A stretch of 51,857 nucleotides of DNA from a virus (IMGVR_UViG_3300042545_000475:1-51857); one strand, 5' to 3'. Shown: positions 1-51,857, counted from the stretch's first letter. Program-made: numbers and translations. Notes: a model not told the origin generated them from the letters alone.

Positions 1-82
1 GTTTGGCTAAATTGCAGAAATTGAGTGAAACTAGGTTTGAGGGGGATAACCCCTAGTTTGGCACCAAACCGGAGATTCATCA

Positions 83-307
83 ATGGCTCGTAAAGCAAAG
101 AATGTACTTGAGAGACTTCGTGACCCGAAGGTTGACCGATACGGCAACCTGAAGCCCAAGAAGGGTGGCGCAAAGAAGAAAAATCCTGCCGCAGCACCCA
201 AGCGCAAAACCCCCAGCCCAAGCGCACGGTCGATGTACCAAGGTGACCGTACTGCCAATGAGACGGGTGGGTCTATGTATCAAACCGCTAAAAAGCGTGC
301 TGGTTAA
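83..307 (+). CDS. Small basic (Lys/Arg-rich) hypothetical protein
   Basis: GGAG RBS upstream of ATG; first gene of the operon. Confidence 0.7.
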   Translation: MARKAKNVLERLRDPKVDRYGNLKPKKGGAKKKNPAAAPKRKTPSPSARSMYQGDRTANETGGSMYQTAKKRAG

Positions 308-317
308 TAGGTGACAC

Positions 318-1058
318 ATGGCCACTAGCGTCTTCGTCGGTACGGCTGACAAACTGCGTGAAGCGGCCAAGAGTCACCCCAGAGTCCTTGTCTCCTTTTC
401 TGGCGGCAAGGACTCGTCCGTTTGCTTAGACTTGGCGTTGCGGTCTGGGTTCACCGAGGTGGTCCCATTCTTCATGTACCTTGTGCCCGGCCTGTCATTC
501 ATCGACCAGAGGCTGGAAGAGGCAGAGCGCCGATTCGGCGTTAAAGTGATCCATGTGCCGCATTGGGCGAATTACGCCTACATAAAAGAGGAATTGTTTT
601 GCACCCGGCCACACCATCTGGATGACCTGCCGGAAGTGAAATTGCCTGAATTGTATTCCATGCTACACCTGCAAACCGGCATAAATCTAATCATCAATGG
701 TGGCAAGAAGTCCGATGGTCTGTGGCGCAAACGGTTCATCTGGAGTGTGCGGAACAAGGCAAATATAATGCACCCCATTGATGACTGGAACAAGTGGGAT
801 GTGTACGCCTACCTAAAGGCACGGAACATTCCGGTGCCGCAAGAAAGCATCGACATGGGGGCCAAGGGCGCTGGCGTGGACCTTCACCCTGATTCGTTGC
901 TTTGGATTTATGACAATCACCCGGATGACTTTAGAAAGATTGAGAGGGTTTATCCCTATGTCAGAGCAGCTGTATACCGGCGAGAGTGGTACGGAATTGG
1001 AAAAGATTACAGAAAAGGCAGAGCCACAAAAGGAAAAGAAGTCAGCAAAAAAGGCTGA
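318..1058 (+). CDS. PAPS reductase-like / PP-loop adenine nucleotide alpha-hydrolase family protein
   Basis: VSFSGGKDS PP-loop; HPIDDWNKWDVYAYL matches the PxxxWxxxDVWxY motif. Confidence 0.85.
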   Translation: MATSVFVGTADKLREAAKSHPRVLVSFSGGKDSSVCLDLALRSGFTEVVPFFMYLVPGLSFIDQRLEEAERRFGVKVIHVPHWANYAYIKEELFCTRPHHLDDLPEVKLPELYSMLHLQTGINLIINGGKKSDGLWRKRFIWSVRNKANIMHPIDDWNKWDVYAYLKARNIPVPQESIDMGAKGAGVDLHPDSLLWIYDNHPDDFRKIERVYPYVRAAVYRREWYGIGKDYRKGRATKGKEVSKKG

Positions 1059-1770
1059 CACTTCGGCTGCGGCGCTGTCCAAGTTTCAAAAGTTTTCAGT
1101 CACACAGGTTCATCGCAGTTCCATCCAAAACGCACCGTACAATCCACGCACCATCAGCGAGAAGGCCAAGAAGAAGCTTCGGGACAACCTGAAGCGTGTG
1201 GGCCTGATTGAGCCAATCATCTGGAACAAGACCACAGGCAATATCGTCGGCGGACACCAGCGTATCGCCAGTCTGGATGCCTTGGAACGGTCGGATGATT
1301 ACCTGCTGGATGTGGCGCAGGTGGAGATGGACGAGAAGACCGAGAAGGAACAAAATGTGTTCCTGAACAACGGCGAGGCGCAAGGTGACTGGGACCTTGA
1401 GCGGCTGGAAAGCCTGTACCGTAAGGATAAGATCGACTACGAAAATACTGGCTTTGATATGGGCCACATCTACCAGCTTTTCGGCTCCAACCCGTTGGAA
1501 GAGTCCAGTGTGGAAGAGCTTGAGAAGGCCGCAGAGAAGCTGCGGGAAGCGTACGACATGATGGAGAAGACCAGCCACAAGGCGGTTGGCAATGAAGAAG
1601 ATGATGTGGACTTCTTCTCCGTGATCATTTTCAAGAACTTTGAAGAACGAATCAAGTTCCATGCGGCACTAGACCTCACCGTGAGCAAGTACATCGATGG
1701 CAAGTTCCTGACAGCCATGTTGGGGCAGTCCGGCGAGGGTCCAGACATAGCCGAGGACCATCTGGAGTAA
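958..1770 (+). CDS. ParB/Srx N-terminal-like domain protein
   Basis: APYNPRTI...GLIEPIIWN...GNIVGGHQR motifs; ATG at 958 follows GAGAGG; overlaps the upstream gene by ~100 nt. Confidence 0.85.
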   Translation: MSEQLYTGESGTELEKITEKAEPQKEKKSAKKADTSAAALSKFQKFSVTQVHRSSIQNAPYNPRTISEKAKKKLRDNLKRVGLIEPIIWNKTTGNIVGGHQRIASLDALERSDDYLLDVAQVEMDEKTEKEQNVFLNNGEAQGDWDLERLESLYRKDKIDYENTGFDMGHIYQLFGSNPLEESSVEELEKAAEKLREAYDMMEKTSHKAVGNEEDDVDFFSVIIFKNFEERIKFHAALDLTVSKYIDGKFLTAMLGQSGEGPDIAEDHLE

Positions 1771-1776
1771 CCATCC

Positions 1777-2223
1777 ATGGACGAACAAGAGCCCAAAAAA
1801 AAGGACCGGAAGCCGTATGTGAAGCCTACGGTCGAAGAATACGAACAGCGGGTTGCGTACGCCGAATTCCTTTTGTGTAGAAGGATTTACAAGTGTGACA
1901 TCAAGCGATTGATGAAGAAAAAGTTTAATGTCACGGCGAGGGCCGTCGAGGACTACCTCTCTCGTGCGAAGGCTAAATTGCGAGACAGGTCGGGAAAGAC
2001 CCGTGCGGAACACCAGATCGACAGCCTTCAGTTCTACGAATCTGTGCTGAATGGCCCTGATTCAACGCTTCGGGACCGCATGGACGCACAGTCCAGAATC
2101 GACAAGCTGATGGGCCTTGAGGATGGCAACACGCCCGGCGGCGGCGTGACCAGTCCGATCATCAATGTGGTCGAGCAGGTCGTGACCAGCCGGGAAGAGG
2201 CCAAGGGGAAGGCCAATGATTGA
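1777..2223 (+). CDS. terS: Probable terminase small subunit
   Basis: Directly upstream of TerL; HTH-like N-terminus; RIDKLMGLE motif. Confidence 0.65.
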   Translation: MDEQEPKKKDRKPYVKPTVEEYEQRVAYAEFLLCRRIYKCDIKRLMKKKFNVTARAVEDYLSRAKAKLRDRSGKTRAEHQIDSLQFYESVLNGPDSTLRDRMDAQSRIDKLMGLEDGNTPGGGVTSPIINVVEQVVTSREEAKGKAND

Positions 2224-3415
2224 ACAAGCGCCCAAGGTGATCAGGTTCCATCCGGCGCAGATGGAGTTCCTCAAAAGCAATTCGCTCTTCCGTGGTTTCA
2301 CTGGAGGGCGTGGTGCTGGGAAGTCGTTTGTGGGTGCCTACGACATCCTGCGACGGGCACAGCCGGGCAGGCTGTACATGATCGTGGCGCCCACCTACCC
2401 CATGCTGAATGATTCAAGTCTGCGCTCATTTACGGCCCATGCTGAAACGCTTGGCCTGACCTATTCCATGAACCGCAGCCGTTTTGTCGCCACCCTGCCG
2501 AATAGGGCAGAAATCCTGTTCAGATCGGCAGACAACCCCAACAAACTGCGTGGACCGAACCTGTCGGGCGTGTGGATGGATGAGGCCTCGTACATCGAGA
2601 AAGAGGCTTACGAAATCGCCATCGCCTGTTTGCGGGAAGCTGGAGAACAAGGTTGGCTCACAGCCACATTCACGCCCAAGGGCAGACAGCATTGGACCTA
2701 TCAGGTTTTCGGCATGAAGGCCGACAACACGAGCCTGTTCAGGTCGGCCACCCGTGACAATGTGTTCTTGCCAGACACCTTTGAAAATGTCATCCGTGGC
2801 CAGTACACGACGATGATGGCGGCTCAGGAACTGGAAGGCGAATTCATTGAATTCAACGCAGGCGTGTTCGCAAGGCATTGGTTCGGCATCGTCGATGCAG
2901 CCCCAGCAAAGGCCCGTCGTGTCAGGTACTGGGACAAGGCAGGAACCGACAATGGTGGCGCTTACACCTGCGGGGTCCTGATGTCTAACACCGACGATGG
3001 CGAATACTTTGTCGAGCATGTGATCAGGGGCCAGCTTTCGGCCCACAAACGAAACAACCTGATTCTCCAGACCAGCATCGCAGACCGTGAGAAATACGGG
3101 GATGTGGAGATCGTGGTCGAGCAAGAACCCGGATCGGGTGGCAAAGAATCAGCTGAATTCACTATCAAGCAGCTGGCAGGATTCAAAATATTTGTGGACC
3201 GCCCATCAGGCGACAAGGTGACACGAGCGCAGCCCTATGCGGCGCAAGCCGAGGCTGGCAATGTCAAGCTCTTGCAATCTGCATGGAATGGCGATTATTT
3301 AGACGAACTTTCAGCATTTCCGGGCGGCGAGTATTTGGATCAGGTTGATGCGTCTTCTGGGGCATTTAATCGTCTTGCATTGATTCGCAAGCGAGTGTTC
3401 CAAGTCTGGACCTGA
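2216..3415 (+). CDS. terL: Terminase large subunit
   Basis: Walker A GGRGAGKS, Walker B WMDEA, LRGPNL, C-terminal nuclease with FPGGEYLDQVDA. Confidence 0.95.
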   Translation: MIEQAPKVIRFHPAQMEFLKSNSLFRGFTGGRGAGKSFVGAYDILRRAQPGRLYMIVAPTYPMLNDSSLRSFTAHAETLGLTYSMNRSRFVATLPNRAEILFRSADNPNKLRGPNLSGVWMDEASYIEKEAYEIAIACLREAGEQGWLTATFTPKGRQHWTYQVFGMKADNTSLFRSATRDNVFLPDTFENVIRGQYTTMMAAQELEGEFIEFNAGVFARHWFGIVDAAPAKARRVRYWDKAGTDNGGAYTCGVLMSNTDDGEYFVEHVIRGQLSAHKRNNLILQTSIADREKYGDVEIVVEQEPGSGGKESAEFTIKQLAGFKIFVDRPSGDKVTRAQPYAAQAEAGNVKLLQSAWNGDYLDELSAFPGGEYLDQVDASSGAFNRLALIRKRVFQVWT

Positions 3416-3484
3416 TCCGTGCGGTTTTACCGCAGCCGTCCAGTCAAGTTAGGATGAATTCCATCGGAACACCGGAGCGCAGAC

Positions 3485-4978
3485 ATGCCGCAGCAGAAGT
3501 CTATTTGGGAAAAAGCCGTTCGATTCGTGAAGTCCGGCTTCCGATTCCGCATCCCCCAACAAGAAAGCGAGGGGTCCAAGAAGTTTGCCGAATTGCTTAT
3601 GGCAGGCGGATCGATGGGCTTTCCGGGGGCATGGACCGCAGACAGGCTTGAGCAGGTACGGCATTATCGGGGCTGGTCGTACATCGCCATCAAGGCTATC
3701 GCTGAGGAGGTCGCCTGCCACCCACCGAGGGTTGCGGCGATTCGTGGCCGTGAAGAGGCGATGTCCAAGGGCATGAAGGTGCTGAGTGGCCGTGAGCGGC
3801 GCAAGGCAATCGCCCACACGCAGGCGCACGAAGAATTGGAACCAGTCGATTCCCACCACCCATTGTGCGAATTGCTGCGAAACCCCAACGAGCCTGATGT
3901 GGCGTTCGACTTTTGGTTTGAGACTATGATGTTCCTTGAACTCACCGGCAACGCCTACTGGTGGGTGGTCAACAACAAGCTTGGAGTGCCTGCCGAATTG
4001 TGGGTGCTTCCAAGCCATTGGGTGTGGCCCATGTCGGGTAATGGCAAGCTGATTGAGTACTACCAAGTCAGGCCGTATGGGTCACCCGGCGCTGCACGCA
4101 TGATCAACTTCCCAGCCGATGAGATCATCAGCTTCAAGTACAAGAACCCTTTGTCAAAGATTGATGGCCATGCCCCTATGGCGGCAGCTGCCGAGTGGAT
4201 TGACGCAGCCGAGAGCATTGATGCCACACGCTGGTATTCGTTCAAAAACGGCATCTGGCCGGGCTTTGTCATGCAACTTGACAAGGACATGGAAGACCCA
4301 CCGCAGAGCTACATCGACAACCTGTACGCACGGCTGGACGCACGGGCACGAGGCGAGAACAAGTACGACAGGCCATTGGTGCTTCCACCGGGCGTTTCGG
4401 CCAACAATGTGACACGCAGCCCAAGAGAAATGGATTTCCAATCGTCTGGCGATCAGTTGAAAGACTGGGTCATGGCAGTGCATCGGGTGGGCAAGTCGAT
4501 TGCAGGCATCACCGAGGAGGTGAACTACGCCAGCATGGTTGCAGCCACAGCCAACTTCATCACCCGCACCATTCGGCCCAAACTGTCATTCATTGGCCAA
4601 GTGGCCACCGAGAAGCTTGCCAAACGATTTGACGACAGGCTGATTATTTATTGGGACGACATCACGCCAGATGATCCCGGCCAAAAGACCGCAGACATGC
4701 AGGCAGACTTTGCGGCAGGTGCAATCACGCCCAACGAAATCCGAGCCGAGCGTGGACGCAGCCCATACGACGACAAGGGCAACGACCCGATGGTCGGCGG
4801 ACAGCCCATGGAGGCCAAAGGCAACCAGTTCATGGACATGCTTTTTGGCAAGCAACCGCAACAAACGCAACCGGGCCAGCCGGGCCAAGAACAAGAGCAA
4901 GACCAAGGCGATGAGGAGCCAGCAAAGGCACCACCGCCTCCCGGCACCCAAAAGCGTAAGCCGAAGGGTGGTGGATGA
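3485..4978 (+). CDS. Portal protein (HK97-like)
   Basis: LLRNPN, LELTGNAYW, FKNGIWPG and ITPNEIR motifs; position after TerL. Confidence 0.92.
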   Translation: MPQQKSIWEKAVRFVKSGFRFRIPQQESEGSKKFAELLMAGGSMGFPGAWTADRLEQVRHYRGWSYIAIKAIAEEVACHPPRVAAIRGREEAMSKGMKVLSGRERRKAIAHTQAHEELEPVDSHHPLCELLRNPNEPDVAFDFWFETMMFLELTGNAYWWVVNNKLGVPAELWVLPSHWVWPMSGNGKLIEYYQVRPYGSPGAARMINFPADEIISFKYKNPLSKIDGHAPMAAAAEWIDAAESIDATRWYSFKNGIWPGFVMQLDKDMEDPPQSYIDNLYARLDARARGENKYDRPLVLPPGVSANNVTRSPREMDFQSSGDQLKDWVMAVHRVGKSIAGITEEVNYASMVAATANFITRTIRPKLSFIGQVATEKLAKRFDDRLIIYWDDITPDDPGQKTADMQADFAAGAITPNEIRAERGRSPYDDKGNDPMVGGQPMEAKGNQFMDMLFGKQPQQTQPGQPGQEQEQDQGDEEPAKAPPPPGTQKRKPKGGG

Positions 4979-5106
4979 TGGGTCAAGCATTTCAGGCAAT
5001 CGCCAACATGGTACTAATCGGCCTTGTTATGACTGGCCTGATGTGCCTGTACGATGTTTTCACCAAGTCAGACAACGAAGACGACAAAGACGGTGATAAA
5101 AGATGA
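4975..5106 (+). CDS. Small (43 aa) single-TM protein, absent from the ORF track
   Basis: MMGQAFQAIANMVLIGLVMTGLMCLYDVFTKSDNEDDKDGDKR; ATGA overlaps with both neighbours. Confidence 0.65.
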   Translation: MMGQAFQAIANMVLIGLVMTGLMCLYDVFTKSDNEDDKDGDKR

Positions 5107-6101
5107 ATTATGTGCGTGATCGCGAGCATGGCCAGATTGTGCCAACCGGCAAGGATTTGGCCAATCGTCTTGCGAAAATCATGCTGAAGCAGTCCCGTGT
5201 CGCCCGTGTTGCGGTGATGCGTGGGCGGACCCCTGACCTGTCCAAGTTTCGTCCTGAACTGGAGAGCGTGTTCAACGACATGCTGGGCAGGTACGCCATG
5301 GACGGGGCCATGGCGATGATGAAACGCATCGCCGATCAGATGGAGGCCAAGGAACCAGAATTGGCCAAGGCCAAGTCAATCAGCCGTGAGCGTTACGAGT
5401 ATGTGATCAAGGCATCCGGCAGGCGTTCGTGGCGTGCTGTGCTGGGCATCGCATGGAATCTGCTCTCCAAGCGTGTCATGGACGCTGTCAGGAAGCTGTC
5501 ATTCAGGCTTGCGGCATCGACCATTGACGCATCAGTCGAGCGCTGTGATCAGCTGATTCAAGAGATCAGGCAGTCTGTCATTCGGCGGCGTGAAGCTATT
5601 CAGCGTGAGAACGAGGCGGCAGAGGCGGCAGGCAAGCCAGAGGCTGTAAAACCGCTACCAGTAGTGCCAAACCGCAGGCGGGCAGTGGTCGAGGTGGCAC
5701 GGAATGAAATTCAAGAAGCTATTCGTGAGGGTGAGGGAATCCCGCAGATGTCGAGCAGGCTGGCAGAGATTTTTGCGCCAGAGCGGGCGCTGATGATCGC
5801 ACAGACCGAGTCGAGCAGGGCCTATCATCAGGGCCAGATTGAGACAGCGATTGAATCTGATGTGGTCGGCGGCTTGCAGTGGCTGGCAAGTTCTGATGCG
5901 TGTCCTAAGTGCAAGGCTCTCCAGAGCAAGATCGTTCCACTCGGCCAACCGTTTGAGATTTTGAACGATGGACTTGGCCCGTATGACATCATCGACGCAC
6001 CTCCACGGCACCCAAACTGCATGTGTGCCGCCTTGGAAGTTTTCAAGGAAGATATGCCTGATCAGGACTCGGAAGGCGACGAGACAATCGAGGCAGAGTA
6101 G
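5103..6101 (+). CDS. MuF/SPP1 gp7-like head morphogenesis (minor head) protein
   Basis: RALMIAQTESSRAY, W...DACPKC and PPRHPNCMC motifs. Confidence 0.88.
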   Translation: MNYVRDREHGQIVPTGKDLANRLAKIMLKQSRVARVAVMRGRTPDLSKFRPELESVFNDMLGRYAMDGAMAMMKRIADQMEAKEPELAKAKSISRERYEYVIKASGRRSWRAVLGIAWNLLSKRVMDAVRKLSFRLAASTIDASVERCDQLIQEIRQSVIRRREAIQRENEAAEAAGKPEAVKPLPVVPNRRRAVVEVARNEIQEAIREGEGIPQMSSRLAEIFAPERALMIAQTESSRAYHQGQIETAIESDVVGGLQWLASSDACPKCKALQSKIVPLGQPFEILNDGLGPYDIIDAPPRHPNCMCAALEVFKEDMPDQDSEGDETIEAE

Positions 6102-6158
6102 GCCAGCGTTTGCGGAACTGCCACCGGGTTGTTTGCAATGAATCAAAAGGAGAATACC

Positions 6159-9100
6159 GTGAACCTGTTTACCCGTTCTGTTGAAAAGCGTGCTGGCCGT
6201 GTGTACCGGGTGGATGGGCAGGACAGCCTGCTTGCGATTGACAGGGTGTCTGACAAGATCGTCACCGACGACAGGGTCATGGCGGCGACAGCCGTGATCT
6301 CCACCCCAATGATTGATCGTGATGGGGATGTGGTATTGCAGGAAGGGCTGGATTTCACGAACTATCGGCGCAATCCAGTCGTGTTCTTCAATCACCAAGC
6401 GTGGCCTGTGCCAATCGGCAAATCCGAGGACCAGCAGGGCAGGTCCACGATCATCGTGACCCCAGAGCAGACTACGGCTACCTGCTATTTCAGCAGCAAG
6501 TCGAAAGAGTCTGAGCAAATCTACCACCTTGTGGCTGACGGAACCCTGCGCTCTACCTCTATCGGGTTCCTCGTAAAACGGGCCACACCGCTCACATCCA
6601 GCCCAATGCTTGGCATGGGTCGTATGAGCCAGACTGGCAAACCGGGCGGCTATCGCATTGAGAATGCAGAAGTCACCGAGTGGTCGTGGGTTGGCATCGG
6701 GGCCAATCCTGAAGCTGTTTTGGTTCACTTGTCCAAGGGCATGATTGCAGGCAGTCAAATTGATGACAGGCTGCGTATGGCACTTCAACCCTATTCGGCG
6801 ATAAAAAAAGTCATGGTCGATTCTGGAATTGATGTGAAGTCTTTGTCTTTGGGTCAGGAGCGTGAAACTGTGGAAGCATTTGACTGGAATGCCCCCAAGG
6901 CCAAGATGCTGGAGCGTTTCGGCTCTGCCTTGAAATCGTTCATGCCCGAATACAGCGAGTATGTGGTCAAGGAATTCAGGGAAGACGACCATCCACGCAA
7001 TCCTGCGGGTGGAGAGCATGGTGGCCAGTTTACTGCAAAGCCTGAGTCAAAAAAACCTGAAATGACACCGGAAGAGGAAGAGGCACACTTCTCGCAGTTC
7101 TACAAGCCTGTTGGGAACGCAACGATGCGACAGGCTGTTGAAAAGCCATCTCAACGCCGATACCATCATGCCGGTCCAGAGGAGGCACATCAGCTTCATC
7201 CCAACTTGAACATGAGTGCCAAGCTTTCCGAAGCAGAGCTTGCTGAGGTTAATTCCAAGGGGCCTGCGGCGATCCTTGCTGAAACCAAGGACATGAATGC
7301 ACAAAGACAATTGGATGGGTTGGACAAAATTCGGGAGAAACATCCAGAGCCTTGGAAAGACATCGACTCTTGGAATGCTTTTCAGGCAGCGGCGTACAAA
7401 AACAAAACGGTGCCAATCCCACCGTTCAACTTCTTGAAAAAGCTTTCAGATGGCACGCTGGCAGACCGGCTTGTGAAGTTGGAACCGGGACAATTAAAAG
7501 ATGCTGATCACGGATTCAGAAACGCCAAAGAGTTTCGTGACTTGTACACATCCGGCGAAGTGGGCGTTACGACAACAGCCAAGCTGTTTTTGTGGTCGAT
7601 TCTTTCACGGGGTGTTAGCCCGTATGTTCAGGAATCGCTTTTTATCGACGCATACGCTGGTGCGGAAAAATGGATCAACAAGGCCGCAAACGGCGAACTG
7701 ACAGAAGACGACATATTTGGCCCTAAAATTCTTGACGAGAATGGCGAAGTTGTAATGGTGCCAAAAATGCACCAAGGCAAGATTATGAAGGATAAGAAAA
7801 CCGGCGAACCGATCATGGAGCCAAAGCGTGGCCCGTCCGCTTACGAAGAGTGGGTCAAAACCGTTGCTCCAGCGCAGCAGGGAATTCCGGGTGCTGGATC
7901 AACGCACAACCTTGGAGCATTTGGTCGCAACTTTTTATGGAAATTGTCGCAGAAAGACGAGAACGGCGTAAGCCATCTCCAAAAGCTTCACGACATGATG
8001 TGCGACCCCAATCAAACGGGGCGTGGCATCAGGCGTGAATTCTCCAAGTTTGGCGAAGGCTGCGGAATCGACAACAAAGTGGTGTCGTTCACCCTGCTTG
8101 TCGCAGGATTTGACGATGTCATGGTTCTCGACCGGGTCCAGATGAGAAACCTGTGGGACGATGGCCGATTTAAGGATTACAATCTGTATGACGGCCTAAG
8201 TGATGTCAAAAATTCGGCGCTTAACCGGCTTGGCGAAGGTGTCCGTGGCATCATGTATTACGAGGCGATTGAGGATGCGCTGAAGGAACGGCTTGCAGAG
8301 ATCAGCAAAAAGGTTGGCCGTGACATCAGCATTGGTAGGTATCATTGGGAAAGCTGGGTGTCAGCTTCGGAGCAGGAAGCGTCCCATGGAACGCTGGATG
8401 CTATCCTGAAAGATGCAAAAGGTCAGGACAATGTTTTGGCCGGTGTGCAGGCAAAACAGGGCGAATATGCTGCTTACCAGTACGGCGCACGATATGGTCG
8501 TGACGAAAAGGGTGAGCGTTACATAGAATGGACCTGCCCAGCAGGTGTCAAGGATTCGCCAAAAAGCATTAAATTTTCGATCCCTGAGTTCAAGATGTTT
8601 TCGGAATATCTTGGGGGAACCCGAAATAAAACCAGTGTGGTGCCAAAGGGATTTTCTGTCTCAAATCCACCACCGGAACACAAGGACCAGCCGTGGTATG
8701 AACGACCCCAAATCAACAAGCAGCGACTCATCGAAGAAGCCCAGCGATACGCCGCCGGAGAAGGAGGCAAAAAGAAGCAAGGGGGACGAACTTCTGATGA
8801 GAATTCTTCACGGAAGAAGGGGAGTTCCGATGGTAGTCGAGCCAACGAGGGATGGCCTTGGCTACGGGGAGGATTCACCGGAAGATTCAGAGTGATAAAG
8901 CGTTGTTGGGAAGGTTACGAACCCGTTCCCGGCAAAAAACCGTACAGCGAGGATAGCTGTAGGCCAAAAGACGCAGGAATGAACATCAACGACGAGATCG
9001 AAAAAGCGGGCCTGCAAGACTGCGTGTCTGCCAAAATACCCAAGCTGATCAAGGAAGGCTACGAGCCAGATCAGGCTGCGGCCATCGCCTACGACATGTG

Positions 9101-9701
9101 CAGGCGTGGAAAGGCAGAGCTTGACGAGTCCACAATAGAAGAAAAGGCAGTATCCATGGTATCGGCGGATGCGCTTGTGCCATTCCCAAGTCAAGACGAT
9201 GAGGAGACAAAGTCAATGAATACGATGGGCAACGCACAGGGTAACAAGCCAATGCCTCCCGGCATGGCATACGCACAAGCCGCCAAAGAGCTTATGGAAG
9301 CCGCCTACGAAATGCAGGAGAATCCTTCTGTAAAAGAATACATGATGCGCCAGTACGGCGACCTCAAGCGCATGTGTTCCAAGGCCTACCCTGAATGTGA
9401 TCTTGAGTGGAAGCTTGAGGTTCCAGAAGACGAAGGCAAGCCCATGGAGAGCGATGACTACGAGATGAAGGGCGAACACGGCGAACCTGACGGCGACGAA
9501 GGCACGAAGCCAATGAAGCCAATGAAGCCGAAAAAAGAAGACGACGAAGACGAGATGGACGACGAAGAGGACGGCGAGGAAGAAATGGACGAGGAAGAGG
9601 ACAAGGCCTACAAGTCTCTTCTAGAATCGCTAAATAAATTGGTGGTCAACTTCAGCGGTATGCAGAAGGAATTTGACCGCATGACTGGTAAGGTGAAATA
9701 A
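6159..9701 (+). CDS. Prohead protease (HK97-type) fused to an internal HhH-GPD glycosylase-like domain and an acidic scaffold-like C-terminus
   Basis: DRDGDVV, NPVVFFNH..PIGK, STSIGF and EWSWVGIGANPEA protease motifs; GTG 6159 follows AAGGAG (ATG 6138 is an alternative start); internal GIDNKVVSF...VLDR motif. Confidence 0.85.
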   Translation: MNLFTRSVEKRAGRVYRVDGQDSLLAIDRVSDKIVTDDRVMAATAVISTPMIDRDGDVVLQEGLDFTNYRRNPVVFFNHQAWPVPIGKSEDQQGRSTIIVTPEQTTATCYFSSKSKESEQIYHLVADGTLRSTSIGFLVKRATPLTSSPMLGMGRMSQTGKPGGYRIENAEVTEWSWVGIGANPEAVLVHLSKGMIAGSQIDDRLRMALQPYSAIKKVMVDSGIDVKSLSLGQERETVEAFDWNAPKAKMLERFGSALKSFMPEYSEYVVKEFREDDHPRNPAGGEHGGQFTAKPESKKPEMTPEEEEAHFSQFYKPVGNATMRQAVEKPSQRRYHHAGPEEAHQLHPNLNMSAKLSEAELAEVNSKGPAAILAETKDMNAQRQLDGLDKIREKHPEPWKDIDSWNAFQAAAYKNKTVPIPPFNFLKKLSDGTLADRLVKLEPGQLKDADHGFRNAKEFRDLYTSGEVGVTTTAKLFLWSILSRGVSPYVQESLFIDAYAGAEKWINKAANGELTEDDIFGPKILDENGEVVMVPKMHQGKIMKDKKTGEPIMEPKRGPSAYEEWVKTVAPAQQGIPGAGSTHNLGAFGRNFLWKLSQKDENGVSHLQKLHDMMCDPNQTGRGIRREFSKFGEGCGIDNKVVSFTLLVAGFDDVMVLDRVQMRNLWDDGRFKDYNLYDGLSDVKNSALNRLGEGVRGIMYYEAIEDALKERLAEISKKVGRDISIGRYHWESWVSASEQEASHGTLDAILKDAKGQDNVLAGVQAKQGEYAAYQYGARYGRDEKGERYIEWTCPAGVKDSPKSIKFSIPEFKMFSEYLGGTRNKTSVVPKGFSVSNPPPEHKDQPWYERPQINKQRLIEEAQRYAAGEGGKKKQGGRTSDENSSRKKGSSDGSRANEGWPWLRGGFTGRFRVIKRCWEGYEPVPGKKPYSEDSCRPKDAGMNINDEIEKAGLQDCVSAKIPKLIKEGYEPDQAAAIAYDMCRRGKAELDESTIEEKAVSMVSADALVPFPSQDDEETKSMNTMGNAQGNKPMPPGMAYAQAAKELMEAAYEMQENPSVKEYMMRQYGDLKRMCSKAYPECDLEWKLEVPEDEGKPMESDDYEMKGEHGEPDGDEGTKPMKPMKPKKEDDEDEMDDEEDGEEEMDEEEDKAYKSLLESLNKLVVNFSGMQKEFDRMTGKVK

Positions 9702-9702
9702 G

Positions 9703-9900
9703 GTGAGCCGAAGGGAATCGGATCACAATCGACGCTGCGAAGACAGCATCACGGAGTGCCTTCGGGCCATTCATGATGCCACTCTTCGCAGCGGTTTTTA
9801 TGGCAGGGTGGAGATCGTATGGCAGGTAAAAGACGGCAGCATCCAGCAGGACATGCAGGTGAGGTTGGAGGAGACACGCAGACTGAATTCGCAGGAGTAG
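9703..9900 (+). CDS. Small hypothetical protein (resembles DUF2292-type proteins)
   Basis: GTG start immediately after the protease stop; GFYGRVEIVWQVKDGSIQ. Confidence 0.55.
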   Translation: MSRRESDHNRRCEDSITECLRAIHDATLRSGFYGRVEIVWQVKDGSIQQDMQVRLEETRRLNSQE

Positions 9901-10064
9901 ACCTGCCATGCTGCGGGAATTGCATTTACTGGTTTGATGGGATGTGCAAGAGGTTTCCACCATCGTTCACCGGCAAGGTAACTGAAAATGGCCCCATGGG
10001 TGTTTTCCCCCTGACTGTCAGGGCAGACATCTGTGGAGAGCATCCAAAATACCCCATCGGTTGA
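9819..10064 (+). CDS. Small Cys-motif phage protein (start uncertain)
   Basis: CGNC..W..G.CKRFPP...FPLT..DICGEH, a pattern familiar from small phage proteins. Confidence 0.55.
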   Translation: MAGKRRQHPAGHAGEVGGDTQTEFAGVDLPCCGNCIYWFDGMCKRFPPSFTGKVTENGPMGVFPLTVRADICGEHPKYPIG

Positions 10065-10223
10065 TGGAGTAGCGGCGTGTGCCGTAGTTTGTTGGTAGGG
10101 ATAGAGTTTGTTGTATTTGCAGGCAGCTAATGCCAGCCGTGCATGACAGCAGCGCCCGAAAGTCACTTGTTTTGTTTGTTTTGTGACAGATAGTTTTAAC
10201 CGGGCAAGGCCCAAGGTGATCAG

Positions 10224-11594
10224 ATGGCTAACAAGAACGACGATACCGTCAAGAGCTTGGCAGAATCCGTGAAGGCTCTTCAAGAGTCTGCCAAGGGTTT
10301 GACCGAGAAGATGGCTGACCTCAAGAAGCCTGAGTACACGGCTGAAAAGAATCCTCAGAACCTGTTCCACGCCACCACTGGCGAGGTCTGCAAGGATTCA
10401 CGGCCTTACTCTTTCTTGAACATCATCAAGGCCTGCAAAGAGAAAGACTGGAGCCATGCAAAACTGGAGCGCCAGATTCACCAAGACTTGGTGAAGGCTG
10501 GTTACCAGAATGATGGCGGCACCCTGATCCCCACCGACCCTGACTCCATCGAGCGGTTTAGCCCCTCGTTGAAGGGCATCAAGGCTCTGGTGAACTTGTC
10601 CGACAGTGCATCTCAGCCAGACGCTTACAATCAAGCTTACGGCCAAATGCGTGAGAAGAGCCTGTCGGCCTTCGGCTCCGATGTGCTTGGTGGTGCGTTG
10701 ATCAACCCCGTGTTGGCCAACAGCGTCATCGAACTTCTGCGTGCAAAGGTCGTGACCGTTGCGGCAGGTGCCACAGAAATCCAGTTGCCTCCCTCCGGGC
10801 AGTACAGCTGGGCACGCCAGACCCAAGACCCAACCTTCAACTGGATTGGGGAAAACAGCACCATCAGTGACACGGAACCAAACTTTGGCAACATCATCTT
10901 CACTGCGAAGAAAGCTGCCGCACTGGTTCTGATCAGCAACGATGCGCTGTTGTTCACCAACCCGGCTGTCGAAGTGGTCGTGCGTCAGGCTTTGGCCGAG
11001 CGTGGTGCCCGTTTCGAGGATCAGGCCTTCTTGGAAGGAACCGGCGGCTCTTACCAGCCTCTGGGTATCGTCAATCAGTCTGGCCTTACCAGCCACACAG
11101 CTGGAACGGTTGGGACCGATGGCAACACCATCACCCCCGAAGACATCGCCAACATGCTGGCGAAGGTCGAGGAGTCTAACGACCCCGAAGGCGCAACGGC
11201 TTGGATCATGCGTCCACTCATGTGGGCCGCAATCATGAACCGTCGCTCCGATTCGGTGACAGCTGGCGATGCCAAGGGTCCGTTCATGTTCTGGACGAGC
11301 CGTGGTGACGCAGCCGCAGGCCTGCCTCAGAGCTTGAACGGCGTGAAGGTTCTGACATCCACAACTGTCAGCAACACTCGCACCAAGGGTTCTGGAACTA
11401 ACCTGAGCTACATCCTGACCGGCAACTTCCGCAGGGCTGTCATCGCTCGTGCAGGAACCATGGAAATCTCTGCGCTGTCGAGCGGCGAGGAGTTCAAGAG
11501 GGATCAGACCGCAGTTCGTGCGATCATGCGTGCGGACTTCAATCTGACCCACACCAAGCCGTTCGTCCTGTGTGATCAACTGGTCGTCGGCTAA
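10224..11594 (+). CDS. Major capsid protein (HK97 fold)
   Basis: GGALI.P....VIELLR, WIGEN, ISND.L, EDQAFLEGTG...PLGI, F..DQTAVRAIMRADF. Confidence 0.95.
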   Translation: MANKNDDTVKSLAESVKALQESAKGLTEKMADLKKPEYTAEKNPQNLFHATTGEVCKDSRPYSFLNIIKACKEKDWSHAKLERQIHQDLVKAGYQNDGGTLIPTDPDSIERFSPSLKGIKALVNLSDSASQPDAYNQAYGQMREKSLSAFGSDVLGGALINPVLANSVIELLRAKVVTVAAGATEIQLPPSGQYSWARQTQDPTFNWIGENSTISDTEPNFGNIIFTAKKAAALVLISNDALLFTNPAVEVVVRQALAERGARFEDQAFLEGTGGSYQPLGIVNQSGLTSHTAGTVGTDGNTITPEDIANMLAKVEESNDPEGATAWIMRPLMWAAIMNRRSDSVTAGDAKGPFMFWTSRGDAAAGLPQSLNGVKVLTSTTVSNTRTKGSGTNLSYILTGNFRRAVIARAGTMEISALSSGEEFKRDQTAVRAIMRADFNLTHTKPFVLCDQLVVG

Positions 11595-11624
11595 TCTAAA
11601 CCCCAACAGCAAGGAGACAGAGTA

Positions 11625-12038
11625 ATGGCTAATTTTCTGACCGATCTTGTAAATGCCGTGACCGTGGCGCAATTGCTTACGCCAAGGGCTATCACCGGCT
11701 CCAGCGCAATCAATGGCACCGTCAGCGATTTTCTTGGAAGCGCAGTCCGCAGCCAAGAATTTGCAGTGGTTCAAGCCGGAACGCTGGTTGATGGGACCTA
11801 TGTCGTCAAGATTCAGGAAGGCCTGCTGGCTGATGGGTCCGACATGGGCGACATCTCCGGCGCTACCGTGAGCTTGGCCGCAACCGATGACAACACCAAC
11901 TCCATCATCCCTTTTTACCGCACCAAGCGGTATATCAGGGCTGTTGTGACACCAACCAGCGCAACCACTGGTGGACCAATCGCTGTTCTGGGTCTGGCCC
12001 AGAAGCACCGTCCGGGCGGCACCACTCTGGTCCCGTAG
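11625..12038 (+). CDS. Probable capsid decoration/minor capsid protein
   Basis: Follows MCP with a strong AAGGAG RBS; beta-rich; KIQE..D...D and KRYIRAV motifs. Confidence 0.6.
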   Translation: MANFLTDLVNAVTVAQLLTPRAITGSSAINGTVSDFLGSAVRSQEFAVVQAGTLVDGTYVVKIQEGLLADGSDMGDISGATVSLAATDDNTNSIIPFYRTKRYIRAVVTPTSATTGGPIAVLGLAQKHRPGGTTLVP

Positions 12039-12053
12039 TCTGGATGAATGAAT

Positions 12054-12096
12054 GACGGGAGGCCCTCCAGATCGCAACATCTGGAGGGCTTTCGTC
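12054..12096 (+). terminator. Long hairpin, likely terminator or processing stem after the capsid genes
   Basis: GACGGGAG-GCCCTCCAGAT/ATCTGGAGGGC-TTTCGTC inverted repeat; weak U-tract. Confidence 0.55.
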
Positions 12097-12218
12097 CTAG
12101 AAATATCGGGGCAGGGTGGGGATGTTTTCGCCATTTCCTGTCACACCTGATACCCCTGCCGAAGGCGAATGGCGACACGCAGGGGTTGCCCCGATTCTGA
12201 TTCGCAGCGGAGGCTTAC

Positions 12219-12908
12219 ATGTCGCTTTGCACCGTGTCTGACATCCGAGCATTCCTCAACATTCAATCCGACGACGCAAACCCAGTCCTAGACATTTGCA
12301 GGGAATCGGCAGAGCGTTCGATCAAAGATTATCTTGATTCCAATCTGGAAAGCGCCACCTACACGCATTACTTCGACGGAACGGCCCTGCGTGACATCGT
12401 ATTGCGCCAAAGGCCTGTCACATCAATCGTGTCTGTGTACATCGACCAAACAGGCTACTACGGTCAATCATCAGACCCATTCCCTGCCACCACATTGCTT
12501 GAAGCTGGTCGTGATTACGCTTTGGTTCTCGACGATTCAGGGACTACCGCAAACATCAGCCGCTCTGGATTGCTTCGTCGTATCGGGCCGGGTGATGCGA
12601 ACTTCTACAGCCCATTTAATTCCAACACGCTGTCAGCCGGAACACGGGGTGCCACATGGATGAGGGGGCTGGGGAATGTCAAAGTGACCTATGTGGCAGG
12701 GTGGCCAACTGTTCCTGCTGCAATCAGGCAGGCCTGCATCAGCTTGGCATCGTTGACCTACAACAACAGGGCCAAAGCGGGCCTTCAAGTGAGCAGCGAG
12801 AGTCTGGGGTCGTACAGTTACAGCCTGCTGGCAGGTGGTGCTGGTGGATCACCGGAACTGATGACAGCAAGGCAGCTTCTGGCGGCGTATCGTGAGGTGA
12901 GAATATGA
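12219..12908 (+). CDS. Head-tail adaptor/connector (gp6/gp15-like)
   Basis: Position; LRQRPVTSI, NVKVTYVAGW..VPAAI, SESLGSYSYS. Confidence 0.8.
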   Translation: MSLCTVSDIRAFLNIQSDDANPVLDICRESAERSIKDYLDSNLESATYTHYFDGTALRDIVLRQRPVTSIVSVYIDQTGYYGQSSDPFPATTLLEAGRDYALVLDDSGTTANISRSGLLRRIGPGDANFYSPFNSNTLSAGTRGATWMRGLGNVKVTYVAGWPTVPAAIRQACISLASLTYNNRAKAGLQVSSESLGSYSYSLLAGGAGGSPELMTARQLLAAYREVRI

Positions 12909-13354
12909 GCCTTGAAGGCCTGCTGGCTCAGGACACCATTACCGTCGAACGGCCAGTCATATCGTCTGATGAGGCTGGTGGCTTCAATCAAGAAGTGTGG
13001 TCGCCTGTTGCTGTTGGTGTTATGGCCCGTGTGGACATCGCCAGCGGCCAGCAAAAGTCGATGTTTGCCCAGTTACAGATTGAGGTGTCGCACACTGTGT
13101 TCACGCAGTATGGCGGCATTAAAAACGGTGACAGGATAACCAGCAGCGATGGTGAAATTTACAGGATTGTCGGCATTTCACGCCGCAAAGCGTTTGGTGG
13201 AATACCTGAGTACTACGAGCTTGCCACCGTTCAGATTTTAGACACAGGCCCTCCAGACATCCTGCCGTCCGTGAACTATGTGCAATACGGCTCAACTGCT
13301 GACACCTACCTGATGCATGGCGCTGGTGTCGATGACTTCCTTTTATGGGGGTGA
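12905..13354 (+). CDS. Head closure/stopper protein
   Basis: ITVERP...DEAGG...W and IKNGDRI...YRI motifs; position. Confidence 0.7.
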   Translation: MSLEGLLAQDTITVERPVISSDEAGGFNQEVWSPVAVGVMARVDIASGQQKSMFAQLQIEVSHTVFTQYGGIKNGDRITSSDGEIYRIVGISRRKAFGGIPEYYELATVQILDTGPPDILPSVNYVQYGSTADTYLMHGAGVDDFLLWG

Positions 13355-13357
13355 CGC

Positions 13358-13741
13358 ATGAGCATAGACAAAATTATCAAAGACATCGAATCGGCATTGA
13401 AGCGTGGCCTGACCAAGGGCTGCATTCACATGACCAATGAAACCAAGAAATTGATTAGCGTTCCTGCACCAAGGCGGCGTGCTGTCGCACGAGATGGGTC
13501 CATCTACTGGAGGGCTACCACACGGGCAACGCCCGGCGCTCCTCCACGAAAGTTGTCTGGCAACCTTCGCAGGTCTGTCACCTATGTGGTTGACGACAAG
13601 GAGTTTGTCGGAAGAATAGGCACAAATGTCAATTACGGGCGGTTTCTGGAATACAGGGACCACCCATGGCTCCGTGTGATATTGCAGCGTGAGTTGGCAC
13701 GAGCATCCCAGCTTGTCATCGAAGAATTGAGGAAAATCTGA
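13358..13741 (+). CDS. HK97 gp10-like neck/tail completion protein
   Basis: PP..SGNLRRS...IGTNVNYGRFLE..HPWL. Confidence 0.75.
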   Translation: MSIDKIIKDIESALKRGLTKGCIHMTNETKKLISVPAPRRRAVARDGSIYWRATTRATPGAPPRKLSGNLRRSVTYVVDDKEFVGRIGTNVNYGRFLEYRDHPWLRVILQRELARASQLVIEELRKI

Positions 13742-14154
13742 TGGCTATAAGTCTGACAGGTGCCATCAAAAACGGCCTCACTGCAAGCGCAGGTTTGACC
13801 GCCCTTGTCGGCAATAACATCTGGCTAAGTCAGGCACCCGAAAATACCGGGCTACCTCTTGTCGCTATTTACAATGGCAAAAGCAATGTTGACTGGTGCT
13901 TTGGCGGCAAAACGATCATAAATTCGGAAATATTGATCGAGTGTTACGCAGTCACGGCGCAAGCATCAGAAGCAATTAAAGAAGAAGTAACCCACGCACT
14001 TGATCAGTACACCACAACATTCGATGTGACTAACACGATTTTATGTTGCCTGCGTGAGGCTGAAGACATCTCTATTGAACAAGACAGGTCGCCTGAAGGA
14101 AATCCGGTTTTCAAGTCAACTACCAGATACACAGTCAAGGTGGAGACGAACTGA
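13741..14154 (+). CDS. Tail terminator (DUF3168-like)
   Basis: LTALVGNNIW..APE..LP pattern; position. Confidence 0.65.
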   Translation: MAISLTGAIKNGLTASAGLTALVGNNIWLSQAPENTGLPLVAIYNGKSNVDWCFGGKTIINSEILIECYAVTAQASEAIKEEVTHALDQYTTTFDVTNTILCCLREAEDISIEQDRSPEGNPVFKSTTRYTVKVETN

Positions 14155-14633
14155 TGGCATTGACAACATCACAGGCCACTGGGGCTATCCAGTGGATTTT
14201 TAGCAAGGCTAATACCGGGTTTGCGGCCACTAAGCAGGGCGCAGACCAGCTGATTGGCACAGTAACCTACGACTCGGCGACGATCAACAAAGGGTATGGG
14301 GTAACCCAGACCATTTCGGTGGGTTCCAGCCAGAACTTTGATCTTACCGCATTGACTGACTTTGTCGGCGACAGCGTGAACATGACGAAGGCTGTAGCCT
14401 TTATGATCACTGCCACTGGTGGAGCCTGCAAGGTTAAGGCTGGCGCTACTAACGGCCTTTCAAGCTGGTTTGTGCAAGATTCAGGCTCGTTGTACATACC
14501 TGCCGGAGGCTTCACCTTGATCGGCTGGCCAGCAGCAGTTGGCGCAACTGTGTCTGGATCTGCCAAGGTAATAAACATCGCCCAATCCGGCGCATCTGCC
14601 GTAACGGTTACCGTCATGTTTATCGGTGGGTAA
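14154..14633 (+). CDS. Hypothetical virion protein
   Basis: Coupled ORF in the neck/tail module; Thr/Gly/Ala-rich. Confidence 0.6.
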   Translation: MALTTSQATGAIQWIFSKANTGFAATKQGADQLIGTVTYDSATINKGYGVTQTISVGSSQNFDLTALTDFVGDSVNMTKAVAFMITATGGACKVKAGATNGLSSWFVQDSGSLYIPAGGFTLIGWPAAVGATVSGSAKVINIAQSGASAVTVTVMFIGG

Positions 14634-14662
14634 TAATTAAACTATAGTCTGGAGGGCTTGAT

Positions 14663-15022
14663 ATGGCTTTTTACGCAGGCAAGGGTGGTGCGGTAACTGT
14701 CAACACAGTGGCTCAACCATTGACCGATTGGTCGATGGATGTGAAAACCGACAGTCTGGATGTGACCAATTTCACTTCCGGTGGCTGGCAAGAATTGTAC
14801 AGCGGTATTTTCAGTGCGGACATTTCATGCTCAGGTCCGTATGACGGGTCTTCTTCCGTTGTTCAAGGTGTCATTGCGACATTCATTCTTCAGGTAGCAA
14901 CGGGATTAACCGTTACGCTGACAGCCTTGGTTACCAGTGTGAAAGTTGATCAGAGTGTCAAAGATGTTGCCAAAGTAAGCTACACAGCAACGACCAGCGG
15001 CGTGCATACCATCACCGTTTGA
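14663..15022 (+). CDS. Tail tube (major tail) protein, paralogue 1
   Basis: WSMDVKTDSLDVTNFTSGGWQE..G motif of siphovirus tube proteins; GGAGG RBS. Confidence 0.75.
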   Translation: MAFYAGKGGAVTVNTVAQPLTDWSMDVKTDSLDVTNFTSGGWQELYSGIFSADISCSGPYDGSSSVVQGVIATFILQVATGLTVTLTALVTSVKVDQSVKDVAKVSYTATTSGVHTITV

Positions 15023-15037
15023 TTAGGAGACTGAGAC

Positions 15038-15406
15038 ATGGCATTTTTCGCAGGAAAGTCTGGAACCATCACAATCGGCGGCACTGCAAGGCCTTTGACT
15101 GACTGGTCAATCGATGTCAAAACCGACAGCCTTGATGTGACCAACTTCACCTCTGGCGGCTGGCAAGAACTGCTGGGCGGCATTTACAGCATCGACATCA
15201 GCGCATCTGGGCCATATAACGGCACCTCTGGCGTGACGCAGGGGACCGCAGTGGCTCTGGTGCTTGATGTGGACGGTGCTGGTGCAGGGCCAAGCTTTAG
15301 CGGCAACGCTTTGGTTACCAGCGTTAAGATCGACCAAAGCGTGAAAGATGTGGCGAAAATAAGTTACAGCGCCTCATCTTCCGGCTCTTGGACAGCAACA
15401 CCCTGA
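15038..15406 (+). CDS. Tail tube (major tail) protein, paralogue 2
   Basis: Near-identical core to 14663..15022; AGGAG RBS. Confidence 0.75.
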   Translation: MAFFAGKSGTITIGGTARPLTDWSIDVKTDSLDVTNFTSGGWQELLGGIYSIDISASGPYNGTSGVTQGTAVALVLDVDGAGAGPSFSGNALVTSVKIDQSVKDVAKISYSASSSGSWTATP

Positions 15407-15424
15407 TGAAAGGACGATTGAATA

Positions 15425-15919
15425 ATGGCCAGCACATCCGAAGCACTTGGTGCCGTTGGAGCGCAGCATGAGATCACGATTGACGGCGAATTGATCAAGT
15501 TCAACCTGATCACGCAGCGTGTCAAATCTGAACTGGAACGCTGGATGTACCAGCGGGCAATGAAAGGCATCACCGATTCAAAGGCCCTGCTTGATCAGGC
15601 ACCCGGAGCATTCGGTGACGCACTGGCAGCTATCACCAATAGTCTAGCCGCAGGCAAGTACGCTTGGGGCGGGCCAATGATGGTGGAATCGCTTGGAACC
15701 ATTGCTGGCATCTGCAAGATAATGTCCCTGCTGTCGTTGAGCATGGACACCCACAAGCAGGTGCCTACGGACAAACTGGAAGGCTGGTTTCTTGGCGATC
15801 ATTCGGCTGAAATTAGCCACTTGTTCACAGTGATATTCAGCGAGTCGATGCCCAAAAAAAAAGTAGAGATTCAGGAGACATCGGAGGATCAGGAGAACAA
15901 GCCGAACAGCGGCCGCTAA
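15425..15919 (+). CDS. Tail assembly chaperone (lambda gpG-like)
   Basis: Lies between tube and tape measure; slippery CCCAAAAAAAAAG near the 3' end. Confidence 0.75.
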   Translation: MASTSEALGAVGAQHEITIDGELIKFNLITQRVKSELERWMYQRAMKGITDSKALLDQAPGAFGDALAAITNSLAAGKYAWGGPMMVESLGTIAGICKIMSLLSLSMDTHKQVPTDKLEGWFLGDHSAEISHLFTVIFSESMPKKKVEIQETSEDQENKPNSGR

Positions 15920-16233
15920 ACGCCTACACGCTGTACGCACCGTTGGTTGATAAGCCGTGGCTTCTTTCCATGGAAGACATAGCCAACCTGACTGACCGGC
16001 AAATAATTGACATCTATTACCGGGAACGAGACAAGGATGGCATTCCAAAGGATTATGAAGATACTTACGGCAAGCCAGCCAACGGCCTAGCGCAGGAAGA
16101 GGAAGAAGAGACAGTCAGGATCAAGTATTTTGCCATGGGTCACGGCTTGAGGATACCAGAGGAGAAAATAGAAGAGGGCTGGCAGCTGTATTTGGAAAAG
16201 AAACGCAAGCAGGAGAGTGCCAGTCATGGCTGA
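15851..16233 (+). CDS. -1 frameshift extension of the tail chaperone (gpGT-like)
   Basis: The -1 frame is open from the A-run (15851-15863) through the 15943..16233 ORF. Confidence 0.75.
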
Positions 16234-18583
16234 CAACAAGATCGACGAAGCATACATTGAGTTGCGTGTTGACGGCCTTGATGTTGTCAAGAACGCACTG
16301 GAGCAGGCAAGAATAGCATCTGAAAAGCTTAATTCTTCTTTTTCGGAAACTCAAGAAGTCATTGACGGCATGACTTCTAAAAATTTGAATTTCCCAAAAA
16401 CACCTCAAATTCCAGAACCAAAACCTTTACCACCAGTCCCACCAGTACCTCCAAATAATCCTCCAAACGAAGAGTCTCTGAGGAAGCTTGATCTTATAAA
16501 GCAAAAACTAAAAGAGATGCCCGTTTACGGGGAGCAGCTAGACTCAATAATTGATGGCACTGGAAGGCGTATTTCAGCGCTTGATTTGTCGAACATTGAT
16601 GCATTGCGGGAAGGTCTTATAAATGCTTCTTTAGGTGGGAAAGAGTTACTGAAGTCTTATAATTACGATGAGACAAACGACAACGCTTTACGATTCCTTG
16701 GAATACTCAGAAGAATTGACAGCCTAGCAAGGAATGCAGCTTCAAAGTCTAGTAAATCACAATTTGATCCATTCGAAGGTCAGCAAGAATTTGGTTTTCC
16801 ACGACCTCCGCAGCCTCCCGGCCCACCAAGCGCTGGTGATCGTGCTGCTGAATTTGTTGAGAATCTAAACAGGAGAAACGAAGAGCGGATCGAAATGATC
16901 CGTGAGCTTACAGCCTTATACGACGATATGGCGAGGAAAGAATCGGCTGTAGCGAATGCCACCAAGGACAGGATTGACGCTCTACAGCAAGAGCATCGGG
17001 CTTACAACGAGGGCAGGTACGGCGAATCTCAGCAGATGATTGCTGGTCTTATCGATGCAGAAAAGAAGCGCATCGAAAAGATCAGCGAATTGAAAATGCT
17101 ACAAGAAGGCCTTGTCGTCACAGACACAAGGGCCGCTGCGGCAGTCAAGAAAAAGATTGAGGCTCTTGAAAAAGAGCAGAAGGCCTACGAGTCTGGTGGC
17201 CGTGGGATGCTTGGCAACATCATGGCCAACATCCAAGACAAGACCGCCAACTTCCGTGAGAAGGTTGGAACACTGCGTGGTGCGGTTGCAGGGCCGACGG
17301 GCGAAGGTATTCGTGGCGCTATGGGTGGTGGCCTGTCTGGCATCACTCAGCTTCTTACACGCACCATGGGTCCTGCATTGGCCACTGCTAGTGCTGGTCT
17401 TGCGGCAGTTGCATCAGTAGTAGCGCCAGTGGCCGCAGGAATGGCTGCGCTAAAAGGCGTGTTGATAGCAGCACCGGCTGCGTTCGTCGGTGCTGCATAT
17501 GCCATCAGCAAGTTCACTGACTCAGTAAACCCCGGCCTGACGATACAACTCAACATGGTTATGCGTGACCTGACAGCAATCATTGGGACAGCATTAAACC
17601 CTGTGTTGCAGGCCATGGTTCCGGCCATTCGTGATTTTGCCAACAGGCTTTTGCCAGTCACCCGTGATATGGCACAGTACTTTAGCGGCCTGATGGGTTA
17701 CATGGGTCCAGTGATGACTGCCTTCAATTCGATGTATCAGCAGATTGTTGGCACATTGTCGCCAGTATTCAAGCTTCTTACCGACATTTTTGGTGTACTG
17801 GCACAAGTTGTTGGTGCGCTAATGGAAGTGATTGCGGGCATCCTTATCCCATTCAAAGTAGTATTTGAAGCAATTTACGAAGTCTTGCGGCCTTTGATTG
17901 AGGCTTTTCGTGTTATTGGCGATTTGCTTGTCAATGCTGGCAAAGGATTCCGCCTCATAATGGCAGGATTGGAAGGCTTTATTAAAGGTATTGCCAGCTT
18001 TCTTGGATTCGGTGACATAATTAACGCATCTGTGGATGGCTGGAAATCAATTGGTTCAGCCCTCAAATCATTCCAAAACTGGCTTATTCTCGCCGCAGCA
18101 TCTGTTGCTAAGTTTTTTGGTATGACATCATTTGTCACCGGCATGATCAATAGCTTGAAGCCGCCAGACTCTACCGGAATATCAGCTGCACAGAACCCAC
18201 AGTACCAGTCCATTGAAAGCCTTGGCAAAAACATGTCATTGCAAGCCGCAATCGCAACGGCTGGTGCTGGTGGAGAGTCAGAGCAGCAAAAGCAAGACAG
18301 GCAGATGCTGGAACAATTGGTGGCAATTCAAGCAAACGGTCCAACCCTTGTGGATGCAATCAACGGCTTGCCAACCAGAATTGCAGACGCAATTGCCAAT
18401 GGGGCAAAAAGGACGGCAGACGCTGCAAAAAGTGCTATTACGCAAGGTGTCGGTGATGCTACAGGTTTCAACCTTGGCTACGAAGGCGCACGCCTTGCAA
18501 GCGAATCGGCTCGTGGTAGTTTCTTGGATACCCAGCTTGCCGCAATGAACAAAAGAAATGCCGCACGGTTCGTGCAAGGATAA
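16226..18583 (+). CDS. Tape measure protein
   Basis: Long helical Ala/Gly/Leu-rich ORF after the chaperone; MADNKIDEAYIEL start; amphipathic repeats. Confidence 0.85.
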   Translation: MADNKIDEAYIELRVDGLDVVKNALEQARIASEKLNSSFSETQEVIDGMTSKNLNFPKTPQIPEPKPLPPVPPVPPNNPPNEESLRKLDLIKQKLKEMPVYGEQLDSIIDGTGRRISALDLSNIDALREGLINASLGGKELLKSYNYDETNDNALRFLGILRRIDSLARNAASKSSKSQFDPFEGQQEFGFPRPPQPPGPPSAGDRAAEFVENLNRRNEERIEMIRELTALYDDMARKESAVANATKDRIDALQQEHRAYNEGRYGESQQMIAGLIDAEKKRIEKISELKMLQEGLVVTDTRAAAAVKKKIEALEKEQKAYESGGRGMLGNIMANIQDKTANFREKVGTLRGAVAGPTGEGIRGAMGGGLSGITQLLTRTMGPALATASAGLAAVASVVAPVAAGMAALKGVLIAAPAAFVGAAYAISKFTDSVNPGLTIQLNMVMRDLTAIIGTALNPVLQAMVPAIRDFANRLLPVTRDMAQYFSGLMGYMGPVMTAFNSMYQQIVGTLSPVFKLLTDIFGVLAQVVGALMEVIAGILIPFKVVFEAIYEVLRPLIEAFRVIGDLLVNAGKGFRLIMAGLEGFIKGIASFLGFGDIINASVDGWKSIGSALKSFQNWLILAAASVAKFFGMTSFVTGMINSLKPPDSTGISAAQNPQYQSIESLGKNMSLQAAIATAGAGGESEQQKQDRQMLEQLVAIQANGPTLVDAINGLPTRIADAIANGAKRTADAAKSAITQGVGDATGFNLGYEGARLASESARGSFLDTQLAAMNKRNAARFVQG

Positions 18584-18593
18584 GGGGTGACGC

Positions 18594-19661
18594 ATGGGCT
18601 TGTTATTTGATCAAGCGTGGAAAGAGTCGATCAGGACGACGACTCAGGCTCAGTTTTCTATAGAGCAAAGCAAGGCTACCCTGTCCGGCTTTGTGGACCC
18701 AGCATACATCAACAACGAAGATGCGATGCGTGAGGTGATTGGTTCAGCAGAACGGGCCGGTGACGGGAAGATCAAGCGTGGATTGCCTCTGGCCCATCCA
18801 GAATACCCGTGGCTGTTTGCGTCCAGCGTGAGTCTGCAAGGTCTGTCATTTTACGACAAGCATCCAGCACCCACTAATTTTGAAGCGCCACCCATCAAGG
18901 AATACGCACGGTACAACTCGTACCAGTACACCATCGAATTCAACAGCAGGCCGTACTTGCTGTTCCAAGACAAGAACATCAACACTGGAACCATCACTTA
19001 CTACAAGCCTGATGGCACTGCGGTAAACAATAAGAAAATCGCCTACGAGTGGTGGAGATACACAGATTACGAAGAACTTCCAAGCGCCGAATATTTAACA
19101 GCACAGCAAGGACAATTTGTCTTCAATCGAAGTGATGCAGTTGCGCCGCCACACGACACAACAGTTCCCGGTCAAATTCGGCTATTACAGCAAAAAAGCA
19201 CCATAAAGTTTCGCTGGTATCAGGTTCCATATAGTTATATATCCAGCAGTTTGAGCTACATCAAAGCCGGTCAAGGAAGCATTAACCAGTTTGATTGGTA
19301 CGGGTGGCCGAAAGGCACACTGCTTTACAATTCATTCACTTACAAGCGATACACCCCGCCTAACCCGCAGCAATACGACTACAACTTTGGTGACTCGACC
19401 AAGAAAGTAATCGGCAATGAAAAGCTGGTAGACATTGAGTTTGTGTTCCTTTATTTCAACCCCGGAACACTGACAGGCGGCGAGGCTCCCACAGCGCCAA
19501 CGAATGCCAGCCATATCACCAATGGTCACAATTTGCTTCCTTGGCTTGCGGCTGGTGGTGGTAAGTATTTTTACGCCAAGAGTGTGGGCAGTGTGACACC
19601 CGGAATTCCGTTGTATCCGTCGTACCCATTTGAGTTGCTTTTTACAGACCCTGACATTTGA
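18594..19661 (+). CDS. Tail tip/distal tail protein (putative)
   Basis: Position after TMP; aromatic, beta-rich; LPLAHPEYPWL. Confidence 0.6.
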   Translation: MGLLFDQAWKESIRTTTQAQFSIEQSKATLSGFVDPAYINNEDAMREVIGSAERAGDGKIKRGLPLAHPEYPWLFASSVSLQGLSFYDKHPAPTNFEAPPIKEYARYNSYQYTIEFNSRPYLLFQDKNINTGTITYYKPDGTAVNNKKIAYEWWRYTDYEELPSAEYLTAQQGQFVFNRSDAVAPPHDTTVPGQIRLLQQKSTIKFRWYQVPYSYISSSLSYIKAGQGSINQFDWYGWPKGTLLYNSFTYKRYTPPNPQQYDYNFGDSTKKVIGNEKLVDIEFVFLYFNPGTLTGGEAPTAPTNASHITNGHNLLPWLAAGGGKYFYAKSVGSVTPGIPLYPSYPFELLFTDPDI

Positions 19662-19668
19662 GGTCGGC

Positions 19669-20163
19669 ATGACTGAAGGCGAAGAAGAAGTACCGCTAAT
19701 GCGTGGCGGGAATGGCGTGAAAATGGACTTCGATGGAAGGTCCATTAGTTTTTCGTCTGATGAGCCTAATTTTTTTGTCGCACGCATAACTGGCCGTGAT
19801 GGTTGTTCTGGAACGCCTGCGTACATATACGCATGGGAAGAAATGACTCCTGTAGGCAGCGGCATTACCTACCAAGTAAAGCCCAGTGGCCGTGTCGGCA
19901 CTCTGACAAAGTATGCTGCGTTTGAATTGAATAATGTGGCAGTAGACAACAACAAGCTGGTTTTCATGCGTGAACGCTGTTATGCAAGCGGCGCATTTAC
20001 ATGCCCGACATATACAGGCAGCGCAATAAACACTTTGGTTTATGATTTTAGCGCAGGTGGTGGTGGATCATCGCCATCAATGGACTGCCCGCATGTGTCA
20101 AGTGTGCAGTGTACCGGCGGGCTTTTAACAGTAACCTATGACACAACCTGTGTGGCACCATGA
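19669..20163 (+). CDS. Tail-associated protein
   Basis: FFVARIT...YAWEE motif; coupled to the next gene. Confidence 0.6.
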   Translation: MTEGEEEVPLMRGGNGVKMDFDGRSISFSSDEPNFFVARITGRDGCSGTPAYIYAWEEMTPVGSGITYQVKPSGRVGTLTKYAAFELNNVAVDNNKLVFMRERCYASGAFTCPTYTGSAINTLVYDFSAGGGGSSPSMDCPHVSSVQCTGGLLTVTYDTTCVAP

Positions 20164-20615
20164 CGACTAGCATTCTTGATTGCAAGACCTTAGCGCCTGC
20201 TCCGGCTGCAAGTCGAATTTACCATCCATGCTGGGGCAACAGACCGCTGCCATCAACATTGAATTTTAGCGCAGGTCCAAGCACCCTTATACCGCCAAAC
20301 ACTTCATGCAATGCAGGGTGGCCGTCATCGGTTATTACTGGAACATTGTCACGAACTGGTGCCTGCAATTTCGCATGGGGTTATTCCAGCGGATCGTTTG
20401 GGATACTGTTTGCGTGGACAGTTGGCGGACCCCCGTTAAGTTGTTCAATCAACCAGACTGAACTTTTCCCCAACTGGTCATTGAATAATGTCATCGGAAC
20501 TCCGACAGGCTCGTGCAGCCAAAACCCGACAACTGGTATAGTCACAATGACATTTACCGGGACAATTAGCGACGGGTTTTGCACATGTCCTGTAACAGTT
20601 TCGTTTAGCGGGTGA
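20160..20615 (+). CDS. Cys-rich tail-associated protein
   Basis: ATGA coupling; several Cys; beta-rich. Confidence 0.65.
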   Translation: MTTSILDCKTLAPAPAASRIYHPCWGNRPLPSTLNFSAGPSTLIPPNTSCNAGWPSSVITGTLSRTGACNFAWGYSSGSFGILFAWTVGGPPLSCSINQTELFPNWSLNNVIGTPTGSCSQNPTTGIVTMTFTGTISDGFCTCPVTVSFSG

Positions 20616-20618
20616 TCC

Positions 20619-21686
20619 ATGGGTGCTGGTGCGTATGCCAATCTTCTTGCCGGTAACTGCGTGGCAGAGCCTGTAAGGTTCTGCGCCCCGTTCAAGGAGT
20701 TCTGCGTTCATACGCTTGGTGGCTCACCACCAATAGGCTCATACCCTGATTCGGGCCTGTTTGGTTGCAATGCATACACCACCAATGCTGGGACTCAATT
20801 TCTGGACAACCCCCGCATTCCAGACGCACTAACACGGCACAAACTGTACGGGCAAACCACATCAGCTGTAACATTGCCAACATACTTTCAGGCATCAGAC
20901 CTTGCCCCGTGGAGGTCACGCAGGGTCATCATGCCGACAGACCCATACAACATTCGTGCGTCCGGCCCTGCGGTAAAGCAGGCCCACATGTACACCATGC
21001 TTCGCAGAAGGCTAAAGGGTTCGTCGTCACCAAACAACAATGATTATGCAAATAGGTCCGGCTTTTATTTCACTGATTCAAGCGTGGCTTACAGCAACCA
21101 GCAGGACTGGATGGGATTTTTGCACCCAGCCATGTGCTTGTGGACGAACAAAGATGTGCCTGAGCCGCTCAATGCGGTTAATTATTACGAAGATTCTGGT
21201 GCCAACCCACCATATTCAGACACCTACAACAAGCAATTTATTCCCTTCTGCACTCCAGTGAACACATACAACTCCTCTGGAACACTTCTTGGCCAATACA
21301 TCGGCTACACGATGATGTTTTATTTTGGTATGGCGTTCCTGAAATATCCGATACCCGGATTTAAACCAGAGGATTATTACAGCACCAGCCCGACACCGCC
21401 AGAAGTCACGCCCACATATCAATTTTTTACGATTGACTGCCACCTATTCCTTGTGGGTTCACCGGCATCAGGCCAGACTCTCAAATCGCCAAAGATTGGA
21501 TCGGCACGGTACTGGACTTACAACAAAGATGGAACCACTTGGAACATTTGCGACCAGTATATGTACATGCTCAACGGGGCATATACAACTAACTGGAAGT
21601 TCAATGTTGCGTTCAATTATGTTGGAACCGGCAGTGAATCGATTCTATTTAACATGTCAAACCTGAATGCGTATGTGACCCCATGA
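20619..21686 (+). CDS. Hypothetical tail-region protein
   Basis: 355 aa ORF rich in Tyr/Pro/Thr. Confidence 0.7.
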   Translation: MGAGAYANLLAGNCVAEPVRFCAPFKEFCVHTLGGSPPIGSYPDSGLFGCNAYTTNAGTQFLDNPRIPDALTRHKLYGQTTSAVTLPTYFQASDLAPWRSRRVIMPTDPYNIRASGPAVKQAHMYTMLRRRLKGSSSPNNNDYANRSGFYFTDSSVAYSNQQDWMGFLHPAMCLWTNKDVPEPLNAVNYYEDSGANPPYSDTYNKQFIPFCTPVNTYNSSGTLLGQYIGYTMMFYFGMAFLKYPIPGFKPEDYYSTSPTPPEVTPTYQFFTIDCHLFLVGSPASGQTLKSPKIGSARYWTYNKDGTTWNICDQYMYMLNGAYTTNWKFNVAFNYVGTGSESILFNMSNLNAYVTP

Positions 21687-23851
21687 CAACTTATAACCAG
21701 AATGTCGCTCAAAATGTGTGCGGCGATTTGCCTGTAACCATACCCGTAAACATTGACTGCTCACTGTGCGCCATTGGATTCCCACAGGCTGGTGGCATGA
21801 TAGGCATCAGTTTCTACGGTCCACGATGCCTGCCAACATCAGACCCAAGTCCAAGTTACTGGCTTGGATTTGGAACAAAAATGGCTCAATTCAAATGCCC
21901 AAATCCGGGCCAAAATGCCGAGCCTAATCCTAATACTTGGGTGGCCACAGGATTTTTCGGTGGCGCATCGTCTGGTGGATGCTCTAATCAGTACAGGTTT
22001 GACGCAACCCTGACCGCATTGAGCCAGACGCAAATAAGCATCAGCATATTAGTAAAAGTGCTTGCGGCAACAACTGGTGGCTGGTCGTGGCAGAGTTATA
22101 TGTCATGGTCTGAAACTTTGACAGAGGTGGTAAACTCAGACCACACTAGATACCGTGGCAGGGCTTTTGCCAGCCCTGACTTCGTGTCAGTGTCGCCAGC
22201 ATCTGTCGGCGGCTCTGGCGACCCTGTCAGCTTTGTAAAAACAATCGTTGGCATGACATCCATGCGTGTTGGTTGTGGATCAACAGGCAATGCAGTTCCA
22301 GACATTTGCGGATTCTGGGACGGCACTCAATGGCTTACATGCCTGCGTGGTTTTGTCAGGTCAACATCGAATTACAACATCCGTGGATTTACCCAGTTTG
22401 GTTTTAATACTCCAACTTGCAATACACTAGACTCATGCGGTTGCGACACCATCAATCTGACATCTACCAGTCCGCCTGCTGGGACATGCACTTACAATTC
22501 CAATGCGTTTGCTGCCACATATGGCGTTCTTGGGCTTCCGGGCGGCGTTGAGGCCATTGGTGCCATCCAGCAGGTGCAACACGCACCAGCAGTGGCAGGA
22601 ATCGACATCGTCGTCAAGCAAGTTAATGGCGGCGCTATATACATTTGCACCAACGACAACGGTGCTGGGTGGGTAATCTCAGCCGCAACTGTCAGCCAAG
22701 CCAAGGGCCCAAGAATCTTAACGGCGACACGATCAGGATTTGAAGTCATACTGTACGCCCTGAACTTTCCCAACGACAATCTGCTGGCAGACGAGTGTTC
22801 CAGTGGTGGTGCTTATCCAGCCTCAAATCCGGCTACAGACCCGTACTGGTGTACATCAGCTGGGTGCGTACAATCTCCTCTTCAGCCAGCAGGCGCTTTT
22901 GGTGGCCCATATTCCAGCAGTTCGGCTTGCACAACAGCCTGTGCTGAACTCGTCCCGCCAAATCCACCGTACTGGTGCGTGGCAAGCGCCTGCGTCCAAT
23001 CGTCAACTCCTCCAGAAGGGTATACCGGAGGACCATACGCTTCGCTAGCCATATGCCAAGCTGCATCCTGCGAACCTGCGCCTCCATCAGGTGACTACTG
23101 GTGCTTGTATGGAAGCTGCGTCCAATCAGAAACGCAACCAGATGTCTCGGCTACTGGGCCGTATGCGTCAGCTGCGATTTGTGCAGAAAACTGCTCAGGC
23201 CCGCCCCAGATGGTCTGGTATTGCTCAGATTATGGTTGTTCAACAATAACAAGATCTAGTGCGATAATGAATGGTTACACTTACTATCTTACGGAAGCAG
23301 CTTGTAATCCTTCATGCCCAACGCAGTTCTGGTGTGTTGATTTTGGCTGTGTCGAGTACTGGACTGGTTATACGCCAACAAGCCCATCAGCTGGGCCTTT
23401 TGCAAACATAGAAGATTGTTACACGGAATGCAGCACAGGGGCTGGTTGGTACTGCCTTAGTGGAACATGCGGGTATTACACAGACAGGCCACCGGGGGCA
23501 ACAGGACCAAGGTCAAGTAGTTATTTAGAATGCCAACCAAATTGCTTTGTGTTGTTTGAAGGAACGCTTCCACCTTCGGCTCTGAAAGGCCCTCCAGAAG
23601 AGGCTTCAGGAATCACGCCGGAGCCTGTCAGGCAAATTGGGCAGTCAATGCCTGCCAGATTGTTTTCAGATGCTCAGATGGCCAAAATCAGGCTTTCATG
23701 CGTGTACCGTGGCGGAAGGATTGATAACGGTTTCACTTGAAGCCGTACCCAATACGCCTGCGGTCTGCATGGCACCTGCTCACTGATCGACAACACTACC
23801 GGCGTGAAAGCCTGCATCTCTTGTGATGATTACAGGCCAAATGATTCCTAG
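21683..23851 (+). CDS. Cys-repeat tail-region protein with an in-frame UGA (23738-23740) probably decoded as selenocysteine; stops at 23740 without readthrough
   Basis: The frame stays open 36 codons past UGA and completes a Cys/His motif; SECIS-like hairpin at 23756-23773. Confidence 0.7.
23756..23773 (+). promoter_or_regulatory. Bacterial SECIS-like hairpin
   Basis: GCC-TGC-GGTCT-GCA-T-GGC; G-initiated apical loop 22 nt after UGA; resembles E. coli fdhF TGCAGGTCTGCA. Confidence 0.6.
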
Positions 23852-23967
23852 TACACTTGTACGCTTTATCAGGGGGTCTAACAGTCTGTTAAACCGTACA
23901 AGTGTACTTAGTACGGTTGTACGGTTTACGAACACTACCTACCCCCTACTAAACCGTACAACCGTAC
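23850..23967. repeat. Inverted-repeat locus A (two units, each with a 21-nt spacer)
   Basis: AGTACACTTGTACGCTTTA-N21-TAAACCGTACAAGTGTACT and GTACGGTTGTACGGTTTA-N21-TAAACCGTACAACCGTAC. Confidence 0.9.
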
Positions 23968-24051
23968 ATGCAAGGCATCGGTTGCTGGAACTCTTCTGGA
24001 AAGCTTATTTTGAATGCTGGGGCCGCAAATTAAGGCGAAAGGGGTATTTTC

Positions 24052-24477
24052 ATGCCAAGTCTCGTTTACAACTCGTTCATGCGAGACATAGCTACGGGTG
24101 CTGTGGACTGTGATACCGACACTTTCAAAATGCTGTTGGTTACAAGCACTTATACTGCTGCAAAATCTCACGCAAAGCGTAGCGATATTACGAATGAAGT
24201 AACTGGGGTTGGTTACACTACAGGCGGAAATGCTTGTGCCTTGACTGTTGCCGCTACGGATAATGTGAACAATGATGTTGAAATCTCGTTTTCTGTCACC
24301 TCTTGGACAAGTGCTACGATCACCGCAAGGGCTGGTGTGATTTATAAGTCAAGAGGCGGTCTTGCTACAGCTGACGAGCTTGTTGGCTATGTCGATTTCT
24401 TGTCAAACATCACATCGACCAACGGCACTTTTGCAGTAACCGTGTCCACTCCATTGAGTCTGACAAACCCAAGCTAA
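24052..24477 (+). CDS. Minor tail structural protein
   Basis: DTDTFKMLL..NEVTGVGYTTGG..WTSATITARAGVIY..DF pattern common in tail modules. Confidence 0.75.
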   Translation: MPSLVYNSFMRDIATGAVDCDTDTFKMLLVTSTYTAAKSHAKRSDITNEVTGVGYTTGGNACALTVAATDNVNNDVEISFSVTSWTSATITARAGVIYKSRGGLATADELVGYVDFLSNITSTNGTFAVTVSTPLSLTNPS

Positions 24478-24493
24478 TTTAGGGTGACCACCA

Positions 24494-27400
24494 ATGGCAC
24501 TGATTAAAGCAGACAGGGTTAAAGAATCATCGACAAGCACCGGGGCAAGCACTTTCGCATTAGCGGGTGCTTATACCGGGTTTCGATCATTTAGCTCTGT
24601 CTGCTCGGTTGGCGATACTTTTTACTATGTGATTGATTCTGACTTGGGCAGTGAATGGGAGACTGGATTAGGCACTTATTCGGCAGTCAATACGCTGACT
24701 CGCACAACAGTCCATTCATCGAGCAATTCTAATAATATCGTCACTTTCTCAGCCGGTACGAAAAATGTATACATTTCTCTTACCGGGAATCAGCTTGGAA
24801 CGCTCTCAACCTTAGCTGGCAGCGAAACGCTAACCAACAAAACCATCAACGCCAGTAATAACACCATCACCAATGTCTCACTCACCAGCGGAGTGACCGG
24901 CACTCTACCACTAGCAAACGGTGGCACAGGCACAACTACAGCACAGCTAGCAATTAACGCCCTAGCAGGTGCGGTTACCAGCGGCAGCTACTTGCGGGGC
25001 AACGGTACGAATGTTGTCATGGCAGCGATTCAGGCGGCTGATGTACCGACGCTGAATCAAAGCACGACCGGGACGGCATCAGGATCGGTAAGCGGGACGG
25101 CATCGTATCTGGCGAAGTTTACTGGTACTAATGTGGTTGGTAATTCGCAGATTGTTGACAATGCTACTGGTGTGGGTATCGGTGTAACTCCTAGCGTGGC
25201 GAAGTTTGAAGTATCTGCGGCAGAAAACGCCGATGCTTTTGCCTTGGCTCAATGGAAACTTTTGAAGTGGGATACAACCAGCCAGATAACTTTTGGAGGC
25301 TATGCAGCAGGTCAGTGGCAAGTACTTAAATTTTTTACAGCTGGTTCAGAAAGAGTCCGCATTGACGCATCTGGCAATGTAGGTATCGGCGCAGCTCCAG
25401 TTTCTGGATATACAGGGTATCGTCTACAAGTTGGCAATAGTGCTGATTCTCAAACACTTATCGCAATTGGCAACTCGACATCAGGTCTTGGCCCAACTAA
25501 TGGCCTGATCGTAGGCAATGACAGCGGCAACGCTTACCTGATGAACAGAGAGAATACTAGGCTTCGCATTGGCAATAATGGCAGCGATCACTTTGTAATT
25601 GATGCTACTGGCGTAGTAGGAGTTAACCAGTTTACGCCCGGCGCACAACTCCATGTCACCACCGCAGCAGCAACGACTAAGGGGCTGATAGTTCGTGGAG
25701 CATCAGCGCAGTCAGCGAATCTACAAGAGTGGCAGGACGATGCCGGAACCGTCTTGGCTACTGTCAACAGCGCAGGCGACTTTACAAATAGCAGCGGCTA
25801 CGGCTTATCAGAGAAATTTGGCTACTTAGCTACAGTTCTTGGTAATGCAGCGACAGCAATTGGCGGCGGAGCGTCGGCTAACTTTCGTTCAACTGCTGTT
25901 GGGACAAATGCTAATGCTTCTACTATCGACTTGGCAGTTGCCATTGGTTCAAATTCAAGTGTCACCGGCTCTGGCGCAGTCGCTATTGGCAGGGGGTCTA
26001 GTGCGAGTGGCCAGACTTCTATAGCGATTGGCATGTTCGCAACAGCAGCGACAGATCGCTCAATAGCGATCGGCTTTAGTGTTACAGCCAACGGCGGCAT
26101 ATCGATTGGCGGCGACGGCACTGGTCTGGGATATACAAGTTTTAATGCTTCAACCGACAACCTTGCGACAACAGGTGCAATAGATGTATATGCTGGTGAT
26201 GGTGTAAACAATGAAAATTTTAGCCGTCAGCACTCCATGCTCGGCACTTGGGCTACAGCGACATACGCTTCCAGAAAAGGGCGAGTACAGCTTCGTGTTA
26301 ATGATGCTAGTACGGATCGTGAAGCAATCCGATACGAGTCTGACGGTGCAAATGCACTGACTAGCATCGGTGGCAGTGCGATAATCGCCAACACTACGCT
26401 GGCAGTTCAGCCTGCTGTTTCTGGTAACAAGGGCATCGTCGTCAAGGGTGCTTCTGGGCAGTCTGCGAATCTGCTTGAGTTGCAGAATAGTGCCGGTACT
26501 GCGTTGGCTGTAGTTGGCGCATCTGGCAATGTAGGCATCGGCACGGCTTCGCCGGTTAGACTGTTGGATTTGTACAACGCAACGACCCCTGTCTTTGCGA
26601 TGCACAATTCAACCACCGGAACGGCAGACACAGACGGTTTCCTAATTTATCTTTCAGGCAGCAACTCTTTTATTCAAAACAAAGAATCTGCGGGGGTAAT
26701 GGGCTTCATTGTCGGCGGCGACACCGAAAGAATGCGTATTGACGCATCTGGCAATGTCGGCATTGGTACGACTTCGCCAAACTCCAAAGTTACCATCGGC
26801 GCAGATTTCGCATCCATAACAGGCATGACCATAGACACCGGAAACAGCACAGACTCCGGCTTGGTTATCAGAAAAGCCGCAAATAAACCAGCTTTTGGAG
26901 TTTTGGCTTGGGAAAGCGATGTTCTTTTAAGTGCTGGTATATATTATGACGGTGGAGCTTGGGTACATCATAATTCCACAGCCAACAATCAGTTATTTTC
27001 CCTTTCTCCGGGGACTGGCTCTACTTGGTACGCCAGCAATAACAGCACAGGCTCTTGGAATGTGGCCAACTCCATCACGCTGTGGAATGATGCTGGTACA
27101 TGGAGACAACCTGTTGATGCGGTCGGCACGGGTGGATCGACTGTCAATGCTTTGGGGACGGCACTGATACGCGTTTCGCCGTCGTCGCAAAACACCTTCG
27201 CCGCTCTTGAGCTTCGCACCCTCAACGCCGGGACCTACGGTGGCGCAGGATTGATGGCTGTCAACGACACCAACTACGACAGTAATCTTGTGTTCTACAC
27301 CAACCCCGCTAGCAGTACCACTCGCGCCGAGCGGATGCGAATCACCAAGAATGGTGATGTTGGGATCGGCACGACTTCTCCAAGCGACAAGCTCCATGTC

Positions 27401-29302
27401 ATCGGCAATGTCAGAGCGGGCAACTACACAGCGGGCGGTGGCACATACCTTGCTTTAACTGGAGACTTGCCGGGATACGCTAGCGGGACGTACCCAACGC
27501 TCAAGAGCGACGGCACTATTTACCTAAGCGCAAACGGAAAATATAGTGCTTATTTTGGCAGCGGTTCTAATACATTTGGCATCAATCGATTTTCAGATAA
27601 TTTATTGACCACCCTGCTGCATCCGGGAGGCACATCATACTTTACTGGTGGTAGCGTTGCGTTTGGAGCCACAACCGCACCTGCTGGTCAACTATATGTC
27701 GCACCTCAAGCCGCCGCAACAAAAGGTCTAGTAGTTCGTGGCGCATCGGCGCAGTCAGCGAATTTGCAAGAATGGCAGAGCAGTGCTGGGACTGTGCTTG
27801 CGTATGTCAATTCTGCTGGCGACATTGTAGGCGCAGGTATCTATGGCAGTTCTTTATATGCGCCAACCGCCTATACGGATTATTGGAGAGTAAGAAGCTT
27901 TTACCGTGCTGCTCCCACGACCGTTGGAAATTACATTGAAATTTGCAGCATCCAAGAAGGCGCCGGCATCTATGAAATTTATGCCACTTCGGAATACGGT
28001 GCTGGCATTGGCACTACTTCTAAGAAATATACTATTTCAACCACATTTGGTGCTTGGACTGGTCACACATTAACTCCAAGAGATATGATGCGGCAAAGTG
28101 GTTACACAACCAGTTTTGATTTTGAGTTAGAATTGCACAAAGTTGCGGCATATGATGTCAGACTGCGTCTGCGCAGGACAGCTGGAACTTCGGCTAGGTA
28201 TGTGACAATTACTGTTCAGCAGCAATTTTTAAATAACACTGATATTACTGCGTTGTCTGGGACCGGAACTTCTCCTTACGGCAGTCTTAGCCAAGGATTT
28301 CACATAGCACCATCAAACTACGCCTTGCCTGTTCCGGGCGGCTCTGGCGCTGGTAACGGCATAGCTTTTTACGCAGGGGCTGGAGAAACTGCTGGCGCAG
28401 GTGGCGGCATAACTCTGCAACCGGGTAATTCTGCTGGTGTAGCTGCCCCCGGTTTTATCAACCTTAACCTGCCTCAGCCAGCAGACGGTTCTCAGGCCAG
28501 TTGCGTTACTCTAGGCTTATACAAGACACATTACTTAACACGCACCGTGCCGATTACGGCTGGCGATTACGTTGAAATATGTGAAATACCTGATAACTGG
28601 GTTGGACGCATCAAGATCAGCATAATGACCTACCAGCACGCAGCTGAAGGCGGGTCATTCAAGTCTTATGATTTTTCCCCCACAGGACTGTATAATGCGT
28701 CCGGCATCATTCAGCCAATTGCACATAACGGTGCTAACGGCTGGGAACTAGAAAAGTATGTACCAAGCGTCACAATCGCCAGATTGCGAATTAGGCGTAC
28801 GGTAACAATTTCAGCGTCTCCAGCCTGCGATGCGTGGATTGTTATAGAGCGATTGGACTATAACAACTCATTATTGAAGTATTCAGGTACAGGCACATCT
28901 GCGGTAGCCAATACACTCCTAAGTAGCAGCCTAGTTGCTCAGACACTGATTCAACCCGGACCACCTGTGGCCAATAACGGCGCAGGTAAAGACATCACGG
29001 TTCGAGGCGGCAACGCAGCAGGCACAGGTGCTGGTGGCAGTATCCTGCTTCAGGCTGGAGCGTTTTCTACTAGCGGCAGCAATGGCAAAGTTATTGTGCG
29101 TGGACTGGCGAGTAATACTGCGAATCTGCAAGAGTGGCAGAACAATGCTGGTTCAGTTTTATCTGCTGTAAAATCAGACGGTTCAATTCAACCCGCAAGC
29201 ATGGCTGATTCAGCAGCTACGAATAACTCAATTTACTATTCAACTACAGCGTCAAAGTTGGTTTACAAGGATGCTGCTGGGACTGTTAATAACCTTTATT
29301 AA
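24494..29302 (+). CDS. Long tail fibre/receptor-binding protein with modular repeats
   Basis: ADRVKESST N-terminus; repeated ERMRIDASGNVGIG and VRGASAQSANLQEWQ modules; YadA-head-like AIG..A.A repeats. Confidence 0.88.
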   Translation: MALIKADRVKESSTSTGASTFALAGAYTGFRSFSSVCSVGDTFYYVIDSDLGSEWETGLGTYSAVNTLTRTTVHSSSNSNNIVTFSAGTKNVYISLTGNQLGTLSTLAGSETLTNKTINASNNTITNVSLTSGVTGTLPLANGGTGTTTAQLAINALAGAVTSGSYLRGNGTNVVMAAIQAADVPTLNQSTTGTASGSVSGTASYLAKFTGTNVVGNSQIVDNATGVGIGVTPSVAKFEVSAAENADAFALAQWKLLKWDTTSQITFGGYAAGQWQVLKFFTAGSERVRIDASGNVGIGAAPVSGYTGYRLQVGNSADSQTLIAIGNSTSGLGPTNGLIVGNDSGNAYLMNRENTRLRIGNNGSDHFVIDATGVVGVNQFTPGAQLHVTTAAATTKGLIVRGASAQSANLQEWQDDAGTVLATVNSAGDFTNSSGYGLSEKFGYLATVLGNAATAIGGGASANFRSTAVGTNANASTIDLAVAIGSNSSVTGSGAVAIGRGSSASGQTSIAIGMFATAATDRSIAIGFSVTANGGISIGGDGTGLGYTSFNASTDNLATTGAIDVYAGDGVNNENFSRQHSMLGTWATATYASRKGRVQLRVNDASTDREAIRYESDGANALTSIGGSAIIANTTLAVQPAVSGNKGIVVKGASGQSANLLELQNSAGTALAVVGASGNVGIGTASPVRLLDLYNATTPVFAMHNSTTGTADTDGFLIYLSGSNSFIQNKESAGVMGFIVGGDTERMRIDASGNVGIGTTSPNSKVTIGADFASITGMTIDTGNSTDSGLVIRKAANKPAFGVLAWESDVLLSAGIYYDGGAWVHHNSTANNQLFSLSPGTGSTWYASNNSTGSWNVANSITLWNDAGTWRQPVDAVGTGGSTVNALGTALIRVSPSSQNTFAALELRTLNAGTYGGAGLMAVNDTNYDSNLVFYTNPASSTTRAERMRITKNGDVGIGTTSPSDKLHVIGNVRAGNYTAGGGTYLALTGDLPGYASGTYPTLKSDGTIYLSANGKYSAYFGSGSNTFGINRFSDNLLTTLLHPGGTSYFTGGSVAFGATTAPAGQLYVAPQAAATKGLVVRGASAQSANLQEWQSSAGTVLAYVNSAGDIVGAGIYGSSLYAPTAYTDYWRVRSFYRAAPTTVGNYIEICSIQEGAGIYEIYATSEYGAGIGTTSKKYTISTTFGAWTGHTLTPRDMMRQSGYTTSFDFELELHKVAAYDVRLRLRRTAGTSARYVTITVQQQFLNNTDITALSGTGTSPYGSLSQGFHIAPSNYALPVPGGSGAGNGIAFYAGAGETAGAGGGITLQPGNSAGVAAPGFINLNLPQPADGSQASCVTLGLYKTHYLTRTVPITAGDYVEICEIPDNWVGRIKISIMTYQHAAEGGSFKSYDFSPTGLYNASGIIQPIAHNGANGWELEKYVPSVTIARLRIRRTVTISASPACDAWIVIERLDYNNSLLKYSGTGTSAVANTLLSSSLVAQTLIQPGPPVANNGAGKDITVRGGNAAGTGAGGSILLQAGAFSTSGSNGKVIVRGLASNTANLQEWQNNAGSVLSAVKSDGSIQPASMADSAATNNSIYYSTTASKLVYKDAAGTVNNLY

Positions 29303-29313
29303 GGAGTTTTCTA

Positions 29314-29673
29314 ATGCCTGATCCAGAAGTAAACGCTGTAATGCCTGACTTTCCTCCAGTTCCTGCTGCTGATCCAGTAGTCACTCCACCAGTACCGGAA
29401 GAGACTCAGGATGTATGGGGTCTAGATTACCAGCATATTCGCCGGTATGAAGTCGAGGGCGGATTCAAGTTTGAGCTATACACTATTTGGTCTTTGGGCC
29501 GAATGTCAGCTACCGGAGTTTGGACTCCAGCTAAGCCAGAAAACAAAAAGAATGTTGTTATAGCCGATATGCTGTCGCCAACTTCTCTAGACGAAAATCC
29601 TGAGATCGGTGCAATTGCAACGCCGTTTTTTACTAACCTTGCATCTCTATGTAAGCGAGTTGGCAACCTGTGA
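29314..29673 (+). CDS. Hypothetical protein (possible fibre chaperone)
   Basis: AAGGAG RBS; follows the fibre gene. Confidence 0.65.
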   Translation: MPDPEVNAVMPDFPPVPAADPVVTPPVPEETQDVWGLDYQHIRRYEVEGGFKFELYTIWSLGRMSATGVWTPAKPENKKNVVIADMLSPTSLDENPEIGAIATPFFTNLASLCKRVGNL

Positions 29674-29681
29674 GGTAGTCA

Positions 29682-30863
29682 ATGCTTGGCGGTTATTCAC
29701 TAGCAAAAGCACCATTAGCAAGCCTCGGTTCAACCGGGGCTAATGCTATTGGTGCGTTTGTTTCGTTGGCTTTAACCGTCCAGTCTGGAGCGGCAACTGG
29801 TGCTGCTTTGGCTTCAGGCCTGTCGAATTCATTAGCAGCATCAAAACAACTTGGAACAGCAACTGGAACAGCAGCGGCTTCAGGCCAATCAAATAATCTT
29901 GCTGTATCTACTCAATCAGGCAGCGCATCTGGAGCGGCATCAGTTTCGGGACTATCCAACAGCCTAACAGTATCAAAACAACTTGGTTCTGCTACAGGAA
30001 CGGCATCAGCTAGTGGTCTATCTAATTCGTTGCCGTTATCGCCTCTGTCTGGATCATCAAGCGGTTCTTCGTCTGCATCTGGATTATCTAGCAGCCTGAC
30101 GATCTCAAAACAGCTGGGATCGGCGACAGGAGCAGCATTGGCATCTGGGCAGTCCAGTAACATAGTCATCGCCAAGCTTGATGGCTCATCGTCTGCGTCT
30201 GGTAACGCATCCGGCCAATCAAATAATCTTGCCATAGTTAAACTTGACGGCTCATCATCTGGGTCAGCTAATGCATCTGGAATAACCCAGAACATTACCT
30301 TGGTTAAGATGAATGGTTTTTCAACTGGAAGTGCGGTTACTTCCGGTTTAATAACCAGCATTGCATTGACTCGCCAGTTGGGATCAGGTTTTGGATCAGC
30401 GCAGGCATCAGGCCTGATGCAGTCAATTACAATATCGCCCGTACCATCAGGCTCTGCGATTGGTTCGGCGTCTGCCAGCGGCCTATCTAATGCCCTGATT
30501 TTGGCTCCTGTAGGCGGATTTGGGTCCGGGTCAGCCGTTACATCCGGCGAGATGAAATCGCTGGTCCTGTTGCCGTTTTTTGGCGCTGGTTCTGGAAGCG
30601 CAGTGGCCCTGTCAAATATGCTGCCACTTGTGCTGCAGCCGCTAGACGGTTCGGCAATTGGCACAATTATTTCGCTGCGTGCGTTCTCAGCATTATCAGA
30701 CTTCCTCACGCACTCTGTGTCAGTCACAGACTTTTTAATAAGCAGGTCAGACTTGGCAGACTCTACTACAGTCACACTGTCTACGGGCGATTCGCTTGTC
30801 ACATCAGTTGGCATGTCTGACGGCATTGTCAACACAATCGGTATTGCGGAGGGTGCTGAATAA
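29682..30863 (+). CDS. Ser/Gly/Ala repeat protein (putative virion fibre)
   Basis: ~22-aa repeats GSA.G.A.ASG.S..L.L. Confidence 0.75.
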   Translation: MLGGYSLAKAPLASLGSTGANAIGAFVSLALTVQSGAATGAALASGLSNSLAASKQLGTATGTAAASGQSNNLAVSTQSGSASGAASVSGLSNSLTVSKQLGSATGTASASGLSNSLPLSPLSGSSSGSSSASGLSSSLTISKQLGSATGAALASGQSSNIVIAKLDGSSSASGNASGQSNNLAIVKLDGSSSGSANASGITQNITLVKMNGFSTGSAVTSGLITSIALTRQLGSGFGSAQASGLMQSITISPVPSGSAIGSASASGLSNALILAPVGGFGSGSAVTSGEMKSLVLLPFFGAGSGSAVALSNMLPLVLQPLDGSAIGTIISLRAFSALSDFLTHSVSVTDFLISRSDLADSTTVTLSTGDSLVTSVGMSDGIVNTIGIAEGAE

Positions 30864-31150
30864 TGCCATACGACATTGGCGATGCAATCAGGCTTCAGGC
30901 GACATTCAGAGACGCAAGTAACAACTTGGTCGATCCAACCACTGTGACGATTGGCTACAGGACACCAGCCGGTGTCTTGACCGAATACATATACGGTGTC
31001 AGCCCGCAAGTCGAACACCCAAGTGCTGGCGTGTATTTCGTTGTGCTGATACCTTCCATGGAAGGCCTGTATTGGTATAGGTACTCATCCACTGGAACAT
31101 ACGCATCGGCTGAAGAGCGTGCGTTTTATGTGAACCCAAAGAAAGCCTAG
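30863..31150 (+). CDS. Small Ig-like virion protein (BppU N-terminal-like)
   Basis: YDIGDAIRL.ATF.D...LVDPT..GVY...G.YWYR pattern. Confidence 0.6.
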   Translation: MPYDIGDAIRLQATFRDASNNLVDPTTVTIGYRTPAGVLTEYIYGVSPQVEHPSAGVYFVVLIPSMEGLYWYRYSSTGTYASAEERAFYVNPKKA

Positions 31151-31159
31151 GAGAATGAC

Positions 31160-31675
31160 ATGGCAGGTAAAAAGATCAACCAGCTTGATGTTAAAGTACC
31201 AGTACCAACAGACCTTGTTGCTGTAGGGGATCAATTCACCGGGGTGGCCGGTAAATCCACTTGTAAGCAGGTCGTATTTGCAGGGATAAACCAGAATGCG
31301 ATGCTTATTACCAATTCATCATTTGCATACACAACCGGCTTTTTAAATCTAGTTAGCAATGCCAACAATTTGTCTCTTGGCAACGAAACAGTTCACAGGT
31401 GCTTTTCTTCTGGAAATTACGACATTACGGGAATTGCTCCACCTACAGTCGGTCCATTAGTTCCGGGTCCGGGCACCCATTTGGACGGGAGAATTATTTA
31501 TCTGATCAATACTGGAAACAGCAATATTTCACTGAAGAATCAAGACGCTTTAAGCACGGCAACCAATCGATTTATTACGCACAATGGTAATCATATCACA
31601 CTTGGTTCCGGCCATATAGTCATGGCCTTTTATGACATAGGCATTACTCGTTGGCGCATTTGGGATTTAACCTAA
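31160..31675 (+). CDS. Hypothetical virion/fibre-associated protein
   Basis: AGGAG RBS; KKINQL start; DGRIIYLIN.G motif. Confidence 0.65.
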   Translation: MAGKKINQLDVKVPVPTDLVAVGDQFTGVAGKSTCKQVVFAGINQNAMLITNSSFAYTTGFLNLVSNANNLSLGNETVHRCFSSGNYDITGIAPPTVGPLVPGPGTHLDGRIIYLINTGNSNISLKNQDALSTATNRFITHNGNHITLGSGHIVMAFYDIGITRWRIWDLT

Positions 31676-32001
31676 TGGGCTGGATTGCAAATCTATTCGG
31701 TCAGAATCCAGTCTGGGAAGGCGCACCTCGCTCTCCCAAATGGGGTGCGCTGCGTAACAGGTTTGTCAAAGAAAACCCGTTCTGTGCTGGTTGCGGCGAC
31801 ATCAAGGACCTGACCGTACACCACATAATCCCGTTCCATGTCCGCAAGGACTTGGAACTAGACGAGTGCAATCTGGTAAGCGTGTGCAACGATTGCCACT
31901 GGAATATCTGCCACTTGCGGGATTGGCGCATGGTCAATTCGCACTGCCTTGATGACCTGCTGGCTTACAAGATTCGGTACTCTGAAGCGAGAGTCAAATA
32001 A
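31675..32001 (+). CDS. HNH endonuclease
   Basis: CAGC...VHHIIP...NLVSVCNDCH. Confidence 0.88.
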   Translation: MGWIANLFGQNPVWEGAPRSPKWGALRNRFVKENPFCAGCGDIKDLTVHHIIPFHVRKDLELDECNLVSVCNDCHWNICHLRDWRMVNSHCLDDLLAYKIRYSEARVK

Positions 32002-32070
32002 GCTCTGACTTGAGAAGTGGGCCGGTTTCAATCAAAATGACATTAGGTGATCGTAAAACTGGAGCCGCCC

Positions 32071-32772
32071 ATGCTGAGTACATTTGCAGTAGCACTGCTG
32101 ACATTTGCCGAGATCAAGGCACCGGCTGAGGTCAAAACGCCGTGCAACCGACTGGCCAGAATTGAAGTCTCTTCAACCGGCAAGAACACCATTTTGATTC
32201 CGCCCCGTGGTGATTGTGACGCTTTCCAAGAGGTTGGCCCCTCTGGAAAGCTGTCATTCCGGGTAATTTGCTACAAGCCCGGCAAGTACTACCTGCACTT
32301 CGTGACTGTGGAGGGTGATGTGCCCGTGACCGCCACCACTGAGATCATAGCAGGCGATGGGAATACTCCAATTCCACCACCAGACCCCACACCCGGACCT
32401 GTCCCCACACCTCCGACACCAACACCAACACCGCCAGTGAGTGAGTGGGAGGCAACGCTCCGGGCCATCTACGGCGCTGATCAGAACGCCAACAAGTATA
32501 CCCACAGGGGATACCTTGCTGCGGCTCTGCGTCAGGCAGCAAAGCTTTGTAATGATCAGACCCTGAAGACTGCTGATCAGTTGTACACTGGTATCAAGTC
32601 GATTCAGACCGGCATCCCGACTGACAGTTTGCAGGCGCTCCGTGCGACCGTGTCCGACAAGCTTGCGGCAAGCCTTCCAGAGGAGCCTGATGCATTGCTG
32701 ACCCCAGCAGTCCGCAGCGCAACCGAAGACTTTCTGGCACGATCTGCGGCCATTTTGGAGGCAATCAAGTGA
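32071..32772 (+). CDS. Exported protein with a Pro-rich linker (lysis cassette)
   Basis: Hydrophobic N-terminus, PPPDPTPGPVPTPP linker, helical C-domain. Confidence 0.65.
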   Translation: MLSTFAVALLTFAEIKAPAEVKTPCNRLARIEVSSTGKNTILIPPRGDCDAFQEVGPSGKLSFRVICYKPGKYYLHFVTVEGDVPVTATTEIIAGDGNTPIPPPDPTPGPVPTPPTPTPTPPVSEWEATLRAIYGADQNANKYTHRGYLAAALRQAAKLCNDQTLKTADQLYTGIKSIQTGIPTDSLQALRATVSDKLAASLPEEPDALLTPAVRSATEDFLARSAAILEAIK

Positions 32773-33680
32773 GCGACATGCTGCCATTTACGCAGGGCTG
32801 GGTTGAAGACGAGCGTGCGGTTGATGAATTCCTTGGTGAATTAGCCTTTCCTGTATTCGGCGACACGCCAGCAGGCCAAGACGCTGAGGCAATCCCTGAC
32901 AAGGTTTTCCTGTGGGATGCCTGCCGCAAGGTCACAGGCGACATACTACCGGCAAGGAACCAAGGGTCAGTGGGCAGTTGCGTGAGCTTCGGAACCGTGG
33001 CCGCAATTGAGCATGTGATGTGTGCCGAGATTGCTGCGGGTGAGCGTGAGACTTTCAAGCCGTTGGTTCAAGAGTACTGCTACGGTGGATCACGGGTTGA
33101 GATCGGCGGAAAAAGGCTGCGTGGCGATGGTTCGGTTGGTGCTTGGGCTGCGAAGTTCTGCACCCAGTACGGCATCCTTGCCCGTGGCATGTACTTCAAT
33201 GGCAAGTACGATTTGAACGCCTACAACGAGGCACGGTGTCGGCAATGGGGTTCCACTGGAGCGCCTGACGACCTTGAGCCGGTTTCCAAAATTAACACTA
33301 TCACTAACGCCACACTGGTTCAAAGCTTCGACGAGGCGTGCAAGGCACTTGCGTCCGGCTATGCGATTTCATTATGCAGCAACCGTGGGTTTGCCATGCG
33401 GCGTGATGAGCAGGGGTTCGCAGGCCCGTCCGGCGTGTGGAATCACTGCATGGCCTTGGTTGGCTACAAGAAGTCTAATCGTGCGGGCGGCTTTATCCTG
33501 AACAGTTGGGGCGCTTCGGCGCACACCGGGCCGATAGGCGAAGGCAACCCCAGCCCCGCAGGCTTCTGGGCCGATGCGGATGTGGTTGATAAAATGCTCA
33601 AGCAGAAGGACAGCTGGGCCTTCGCTGGCGTGAATGGTTTTACAACCCGGCGCATCAACTGGAGAGACTTGACATGGTGA
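32769..33680 (+). CDS. Papain-like (C1 family) cysteine peptidase, putative lysis enzyme
   Basis: NQGSVGSC (Gln/Cys), NHCMALVGY (His), LNSWG (Asn). Confidence 0.88.
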   Translation: MSDMLPFTQGWVEDERAVDEFLGELAFPVFGDTPAGQDAEAIPDKVFLWDACRKVTGDILPARNQGSVGSCVSFGTVAAIEHVMCAEIAAGERETFKPLVQEYCYGGSRVEIGGKRLRGDGSVGAWAAKFCTQYGILARGMYFNGKYDLNAYNEARCRQWGSTGAPDDLEPVSKINTITNATLVQSFDEACKALASGYAISLCSNRGFAMRRDEQGFAGPSGVWNHCMALVGYKKSNRAGGFILNSWGASAHTGPIGEGNPSPAGFWADADVVDKMLKQKDSWAFAGVNGFTTRRINWRDLTW

Positions 33681-33982
33681 CCACATACCCAACCGATCTT
33701 CCTCTGGAAAGCATCGGCCTGTTGAAAGACGCTCTTCTCAATCGTGGACCCGGCAGGAACGCCGTGATCCATGCTGCGTGGGAGGTTGCAGGCTACGGCC
33801 TTGGATACACCATGCCCGTCGAGGTGGTCATGGGCGCTGGCCAGATGGGCGATGTCGAGGCCCTTGATGCGGCGCTGAATGCGTCCGACGACCCGGAGGC
33901 GAAGGCCTTCCTGCCGCCAATCGTGATCACCACCCTGATTAGCCTGTCAATTCGGCTAATCAAAAAGTACTTGGAATCCTGA
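33674..33982 (+). CDS. Hypothetical protein with a C-terminal hydrophobic helix
   Basis: Coupled ORF; LPPIVITTLISLSIRLI. Confidence 0.6.
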   Translation: MVTTYPTDLPLESIGLLKDALLNRGPGRNAVIHAAWEVAGYGLGYTMPVEVVMGAGQMGDVEALDAALNASDDPEAKAFLPPIVITTLISLSIRLIKKYLES

Positions 33983-34009
33983 CAGGCTCCCGCCCGTGGA
34001 GAGTGTTTC

Positions 34010-34276
34010 ATGGAAACTGGTGATTTCGGCAGCTTGGCTGAGAAAATCGGCGTGGCTGGTGCGGCAATCGCAGCCGTGGGCGGCGCTCTGTGGAAGTTCT
34101 TCTCGCTAATTGCGGGGAGGCACTTCAAGTTCCTCGACCGGCTTGAGGTGACGCTCGACAAAGTCGAGGTCAACCTTGACAAGATGACGCTCAACCAAGA
34201 GCGAATAGCAGAGCGACTTGGGAGGATTTCAAACCCCAAGACCAAGATGATAAAACCAGATCAGGCAAGTAGCTAA
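34010..34276 (+). CDS. Holin-like/TM coiled-coil protein
   Basis: N-terminal TM segment then coiled coil; end of the late operon. Confidence 0.5.
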   Translation: METGDFGSLAEKIGVAGAAIAAVGGALWKFFSLIAGRHFKFLDRLEVTLDKVEVNLDKMTLNQERIAERLGRISNPKTKMIKPDQASS

Positions 34277-34437
34277 TCAGCCTGCTCGACAATAACCACC
34301 CTGTTTGGTCTTGATTCAAGGCTGATCAGGGTGGCCTCTATTTTGGCATCTGGCGATATTTGATAGCTGGCAGATACTTGAACCTTGGCGTGAGCGCAAC
34401 CAGTCAAAAAAGTAGTGAACAGAAGAACAGTACGCAT
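34273..34437 (-). CDS. Small lipoprotein
   Basis: MRTVLLFTTFLTG-C lipobox; GAGGT RBS. Confidence 0.6.
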   Translation of the reverse strand: MRTVLLFTTFLTGCAHAKVQVSASYQISPDAKIEATLISLESRPNRVVIVEQAD

Positions 34438-34614
34438 GGGGCACCTCTTATATGGTGGGGTGGGCACCCTTAACATCGACCAAAAAAAATAAAAACTTGC
34501 TTAAGATTCCTTAAGAAACTTGGTAGTCTGGGAAGACTTTAGCGACGATTTGGTAAGATGGGTAAACTTTTACAGCTGTTGGGAAAAATTATGGAAAAAA
34601 TTGGCAAAGACCAC

Positions 34615-34643
34615 TTGCGCTGTGTGACCACACAGACGATACT
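34615..34643 (+). promoter_or_regulatory. Early promoter P1 with operator TGTGTGACCACACA
   Basis: TTGCGC-17-GATACT, upstream A-tracts, palindrome in the spacer; repeated at 35189 and 36621. Confidence 0.7.
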
Positions 34644-34700
34644 GAGATTGTCAGGCCAAAACGACCTGACAACAAACAACCCCAAGATGGGAGCCTAACG

Positions 34701-35120
34701 ATGAACGCTGACCTGACCGACAGACTGACCAATGATGTGCAAAAAATTTCCGAGCTTCTTTGGTCCCTTGAAGGTGAAGACTACGAATACGACCTTGATG
34801 GGTTCAAGCGTGCGCTGGATGGTTGCGATAAGGTGTGGTTGATCCTCAACTACACCCGCAATGTTTGGCTGGTTGCAGACTACAGCTACAAAGGCAGGGA
34901 GATTTGCAGTTATGCTTGGAAGCTCTTGGACCGCTACCTGTCGAGGCTGTCAGGCAGGATCAATGGCCGCAGCCCCATCCTGAAGTTGCGTGGGGCCACA
35001 GGCGACCGATATCGCAACCTGCGTGAGTCTTTGAGGGTTCTGGAATTTCAGTTCCACCAAGACGAATGTGAGAGGCTGGGGAGCAAGGTTGACACCCTGT
35101 CAGGGCTGGGAACCCTGTAA
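34701..35120 (+). CDS. Early hypothetical protein
   Basis: Preceded by the CCCAAGATGGGAG RBS hairpin. Confidence 0.75.
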   Translation: MNADLTDRLTNDVQKISELLWSLEGEDYEYDLDGFKRALDGCDKVWLILNYTRNVWLVADYSYKGREICSYAWKLLDRYLSRLSGRINGRSPILKLRGATGDRYRNLRESLRVLEFQFHQDECERLGSKVDTLSGLGTL

Positions 35121-35188
35121 ACAGGCTGGGAAACAGGCACTCGAAAGGGTGCCTGTGCCCCCCCCAAAAATAATTTTTAAAAGACCCC

Positions 35189-35217
35189 TTGCGTTGTGTG
35201 ACCACACCTGTTCTAAT
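35189..35217 (+). promoter_or_regulatory. Early promoter P2 with operator
   Basis: TTGCGT-TGTGTGACCACAC...TCTAAT. Confidence 0.6.
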
Positions 35218-35264
35218 GAACCCTGCCAAGTTGATTCAACCGAAACCCAAGATGGGAGACGACG

Positions 35265-35468
35265 ATGAAAAGCAGCTACCTGTACCGTGACATTGCCGAC
35301 GATGCGACACGCACTTTCAATCTGGTCACGCATGTGCGCTATTTGATCCTCGACAACGAGGGGAAGCACTACACTGACCCTACCGTGGATGTGGCAGGTT
35401 ATTTGATCGACGCTGAGATCGACGACACCGAGGAAAACATCGCTCTGGTTCGCACCCTTGGCGACTGA
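35265..35468 (+). CDS. Early hypothetical protein
   Basis: RBS hairpin at 35246-35258. Confidence 0.7.
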   Translation: MKSSYLYRDIADDATRTFNLVTHVRYLILDNEGKHYTDPTVDVAGYLIDAEIDDTEENIALVRTLGD

Positions 35469-35521
35469 CACACTGATGAGCCTGTAAAGGCGAAACCGCA
35501 CCATGTAGTGTGGTCTGTGTC
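35467..35521 (+). ncRNA. Type I hammerhead ribozyme
   Basis: Stem I GACACA/TGTGTC, core CTGATGA, stem II GCCT-GTAA-AGGC, GAAA, stem III CCGCAC/GTGTGG, GUC cleavage triplet (cut after 35515). Confidence 0.92.
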
Positions 35522-35551
35522 TCAAAAAACAACCCACGATGGGAGTCTCAA

Positions 35552-35833
35552 ATGTTCATTAGCACCAAGATTTCGAGCGTACAGTTGACCACGCCCCTGC
35601 ACAGGTCTTCAGGGTGGCTACCCGTTTTTGCAGTCAATGTGTCAAATTCAACGACCTACCATTACCCATGCCCTTGGAACAAATTTGATGCCCGCAGCTT
35701 GCTGCTTCGTGCGCTGTCAGACTACATAAAGAAGCACGAACTTTTTGAGGACTATACTGTCCGATCAAATGGCTGGAATAACAATGGTGACGCTATTGTG
35801 TGGGAAGTTGAAAATGCGCTTAAAGAGGTCTAA
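35552..35833 (+). CDS. Early hypothetical protein
   Basis: ATG 35552 follows the RBS hairpin at 35533-35545. Confidence 0.65.
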   Translation: MFISTKISSVQLTTPLHRSSGWLPVFAVNVSNSTTYHYPCPWNKFDARSLLLRALSDYIKKHELFEDYTVRSNGWNNNGDAIVWEVENALKEV

Positions 35834-35908
35834 AATTGCTGAAGGTTAAGCCACCCCGCTGTGGGGTGGCTTGTGGTTGGAAGTATGCACCCAAGATGGG
35901 AGTTTATC

Positions 35909-36598
35909 ATGTCCGAAGTAAGCACCGTTCACCCGTTTGAAGTTGCAGGGCTTGGTCTTGCCCCTTTCCGTTGCACAGGGCACAGCTATGAAGTTGGACC
36001 CCGTAAGCTGGCCGATGGCACCGAGGTTGGCTCTGCTGGCCAGCCTATGGGCTGTTGTGACTACTGTGGCCAAGGCATTGCCAACATTTACCACATTAAG
36101 TCTGCCGATGGTAGAAGATTCGCCGTTGGCTGTGACTGCGTGCTGAAGCTTGGTCGTGCCGACAATGTGCTGACCACACAAGTCAAGCGCCTGAAGAATC
36201 AGTTGGCCGCTAAGGCCCGTGAGACCAAGCGACTTGCAAGGCGAGAACAGCGTGAGGCTGCGATTCAGGCAGACCTTCAAGCCCAGCGTTCCGCCAATGG
36301 TGGACTAACCAACTACGAATTGAAGCAGAAGCGTGAGGCCGAAGCTCAGGCTACAACCGCAGCCGCCGCAGCCACTGACAACCTGTGGATTCTTGAGCGC
36401 CTGCCCGTGACATCTGGCTCACCGTTCATTCAAGACATGATTGCCAGATTGAAGACCAATCCGCTCTCAAATTTCTCCGAAAGGCAGCTACAGGTTCTTG
36501 GCGAAGTGTGGGCAAAAACTTGGGGCAGGCAGGGCAGTCAGGCGTGCGAAGAGGCCGCATACGAATTTGAGGTCCGTGTGTGGCCTGAAAGAGCCTGA
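35909..36598 (+). CDS. Early protein with a Zn-binding motif and coiled coil
   Basis: CDYCGQGI...VGCDC; ATG follows the RBS hairpin. Confidence 0.75.
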   Translation: MSEVSTVHPFEVAGLGLAPFRCTGHSYEVGPRKLADGTEVGSAGQPMGCCDYCGQGIANIYHIKSADGRRFAVGCDCVLKLGRADNVLTTQVKRLKNQLAAKARETKRLARREQREAAIQADLQAQRSANGGLTNYELKQKREAEAQATTAAAAATDNLWILERLPVTSGSPFIQDMIARLKTNPLSNFSERQLQVLGEVWAKTWGRQGSQACEEAAYEFEVRVWPERA

Positions 36599-36620
36599 AA
36601 AAAATCTCAAAAAAGACCCC

Positions 36621-36649
36621 TTGTGCTGTGTGACCACACATGGTTCAAT
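36621..36649 (+). promoter_or_regulatory. Early promoter P3 with operator
   Basis: TTGTGC-TGTGTGACCACACA...TTCAAT. Confidence 0.6.
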
Positions 36650-36704
36650 GGGGGTGTCAGTTCAATTCTGACCTGACACCGAACCCAAGATGGGAGTCCT
36701 GACG

Positions 36705-36938
36705 ATGAGCCTTCAACTTGTTAATGGTGCCGAAGTTGTTGCCAGCATCTGCCTGCCAGCCGACACCACTGGGGTGCTTTGCCTCTACCGTGGTCAGTAT
36801 GTGGTCTGGGCTGCGTTTTTGCCGACAGATGGCCACACCGATGGCAAATGGTACTGCGTTGATGGTGTTTACTGCGACGACCTAGCGCAGGCCCGCAGGG
36901 TCTTCTGCAACCGCTTTTTGAATGGCTGGAATGCCTAA
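36705..36938 (+). CDS. Early hypothetical protein
   Basis: RBS hairpin at 36684-36696. Confidence 0.7.
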   Translation: MSLQLVNGAEVVASICLPADTTGVLCLYRGQYVVWAAFLPTDGHTDGKWYCVDGVYCDDLAQARRVFCNRFLNGWNA

Positions 36939-37030
36939 CCAGCCCGCCCCCTAACCCCACCCGTGACAGGGGTGGGGCGTGGGGGCTGGCTGGTGCCAGT
37001 CCGTGTTTCCAATGATTGGAGTTTACGACT

Positions 37031-37462
37031 ATGCATGTCTCAATTACGACAAAATACCTGAGTCCGACCGACAGCCGTGGCGCACGCATTAGCGTGAAAG
37101 TCCATGGGCAGACATGGGCCAACAGTGGGCCGTCGAGGCGCTGCGCCCAAATTATCCCCTACAGGCATGAACTGAGTGCTGACCAAAACCACCAAGCCGC
37201 AGCCTTGCGTGTTCTGGGGACCGTACTGGGGCACAGGCAGTTGCAGGTGGCAACTACTGAGGGCGACAGGCCAACCGAGCGCATCCACTCCTGCCTGACT
37301 GGCAAATTTACACCTCTGGATGTAGCAAAATACTCTGATTTCTGGAATGGCTACACCGACAACCTGAGTGCCGACCATCAGGTGTGCAGTCAGCGAAAAT
37401 GGCTGGAAAGCTTCAATGAAAGTCAAGCAGAGGTTGGCGCTAGGTTGCGCCCGCTCAGCTGA
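37031..37462 (+). CDS. Early hypothetical protein
   Basis: ITTKYLSPTDSRGARI motif; RBS hairpin at 37009-37021. Confidence 0.7.
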   Translation: MHVSITTKYLSPTDSRGARISVKVHGQTWANSGPSRRCAQIIPYRHELSADQNHQAAALRVLGTVLGHRQLQVATTEGDRPTERIHSCLTGKFTPLDVAKYSDFWNGYTDNLSADHQVCSQRKWLESFNESQAEVGARLRPLS

Positions 37463-37486
37463 CACCAAGGATTGGAGGGTTTGAAG

Positions 37487-37813
37487 ATGAAAGTTGTAGA
37501 CTTTTTACAGGGCTACTGCTTGAGGGCTGACTGGGCAGAGCATGTGGCCCTGAGCCCAGAGTCAAGGACAAGGATTGTGGATTGGCATGGGTGCATGTTT
37601 GAGCGCACAGGCTCGACTGTCACCGTGTCAGGCTACCGAATCAATTTGACACTCAGTTTGTCCAAATTTGATTCTGAGTGGGTTATCCACGATGGTTGGA
37701 ATGACACCATCCCGCTGTCGCCGTCTGTCAGGGAGCAACACGCAAGGTGGATGGTGCTGAATGGAAGATTCAGCAAGGAGGATATTCTCAGGGACACAGG
37801 GATTCAAGTTTAA
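37487..37813 (+). CDS. Early hypothetical protein
   Basis: RBS hairpin at 37465-37477. Confidence 0.65.
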   Translation: MKVVDFLQGYCLRADWAEHVALSPESRTRIVDWHGCMFERTGSTVTVSGYRINLTLSLSKFDSEWVIHDGWNDTIPLSPSVREQHARWMVLNGRFSKEDILRDTGIQV

Positions 37814-37842
37814 TTAACACCAACGATTGGAGGTTATTGGCT

Positions 37843-38055
37843 ATGAACGCAGAGTATGAAATTCAGATTGACCTTGGCCTGCGTGGGCAGTGCTATCAGC
37901 GATTCGAGACATTCGAGAGTGCAATTGCATACGCAAGGGAATGGGGCAGGTCGTTCAGGAACGCCGAGGGAGGCGTTGTGCGTGTGCAGGTGGGCCTTGC
38001 GTCATTCGATGGTTGGTCTTTTGATGACGATGTTACCGTGGAGGGCAACCCATGA
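37843..38055 (+). CDS. Early hypothetical protein
   Basis: RBS hairpin at 37820-37832. Confidence 0.65.
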   Translation: MNAEYEIQIDLGLRGQCYQRFETFESAIAYAREWGRSFRNAEGGVVRVQVGLASFDGWSFDDDVTVEGNP

Positions 38056-38237
38056 AATACGCACAGGCTTACGCCGAGTTCAACGCCGCAAACCCACACG
38101 ACCTTGCGCCCAGCAAGTTCACAGCGTCCGATGGTAGCGTTTGGGGGCACCAGATGGTTTACGACGACGATGGTAACCTGATTGAAGAGTTTTGGATGGT
38201 TTCAAAGCCAAAGAGGAGTTCCGAAGGTGGAAAATAA
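38052..38237 (+). CDS. Hypothetical protein
   Basis: ATGA coupling; GGAGG RBS. Confidence 0.6.
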   Translation: MKYAQAYAEFNAANPHDLAPSKFTASDGSVWGHQMVYDDDGNLIEEFWMVSKPKRSSEGGK

Positions 38238-38424
38238 CTACATTGTGTTTCGCAGGTCAGCGATTTGCTTTGCATCATTTGCAAGCGCAAACAAAAAGAT
38301 CGTCTGCAAGGGACTCACCCGTGAGGAGGCCCGCCGCATGTGTTCCGAGTTCAACGACCACCGCACCCCTGCACAGATTCGCAGGGGCACCAAATTGGAA
38401 TTCGCTGCAAGGGGGGATTTCTGA
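38227..38424 (+). CDS. Hypothetical protein
   Basis: GTG after GAGGAG; GLTREEARRMC motif. Confidence 0.6.
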   Translation: MENNYIVFRRSAICFASFASANKKIVCKGLTREEARRMCSEFNDHRTPAQIRRGTKLEFAARGDF

Positions 38425-38741
38425 TGAAGCTTTCAAAGGCACAATTTAGACTGCTTAAGTACTTGAAGGATCACAACCACCCGCACAATGATCCAGCATA
38501 CTGGGGGGGCAGGCTGAAGGTTTACGACGATAGCCGCACTGGCTGGCCGCAATGCCGCAAGGTTGACGAGCGCACCGTGCTGCGCTTGTGGTCACTTGGT
38601 CTGGTAGAGTTTCCCAGCCATAGCTGGGAGGATTGCTTGGGTCGTACAGCGTTCCTGCGTGCAACCGTGCGCCTGACCCCCAAAGGTCTGGATGCATGGT
38701 TGGAAGGCTGCGAGGTGAAACCCGAATACCGCAGCCTGTAG
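38424..38741 (+). CDS. Hypothetical winged-helix-like protein
   Basis: MKLSKAQFRLL...L..LGLVE...VRLTPKG. Confidence 0.6.
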   Translation: MKLSKAQFRLLKYLKDHNHPHNDPAYWGGRLKVYDDSRTGWPQCRKVDERTVLRLWSLGLVEFPSHSWEDCLGRTAFLRATVRLTPKGLDAWLEGCEVKPEYRSL

Positions 38742-38896
38742 CACAGGCATTCCCCTGACCCCCTGTGGTGACAGCACAGGGGAGATGGGGCCTGCCTGCG
38801 TCAGGATGGGCCTGTGGGCCGTTTTGGCCGTCGTGGGTGGGGCTTTGGCCGCTTTTGGGGCCAGACCCCGCCATATCGCAAATTTAGGGGCATTCC

Positions 38897-39427
38897 ATGG
38901 ATGTGTCGAAGCTTAAGATTTATACAGGAAGGCTCAGGGATGTGAAAACATACCCGCCTGAAATTCAGGACAAGTGTGTCGCAATATGCAATTGGGCACC
39001 CCGTTGGAAGCGCCGTTGGGATCGCAGGTTGGCACCAAAAAAGTCGATGGGCGACCACTACGATTGGACCAGCTATGCCGAGGCTTTCCAGCGTGAGGTT
39101 CTAGCCAAACTAGACCCTAAGCAGCTGGCAAATGACCTTGGCGATGGCGCTGTGCTGATCTGCTACGAAGAAGCTGGTGCCGCCTGTCACCGCAGGCTTG
39201 TGGCCGAATGGCTAGAAAAGCACCTTGGAATTGAAGTTCCAGAGTATGGATACCCAAGAGAGTGCTTATTCCCGTTTGTGGAATCGCCTGATGACAGGTA
39301 CCCCTTGGAAAGCAGCCCGTGGGCTTGGCAGTGCTACCACTGCGACCATGAGGAAAACATCCGCCTCGACCAGAAGGTTGGCAAGTGTTCCAACTGTGGT
39401 GAATCCTTCAAAGTAGTTTGGGAGTAG
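38897..39427 (+). CDS. DUF488-family protein with a C-terminal Zn ribbon
   Basis: LAP...Y...F...L..LDP...VLICYE....CHRRLVAEWL; CYHC..CSNC. Confidence 0.75.
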   Translation: MDVSKLKIYTGRLRDVKTYPPEIQDKCVAICNWAPRWKRRWDRRLAPKKSMGDHYDWTSYAEAFQREVLAKLDPKQLANDLGDGAVLICYEEAGAACHRRLVAEWLEKHLGIEVPEYGYPRECLFPFVESPDDRYPLESSPWAWQCYHCDHEENIRLDQKVGKCSNCGESFKVVWE

Positions 39428-39431
39428 TAAA

Positions 39432-39653
39432 ATGATTGAATCTAATGCGAAAAAGGGCTCTGGTTGGCTTGGCATGTCCCGTAAAACTGGCGACAGGGTC
39501 ACCCTGTCTTTTGAGCGTAATGGCGAATGGGTGGTCATCAAGGTTGACTTCAATTTCATCGACAGGAACGAAGTGCGTTTGGCAATCAACGCCCCCCGCA
39601 GTGTGCGTGTGGCAAGAGTAGACCGAAAGGATATTGACACCAATGGGATCTGA
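39432..39653 (+). CDS. csrA: CsrA/RsmA-like RNA-binding protein
   Basis: L.MSRKTGDRV.L...I.V...VRLAINAPRSVRVAR follows the CsrA pattern. Confidence 0.75.
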   Translation: MIESNAKKGSGWLGMSRKTGDRVTLSFERNGEWVVIKVDFNFIDRNEVRLAINAPRSVRVARVDRKDIDTNGI

Positions 39654-39888
39654 AATACTGTCATACAACGACCGAGCAGGCACAACGCATTACCTACCAC
39701 CAGAGGTGTGTTTTGCAGAGTGTCACGCCTGTGGCATTGCCTGTGCCACCAATGTGAAGGGCCTGCCCCGCATTGCATGGTCACTGGCTGAACTGGCAGG
39801 GTATGTGCCCTGTGACAGGGTGCAGGGCCACAGGCGCCCGATCTGCCGCAAGTGCAACCGCCAGAAGGCCAAGCAGAAGTTTAGGTAA
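39643..39888 (+). CDS. Small Zn-finger protein
   Basis: CHAC...CRKC. Confidence 0.6.
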   Translation: MGSEILSYNDRAGTTHYLPPEVCFAECHACGIACATNVKGLPRIAWSLAELAGYVPCDRVQGHRRPICRKCNRQKAKQKFR

Positions 39889-39901
39889 TAGGAGACATGC
39901 A

Positions 39902-40225
39902 ATGGGCGAAGTTATTGTTTCGATTAAGCCTCCGAAGTCAGGCCGTGGGTTCTGGTGGTCTGTGAAGTACCTTGGTCGTCACAGGCTGGGTCATGAGCAG
40001 ACGCTTGAAAAGGCACAGGCCAAGGCTGAATTCCACGCCTCACGCATCACAGACGATGGTGCCAGCGTGGACCCCTTGACCGTAGCCAATGCCATGGCGC
40101 CGCTACGCAAGGCCAGCAGGGGCCTGTTCGGTGAAGGGCTGTGTTCGACCTGCAAGGCGCTCCAGCCCGCAACCATTCATGGTGAATGCCTGACCTGTCA
40201 CCGTTTGTCGAACGAGGACAGGTAA
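39902..40225 (+). CDS. Hypothetical protein with a C-terminal Zn finger
   Basis: AGGAG RBS; CSTC..CLTC. Confidence 0.6.
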   Translation: MGEVIVSIKPPKSGRGFWWSVKYLGRHRLGHEQTLEKAQAKAEFHASRITDDGASVDPLTVANAMAPLRKASRGLFGEGLCSTCKALQPATIHGECLTCHRLSNEDR

Positions 40226-40377
40226 GCCGTGAGGGATTCTTTCACCACCCATGTGATCGTCCGATCAGACAAGGCTGCGTGTTCCCGCAGCCGGTTGAAC
40301 AGGTCCGTCGGAAGGTGGGCGACGATCCGTGGGCTGGTGTGCCGGTCAATGTTTTTTGGCTTTGGCTTGGCTTTCAT
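40198..40377 (-). CDS. Ribbon-helix-helix (Arc/CopG-like) transcriptional regulator
   Basis: RIVAHLPTDLFNRLREHAALSDRTITWVVKESLTAYL; AGGAG RBS; divergent from the replication operon. Confidence 0.75.
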   Translation of the reverse strand: MKAKPKPKNIDRHTSPRIVAHLPTDLFNRLREHAALSDRTITWVVKESLTAYLSSFDKR

Positions 40378-40429
40378 ACTGTTCTCCTGCACCCATCCTA
40401 AACAGGGCCGGTGTGGACATCAATGGGTA

Positions 40430-40462
40430 TGTGTTGACACACAGGGGTTGGTGTCGTAGAAT
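40430..40462 (+). promoter_or_regulatory. Consensus sigma70 promoter of the replication operon, with operator-like TGTGTTGACACACA over the -35
   Basis: TTGACA(40434)-17 nt-TAGAAT(40457). Confidence 0.8.
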
Positions 40463-40521
40463 CAAAACAGCCGGGAGTTCCGGCGACAACTACGACGATT
40501 TATCACAAGGCGAACACTACG

Positions 40522-41451
40522 ATGTTGAATTTCAGAAAAGCTCAGAAGTCCCGTTCAAAGCTGCGTCTGGCCCTGATTGGCCCGTCCGGTTCTGGCAAGA
40601 CCTACACCGCACTGGCTGTGGCCTGCAATCTGGAGGGCCCTGTTGCGGTGATCGACACCGAGCATGGCAGCGCCAGCAAATACGCCGATCTGTTTGAGTT
40701 CGATGTGCTGGAACTCGACACCTTCAGCCCTGAAACCTATGTGAAAGCGATTCATGCCGCAGTTGCCGCCGGTTACAAAACCGTGGTGATCGACAGCCTG
40801 TCTCACGCATGGTCAGGCAAAGATGGTGCGCTGGAGCAGGTGGACAAAGCCGCAGCCGCAATGCGAACCGCCAACACCTTCGGTGCATGGCGCAATGTCA
40901 CCCCCCTGCACAACCAGCTGATTGATGCCATCGTGGGTGCCGGTTGCCATGTGATTGCCACCATGCGCTCGAAAACCGAGTATGTGCAAGAAAGGGACGA
41001 GCGCACAGGCAAGACCAGCATCAAAAAGGTTGGCCTTGCTGCGGTTCAGCGTGATGGCATGGAATACGAGTTTGATCTGGTGGGCGATGTGAACCTCGAC
41101 CATCAGGTGGTGTTTTCAAAAAGTCGGATTCCGAGCCTTGACGGTGCGGTGGTGACCAAGCCGGGTGCCGGTCTGGCCAAGCAACTGCTTGGATGGCTGG
41201 ACGGTGTTGTGCCGGAAGCAGCGGTGCCTGAGCCACAGGCAGAGGTGCCGGTTGCCGTTGACCCCATCACGCCTCAGCAAATCAAGCAGGTTCAAATTCT
41301 GCTCAAGGAGTTGGGGGGAATCACCGACGAATTGAAAGCGCACATCTACACCCAGTACGGTGTGCAATCGTCCAAGGAGCTTGACAAAAACAGCGGTAGC
41401 CTGCTGATTGAAGACCTTCGCCAGCGTGTAGCCCAAAAGTCACAGTCCTGA
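40522..41451 (+). CDS. AAA ATPase, Sak4/AAA_24-like recombination protein
   Basis: GPSGSGKT, IDTE.GS, VIDSLSH.W, EYEFD. Confidence 0.85.
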   Translation: MLNFRKAQKSRSKLRLALIGPSGSGKTYTALAVACNLEGPVAVIDTEHGSASKYADLFEFDVLELDTFSPETYVKAIHAAVAAGYKTVVIDSLSHAWSGKDGALEQVDKAAAAMRTANTFGAWRNVTPLHNQLIDAIVGAGCHVIATMRSKTEYVQERDERTGKTSIKKVGLAAVQRDGMEYEFDLVGDVNLDHQVVFSKSRIPSLDGAVVTKPGAGLAKQLLGWLDGVVPEAAVPEPQAEVPVAVDPITPQQIKQVQILLKELGGITDELKAHIYTQYGVQSSKELDKNSGSLLIEDLRQRVAQKSQS

Positions 41452-41456
41452 CCGTA

Positions 41457-41508
41457 GACGACTGCTGGCTGGTGCTAGCGTGCGAGGGTTCGATTCCCTC
41501 CGGTTGTC
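41457..41508 (+). ncRNA. tRNA-like mini-element (acceptor-like stem plus T-arm, lacking a full cloverleaf)
   Basis: GACGACTG/CGGTTGTC closing stem; GAGGG-TTCGATT-CCCTC. Confidence 0.5.
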
Positions 41509-41510
41509 AT

Positions 41511-41536
41511 GCCAGACCTCTACATCTGGCCTTTTT
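41511..41536 (+). terminator. Rho-independent terminator
   Basis: GCCAGA-loop-TCTGGC followed by T-tracts. Confidence 0.6.
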
Positions 41537-41569
41537 GTGGTTTTTCAAAATCTGTTTTTGGAGCATCCT

Positions 41570-43099
41570 ATGTCTGATCGAACTTGGACGGTTGAACAAA
41601 GCGCCATTTTTAGCGCCATTGCCGACACGCAGGACAATCTGACCATCAATGCGGTGGCAGGCGCTGGCAAAACGACGACAGCCGTGGAAGGCGCACGCCT
41701 TGCAGGTGAGGATGTGGGCTTCGCAGCCTTCAACACCCACATCGTCGGTGAACTGAAAACTAAGCTGCCTGAGACAGCGACAGCCGCCACCATGCATTCG
41801 TATGGTCTACGCCTGCTTGGCAGTCGGTTTGGTTCCACGGTGCAGGAACACAAGGCCCGCAATGCTTTGATCCGGTTGCGCCCAAGCTGGCATTTTGCCA
41901 GCCGCAAGTCTGGAAGGCTCTGCCTTGAAGACAAATACAATTCGGTACTGGACATCGTCAGCATGATGAAACAGCAGGGTTTCAACGAGGAAACCACATC
42001 CGAAACTATTGATGCGGAGGCGCTCAGGCAGGGAATTGAATTGCCTGATGGCAAGATTGGCGAGTCGATCCGGTTGGCAGCGGTGGAGTTGTACACCGAC
42101 ACCATCAACGACACAGATGGGGTGGATTTCGATGACATGATCGCCATGCCGATCCGGCACGGTCTTTTGACCTTCCCGATCTACAAGACCATGATGATTG
42201 ACGAGGCGCAGGACCTCAACCCGGCGCAGCAACAACTTGCGCTTGCGCTGGCCGAGCGAAAGATTATTATCGGTGACCCAAGGCAAGCCATCATGGCCTT
42301 TGCCGGTGCTGATTCAAATTCTTTCCACAGGCTGCGTGATGGTCTTGGTGCCACAGAGTTCCCCCTGTCGGTGTGCTGGAGGTGCCCCGGTTCCCACCTT
42401 GCACTGGCTCAAAAACTGGTGCCCAAGATTATGCCGTCTGCGAGTGCCATCGACGGTGATGTTGGTGAGAAAACCCAATTGCAGCTAATCCATTACGCAA
42501 AGCCCGGTGATATGGTGATCTGCCGCAACAATGCACCATTGATCAGCCTTGCTTACAAGATGATTGCCGCAGGCAAACCAGCCTATGTGCGTGGCCGCAA
42601 GATTGGTGAGGGTATCCAGCTTTTGGTGCGAAAGCTGCGGCCCAAGACGCTGATGGACCTGTCGGCCAAGGTTGACCAGTGGAGAGCGCAGCAGGTTGAA
42701 ATCGCCAAGGAAAAGACCCCGCACGATTCCAATGCCGGTCAGCAGTTTGAAGACCGTGCGGACTGCGTCATGACTTTGATTCAGGTGAGCCGTGACCTTG
42801 AACATTTAAAAACACAGTGTGCCAGCCTGTTTGCCGACACGAATGGCGGTAGGATCACTCTGTCGTCAATCCATCGGTCTAAGGGCCTTGAGGCCGACAC
42901 CGTGTGGTTTTACGAGCCCGGCTTGTGCCCATCAAGCCCGGACTTCCAAGAATTGAACCTGCTTTATGTCGCACTAACCCGTGCGAAGAAAAGCCTCTGG
43001 TTCGTCGATCATTCCGTTCGCCGTCTTCACGGCTATTCGGAGTGGGTCAGCAAGGTTGCAGCCGGTCGTGGCCGCAAACAGTTGGCCAGTTTTGTTTGA
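41570..43099 (+). CDS. SF1 (UvrD/Rep-like) DNA helicase
   Basis: AVAGAGKT, IDEAQD, GDPRQAI, SIHRSKGLE, YVALTRAK. Confidence 0.92.
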   Translation: MSDRTWTVEQSAIFSAIADTQDNLTINAVAGAGKTTTAVEGARLAGEDVGFAAFNTHIVGELKTKLPETATAATMHSYGLRLLGSRFGSTVQEHKARNALIRLRPSWHFASRKSGRLCLEDKYNSVLDIVSMMKQQGFNEETTSETIDAEALRQGIELPDGKIGESIRLAAVELYTDTINDTDGVDFDDMIAMPIRHGLLTFPIYKTMMIDEAQDLNPAQQQLALALAERKIIIGDPRQAIMAFAGADSNSFHRLRDGLGATEFPLSVCWRCPGSHLALAQKLVPKIMPSASAIDGDVGEKTQLQLIHYAKPGDMVICRNNAPLISLAYKMIAAGKPAYVRGRKIGEGIQLLVRKLRPKTLMDLSAKVDQWRAQQVEIAKEKTPHDSNAGQQFEDRADCVMTLIQVSRDLEHLKTQCASLFADTNGGRITLSSIHRSKGLEADTVWFYEPGLCPSSPDFQELNLLYVALTRAKKSLWFVDHSVRRLHGYSEWVSKVAAGRGRKQLASFV

Positions 43100-43131
43100 G
43101 TGTTTTTTTCATCACGAAAGGCGATACTACG

Positions 43132-43614
43132 ATGTCTAGTGAATTTTCAAACGATTTTTCCTCATTCGACAACACCTACAACCCGGAGTCCACCACCCGG
43201 TTTGTGAACCTCAACGACTTGCCGCAGGGCGAGTACGAGTTCCTGATTGAGGAGGCGAAGCTGGACCGGATTCCGTCTACCGGCGAGGCCATCGTGCGCT
43301 TTGGCCTGAAGATCACCAAGGGCCAGATGGTTGGTTCCAAGTTCGACCGAACTTATTTCTTCCGGTCAGAACAAAGTGCTAACTACTTCGGTTCCGATCT
43401 GGTACTGTTGGGCCTTCCAGCGCAGACATGGACCGCAGCCAATGGCAAGAAGTGGTCCGTGGAGATGCCCAAGGCGGTTCCAACCCTGAGTGGCAAGGCA
43501 TTTAAGGGGAACATCAAGGTGACCAACAAGGGATACCACAACCTGAACATTTCAGGTCTGATTTCGGAGGCCCCCAAGGTTTCCATGCCTGAATCGGATG
43601 GTATGCCGTTCTGA
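43132..43614 (+). CDS. ssDNA-binding protein (DUF669-like)
   Basis: LPQGEYEFLI N-terminal motif; acidic DGMPF C-terminus. Confidence 0.7.
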   Translation: MSSEFSNDFSSFDNTYNPESTTRFVNLNDLPQGEYEFLIEEAKLDRIPSTGEAIVRFGLKITKGQMVGSKFDRTYFFRSEQSANYFGSDLVLLGLPAQTWTAANGKKWSVEMPKAVPTLSGKAFKGNIKVTNKGYHNLNISGLISEAPKVSMPESDGMPF

Positions 43615-43643
43615 TTGATCGGAACGCACCAGTAATAATCTTA

Positions 43644-43687
43644 CCCGCAGACTTAGCGGCACCGGGGTGCAAGCCCCCGGCTGCGGG
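43644..43687 (+). ncRNA. tRNA-like mini-element/terminator
   Basis: CCCGCAG/CTGCGGG stem; CGGGG-TGCAAGC-CCCCG T-arm-like hairpin; T-tract follows. Confidence 0.45.
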
Positions 43688-43722
43688 ATGTTTTTTGGGT
43701 TTGGTTTATGGGGAGTTGATGC

Positions 43723-45804
43723 ATGGAAGACGATGTGAAGCGGTGCTTGGCGTACCTCAAGCGTTTCATCGCAAAGGATCAGGTGACCGAACTTCGTGCC
43801 TTCGGTGACAAGATTTATCTGGGATTCTTTGATGGTGAGCATCTGGAAGAGATGGCCCGTTGTGCTGTTGATCTTCAAATGAATTGCAGGGGGGTGTATT
43901 TCATTCCCAACCCGATTAACCCGGAGCTTCTGGAGCGCAGCAAGAACAAGGTAACCATCGCCAAGTCAGGCATGGGCACCACTGATGCGGACATCCTGAA
44001 GCGTGAATGGCTTCTGGTGGATGTGGACCCGGTCAGGCCAGCAGACTCAAATGCCAGTGAAGACGAGCGCAATGCTGCGTGGAATGTGGCCCTGTCCGTG
44101 TATGGGTCGATGGATGATTCGGATGTGTGCGGCCCGATCATGGGCTTTTCAGGGAATGGCTGGCACCTGTGCTACCCCATCGACATGCCAAACGATGAGG
44201 GGTCACGAACCACATGCCAGTCAATCCTGTACGGTCTGAATCAGCGATACGGCAATGACAAGGCCAAAGTTGATGTCAAAACATTCAACGCCAGCAGAAT
44301 TTGGAAGCTTTATGGTACGGTTGCACGCAAAGGGGAATCGACAGACGAGCGCCCCCATCGGTCGTCATTCCTTGTGCCATACAGTGACAGTTTGTGTGTG
44401 CTGCGACCAGACGACGACATCAAGGCCCACCGGGACGAGAACACCAAGTCATGCGCTTCCCTGATCTCCCTCTGGAAGGCCCAAGACGAGGCCAGAGCCA
44501 AGGTGGAGCGTGACTACCAAGCGGTGGACAAGGTTCGCAGGGCAATCGCCTACCTCGACAAGATTCCACCGGCAATCAGTGGTCAGAATGGCCATAGTGC
44601 CACCTACCATGTGGCCTGCATTCTGATTGAGGGCTTTGACCTCACGCATGACGAGGCACTGGAGGCGATCAAGGTTTGGAACGGCAGGTGTGTTCCACCA
44701 TGGACCGAGAAGGAACTGGTTCACAAGTTCAAGGATGCCGCAAAAAATGCCACCAACCGTGGGCACCTACTGAACCAAAGTCAACCACAAAGTTCCGGTG
44801 TGCAACCGGAGCTTCCACCTGTTGCTGAAGCGCAGGACGACGACGAGCCTGATGCCACTGCGGCTGACATCAAAGCGTCTAATATGACCACACGATGGGC
44901 GTGGAAGGGCTGGATTCAGTTGGGTGCCACCACATGCCTTGCGGCAGAGCCGGGTGTGGGCAAGACCCGGTTTTCCATGGACCTTGCACGCCGCATCTAT
45001 CACGCCCTGCCATGGCCAGACGGTGAGCCTGCGACCTTTGAGCCGGGGACCAAGACCCTGTGGATTCCGGCAGACGGCCAGTACGCCGAAATGTCCGATG
45101 TTCCAGAGCAGATGGGAATCCCCTTGGAAGCGGTGGTGATGAATGCCCGGAAGTCCAACCCATTCACAGGCACCAACCTCGACAAGCCTGAGCAGTTGCG
45201 TGACCTTGAGCGCCGGATCATGCGGGTGAAGCCTGCGCTGGTGTTCATCGACACTGTAGGCATGGTGACCGACAAAGCCACCTACCGCCCGGAGGATGCC
45301 AAGCAGGTCTTCAAGCCGTTTGCCGAAATCGCCCAGCGTACCGGCGTGGGCATGGTTCTGGTCACCCACCTTTCCAAGGGTGGCGAGGCGCTTGGCAGGC
45401 GCATTGTGGGTGCAACCAGACAGGTGATAAAGTTATGTAAGCCTGAGACGGCAGAAGAGAGCAGAAGAAGGCTATGGGTTGATAAGACTAGCACTCTAAA
45501 GCCACCGGCCCTTGGCGTGACCATGAAAGAAGCTTGCAACGAGTACGACCAGAACCCGCCCGAATTGCTTGGGGATGGGTCTGCTGGCGGCAATAACGGC
45601 GCTACAGGCAACATGATGCCCAAAGCCACCTCGTGGCTCAAAGAGATGCTGGAAAGCGGCCCCAAGCCCATTTCTCAGCTTGTAAAGGATGCAGCAGCAA
45701 ACCACCGGCTACCGTCCAAGGTCTTGTTTGATGCCTTGGACAACATGGGAGCGGAGCGTTACACCGACGAAAACGACAAGCGGTGGGTTAGGCTGTCTGA
45801 GTAA
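43723..45804 (+). CDS. Primase-helicase (AEP-like primase, PriCT-like domain, AAA_25/RepA-like helicase, C-terminal wHTH)
   Basis: LVDVD, FSGNGWH, WNGRCVPPW.EKEL..K, AEPGVGKT, VFIDT, LVTHLSK. Confidence 0.88.
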   Translation: MEDDVKRCLAYLKRFIAKDQVTELRAFGDKIYLGFFDGEHLEEMARCAVDLQMNCRGVYFIPNPINPELLERSKNKVTIAKSGMGTTDADILKREWLLVDVDPVRPADSNASEDERNAAWNVALSVYGSMDDSDVCGPIMGFSGNGWHLCYPIDMPNDEGSRTTCQSILYGLNQRYGNDKAKVDVKTFNASRIWKLYGTVARKGESTDERPHRSSFLVPYSDSLCVLRPDDDIKAHRDENTKSCASLISLWKAQDEARAKVERDYQAVDKVRRAIAYLDKIPPAISGQNGHSATYHVACILIEGFDLTHDEALEAIKVWNGRCVPPWTEKELVHKFKDAAKNATNRGHLLNQSQPQSSGVQPELPPVAEAQDDDEPDATAADIKASNMTTRWAWKGWIQLGATTCLAAEPGVGKTRFSMDLARRIYHALPWPDGEPATFEPGTKTLWIPADGQYAEMSDVPEQMGIPLEAVVMNARKSNPFTGTNLDKPEQLRDLERRIMRVKPALVFIDTVGMVTDKATYRPEDAKQVFKPFAEIAQRTGVGMVLVTHLSKGGEALGRRIVGATRQVIKLCKPETAEESRRRLWVDKTSTLKPPALGVTMKEACNEYDQNPPELLGDGSAGGNNGATGNMMPKATSWLKEMLESGPKPISQLVKDAAANHRLPSKVLFDALDNMGAERYTDENDKRWVRLSE

Positions 45805-45811
45805 TTCGTGG

Positions 45812-45965
45812 GATGTACACTTGTACGGTTTACGGTGCGTCCTAGTACGGTAGTTAAACCGTACAAGTGTACATCGCCCATCTTATCAATATGTTAAAAC
45901 ACACAATGTACACTTGTACGGTTTACAAATACTGTATACCCCCTGTTAAACCGTACAACCGTACA
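45812..45965. repeat. Inverted-repeat locus B (two units, 22- and 21-nt spacers); candidate replication origin
   Basis: GATGTACACTTGTACGGTTTA-N22-TAAACCGTACAAGTGTACATC and ATGTACACTTGTACGGTTTA-N21-TAAACCGTACAACCGTACA directly after the primase-helicase gene. Confidence 0.85.
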
Positions 45966-45980
45966 ACGACCGGAGCGCAT

Positions 45981-46235
45981 ATGAGAACACGGAGGCAAAC
46001 ATGGGAAGCGGAAGGGCTGTACGGAGACAGGCAGCGGCAGGCGAAGGAACTAATCATCGTGTACATACTCGACAACTCGACTTGTTTGATGAGCGGATTG
46101 AGAGCGCACCTGATCGGTCAGGGGTTCAGCGCACCATCGATCTACCGGGCAATACGCCATCTGGAGGAGACGAGAACAATAATTCGGAAAATCGACCCGA
46201 AGACCAAGAGGATCTTCGTGGAGAGCCTCCTTTGA
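45981..46235 (+). CDS. Winged-helix DNA-binding protein
   Basis: GGAG RBS; GFSAPSIYRAIRHLEE..I.R. Confidence 0.65.
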   Translation: MRTRRQTWEAEGLYGDRQRQAKELIIVYILDNSTCLMSGLRAHLIGQGFSAPSIYRAIRHLEETRTIIRKIDPKTKRIFVESLL

Positions 46236-46414
46236 TTCGGCACCCAGCCGAGGCGCAGTTGCATTTGCAGATCAAGGGCATTACATTCTCCCGCCAAGGG
46301 AGAGTGCTTGTCGCCTCTCCGGTCGAACTCATTGATGATTTCGACAAGGAACTGATCAGGTACTACAAGCCGGAGATACTGCTGACACTATGGTGCAACG
46401 AGGTGTTCTCCTGA
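46232..46414 (+). CDS. Small protein resembling the TubC N-terminal docking domain
   Basis: TTG start coupled to the previous stop; KGITF....L...P..L.....IRYYKPEIL. Confidence 0.5.
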   Translation: MIRHPAEAQLHLQIKGITFSRQGRVLVASPVELIDDFDKELIRYYKPEILLTLWCNEVFS

Positions 46415-46845
46415 TGACACAGGAAAAAAAGGTTACCTGTATTAGCTGCGGCAAATACAAGATTCATTTTGAGCGTGGTTGTTGTCAGGAGTGTTTTAGA
46501 CGCAGGGCGCAGGCCAAAGGGCCAAAGGGCGTACCAACCCCATGCGACCACTGCATTGTCGGCCAAGGGTGGACCAAGCGGCGCAGACTGTGCGACGATT
46601 GCTGGAAGGACGAAGCTGTGCGTGAATTTTACGGGGGTAAAGATGGGCTTGTTGAATCGGACAGGCTTAAAGAAGTTCCCCCACCAAAAATGCCTTGCAC
46701 GGCAGAACCCGGCTCAGACGAAAAAATCAAAGTCTTGTCCGAGCGTTACGCCAACGGCGAGTCCCTGCATCATCCCCAAGATAAGAAAGTCCCGTACTCC
46801 CCAGCCGGATTCGGGATGTTTATCGGAAAGGATCGGGTTATCTAG
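46414..46845 (+). CDS. Zn-finger protein with a C-terminal PGS.EK..VL..R...G..L.HP.D motif
   Basis: Four CxxC pairs; C-terminal motif that I recall from planctomycete proteins. Confidence 0.65.
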   Translation: MTQEKKVTCISCGKYKIHFERGCCQECFRRRAQAKGPKGVPTPCDHCIVGQGWTKRRRLCDDCWKDEAVREFYGGKDGLVESDRLKEVPPPKMPCTAEPGSDEKIKVLSERYANGESLHHPQDKKVPYSPAGFGMFIGKDRVI

Positions 46846-46846
46846 C

Positions 46847-47233
46847 ATGACGGCGTGGACGGTGGACCTGATTGGTATGCCTCCATCGGTCAATCGAATC
46901 TGGAGGTACGCCAGATCAGGGCGTGCGTTCAAGACGGCCATCTACAATCGATGGCTCAAATTCAATACCGATCTACTCAAACTGACCTTCTCTGGAAAGC
47001 GGTTTCCGCACGACAGATGCGAGGTCATTATTGAGATTGTCGGTGGTAGCGGGTGGTCGATGTCCCGTGACATCGACAACTGCATCAAGGCTACGCTCGA
47101 CCTGTTTGTCACGGCAGGCACAATCACCGACGACAACTGCCGCATCGTCCGACGAATCGCCATCACCTACAGCGACCCGGTCAAGAAAAAAGATTCTGCA
47201 ATCTGCCGGGTAACCATCATTCCAGCTGCGTGA
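46847..47233 (+). CDS. rusA: RusA-like Holliday junction resolvase
   Basis: PPSVNRIWR...RDIDNCIKATLD......DDN. Confidence 0.85.
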   Translation: MTAWTVDLIGMPPSVNRIWRYARSGRAFKTAIYNRWLKFNTDLLKLTFSGKRFPHDRCEVIIEIVGGSGWSMSRDIDNCIKATLDLFVTAGTITDDNCRIVRRIAITYSDPVKKKDSAICRVTIIPAA

Positions 47234-47243
47234 GGGCTTTGAT

Positions 47244-47741
47244 GTGGAAGAGTCAAGCTATTGGTACTCCAAGGCACGCAATTGCGTGATCAAGGCCTTT
47301 TCGGCATTCGCCCAAAGTCTTGCCACCAAGAAGCACACGGACGCTGTCAGGCGTGACCGTGAGTTTTCTGGGTTTGTTTACGCCCTTCGGCGTGAGTTGC
47401 TTGCATTTTCAAAGGGTATGGCAAACCACACTGAAGAGACTGAGTCGGTTCTTATCACTGTTGTTGAAAGTGTTCATTCGTTTCTAGAGGGCAAGTCATC
47501 GCAAAAAGAACTTGAGCAAATCCTGAAAACAGCAGACCTGTTTTTAGACTCCCCTGAATTCGACCATTTCACCACCGAGCCGGAGTGGCCAGAAGGGCCC
47601 GGCACCATGGAGGGTGTGTGTGGCATGTGCGGCGGGGAAAAGCCTGTCCGATGGCTTGTTGATCCAAGGCGAGACAAGTCAGAGGTCAGCGATCGTGACC
47701 CGTGGTGTATGCGGTGCTATTCCGAAAGGGGAGAACCATGA
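47244..47741 (+). CDS. Hypothetical protein with a C-terminal Zn finger
   Basis: CGMC...CMRC. Confidence 0.6.
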   Translation: MEESSYWYSKARNCVIKAFSAFAQSLATKKHTDAVRRDREFSGFVYALRRELLAFSKGMANHTEETESVLITVVESVHSFLEGKSSQKELEQILKTADLFLDSPEFDHFTTEPEWPEGPGTMEGVCGMCGGEKPVRWLVDPRRDKSEVSDRDPWCMRCYSERGEP

Positions 47742-48601
47742 GGCGTGTTGAATGGTCTGTGTCCAAGACGGACGACAAGGTCTACAAGATCACTTTCAGC
47801 GTCAAGAGGATGTCGAAAGATGTTCCGGCGGTGTTGTGCCTGACAGACCTGCACTGGGATTCCGAGCAGTGTGACAGGGTGACCCTGAAGGCCCACCTAG
47901 ACATGGCACTTGCGGAGAATATCCCGGTGATCATCGGTGGCGACCTGTTTGATGTCATGCAAGGCAGATGGGACCCCAGAGCGTCACAGGAAAGCCTGCG
48001 GCCTGAACACCGTGGCGGCAGATATTTTGACAGTGTCATTTCAACAGCCGTTGAATGGTTCAAACCGTACAAGGACATCCTTGCGGTGGTTGCACCCGGC
48101 AATCACGAGACATCGGTGGCCAAGCGCCATGACACGAACCTGATCAGCCGTTTCTTGGAAGGCATCAAGGCATACGGCTCACCAGTCGAGGAAGGCGGCT
48201 ATTGGGGCTTTGTAAACCTGAAGTTTTACGACAGTCATAAACATTCAAAGACATTAACACTCCACTATCACCATGGATATGGAGGGGGTGGGGAGATAAC
48301 ACGGGGCCTAATAGATAATTCCAGAACTAGGTCTATGTATCAGGCAGATATATTTATTTCAGGCCATGTGCATCGGCGCAACGCAGACGAGAATGTGGTC
48401 TTGCATACGGACAGTTTTGGCAAGCTTCGCAAGCAGAACCAGTTGTTTTTGCGTTGTGGTGCCTACAAGGACGAGTTGGATGGCTGGCACGCAGAAAAGG
48501 GTCGTGCTGCTAGGCCTATCGGCGGTTGGTTGATCAATTTCAGGGTCTGGCGGAATGAGAGTTCGGTGATGGTTGTGTCACCGCAGGCGGTAACACCGTG
48601 A
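47738..48601 (+). CDS. Calcineurin-like metallophosphoesterase
   Basis: DLH, GDLFD, GNHE, HHG and GHVH motifs. Confidence 0.88.
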   Translation: MRRVEWSVSKTDDKVYKITFSVKRMSKDVPAVLCLTDLHWDSEQCDRVTLKAHLDMALAENIPVIIGGDLFDVMQGRWDPRASQESLRPEHRGGRYFDSVISTAVEWFKPYKDILAVVAPGNHETSVAKRHDTNLISRFLEGIKAYGSPVEEGGYWGFVNLKFYDSHKHSKTLTLHYHHGYGGGGEITRGLIDNSRTRSMYQADIFISGHVHRRNADENVVLHTDSFGKLRKQNQLFLRCGAYKDELDGWHAEKGRAARPIGGWLINFRVWRNESSVMVVSPQAVTP

Positions 48602-48744
48602 TGGTGGTGTGTTACGACTGGTACACCGGGGAAGAAGTACCGGATGTTTTTTCTTACGATTTTGAATCACACATCCTTGGAAGGCTTGTGTCCGGCAAGG
48701 AGTTGTGGGAATATCGCAGGCTGCGTGGGTTCAGGATTTCCTGA
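48601..48744 (+). CDS. Small (47 aa) hypothetical protein
   Basis: TGATG coupling; open frame MVVCYDWYTGEE... Confidence 0.45.
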   Translation: MVVCYDWYTGEEVPDVFSYDFESHILGRLVSGKELWEYRRLRGFRIS

Positions 48745-48749
48745 GTACC

Positions 48750-49000
48750 CACCACTGGCACCGGCAAGGCATACTTCGTAGTATTGTGGTTGCCTGCTAT
48801 GTCAGGTGTAGGCGTTGTGTCCGGGGGACTGGACTATGACGGCCTACGGTATTTTACGGGGCTAAGTTGCCCCGTAATCCTGATCGATCCCTCGTGCGAT
48901 TGGGAATGTGAAACCGGGGGGAATGTTAAGGACGGCAAACCTTATTGGGTCTAAACATTAAGGCCATTTAGAATATGGCCCCTTCACAAATCGGTGCTAC
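48750..49000 (+). ncRNA. Candidate structured non-coding RNA (strand uncertain)
   Basis: ORF-free gap with many nested helices (see findings). Confidence 0.45.
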
Positions 49001-49007
49001 TTTCATG

Positions 49008-49053
49008 TTCGTCGGCTGGTGTGTGCGTTGGGGTTCGATTCCCTGAAGGCGAA
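49008..49053 (+). ncRNA. tRNA-like mini-element
   Basis: TTCGTC/GGCGAA closing stem; GGGG-TTCGATT-CCCT; shares GGCTGGTG with the 41457 element. Confidence 0.4.
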
Positions 49054-49085
49054 ATTGTTCAAGATGATGTGCGGAGACTTGCACG

Positions 49086-49628
49086 GTGAATCCTTTGAAT
49101 GAAGACCAGCAACGGTTGGTCGAAGACAACATAAAATTAGCTTTAAAGTTTTCTAGGCGTTTCCCGCCACCACACGGTTTGAATCACGATGAGTGGCAGG
49201 CCGAGTGTATGGTCTTTCTGGTTCATGCCGCACGGCGCTATGACCCAAGCAAGTCCAAGTTTTCAACCCATGCGTGGATTTCAATGCGTTACGGCATGTT
49301 TGATTATATAAGAGAAATACAGTCCGTAAAGAAGGATTACCGGCGAACGCAGCGAATCGGTGAGGACGAGGACCTTGGCGCTGAGGACCTTTCGACTGAA
49401 AGGAAGATCAGGCGTGATGAGTGTAGGGAGCAGTTGCTTGTGTTGATTCGGCGGTTACCAAAGCCGCTATGGCAAGAGGTGTGGTTGAAGCGGATGGAAG
49501 GTAAAGAGCTTGATGAGATTTGCAAAGAGGTGCAATTGTCGAGGGTGAAAATTAAAAATGTATACAAAGACGGCTTGAACTACCTTCAAACGCTTGCTGC
49601 CCGTAGTAATGCACAGCTGGCGGGTTAA
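49086..49628 (+). CDS. Sigma-70-like RNA polymerase sigma factor
   Basis: LVEDNIKLA, AARRYDPSKSKFSTHA region 2; region-4-like HTH. Confidence 0.8.
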   Translation: MNPLNEDQQRLVEDNIKLALKFSRRFPPPHGLNHDEWQAECMVFLVHAARRYDPSKSKFSTHAWISMRYGMFDYIREIQSVKKDYRRTQRIGEDEDLGAEDLSTERKIRRDECREQLLVLIRRLPKPLWQEVWLKRMEGKELDEICKEVQLSRVKIKNVYKDGLNYLQTLAARSNAQLAG

Positions 49629-49683
49629 ATCGGGACCGTGTTGAATTCTGGCGACCAATCGGCACGCTGCCGGGAGGTGAGTG

Positions 49684-49851
49684 ATGAGTGACGACATGCG
49701 ACTACGGCACAAATACCACCAACTGGAGAGCGAATTCGACAGCTTTATGAAACTGGTGATTGAGAAAACGGCTGTTGAAGTGAAGGGTGAGTACCACTGG
49801 CCGGAATGGTTGGTCACCAAGCTTGATGAGATGGGCTTGTGGGTTCGTTGA
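49684..49851 (+). CDS. Small (55 aa) hypothetical protein
   Basis: GGAGG RBS; MSDDMRLRHKY...GLWVR. Confidence 0.55.
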   Translation: MSDDMRLRHKYHQLESEFDSFMKLVIEKTAVEVKGEYHWPEWLVTKLDEMGLWVR

Positions 49852-49961
49852 ATTGGCCTTGTGCGGCCATGTGTCACAACACTATACTCTTGTGATGAAT
49901 CGGTGCATGATGTTAGCCATCGTGTGGTGGTGGACTGGTGCTGTGGTCATTCGGTGGCGTG

Positions 49962-50156
49962 ATGCCTGAACAATTTTATGCGTGGGTGTTGAATGCTGAC
50001 GGTGAGGCGTTCAAGACACGAAAATACAATACACATGAATCATTTGAGCGCATCGCTCAGGTCTATTTATCGGCACCCGATGTGGTGAAGCTTGATGTGT
50101 TCAGGCTGGATGTCACAGGCAAAACCAAGTTAGTCAACACGCTCAGGAAGAAGTGA
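49962..50156 (+). CDS. Hypothetical protein
   Basis: Coupled small ORF. Confidence 0.55.
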   Translation: MPEQFYAWVLNADGEAFKTRKYNTHESFERIAQVYLSAPDVVKLDVFRLDVTGKTKLVNTLRKK

Positions 50157-50416
50157 TGGGCACGGAAGCCGAGCCTTATTTTTCGGTTATTGAGAGCGAC
50201 AAGAATGGTCTTGTCTGGCTGGTCATGCACCGGACTGAGTTCACGGAATATCGTAGAACCGTGCTGTTTGAGATCATCCCGACGAGCCGATACACGGCGA
50301 CTGCTGATTATGTGCTTCGCAAGGTTCTTTATGCCTGTGGGAAGTGGGAGTTGCGGGACCCGTACATCATTCAGGAGATGCTATGGTGCGTGCTTTCGTA
50401 TCTGGAGGGCAAATGA
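50153..50416 (+). CDS. Hypothetical protein
   Basis: GTGA/ATGA coupling. Confidence 0.55.
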   Translation: MMGTEAEPYFSVIESDKNGLVWLVMHRTEFTEYRRTVLFEIIPTSRYTATADYVLRKVLYACGKWELRDPYIIQEMLWCVLSYLEGK

Positions 50417-50622
50417 TGGACAGCGGCGACACGATTGCTTGGGAATTGCACATCGATAAGCATGGCAGGGTGAAACGGTTAATTCATATGGGTGCGGAGG
50501 TGGTGGCCAGTGGAATCAGATTTAAATATGAACATGGCCACATGCCCATGCTCAAAATGTGGGTGCCAATCTCAAGATTTAACGGTGTCCGGTTTGTCGA
50601 GTCTGATCAGCAGGCTGAGTGA
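50413..50622 (+). CDS. Hypothetical protein
   Basis: GGAGG RBS; ATGA coupling. Confidence 0.55.
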   Translation: MMDSGDTIAWELHIDKHGRVKRLIHMGAEVVASGIRFKYEHGHMPMLKMWVPISRFNGVRFVESDQQAE

Positions 50623-51163
50623 CCGTCTGATAGTTATTGAATCGGCCCTGACACGAAAGTATTCACGCAGCGCATTGGGCAAACGAATCGGTGTCTCAGG
50701 CATAGCGGTGACCAAGCTTATCAGGGCTGGAGTGCTGAAGCCGCCGATTGGCAGGGAATACACAGAAATTGAATTCAACGATGCGTGTGATGCGTATGCG
50801 GTGTACAAGGCACTGAGGCAACAAAAGCGTGCGTACGAGTCTACGGTGCCTGTTAGTGAGGCCGAGATGATGGAGGCGAAGCGTCAGGCGTGTGCTGAGG
50901 CTGCACGACAGAGCGCAGGCTACAATGGGTCGATTCGGCGCAGGATGTATTCGTCGGTGAGGATGTCGATCCTGACTGAGATTGCCAAGTCTGGAGGGCC
51001 GTGCGTATGGATGTGCGGCAACCGTGCGTCGGCAAGCAAGGCACTGTGTTCTGATTGCAAGAAAAAAAAGACCGCCAACAGGCATCAGAAGGAGGCAGAC
51101 CGTGCAAGAGGACGAAGCGCAGCACCGGCCAAAGACCATGGAAGAATTAAAGGAAGAGGTTAG
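50492..51163 (+). CDS. HTH plus Zn-finger protein (true start probably downstream of 50492)
   Basis: YSRSALGKRIGVS..AVTKLIRAG HTH-like; CVWMC...CSDC. Confidence 0.55.
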   Translation: MRRWWPVESDLNMNMATCPCSKCGCQSQDLTVSGLSSLISRLSDRLIVIESALTRKYSRSALGKRIGVSGIAVTKLIRAGVLKPPIGREYTEIEFNDACDAYAVYKALRQQKRAYESTVPVSEAEMMEAKRQACAEAARQSAGYNGSIRRRMYSSVRMSILTEIAKSGGPCVWMCGNRASASKALCSDCKKKKTANRHQKEADRARGRSAAPAKDHGRIKGRG

Positions 51164-51263
51164 GAAGCTTGAACTTACTTTAGTGGTCATGGTCAGCATA
51201 ATTTCATCGGTTATTGGCACAGTTGGCGTTCAGATTTTTTGGAAGTGGTGGACTAATGGATGA
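51138..51263 (+). CDS. Small TM protein
   Basis: MEELKEEVRKLE followed by a hydrophobic helix. Confidence 0.45.
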   Translation: MEELKEEVRKLELTLVVMVSIISSVIGTVGVQIFWKWWTNG

Positions 51264-51450
51264 TCAAATTAAAATGATCAGGATACAACCAGACCCGCTT
51301 CTTTTGGCGGCTAGAATTGCGTTTTTAAGGGATGCCATTGTGGAACACCGCAAGGCGATGGCTGAATACCGGCCTGCCGTGTATGACAGCGTGCTTTGGA
51401 CCTCATTGGACCGTGACGACAAACTGGCCTACGAGGGCATGAAAAAGTGA
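51256..51450 (+). CDS. Hypothetical protein
   Basis: Coupled ORF; LRDAI..H...D..LW. Confidence 0.55.
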   Translation: MDDQIKMIRIQPDPLLLAARIAFLRDAIVEHRKAMAEYRPAVYDSVLWTSLDRDDKLAYEGMKK

Positions 51451-51686
51451 GCGACGACAAGGCTGTCGATCCAGACCACTACATCGGCATCAATGGCCTG
51501 TGCTGCCATGAGGCCCAGCGTGCGATGATGACTGATCAGGAATTTGCAGGGTATTGGGTCGGCAATGCCGTGAAATACCTCTGGCGCTGGCGAAAGAAAA
51601 ATGGCATACAGGACCTGAAGAAGGCTGAACGGTGTCTGCGGTTCCTGATTGAAGAAATCGAAAAGGGGAGCCGAAATGATGACTGA
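51447..51686 (+). CDS. DUF3310 (SaV-like) protein
   Basis: P.HY...GN..KYLWRW..KNG..DLKKA..L..LI. Confidence 0.85.
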   Translation: MSDDKAVDPDHYIGINGLCCHEAQRAMMTDQEFAGYWVGNAVKYLWRWRKKNGIQDLKKAERCLRFLIEEIEKGSRNDD

Positions 51687-51857
51687 TCAAGAGTTAAAAA
51701 TAATAGAGGCCTGCCATGCCGGGAATGTTCGGGCGCATTATCAAAGCTGTCACCTCGACCATCCAGAGTGTGCGATCTTCAAGCTTTCAGATGAGATTCG
51801 CAGATTGTGGCGATTCACCGGCGCTGTCGGACGATTGGCACCCGGATCATGGGAGGG
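51676..51857 (+). CDS. Hypothetical protein running off the window end (would stop at 8-10 if circular)
   Basis: GGAG RBS; frame open to the end. Confidence 0.5.
   Translation, partial: MMTDQELKIIEACHAGNVRAHYQSCHLDHPECAIFKLSDEIRRLWRFTGAVGRLAPGSWE

Follow-up and report, generated by a model that had tools for sequence, protein, structure and literature searches.

Why should a gene in the tail module of a phage stop in the middle of a cysteine motif that the same reading frame, beyond the stop, goes on to complete? The question is raised by an IMG/VR virus record of 51,857 bp (hereafter the window, i.e. the whole stretch of DNA analysed here; rated complete by CheckV, with a G+C content of 52.3%), in which an ORF of 685 codons runs from an ATG to a TGA, ends ...SCVYRGGRIDNGFT, and is followed in frame by SRTQYACGLHGTCSLIDNTTGVKACISCDDYRPNDS and then a TAG (Table 1). 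The original prediction saw in this a selenoprotein gene of the bacterial kind, its UGA decoded as selenocysteine (Sec) at the behest of a hairpin (a SECIS element) just downstream. As a description of the locus it is accurate: the ORF does stop mid-motif, the frame does remain open past the TGA (the position 23851 given for the TAG is the last base of that codon), the spacing C-x12-UGA-x6-C-x2-H-x2-C-x11-C-x2-C is correct, and the extension lacks its own start, the first in-frame ATG, GTG or TTG past the UGA being a GTG at 23804 from which 15 codons are left. Taken from the window alone, the open extension and the fold that follows the TGA are not remarkable, and lie within chance: nine of the 25 plus-strand TGA-ended ORFs have in-frame extensions of at least 33 codons, and the local folding energy after this TGA (-7.8 kcal/mol) can be set beside a range of 0 to -13.3 kcal/mol for the other stops of the window. 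It is only through comparison with homologues that the feature exceeds chance, and it is on that comparison that most of what follows depends.

Table 1. The UGA-containing gene, its parts and its neighbours in the window
Feature	Position	Strand	Remarks
Terminase, portal, head proteins, head-tail adaptor			Head module of the window
Tape measure protein	16217-18583		
Four unassigned genes			In the interval from the tape measure gene to the UGA-containing gene
UGA-containing tail-module gene	21683-23740	+	As TGA-ended ORF
Codons 1-685 of the tail-module gene	21683..23737	+	N-terminal all-beta domain, Cys-rich repeats, start of C-terminal Cys domain
C-terminal Cys/Sec domain (putative)	23699..23848	+	C-x12-U-x6-C-x5-C-x11-C-x2-C; alignment of 37 domains; profile search
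In-frame UGA, codon 686, proposed Sec codon	23738..23740	+	TGA in 19/19 sources; invariant Cys column; also in contigs of four other runs
36-codon continuation, completing the Cys domain	23741..23848	+	Invariant Cys693, Cys699, Cys711, Cys714
SECIS-like hairpin, GCC-UGC-[GGUCU]-GCA-U-GGC	23756..23773	+	Loop 23762-23766; invariant loop G, U at 23763-23764
TAG, proposed true stop of a 722-residue product	23849..23851	+	
phrog_644 protein	24052-24477		After the UGA-containing gene
Tail fibre, 1602 aa	24494-29302		

The order of genes across the window is of the siphovirus type, and the UGA-containing gene can be called a tail-tip gene only because it sits between the genes for the tape measure and the tail fibre. 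DNA of the window is present in lake and freshwater metagenomes, and no RNA dataset is listed among the sequencing runs that matched it. The gene had neither a DNA nor a protein match among INPHARED phages, and its product matched no family in Pfam or PHROGs.

What, then, do relatives of the protein have at the position of the UGA? A protein search gave 48 relatives, 21 of which were aligned: 14 of these extend through the UGA position into a Cys-rich C-terminal domain, and in six (34-79% identical to the protein of the window) the gene call stops right at ...(S/N)GFT, as it does for the window ORF. DNA loci were fetched from viral contigs (30), genomes (one) and metagenomes (41), and 65 sources gave a parsable C-terminal domain, 46 with cysteine (Cys-forms) and, with the window counted, 19 with UGA (UGA-forms); the other loci, save one (L039), end upstream of the domain. 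Genome contigs gave a single match, a Cys-form from a contig of a Sphingomonadaceae MAG. A further UGA-form (L039), with the same GFT-stop and hairpin motif, is cut by a contig end. An alignment of the 37 distinct C-terminal domains (14 UGA, 23 Cys) has as its invariant columns C21, G25, C34 (the column of the UGA), C41, C47, C59 and C62.

The UGA column is occupied by Cys in all 23 distinct Cys-forms, and across the homologues it holds UGA or Cys only, with Trp or a variable residue in none, as the original prediction needed. The in-frame stop within the domain is TGA in every one of the 19 UGA-form sources (14 distinct sequences), and never UAG or UAA; the final stops of the same sources are TAA or TAG, except for one TGA. 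Past the UGA, the frame continues without an extra stop or frameshift in 19/19 sources, via Y-x-C-[GS]-L-H-x-x-C ... C-x-x-C-x-D-Y. Two hallmarks of selenoprotein genes are therefore to be seen here: a conserved UGA with conserved coding beyond it (four invariant downstream Cys in 14 distinct sequences), and Cys aligned with the UGA in homologues. The possibility of an assembly error, also raised at the outset, can be answered from the same data, because the 14 distinct sequences agree, and because the TGA and the hairpin recur, with no alternative letters, in contigs of another four lake-water runs, which come from four studies: the TGA is real.

The two forms differ in other ways around this column. 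Cys-forms have one additional Cys beside it (as CxC or CGxC) that is absent from UGA-forms, and the latter have a local signature of their own, C-x-[HNY]-R-G, plus G-[FY]-[TSG] ahead of the UGA; synonymous variation in the codons of this signature indicates that the constraint is at the level of the protein rather than the RNA. The closest juxtaposition of the two forms involves a protein of 221 aa (P0051), the last 70 residues of which are identical to the read-through product of one of the UGA-form loci (L004), except for a Cys at the place of the UGA; its mate in a 90% cluster, P0197, terminates at ...GFT. No match to a degenerate pattern for the DNA of P0051 was found in the viral contigs. 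P0051 and L004 probably represent a natural Sec/Cys swap between near-identical phages.

A UGA that is to be read as Sec in bacteria needs a signal in the RNA, and the original prediction had placed one at a hairpin, the first loop G of which is indeed the 22nd base past the UGA. A hairpin is present in all 14 distinct UGA-forms, with a stem of 5-7 bp and a loop that starts 22-25 nt after the UGA. The loop consensus is RGUYU, and its G-U is invariant, at 23-27 nt after the UGA across the 14 sequences. The 23-mers of the 14 UGA-forms have predicted folding energies of -6.5 to -9.9 kcal/mol (mean -8.25), whereas the mean for 24 distinct Cys-forms is -2.54 kcal/mol, with only four of the 24 at -6 or below (L061, at -12.7, and L008, L040 and L047, which have a small hairpin in a shifted position). 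The hairpin is thus kept in UGA-forms and mostly missing from Cys-forms. In its inner stem, UGC/GCA is invariant, and the codon used there for Cys41 is TGC in 14/14 UGA-forms versus 14/24 Cys-forms.

Is the hairpin conserved as a structure, or only as a consequence of the protein that it encodes? Five stem types were found, GCCUGC/GCA(U|C)GGC (bulged), UCAUGC/GCAUG(G|A), UCGUGC/GCACGA, GCGUGC/GCACG and GAGUGC/GCACUC, with compensatory changes in three of the six stem pairs and 89% of cells paired in the no-bulge register; when the register was slid, pairing fell to 11-49%. None of 500 shuffles reached the observed covariation, a control that overstates the significance on account of the relatedness of the 14 sequences. 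RNAalifold, unprompted, predicted the identical helix. The inner three pairs, being invariant, are uninformative on covariation and are partly dictated by the residues Cys-x-Leu-His, and the number of independent events is small. Against this may be set the behaviour of the dipeptide HG, nearly fixed in Cys-forms, which in UGA-forms is replaced by HE, HD or HS, with a matching change in the partner codon; that it changes in step with the pairing suggests that protein conservation here gives way to RNA pairing. Two lineages (GAGCA/UGCUC and GAAAC/GUUUC), but not the window, are predicted to form a lower stem that begins with the GA of the UGA. Built from the phage hairpins, a covariance model (R1) had one significant match in the whole window, at this site (34.4 bits, E 1e-7). 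In the L026 group of loci TGCGGTCTGCA occurs a second time; this copy was rejected as a SECIS: it has no UGA ahead of it and plainly encodes Q-C-G-L-Q.

How closely does the element resemble bacterial SECIS hairpins? These are described, in a structural paper on SelB, as having a 6-8 bp stem with a conserved loop G about 20 nt past the UGA (PMC4605307), and the 5-7 bp stem and invariant loop G-U of all 14 distinct sequences agree with that account of the hairpin. The fdhF gene of Escherichia coli (Sec140) provides a control: the string given for it in the original prediction, TGCAGGTCTGCA, is found in K-12 DNA, where the UGA is followed by 18 nt and then, from nt 19, by the loop GGUC, within GUUGCA-GGUC-UGCAC. 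An 8-mer of the apical hairpin, GGTCTGCA, is common to fdhF and the window. The two differ in the loop (a GGUC tetraloop in fdhF, and in the phage one of 5 nt, which shrinks to 3 nt if an additional A-U pair forms), in where the loop starts (nt 19 in fdhF, nt 22-25 in the phage forms), and in the lower stem, which in fdhF extends to the UGA and in the phage forms is predicted only in some lineages, the window excluded. More generally, the phage gene shares with bacterial selenoprotein genes that have an intragenic SECIS the in-frame UGA, the Cys in homologues, the coding-sequence hairpin directly downstream and, within the apical loop, a G-U some 20 nt from the UGA; as in bacteria, the trans-acting factors are not encoded beside the gene. 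It differs in being a phage gene, and one located in a tail module. Known bacterial selenoproteins are overwhelmingly redox enzymes.

The curated Rfam models SECIS_2 (RF01988) and SECIS_3 (RF01989) gave no match at E<=10 in 23600-24100, while scoring E. coli fdhF, as a positive control, at 87.1 and 35.8 bits respectively; conversely, R1 gave no match at E<=10 to the E. coli fdhF SECIS. Because SECIS_2 and SECIS_3 are built on elements of the formate-dehydrogenase type, failing them is no argument against SECIS function. The phage element lies outside these two families, yet its predicted fold follows the overall plan of a SelB ligand. The only Rfam matches near the site were to miRNAs, on two long palindromes downstream, and were judged to be spurious.

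If the UGA is recoded, who supplies the machinery? The phage encodes none of it, as had been claimed: no tRNA genes were found in it, and no matches to SelA, to selD or to the SelB-wing_3 domain. A tRNA-Sec candidate at 41457-41508 scored 19.5 bits against a cut-off of 47 and lies across the start of the helicase gene, and was taken as a chance match. Since the phage is without machinery of its own, tRNA(Sec), SelA, SelB and SelD would have to be supplied by the host. As to what that host may be, the portal and helicase proteins have matches among cultured phages only below 35% identity, and the hosts of those phages are mixed; for the helicase, the closest are from siphophages of Pseudomonas, Variovorax and Xanthomonas (about 33% identity), which hints, weakly, at a proteobacterial host.

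From this, the gene emerges as a strong candidate for a selenoprotein gene carried by a phage, in which the UGA is probably recoded in the bacterial manner, in dependence on the SelB of the host. As a ribosome reaches the UGA, host SelB carrying Sec-tRNA(Sec) would bind the hairpin, which starts 16 nt downstream, the ligand being a 6-bp stem topped by an RGUYU loop, whose invariant G-U lies 23-24 nt past the UGA. Sec would be inserted at codon 686, and translation would continue for 36 codons to the TAG, giving a 722-residue virion protein of the tail module in which read-through has completed a small domain at the C-terminus, one that holds six invariant Cys/Sec positions. Termination at the UGA would give instead a 685-residue product without four of those six. 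The phage would contribute the cis element only. That this makes for selenium-dependent isoforms, or for a redox switch, as the original prediction went on to propose, is speculation.

Could the UGA be read through without SelB? A near-cognate tRNA (for Trp or Cys) or a host suppressor might decode it now and then, at low frequency, with the hairpin acting as a stimulator or pause and the short and long products made in a fixed ratio, much as in the precedent of the Q-beta A1 read-through protein. A conserved UGA, a conserved extension and a hairpin are required equally by this model, and it would sit comfortably with the lack of an Rfam SECIS family match at the site. We nevertheless consider it unlikely: insertion of Trp would break a column that is invariantly Cys in the 23 distinct Cys-forms, and Cys also in P0051; the stop is exclusively UGA; the stem length, the loop G-U and the distance of the hairpin are as described for SelB ligands; and we know of no hairpin-stimulated read-through in bacteria.

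A good deal less likely still is that the TGA is a true stop and the 685-aa protein the intended product, the downstream frame being a decaying remnant or a separately expressed mini-peptide. Gene callers do terminate there (26 of the fetched database homologues are called as ending exactly ...GFT), and extensions of comparable length are common within the window, but a remnant would not be expected to retain a co-varying hairpin, nor four Cys unchanged across 14 distinct sequences, the clades of which differ down to about 33% overall identity, with frameshifts or extra stops in none of the 19 sources; and a mini-peptide would find no start codon nearer to the UGA than the GTG mentioned above. 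That TGA is a sense codon in the phage or its host (NCBI tables 4 or 25), or that it arose by sequencing or assembly error, would account for the open frame and for nothing more, and can be dismissed, since TGA is the commonest ordinary stop of the phage (27 of 49 ORFs of at least 100 aa, often in ATGA overlaps such as that at 21683-21686, where the UGA-containing gene itself starts), which excludes genome-wide reassignment, and since the same TGA is found in the 14 distinct sequences and in the contigs of the four other runs.

How are the two forms distributed among the homologues? A quick maximum-likelihood tree was built on the N-terminal domain from 43 distinct rows (13 Sec, 30 Cys), and it places Sec-forms in at least two deep clades; by parsimony the Sec/Cys label changes four times on this tree, and its starred branches force at least three changes. 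Distant Sec-forms have C-terminal domains that are more alike than their N-terminal domains, making exchange of the C-terminal module likely.

What might the protein do, and what might Sec do in it? The N-terminal all-beta domain (approximately residues 1-375) gave an AF2 model for residues 1-385 with a pLDDT of 84, which in Foldseek searches of the PDB found nothing above TM 0.19, in BFVD matched solely an uncharacterised relative from an uncultured phage, and in VIA-align wide reached Z scores of 6.3 or less, to generic beta-barrels. It is followed, at approximately residues 385-625, by about seven four-Cys repeats (YWC..CVQS..QP..GPY..C..C), the number of which differs among homologues, short forms of 460-490 aa being without them. 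The C-terminal Cys domain opens at the Cys673 codon (23699); its AF2 model has a pLDDT of 52, too poor to place the role of the Sec position. When 1.84 billion representatives were searched with a profile of this module, 594 proteins matched at E<=0.001, in which the module occurs at the C-terminus of proteins of various sizes, as a stand-alone protein of 56-150 aa, or N-terminal to glycosyltransferases (PF11051, PF01755). The module is a mobile one.

That a protein synthesized in the cytoplasm has six invariant Cys/Sec positions suggests that they form a metal or Fe-S site, and the domain is most likely a metal-binding or redox module. The nearest functional analogy is with tail-tip proteins of the lambda gpL type, which have a C-terminal [4Fe-4S] domain (Cys173/182/205/212; PMC10721106): as far as that account of gpL goes, both would be siphophage proteins of the tail-tip region with a small, Cys-rich and probably metal-binding C-terminal domain, although the Cys spacing differs (Table 1) and the phage protein belongs to no Pfam or PHROGs family. 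Locally, two motifs separated by 17 residues, C-x-H-(R/L)-G and C-x-x-H-G, are reminiscent of the two boxes of Rieske [2Fe-2S] proteins, and a profile search of the PDB with the C-terminal alignment found only Rieske dioxygenase alpha subunits, non-significantly (E 0.58-1.9). A Rieske domain was rejected: both of its His columns vary here (the first to Y, N or F, the second to F or Y), and the window has Tyr at the first.

Do viruses offer any precedent? Full-text literature searches, their coverage stopping short of subscription journals, found no natural phage selenoprotein. Where a 2021 review on recoding in viruses turns to selenoproteins, just two are named, the glutathione peroxidases of two poxviruses, molluscum contagiosum and fowlpox (PMC8310308). 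Like the phage candidate, these are virus-encoded and rely on the Sec machinery of the host, and in fowlpox the SECIS is within the coding region; they are enzymes captured from cells by viruses of eukaryotes, and their SECIS elements are eukaryotic. By contrast, the phage candidate is a protein of a structural module, from a family without a cellular enzyme counterpart, and its hairpin is of the bacterial type.

Drawing these threads together, we think it rather likely, if less so than recoding itself, that this is the first natural family of phage selenoproteins, in which Sec is built into a metal-binding or redox domain at the C-terminus of a tail protein by means of host SelB and a SECIS borne by the phage. 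The complete protein, and perhaps the infectious particle, would then be tied to the selenium supply and sel genes of the host, and related phages of lakes would have swapped Sec- and Cys-forms on several occasions, perhaps in keeping with which hosts have the Sec trait and which lack it.

If this is so, the selenoproteome gains a virus of bacteria and a structural, non-enzyme protein, and phages are able to carry SECIS elements tuned to the SelB of their hosts. Gene callers truncate these proteins (as in the 26 entries ending ...GFT), so their C-terminal domain is missed by phage annotation pipelines; once recognized, the Sec trait would become a host clue for uncultured phages. Phage fitness would be linked both with a trace element and with an accessory trait of the host, and the natural Sec/Cys pairs in near-identical phages would provide a ready system in which to consider what advantage Sec may have over Cys in a particle that faces oxygenated water.

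In addition to the hairpin 3′ of the UGA, a lower helix that recalls that of the extended SECIS of E. coli fdhF is predicted for two phage lineages among the homologous loci, where the partner strand would be supplied by the codons 3′ of Cys47, one of the invariant cysteine columns of the domain alignment. The sequence of this helix is lineage-specific (GAGCA/UGCUC in one, GAAAC/GUUUC in the other); fold prediction gives none in the window or in locus L004. Two loci with cysteine in place of the UGA also retain hairpin potential at the SECIS-equivalent site (a fold of -12.7 kcal/mol in L061 and four contiguous pairs in L067), which may be left over from an earlier SECIS, or may be due to chance. 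The positions of these and the other features discussed here are collected in the table.

Secondary features of the phage record and of homologous loci
Feature	Position	Setting	Remarks
Lower helix from the GA of the UGA	UGA +1 to +50	L003, L009, L018, L033, L063, L066	Predicted, two lineages
tRNA-Sec model match, sub-threshold	window 41457-41508	Overlaps helicase gene start	19.5 bits, cut-off 47
1190-aa ORF	window 6129-9701	Portal or minor-head genes on one side, major head protein on the other	
Two Cys-form genes	L061:2302-2520; L067:3062-3277	Within or beside the deep Sec clade	N-terminal tree
Two pairs of long, near-perfect hairpins	window 23850-23968; 45821-45966	Intergenic	Shared arm TAAACCGTACAA
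Tandem array of four-Cys modules (about seven)	window about 22836-23560 (residues about 385-625)	Between N-terminal domain and C-terminal Cys/Sec domain	

ARAGORN detected no tRNA genes in the full window, and the match to the tRNA-Sec model is probably fortuitous. The first of the two long hairpin pairs, which starts directly 3′ of the gene's TAG, has a fold energy of -55 kcal/mol (z -6.3). A search of the window with the arm TAAACCGTACAA gave 12 matches at up to two mismatches (2.2 expected), seven of them exact, and all confined to the two intergenic sites. These structures may serve as terminators, or else form a repeat to which a protein binds; their sole Rfam matches, to miRNAs, are spurious. 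Arms resembling this one were also seen on other contigs from the lake-water runs.

Elsewhere, the 1190-aa ORF is very large, an unusual size for a head-module protein, and its PHROG match (head protease or major head protein) is limited to the first 200 or so residues.

In the tail-module protein itself, the four-Cys modules follow the pattern YWC-x4-5-C-[VI]-Q-S-x3-Q/P-P-x5-8-GPY-x6-C-x3-C, their number ranging from none to more than eight depending on the homologue, and neither Pfam nor PHROGs gave a family assignment. The C-terminal Cys domain was found in 594 representative proteins at E<=0.001 (database proteins P0056-P0196 included), some of them consisting of the domain by itself (56-150 aa) and others carrying it N-terminal to a predicted glycosyltransferase or methyltransferase (PF11051, PF01755, PF05050). 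It is a widespread module that has no name.
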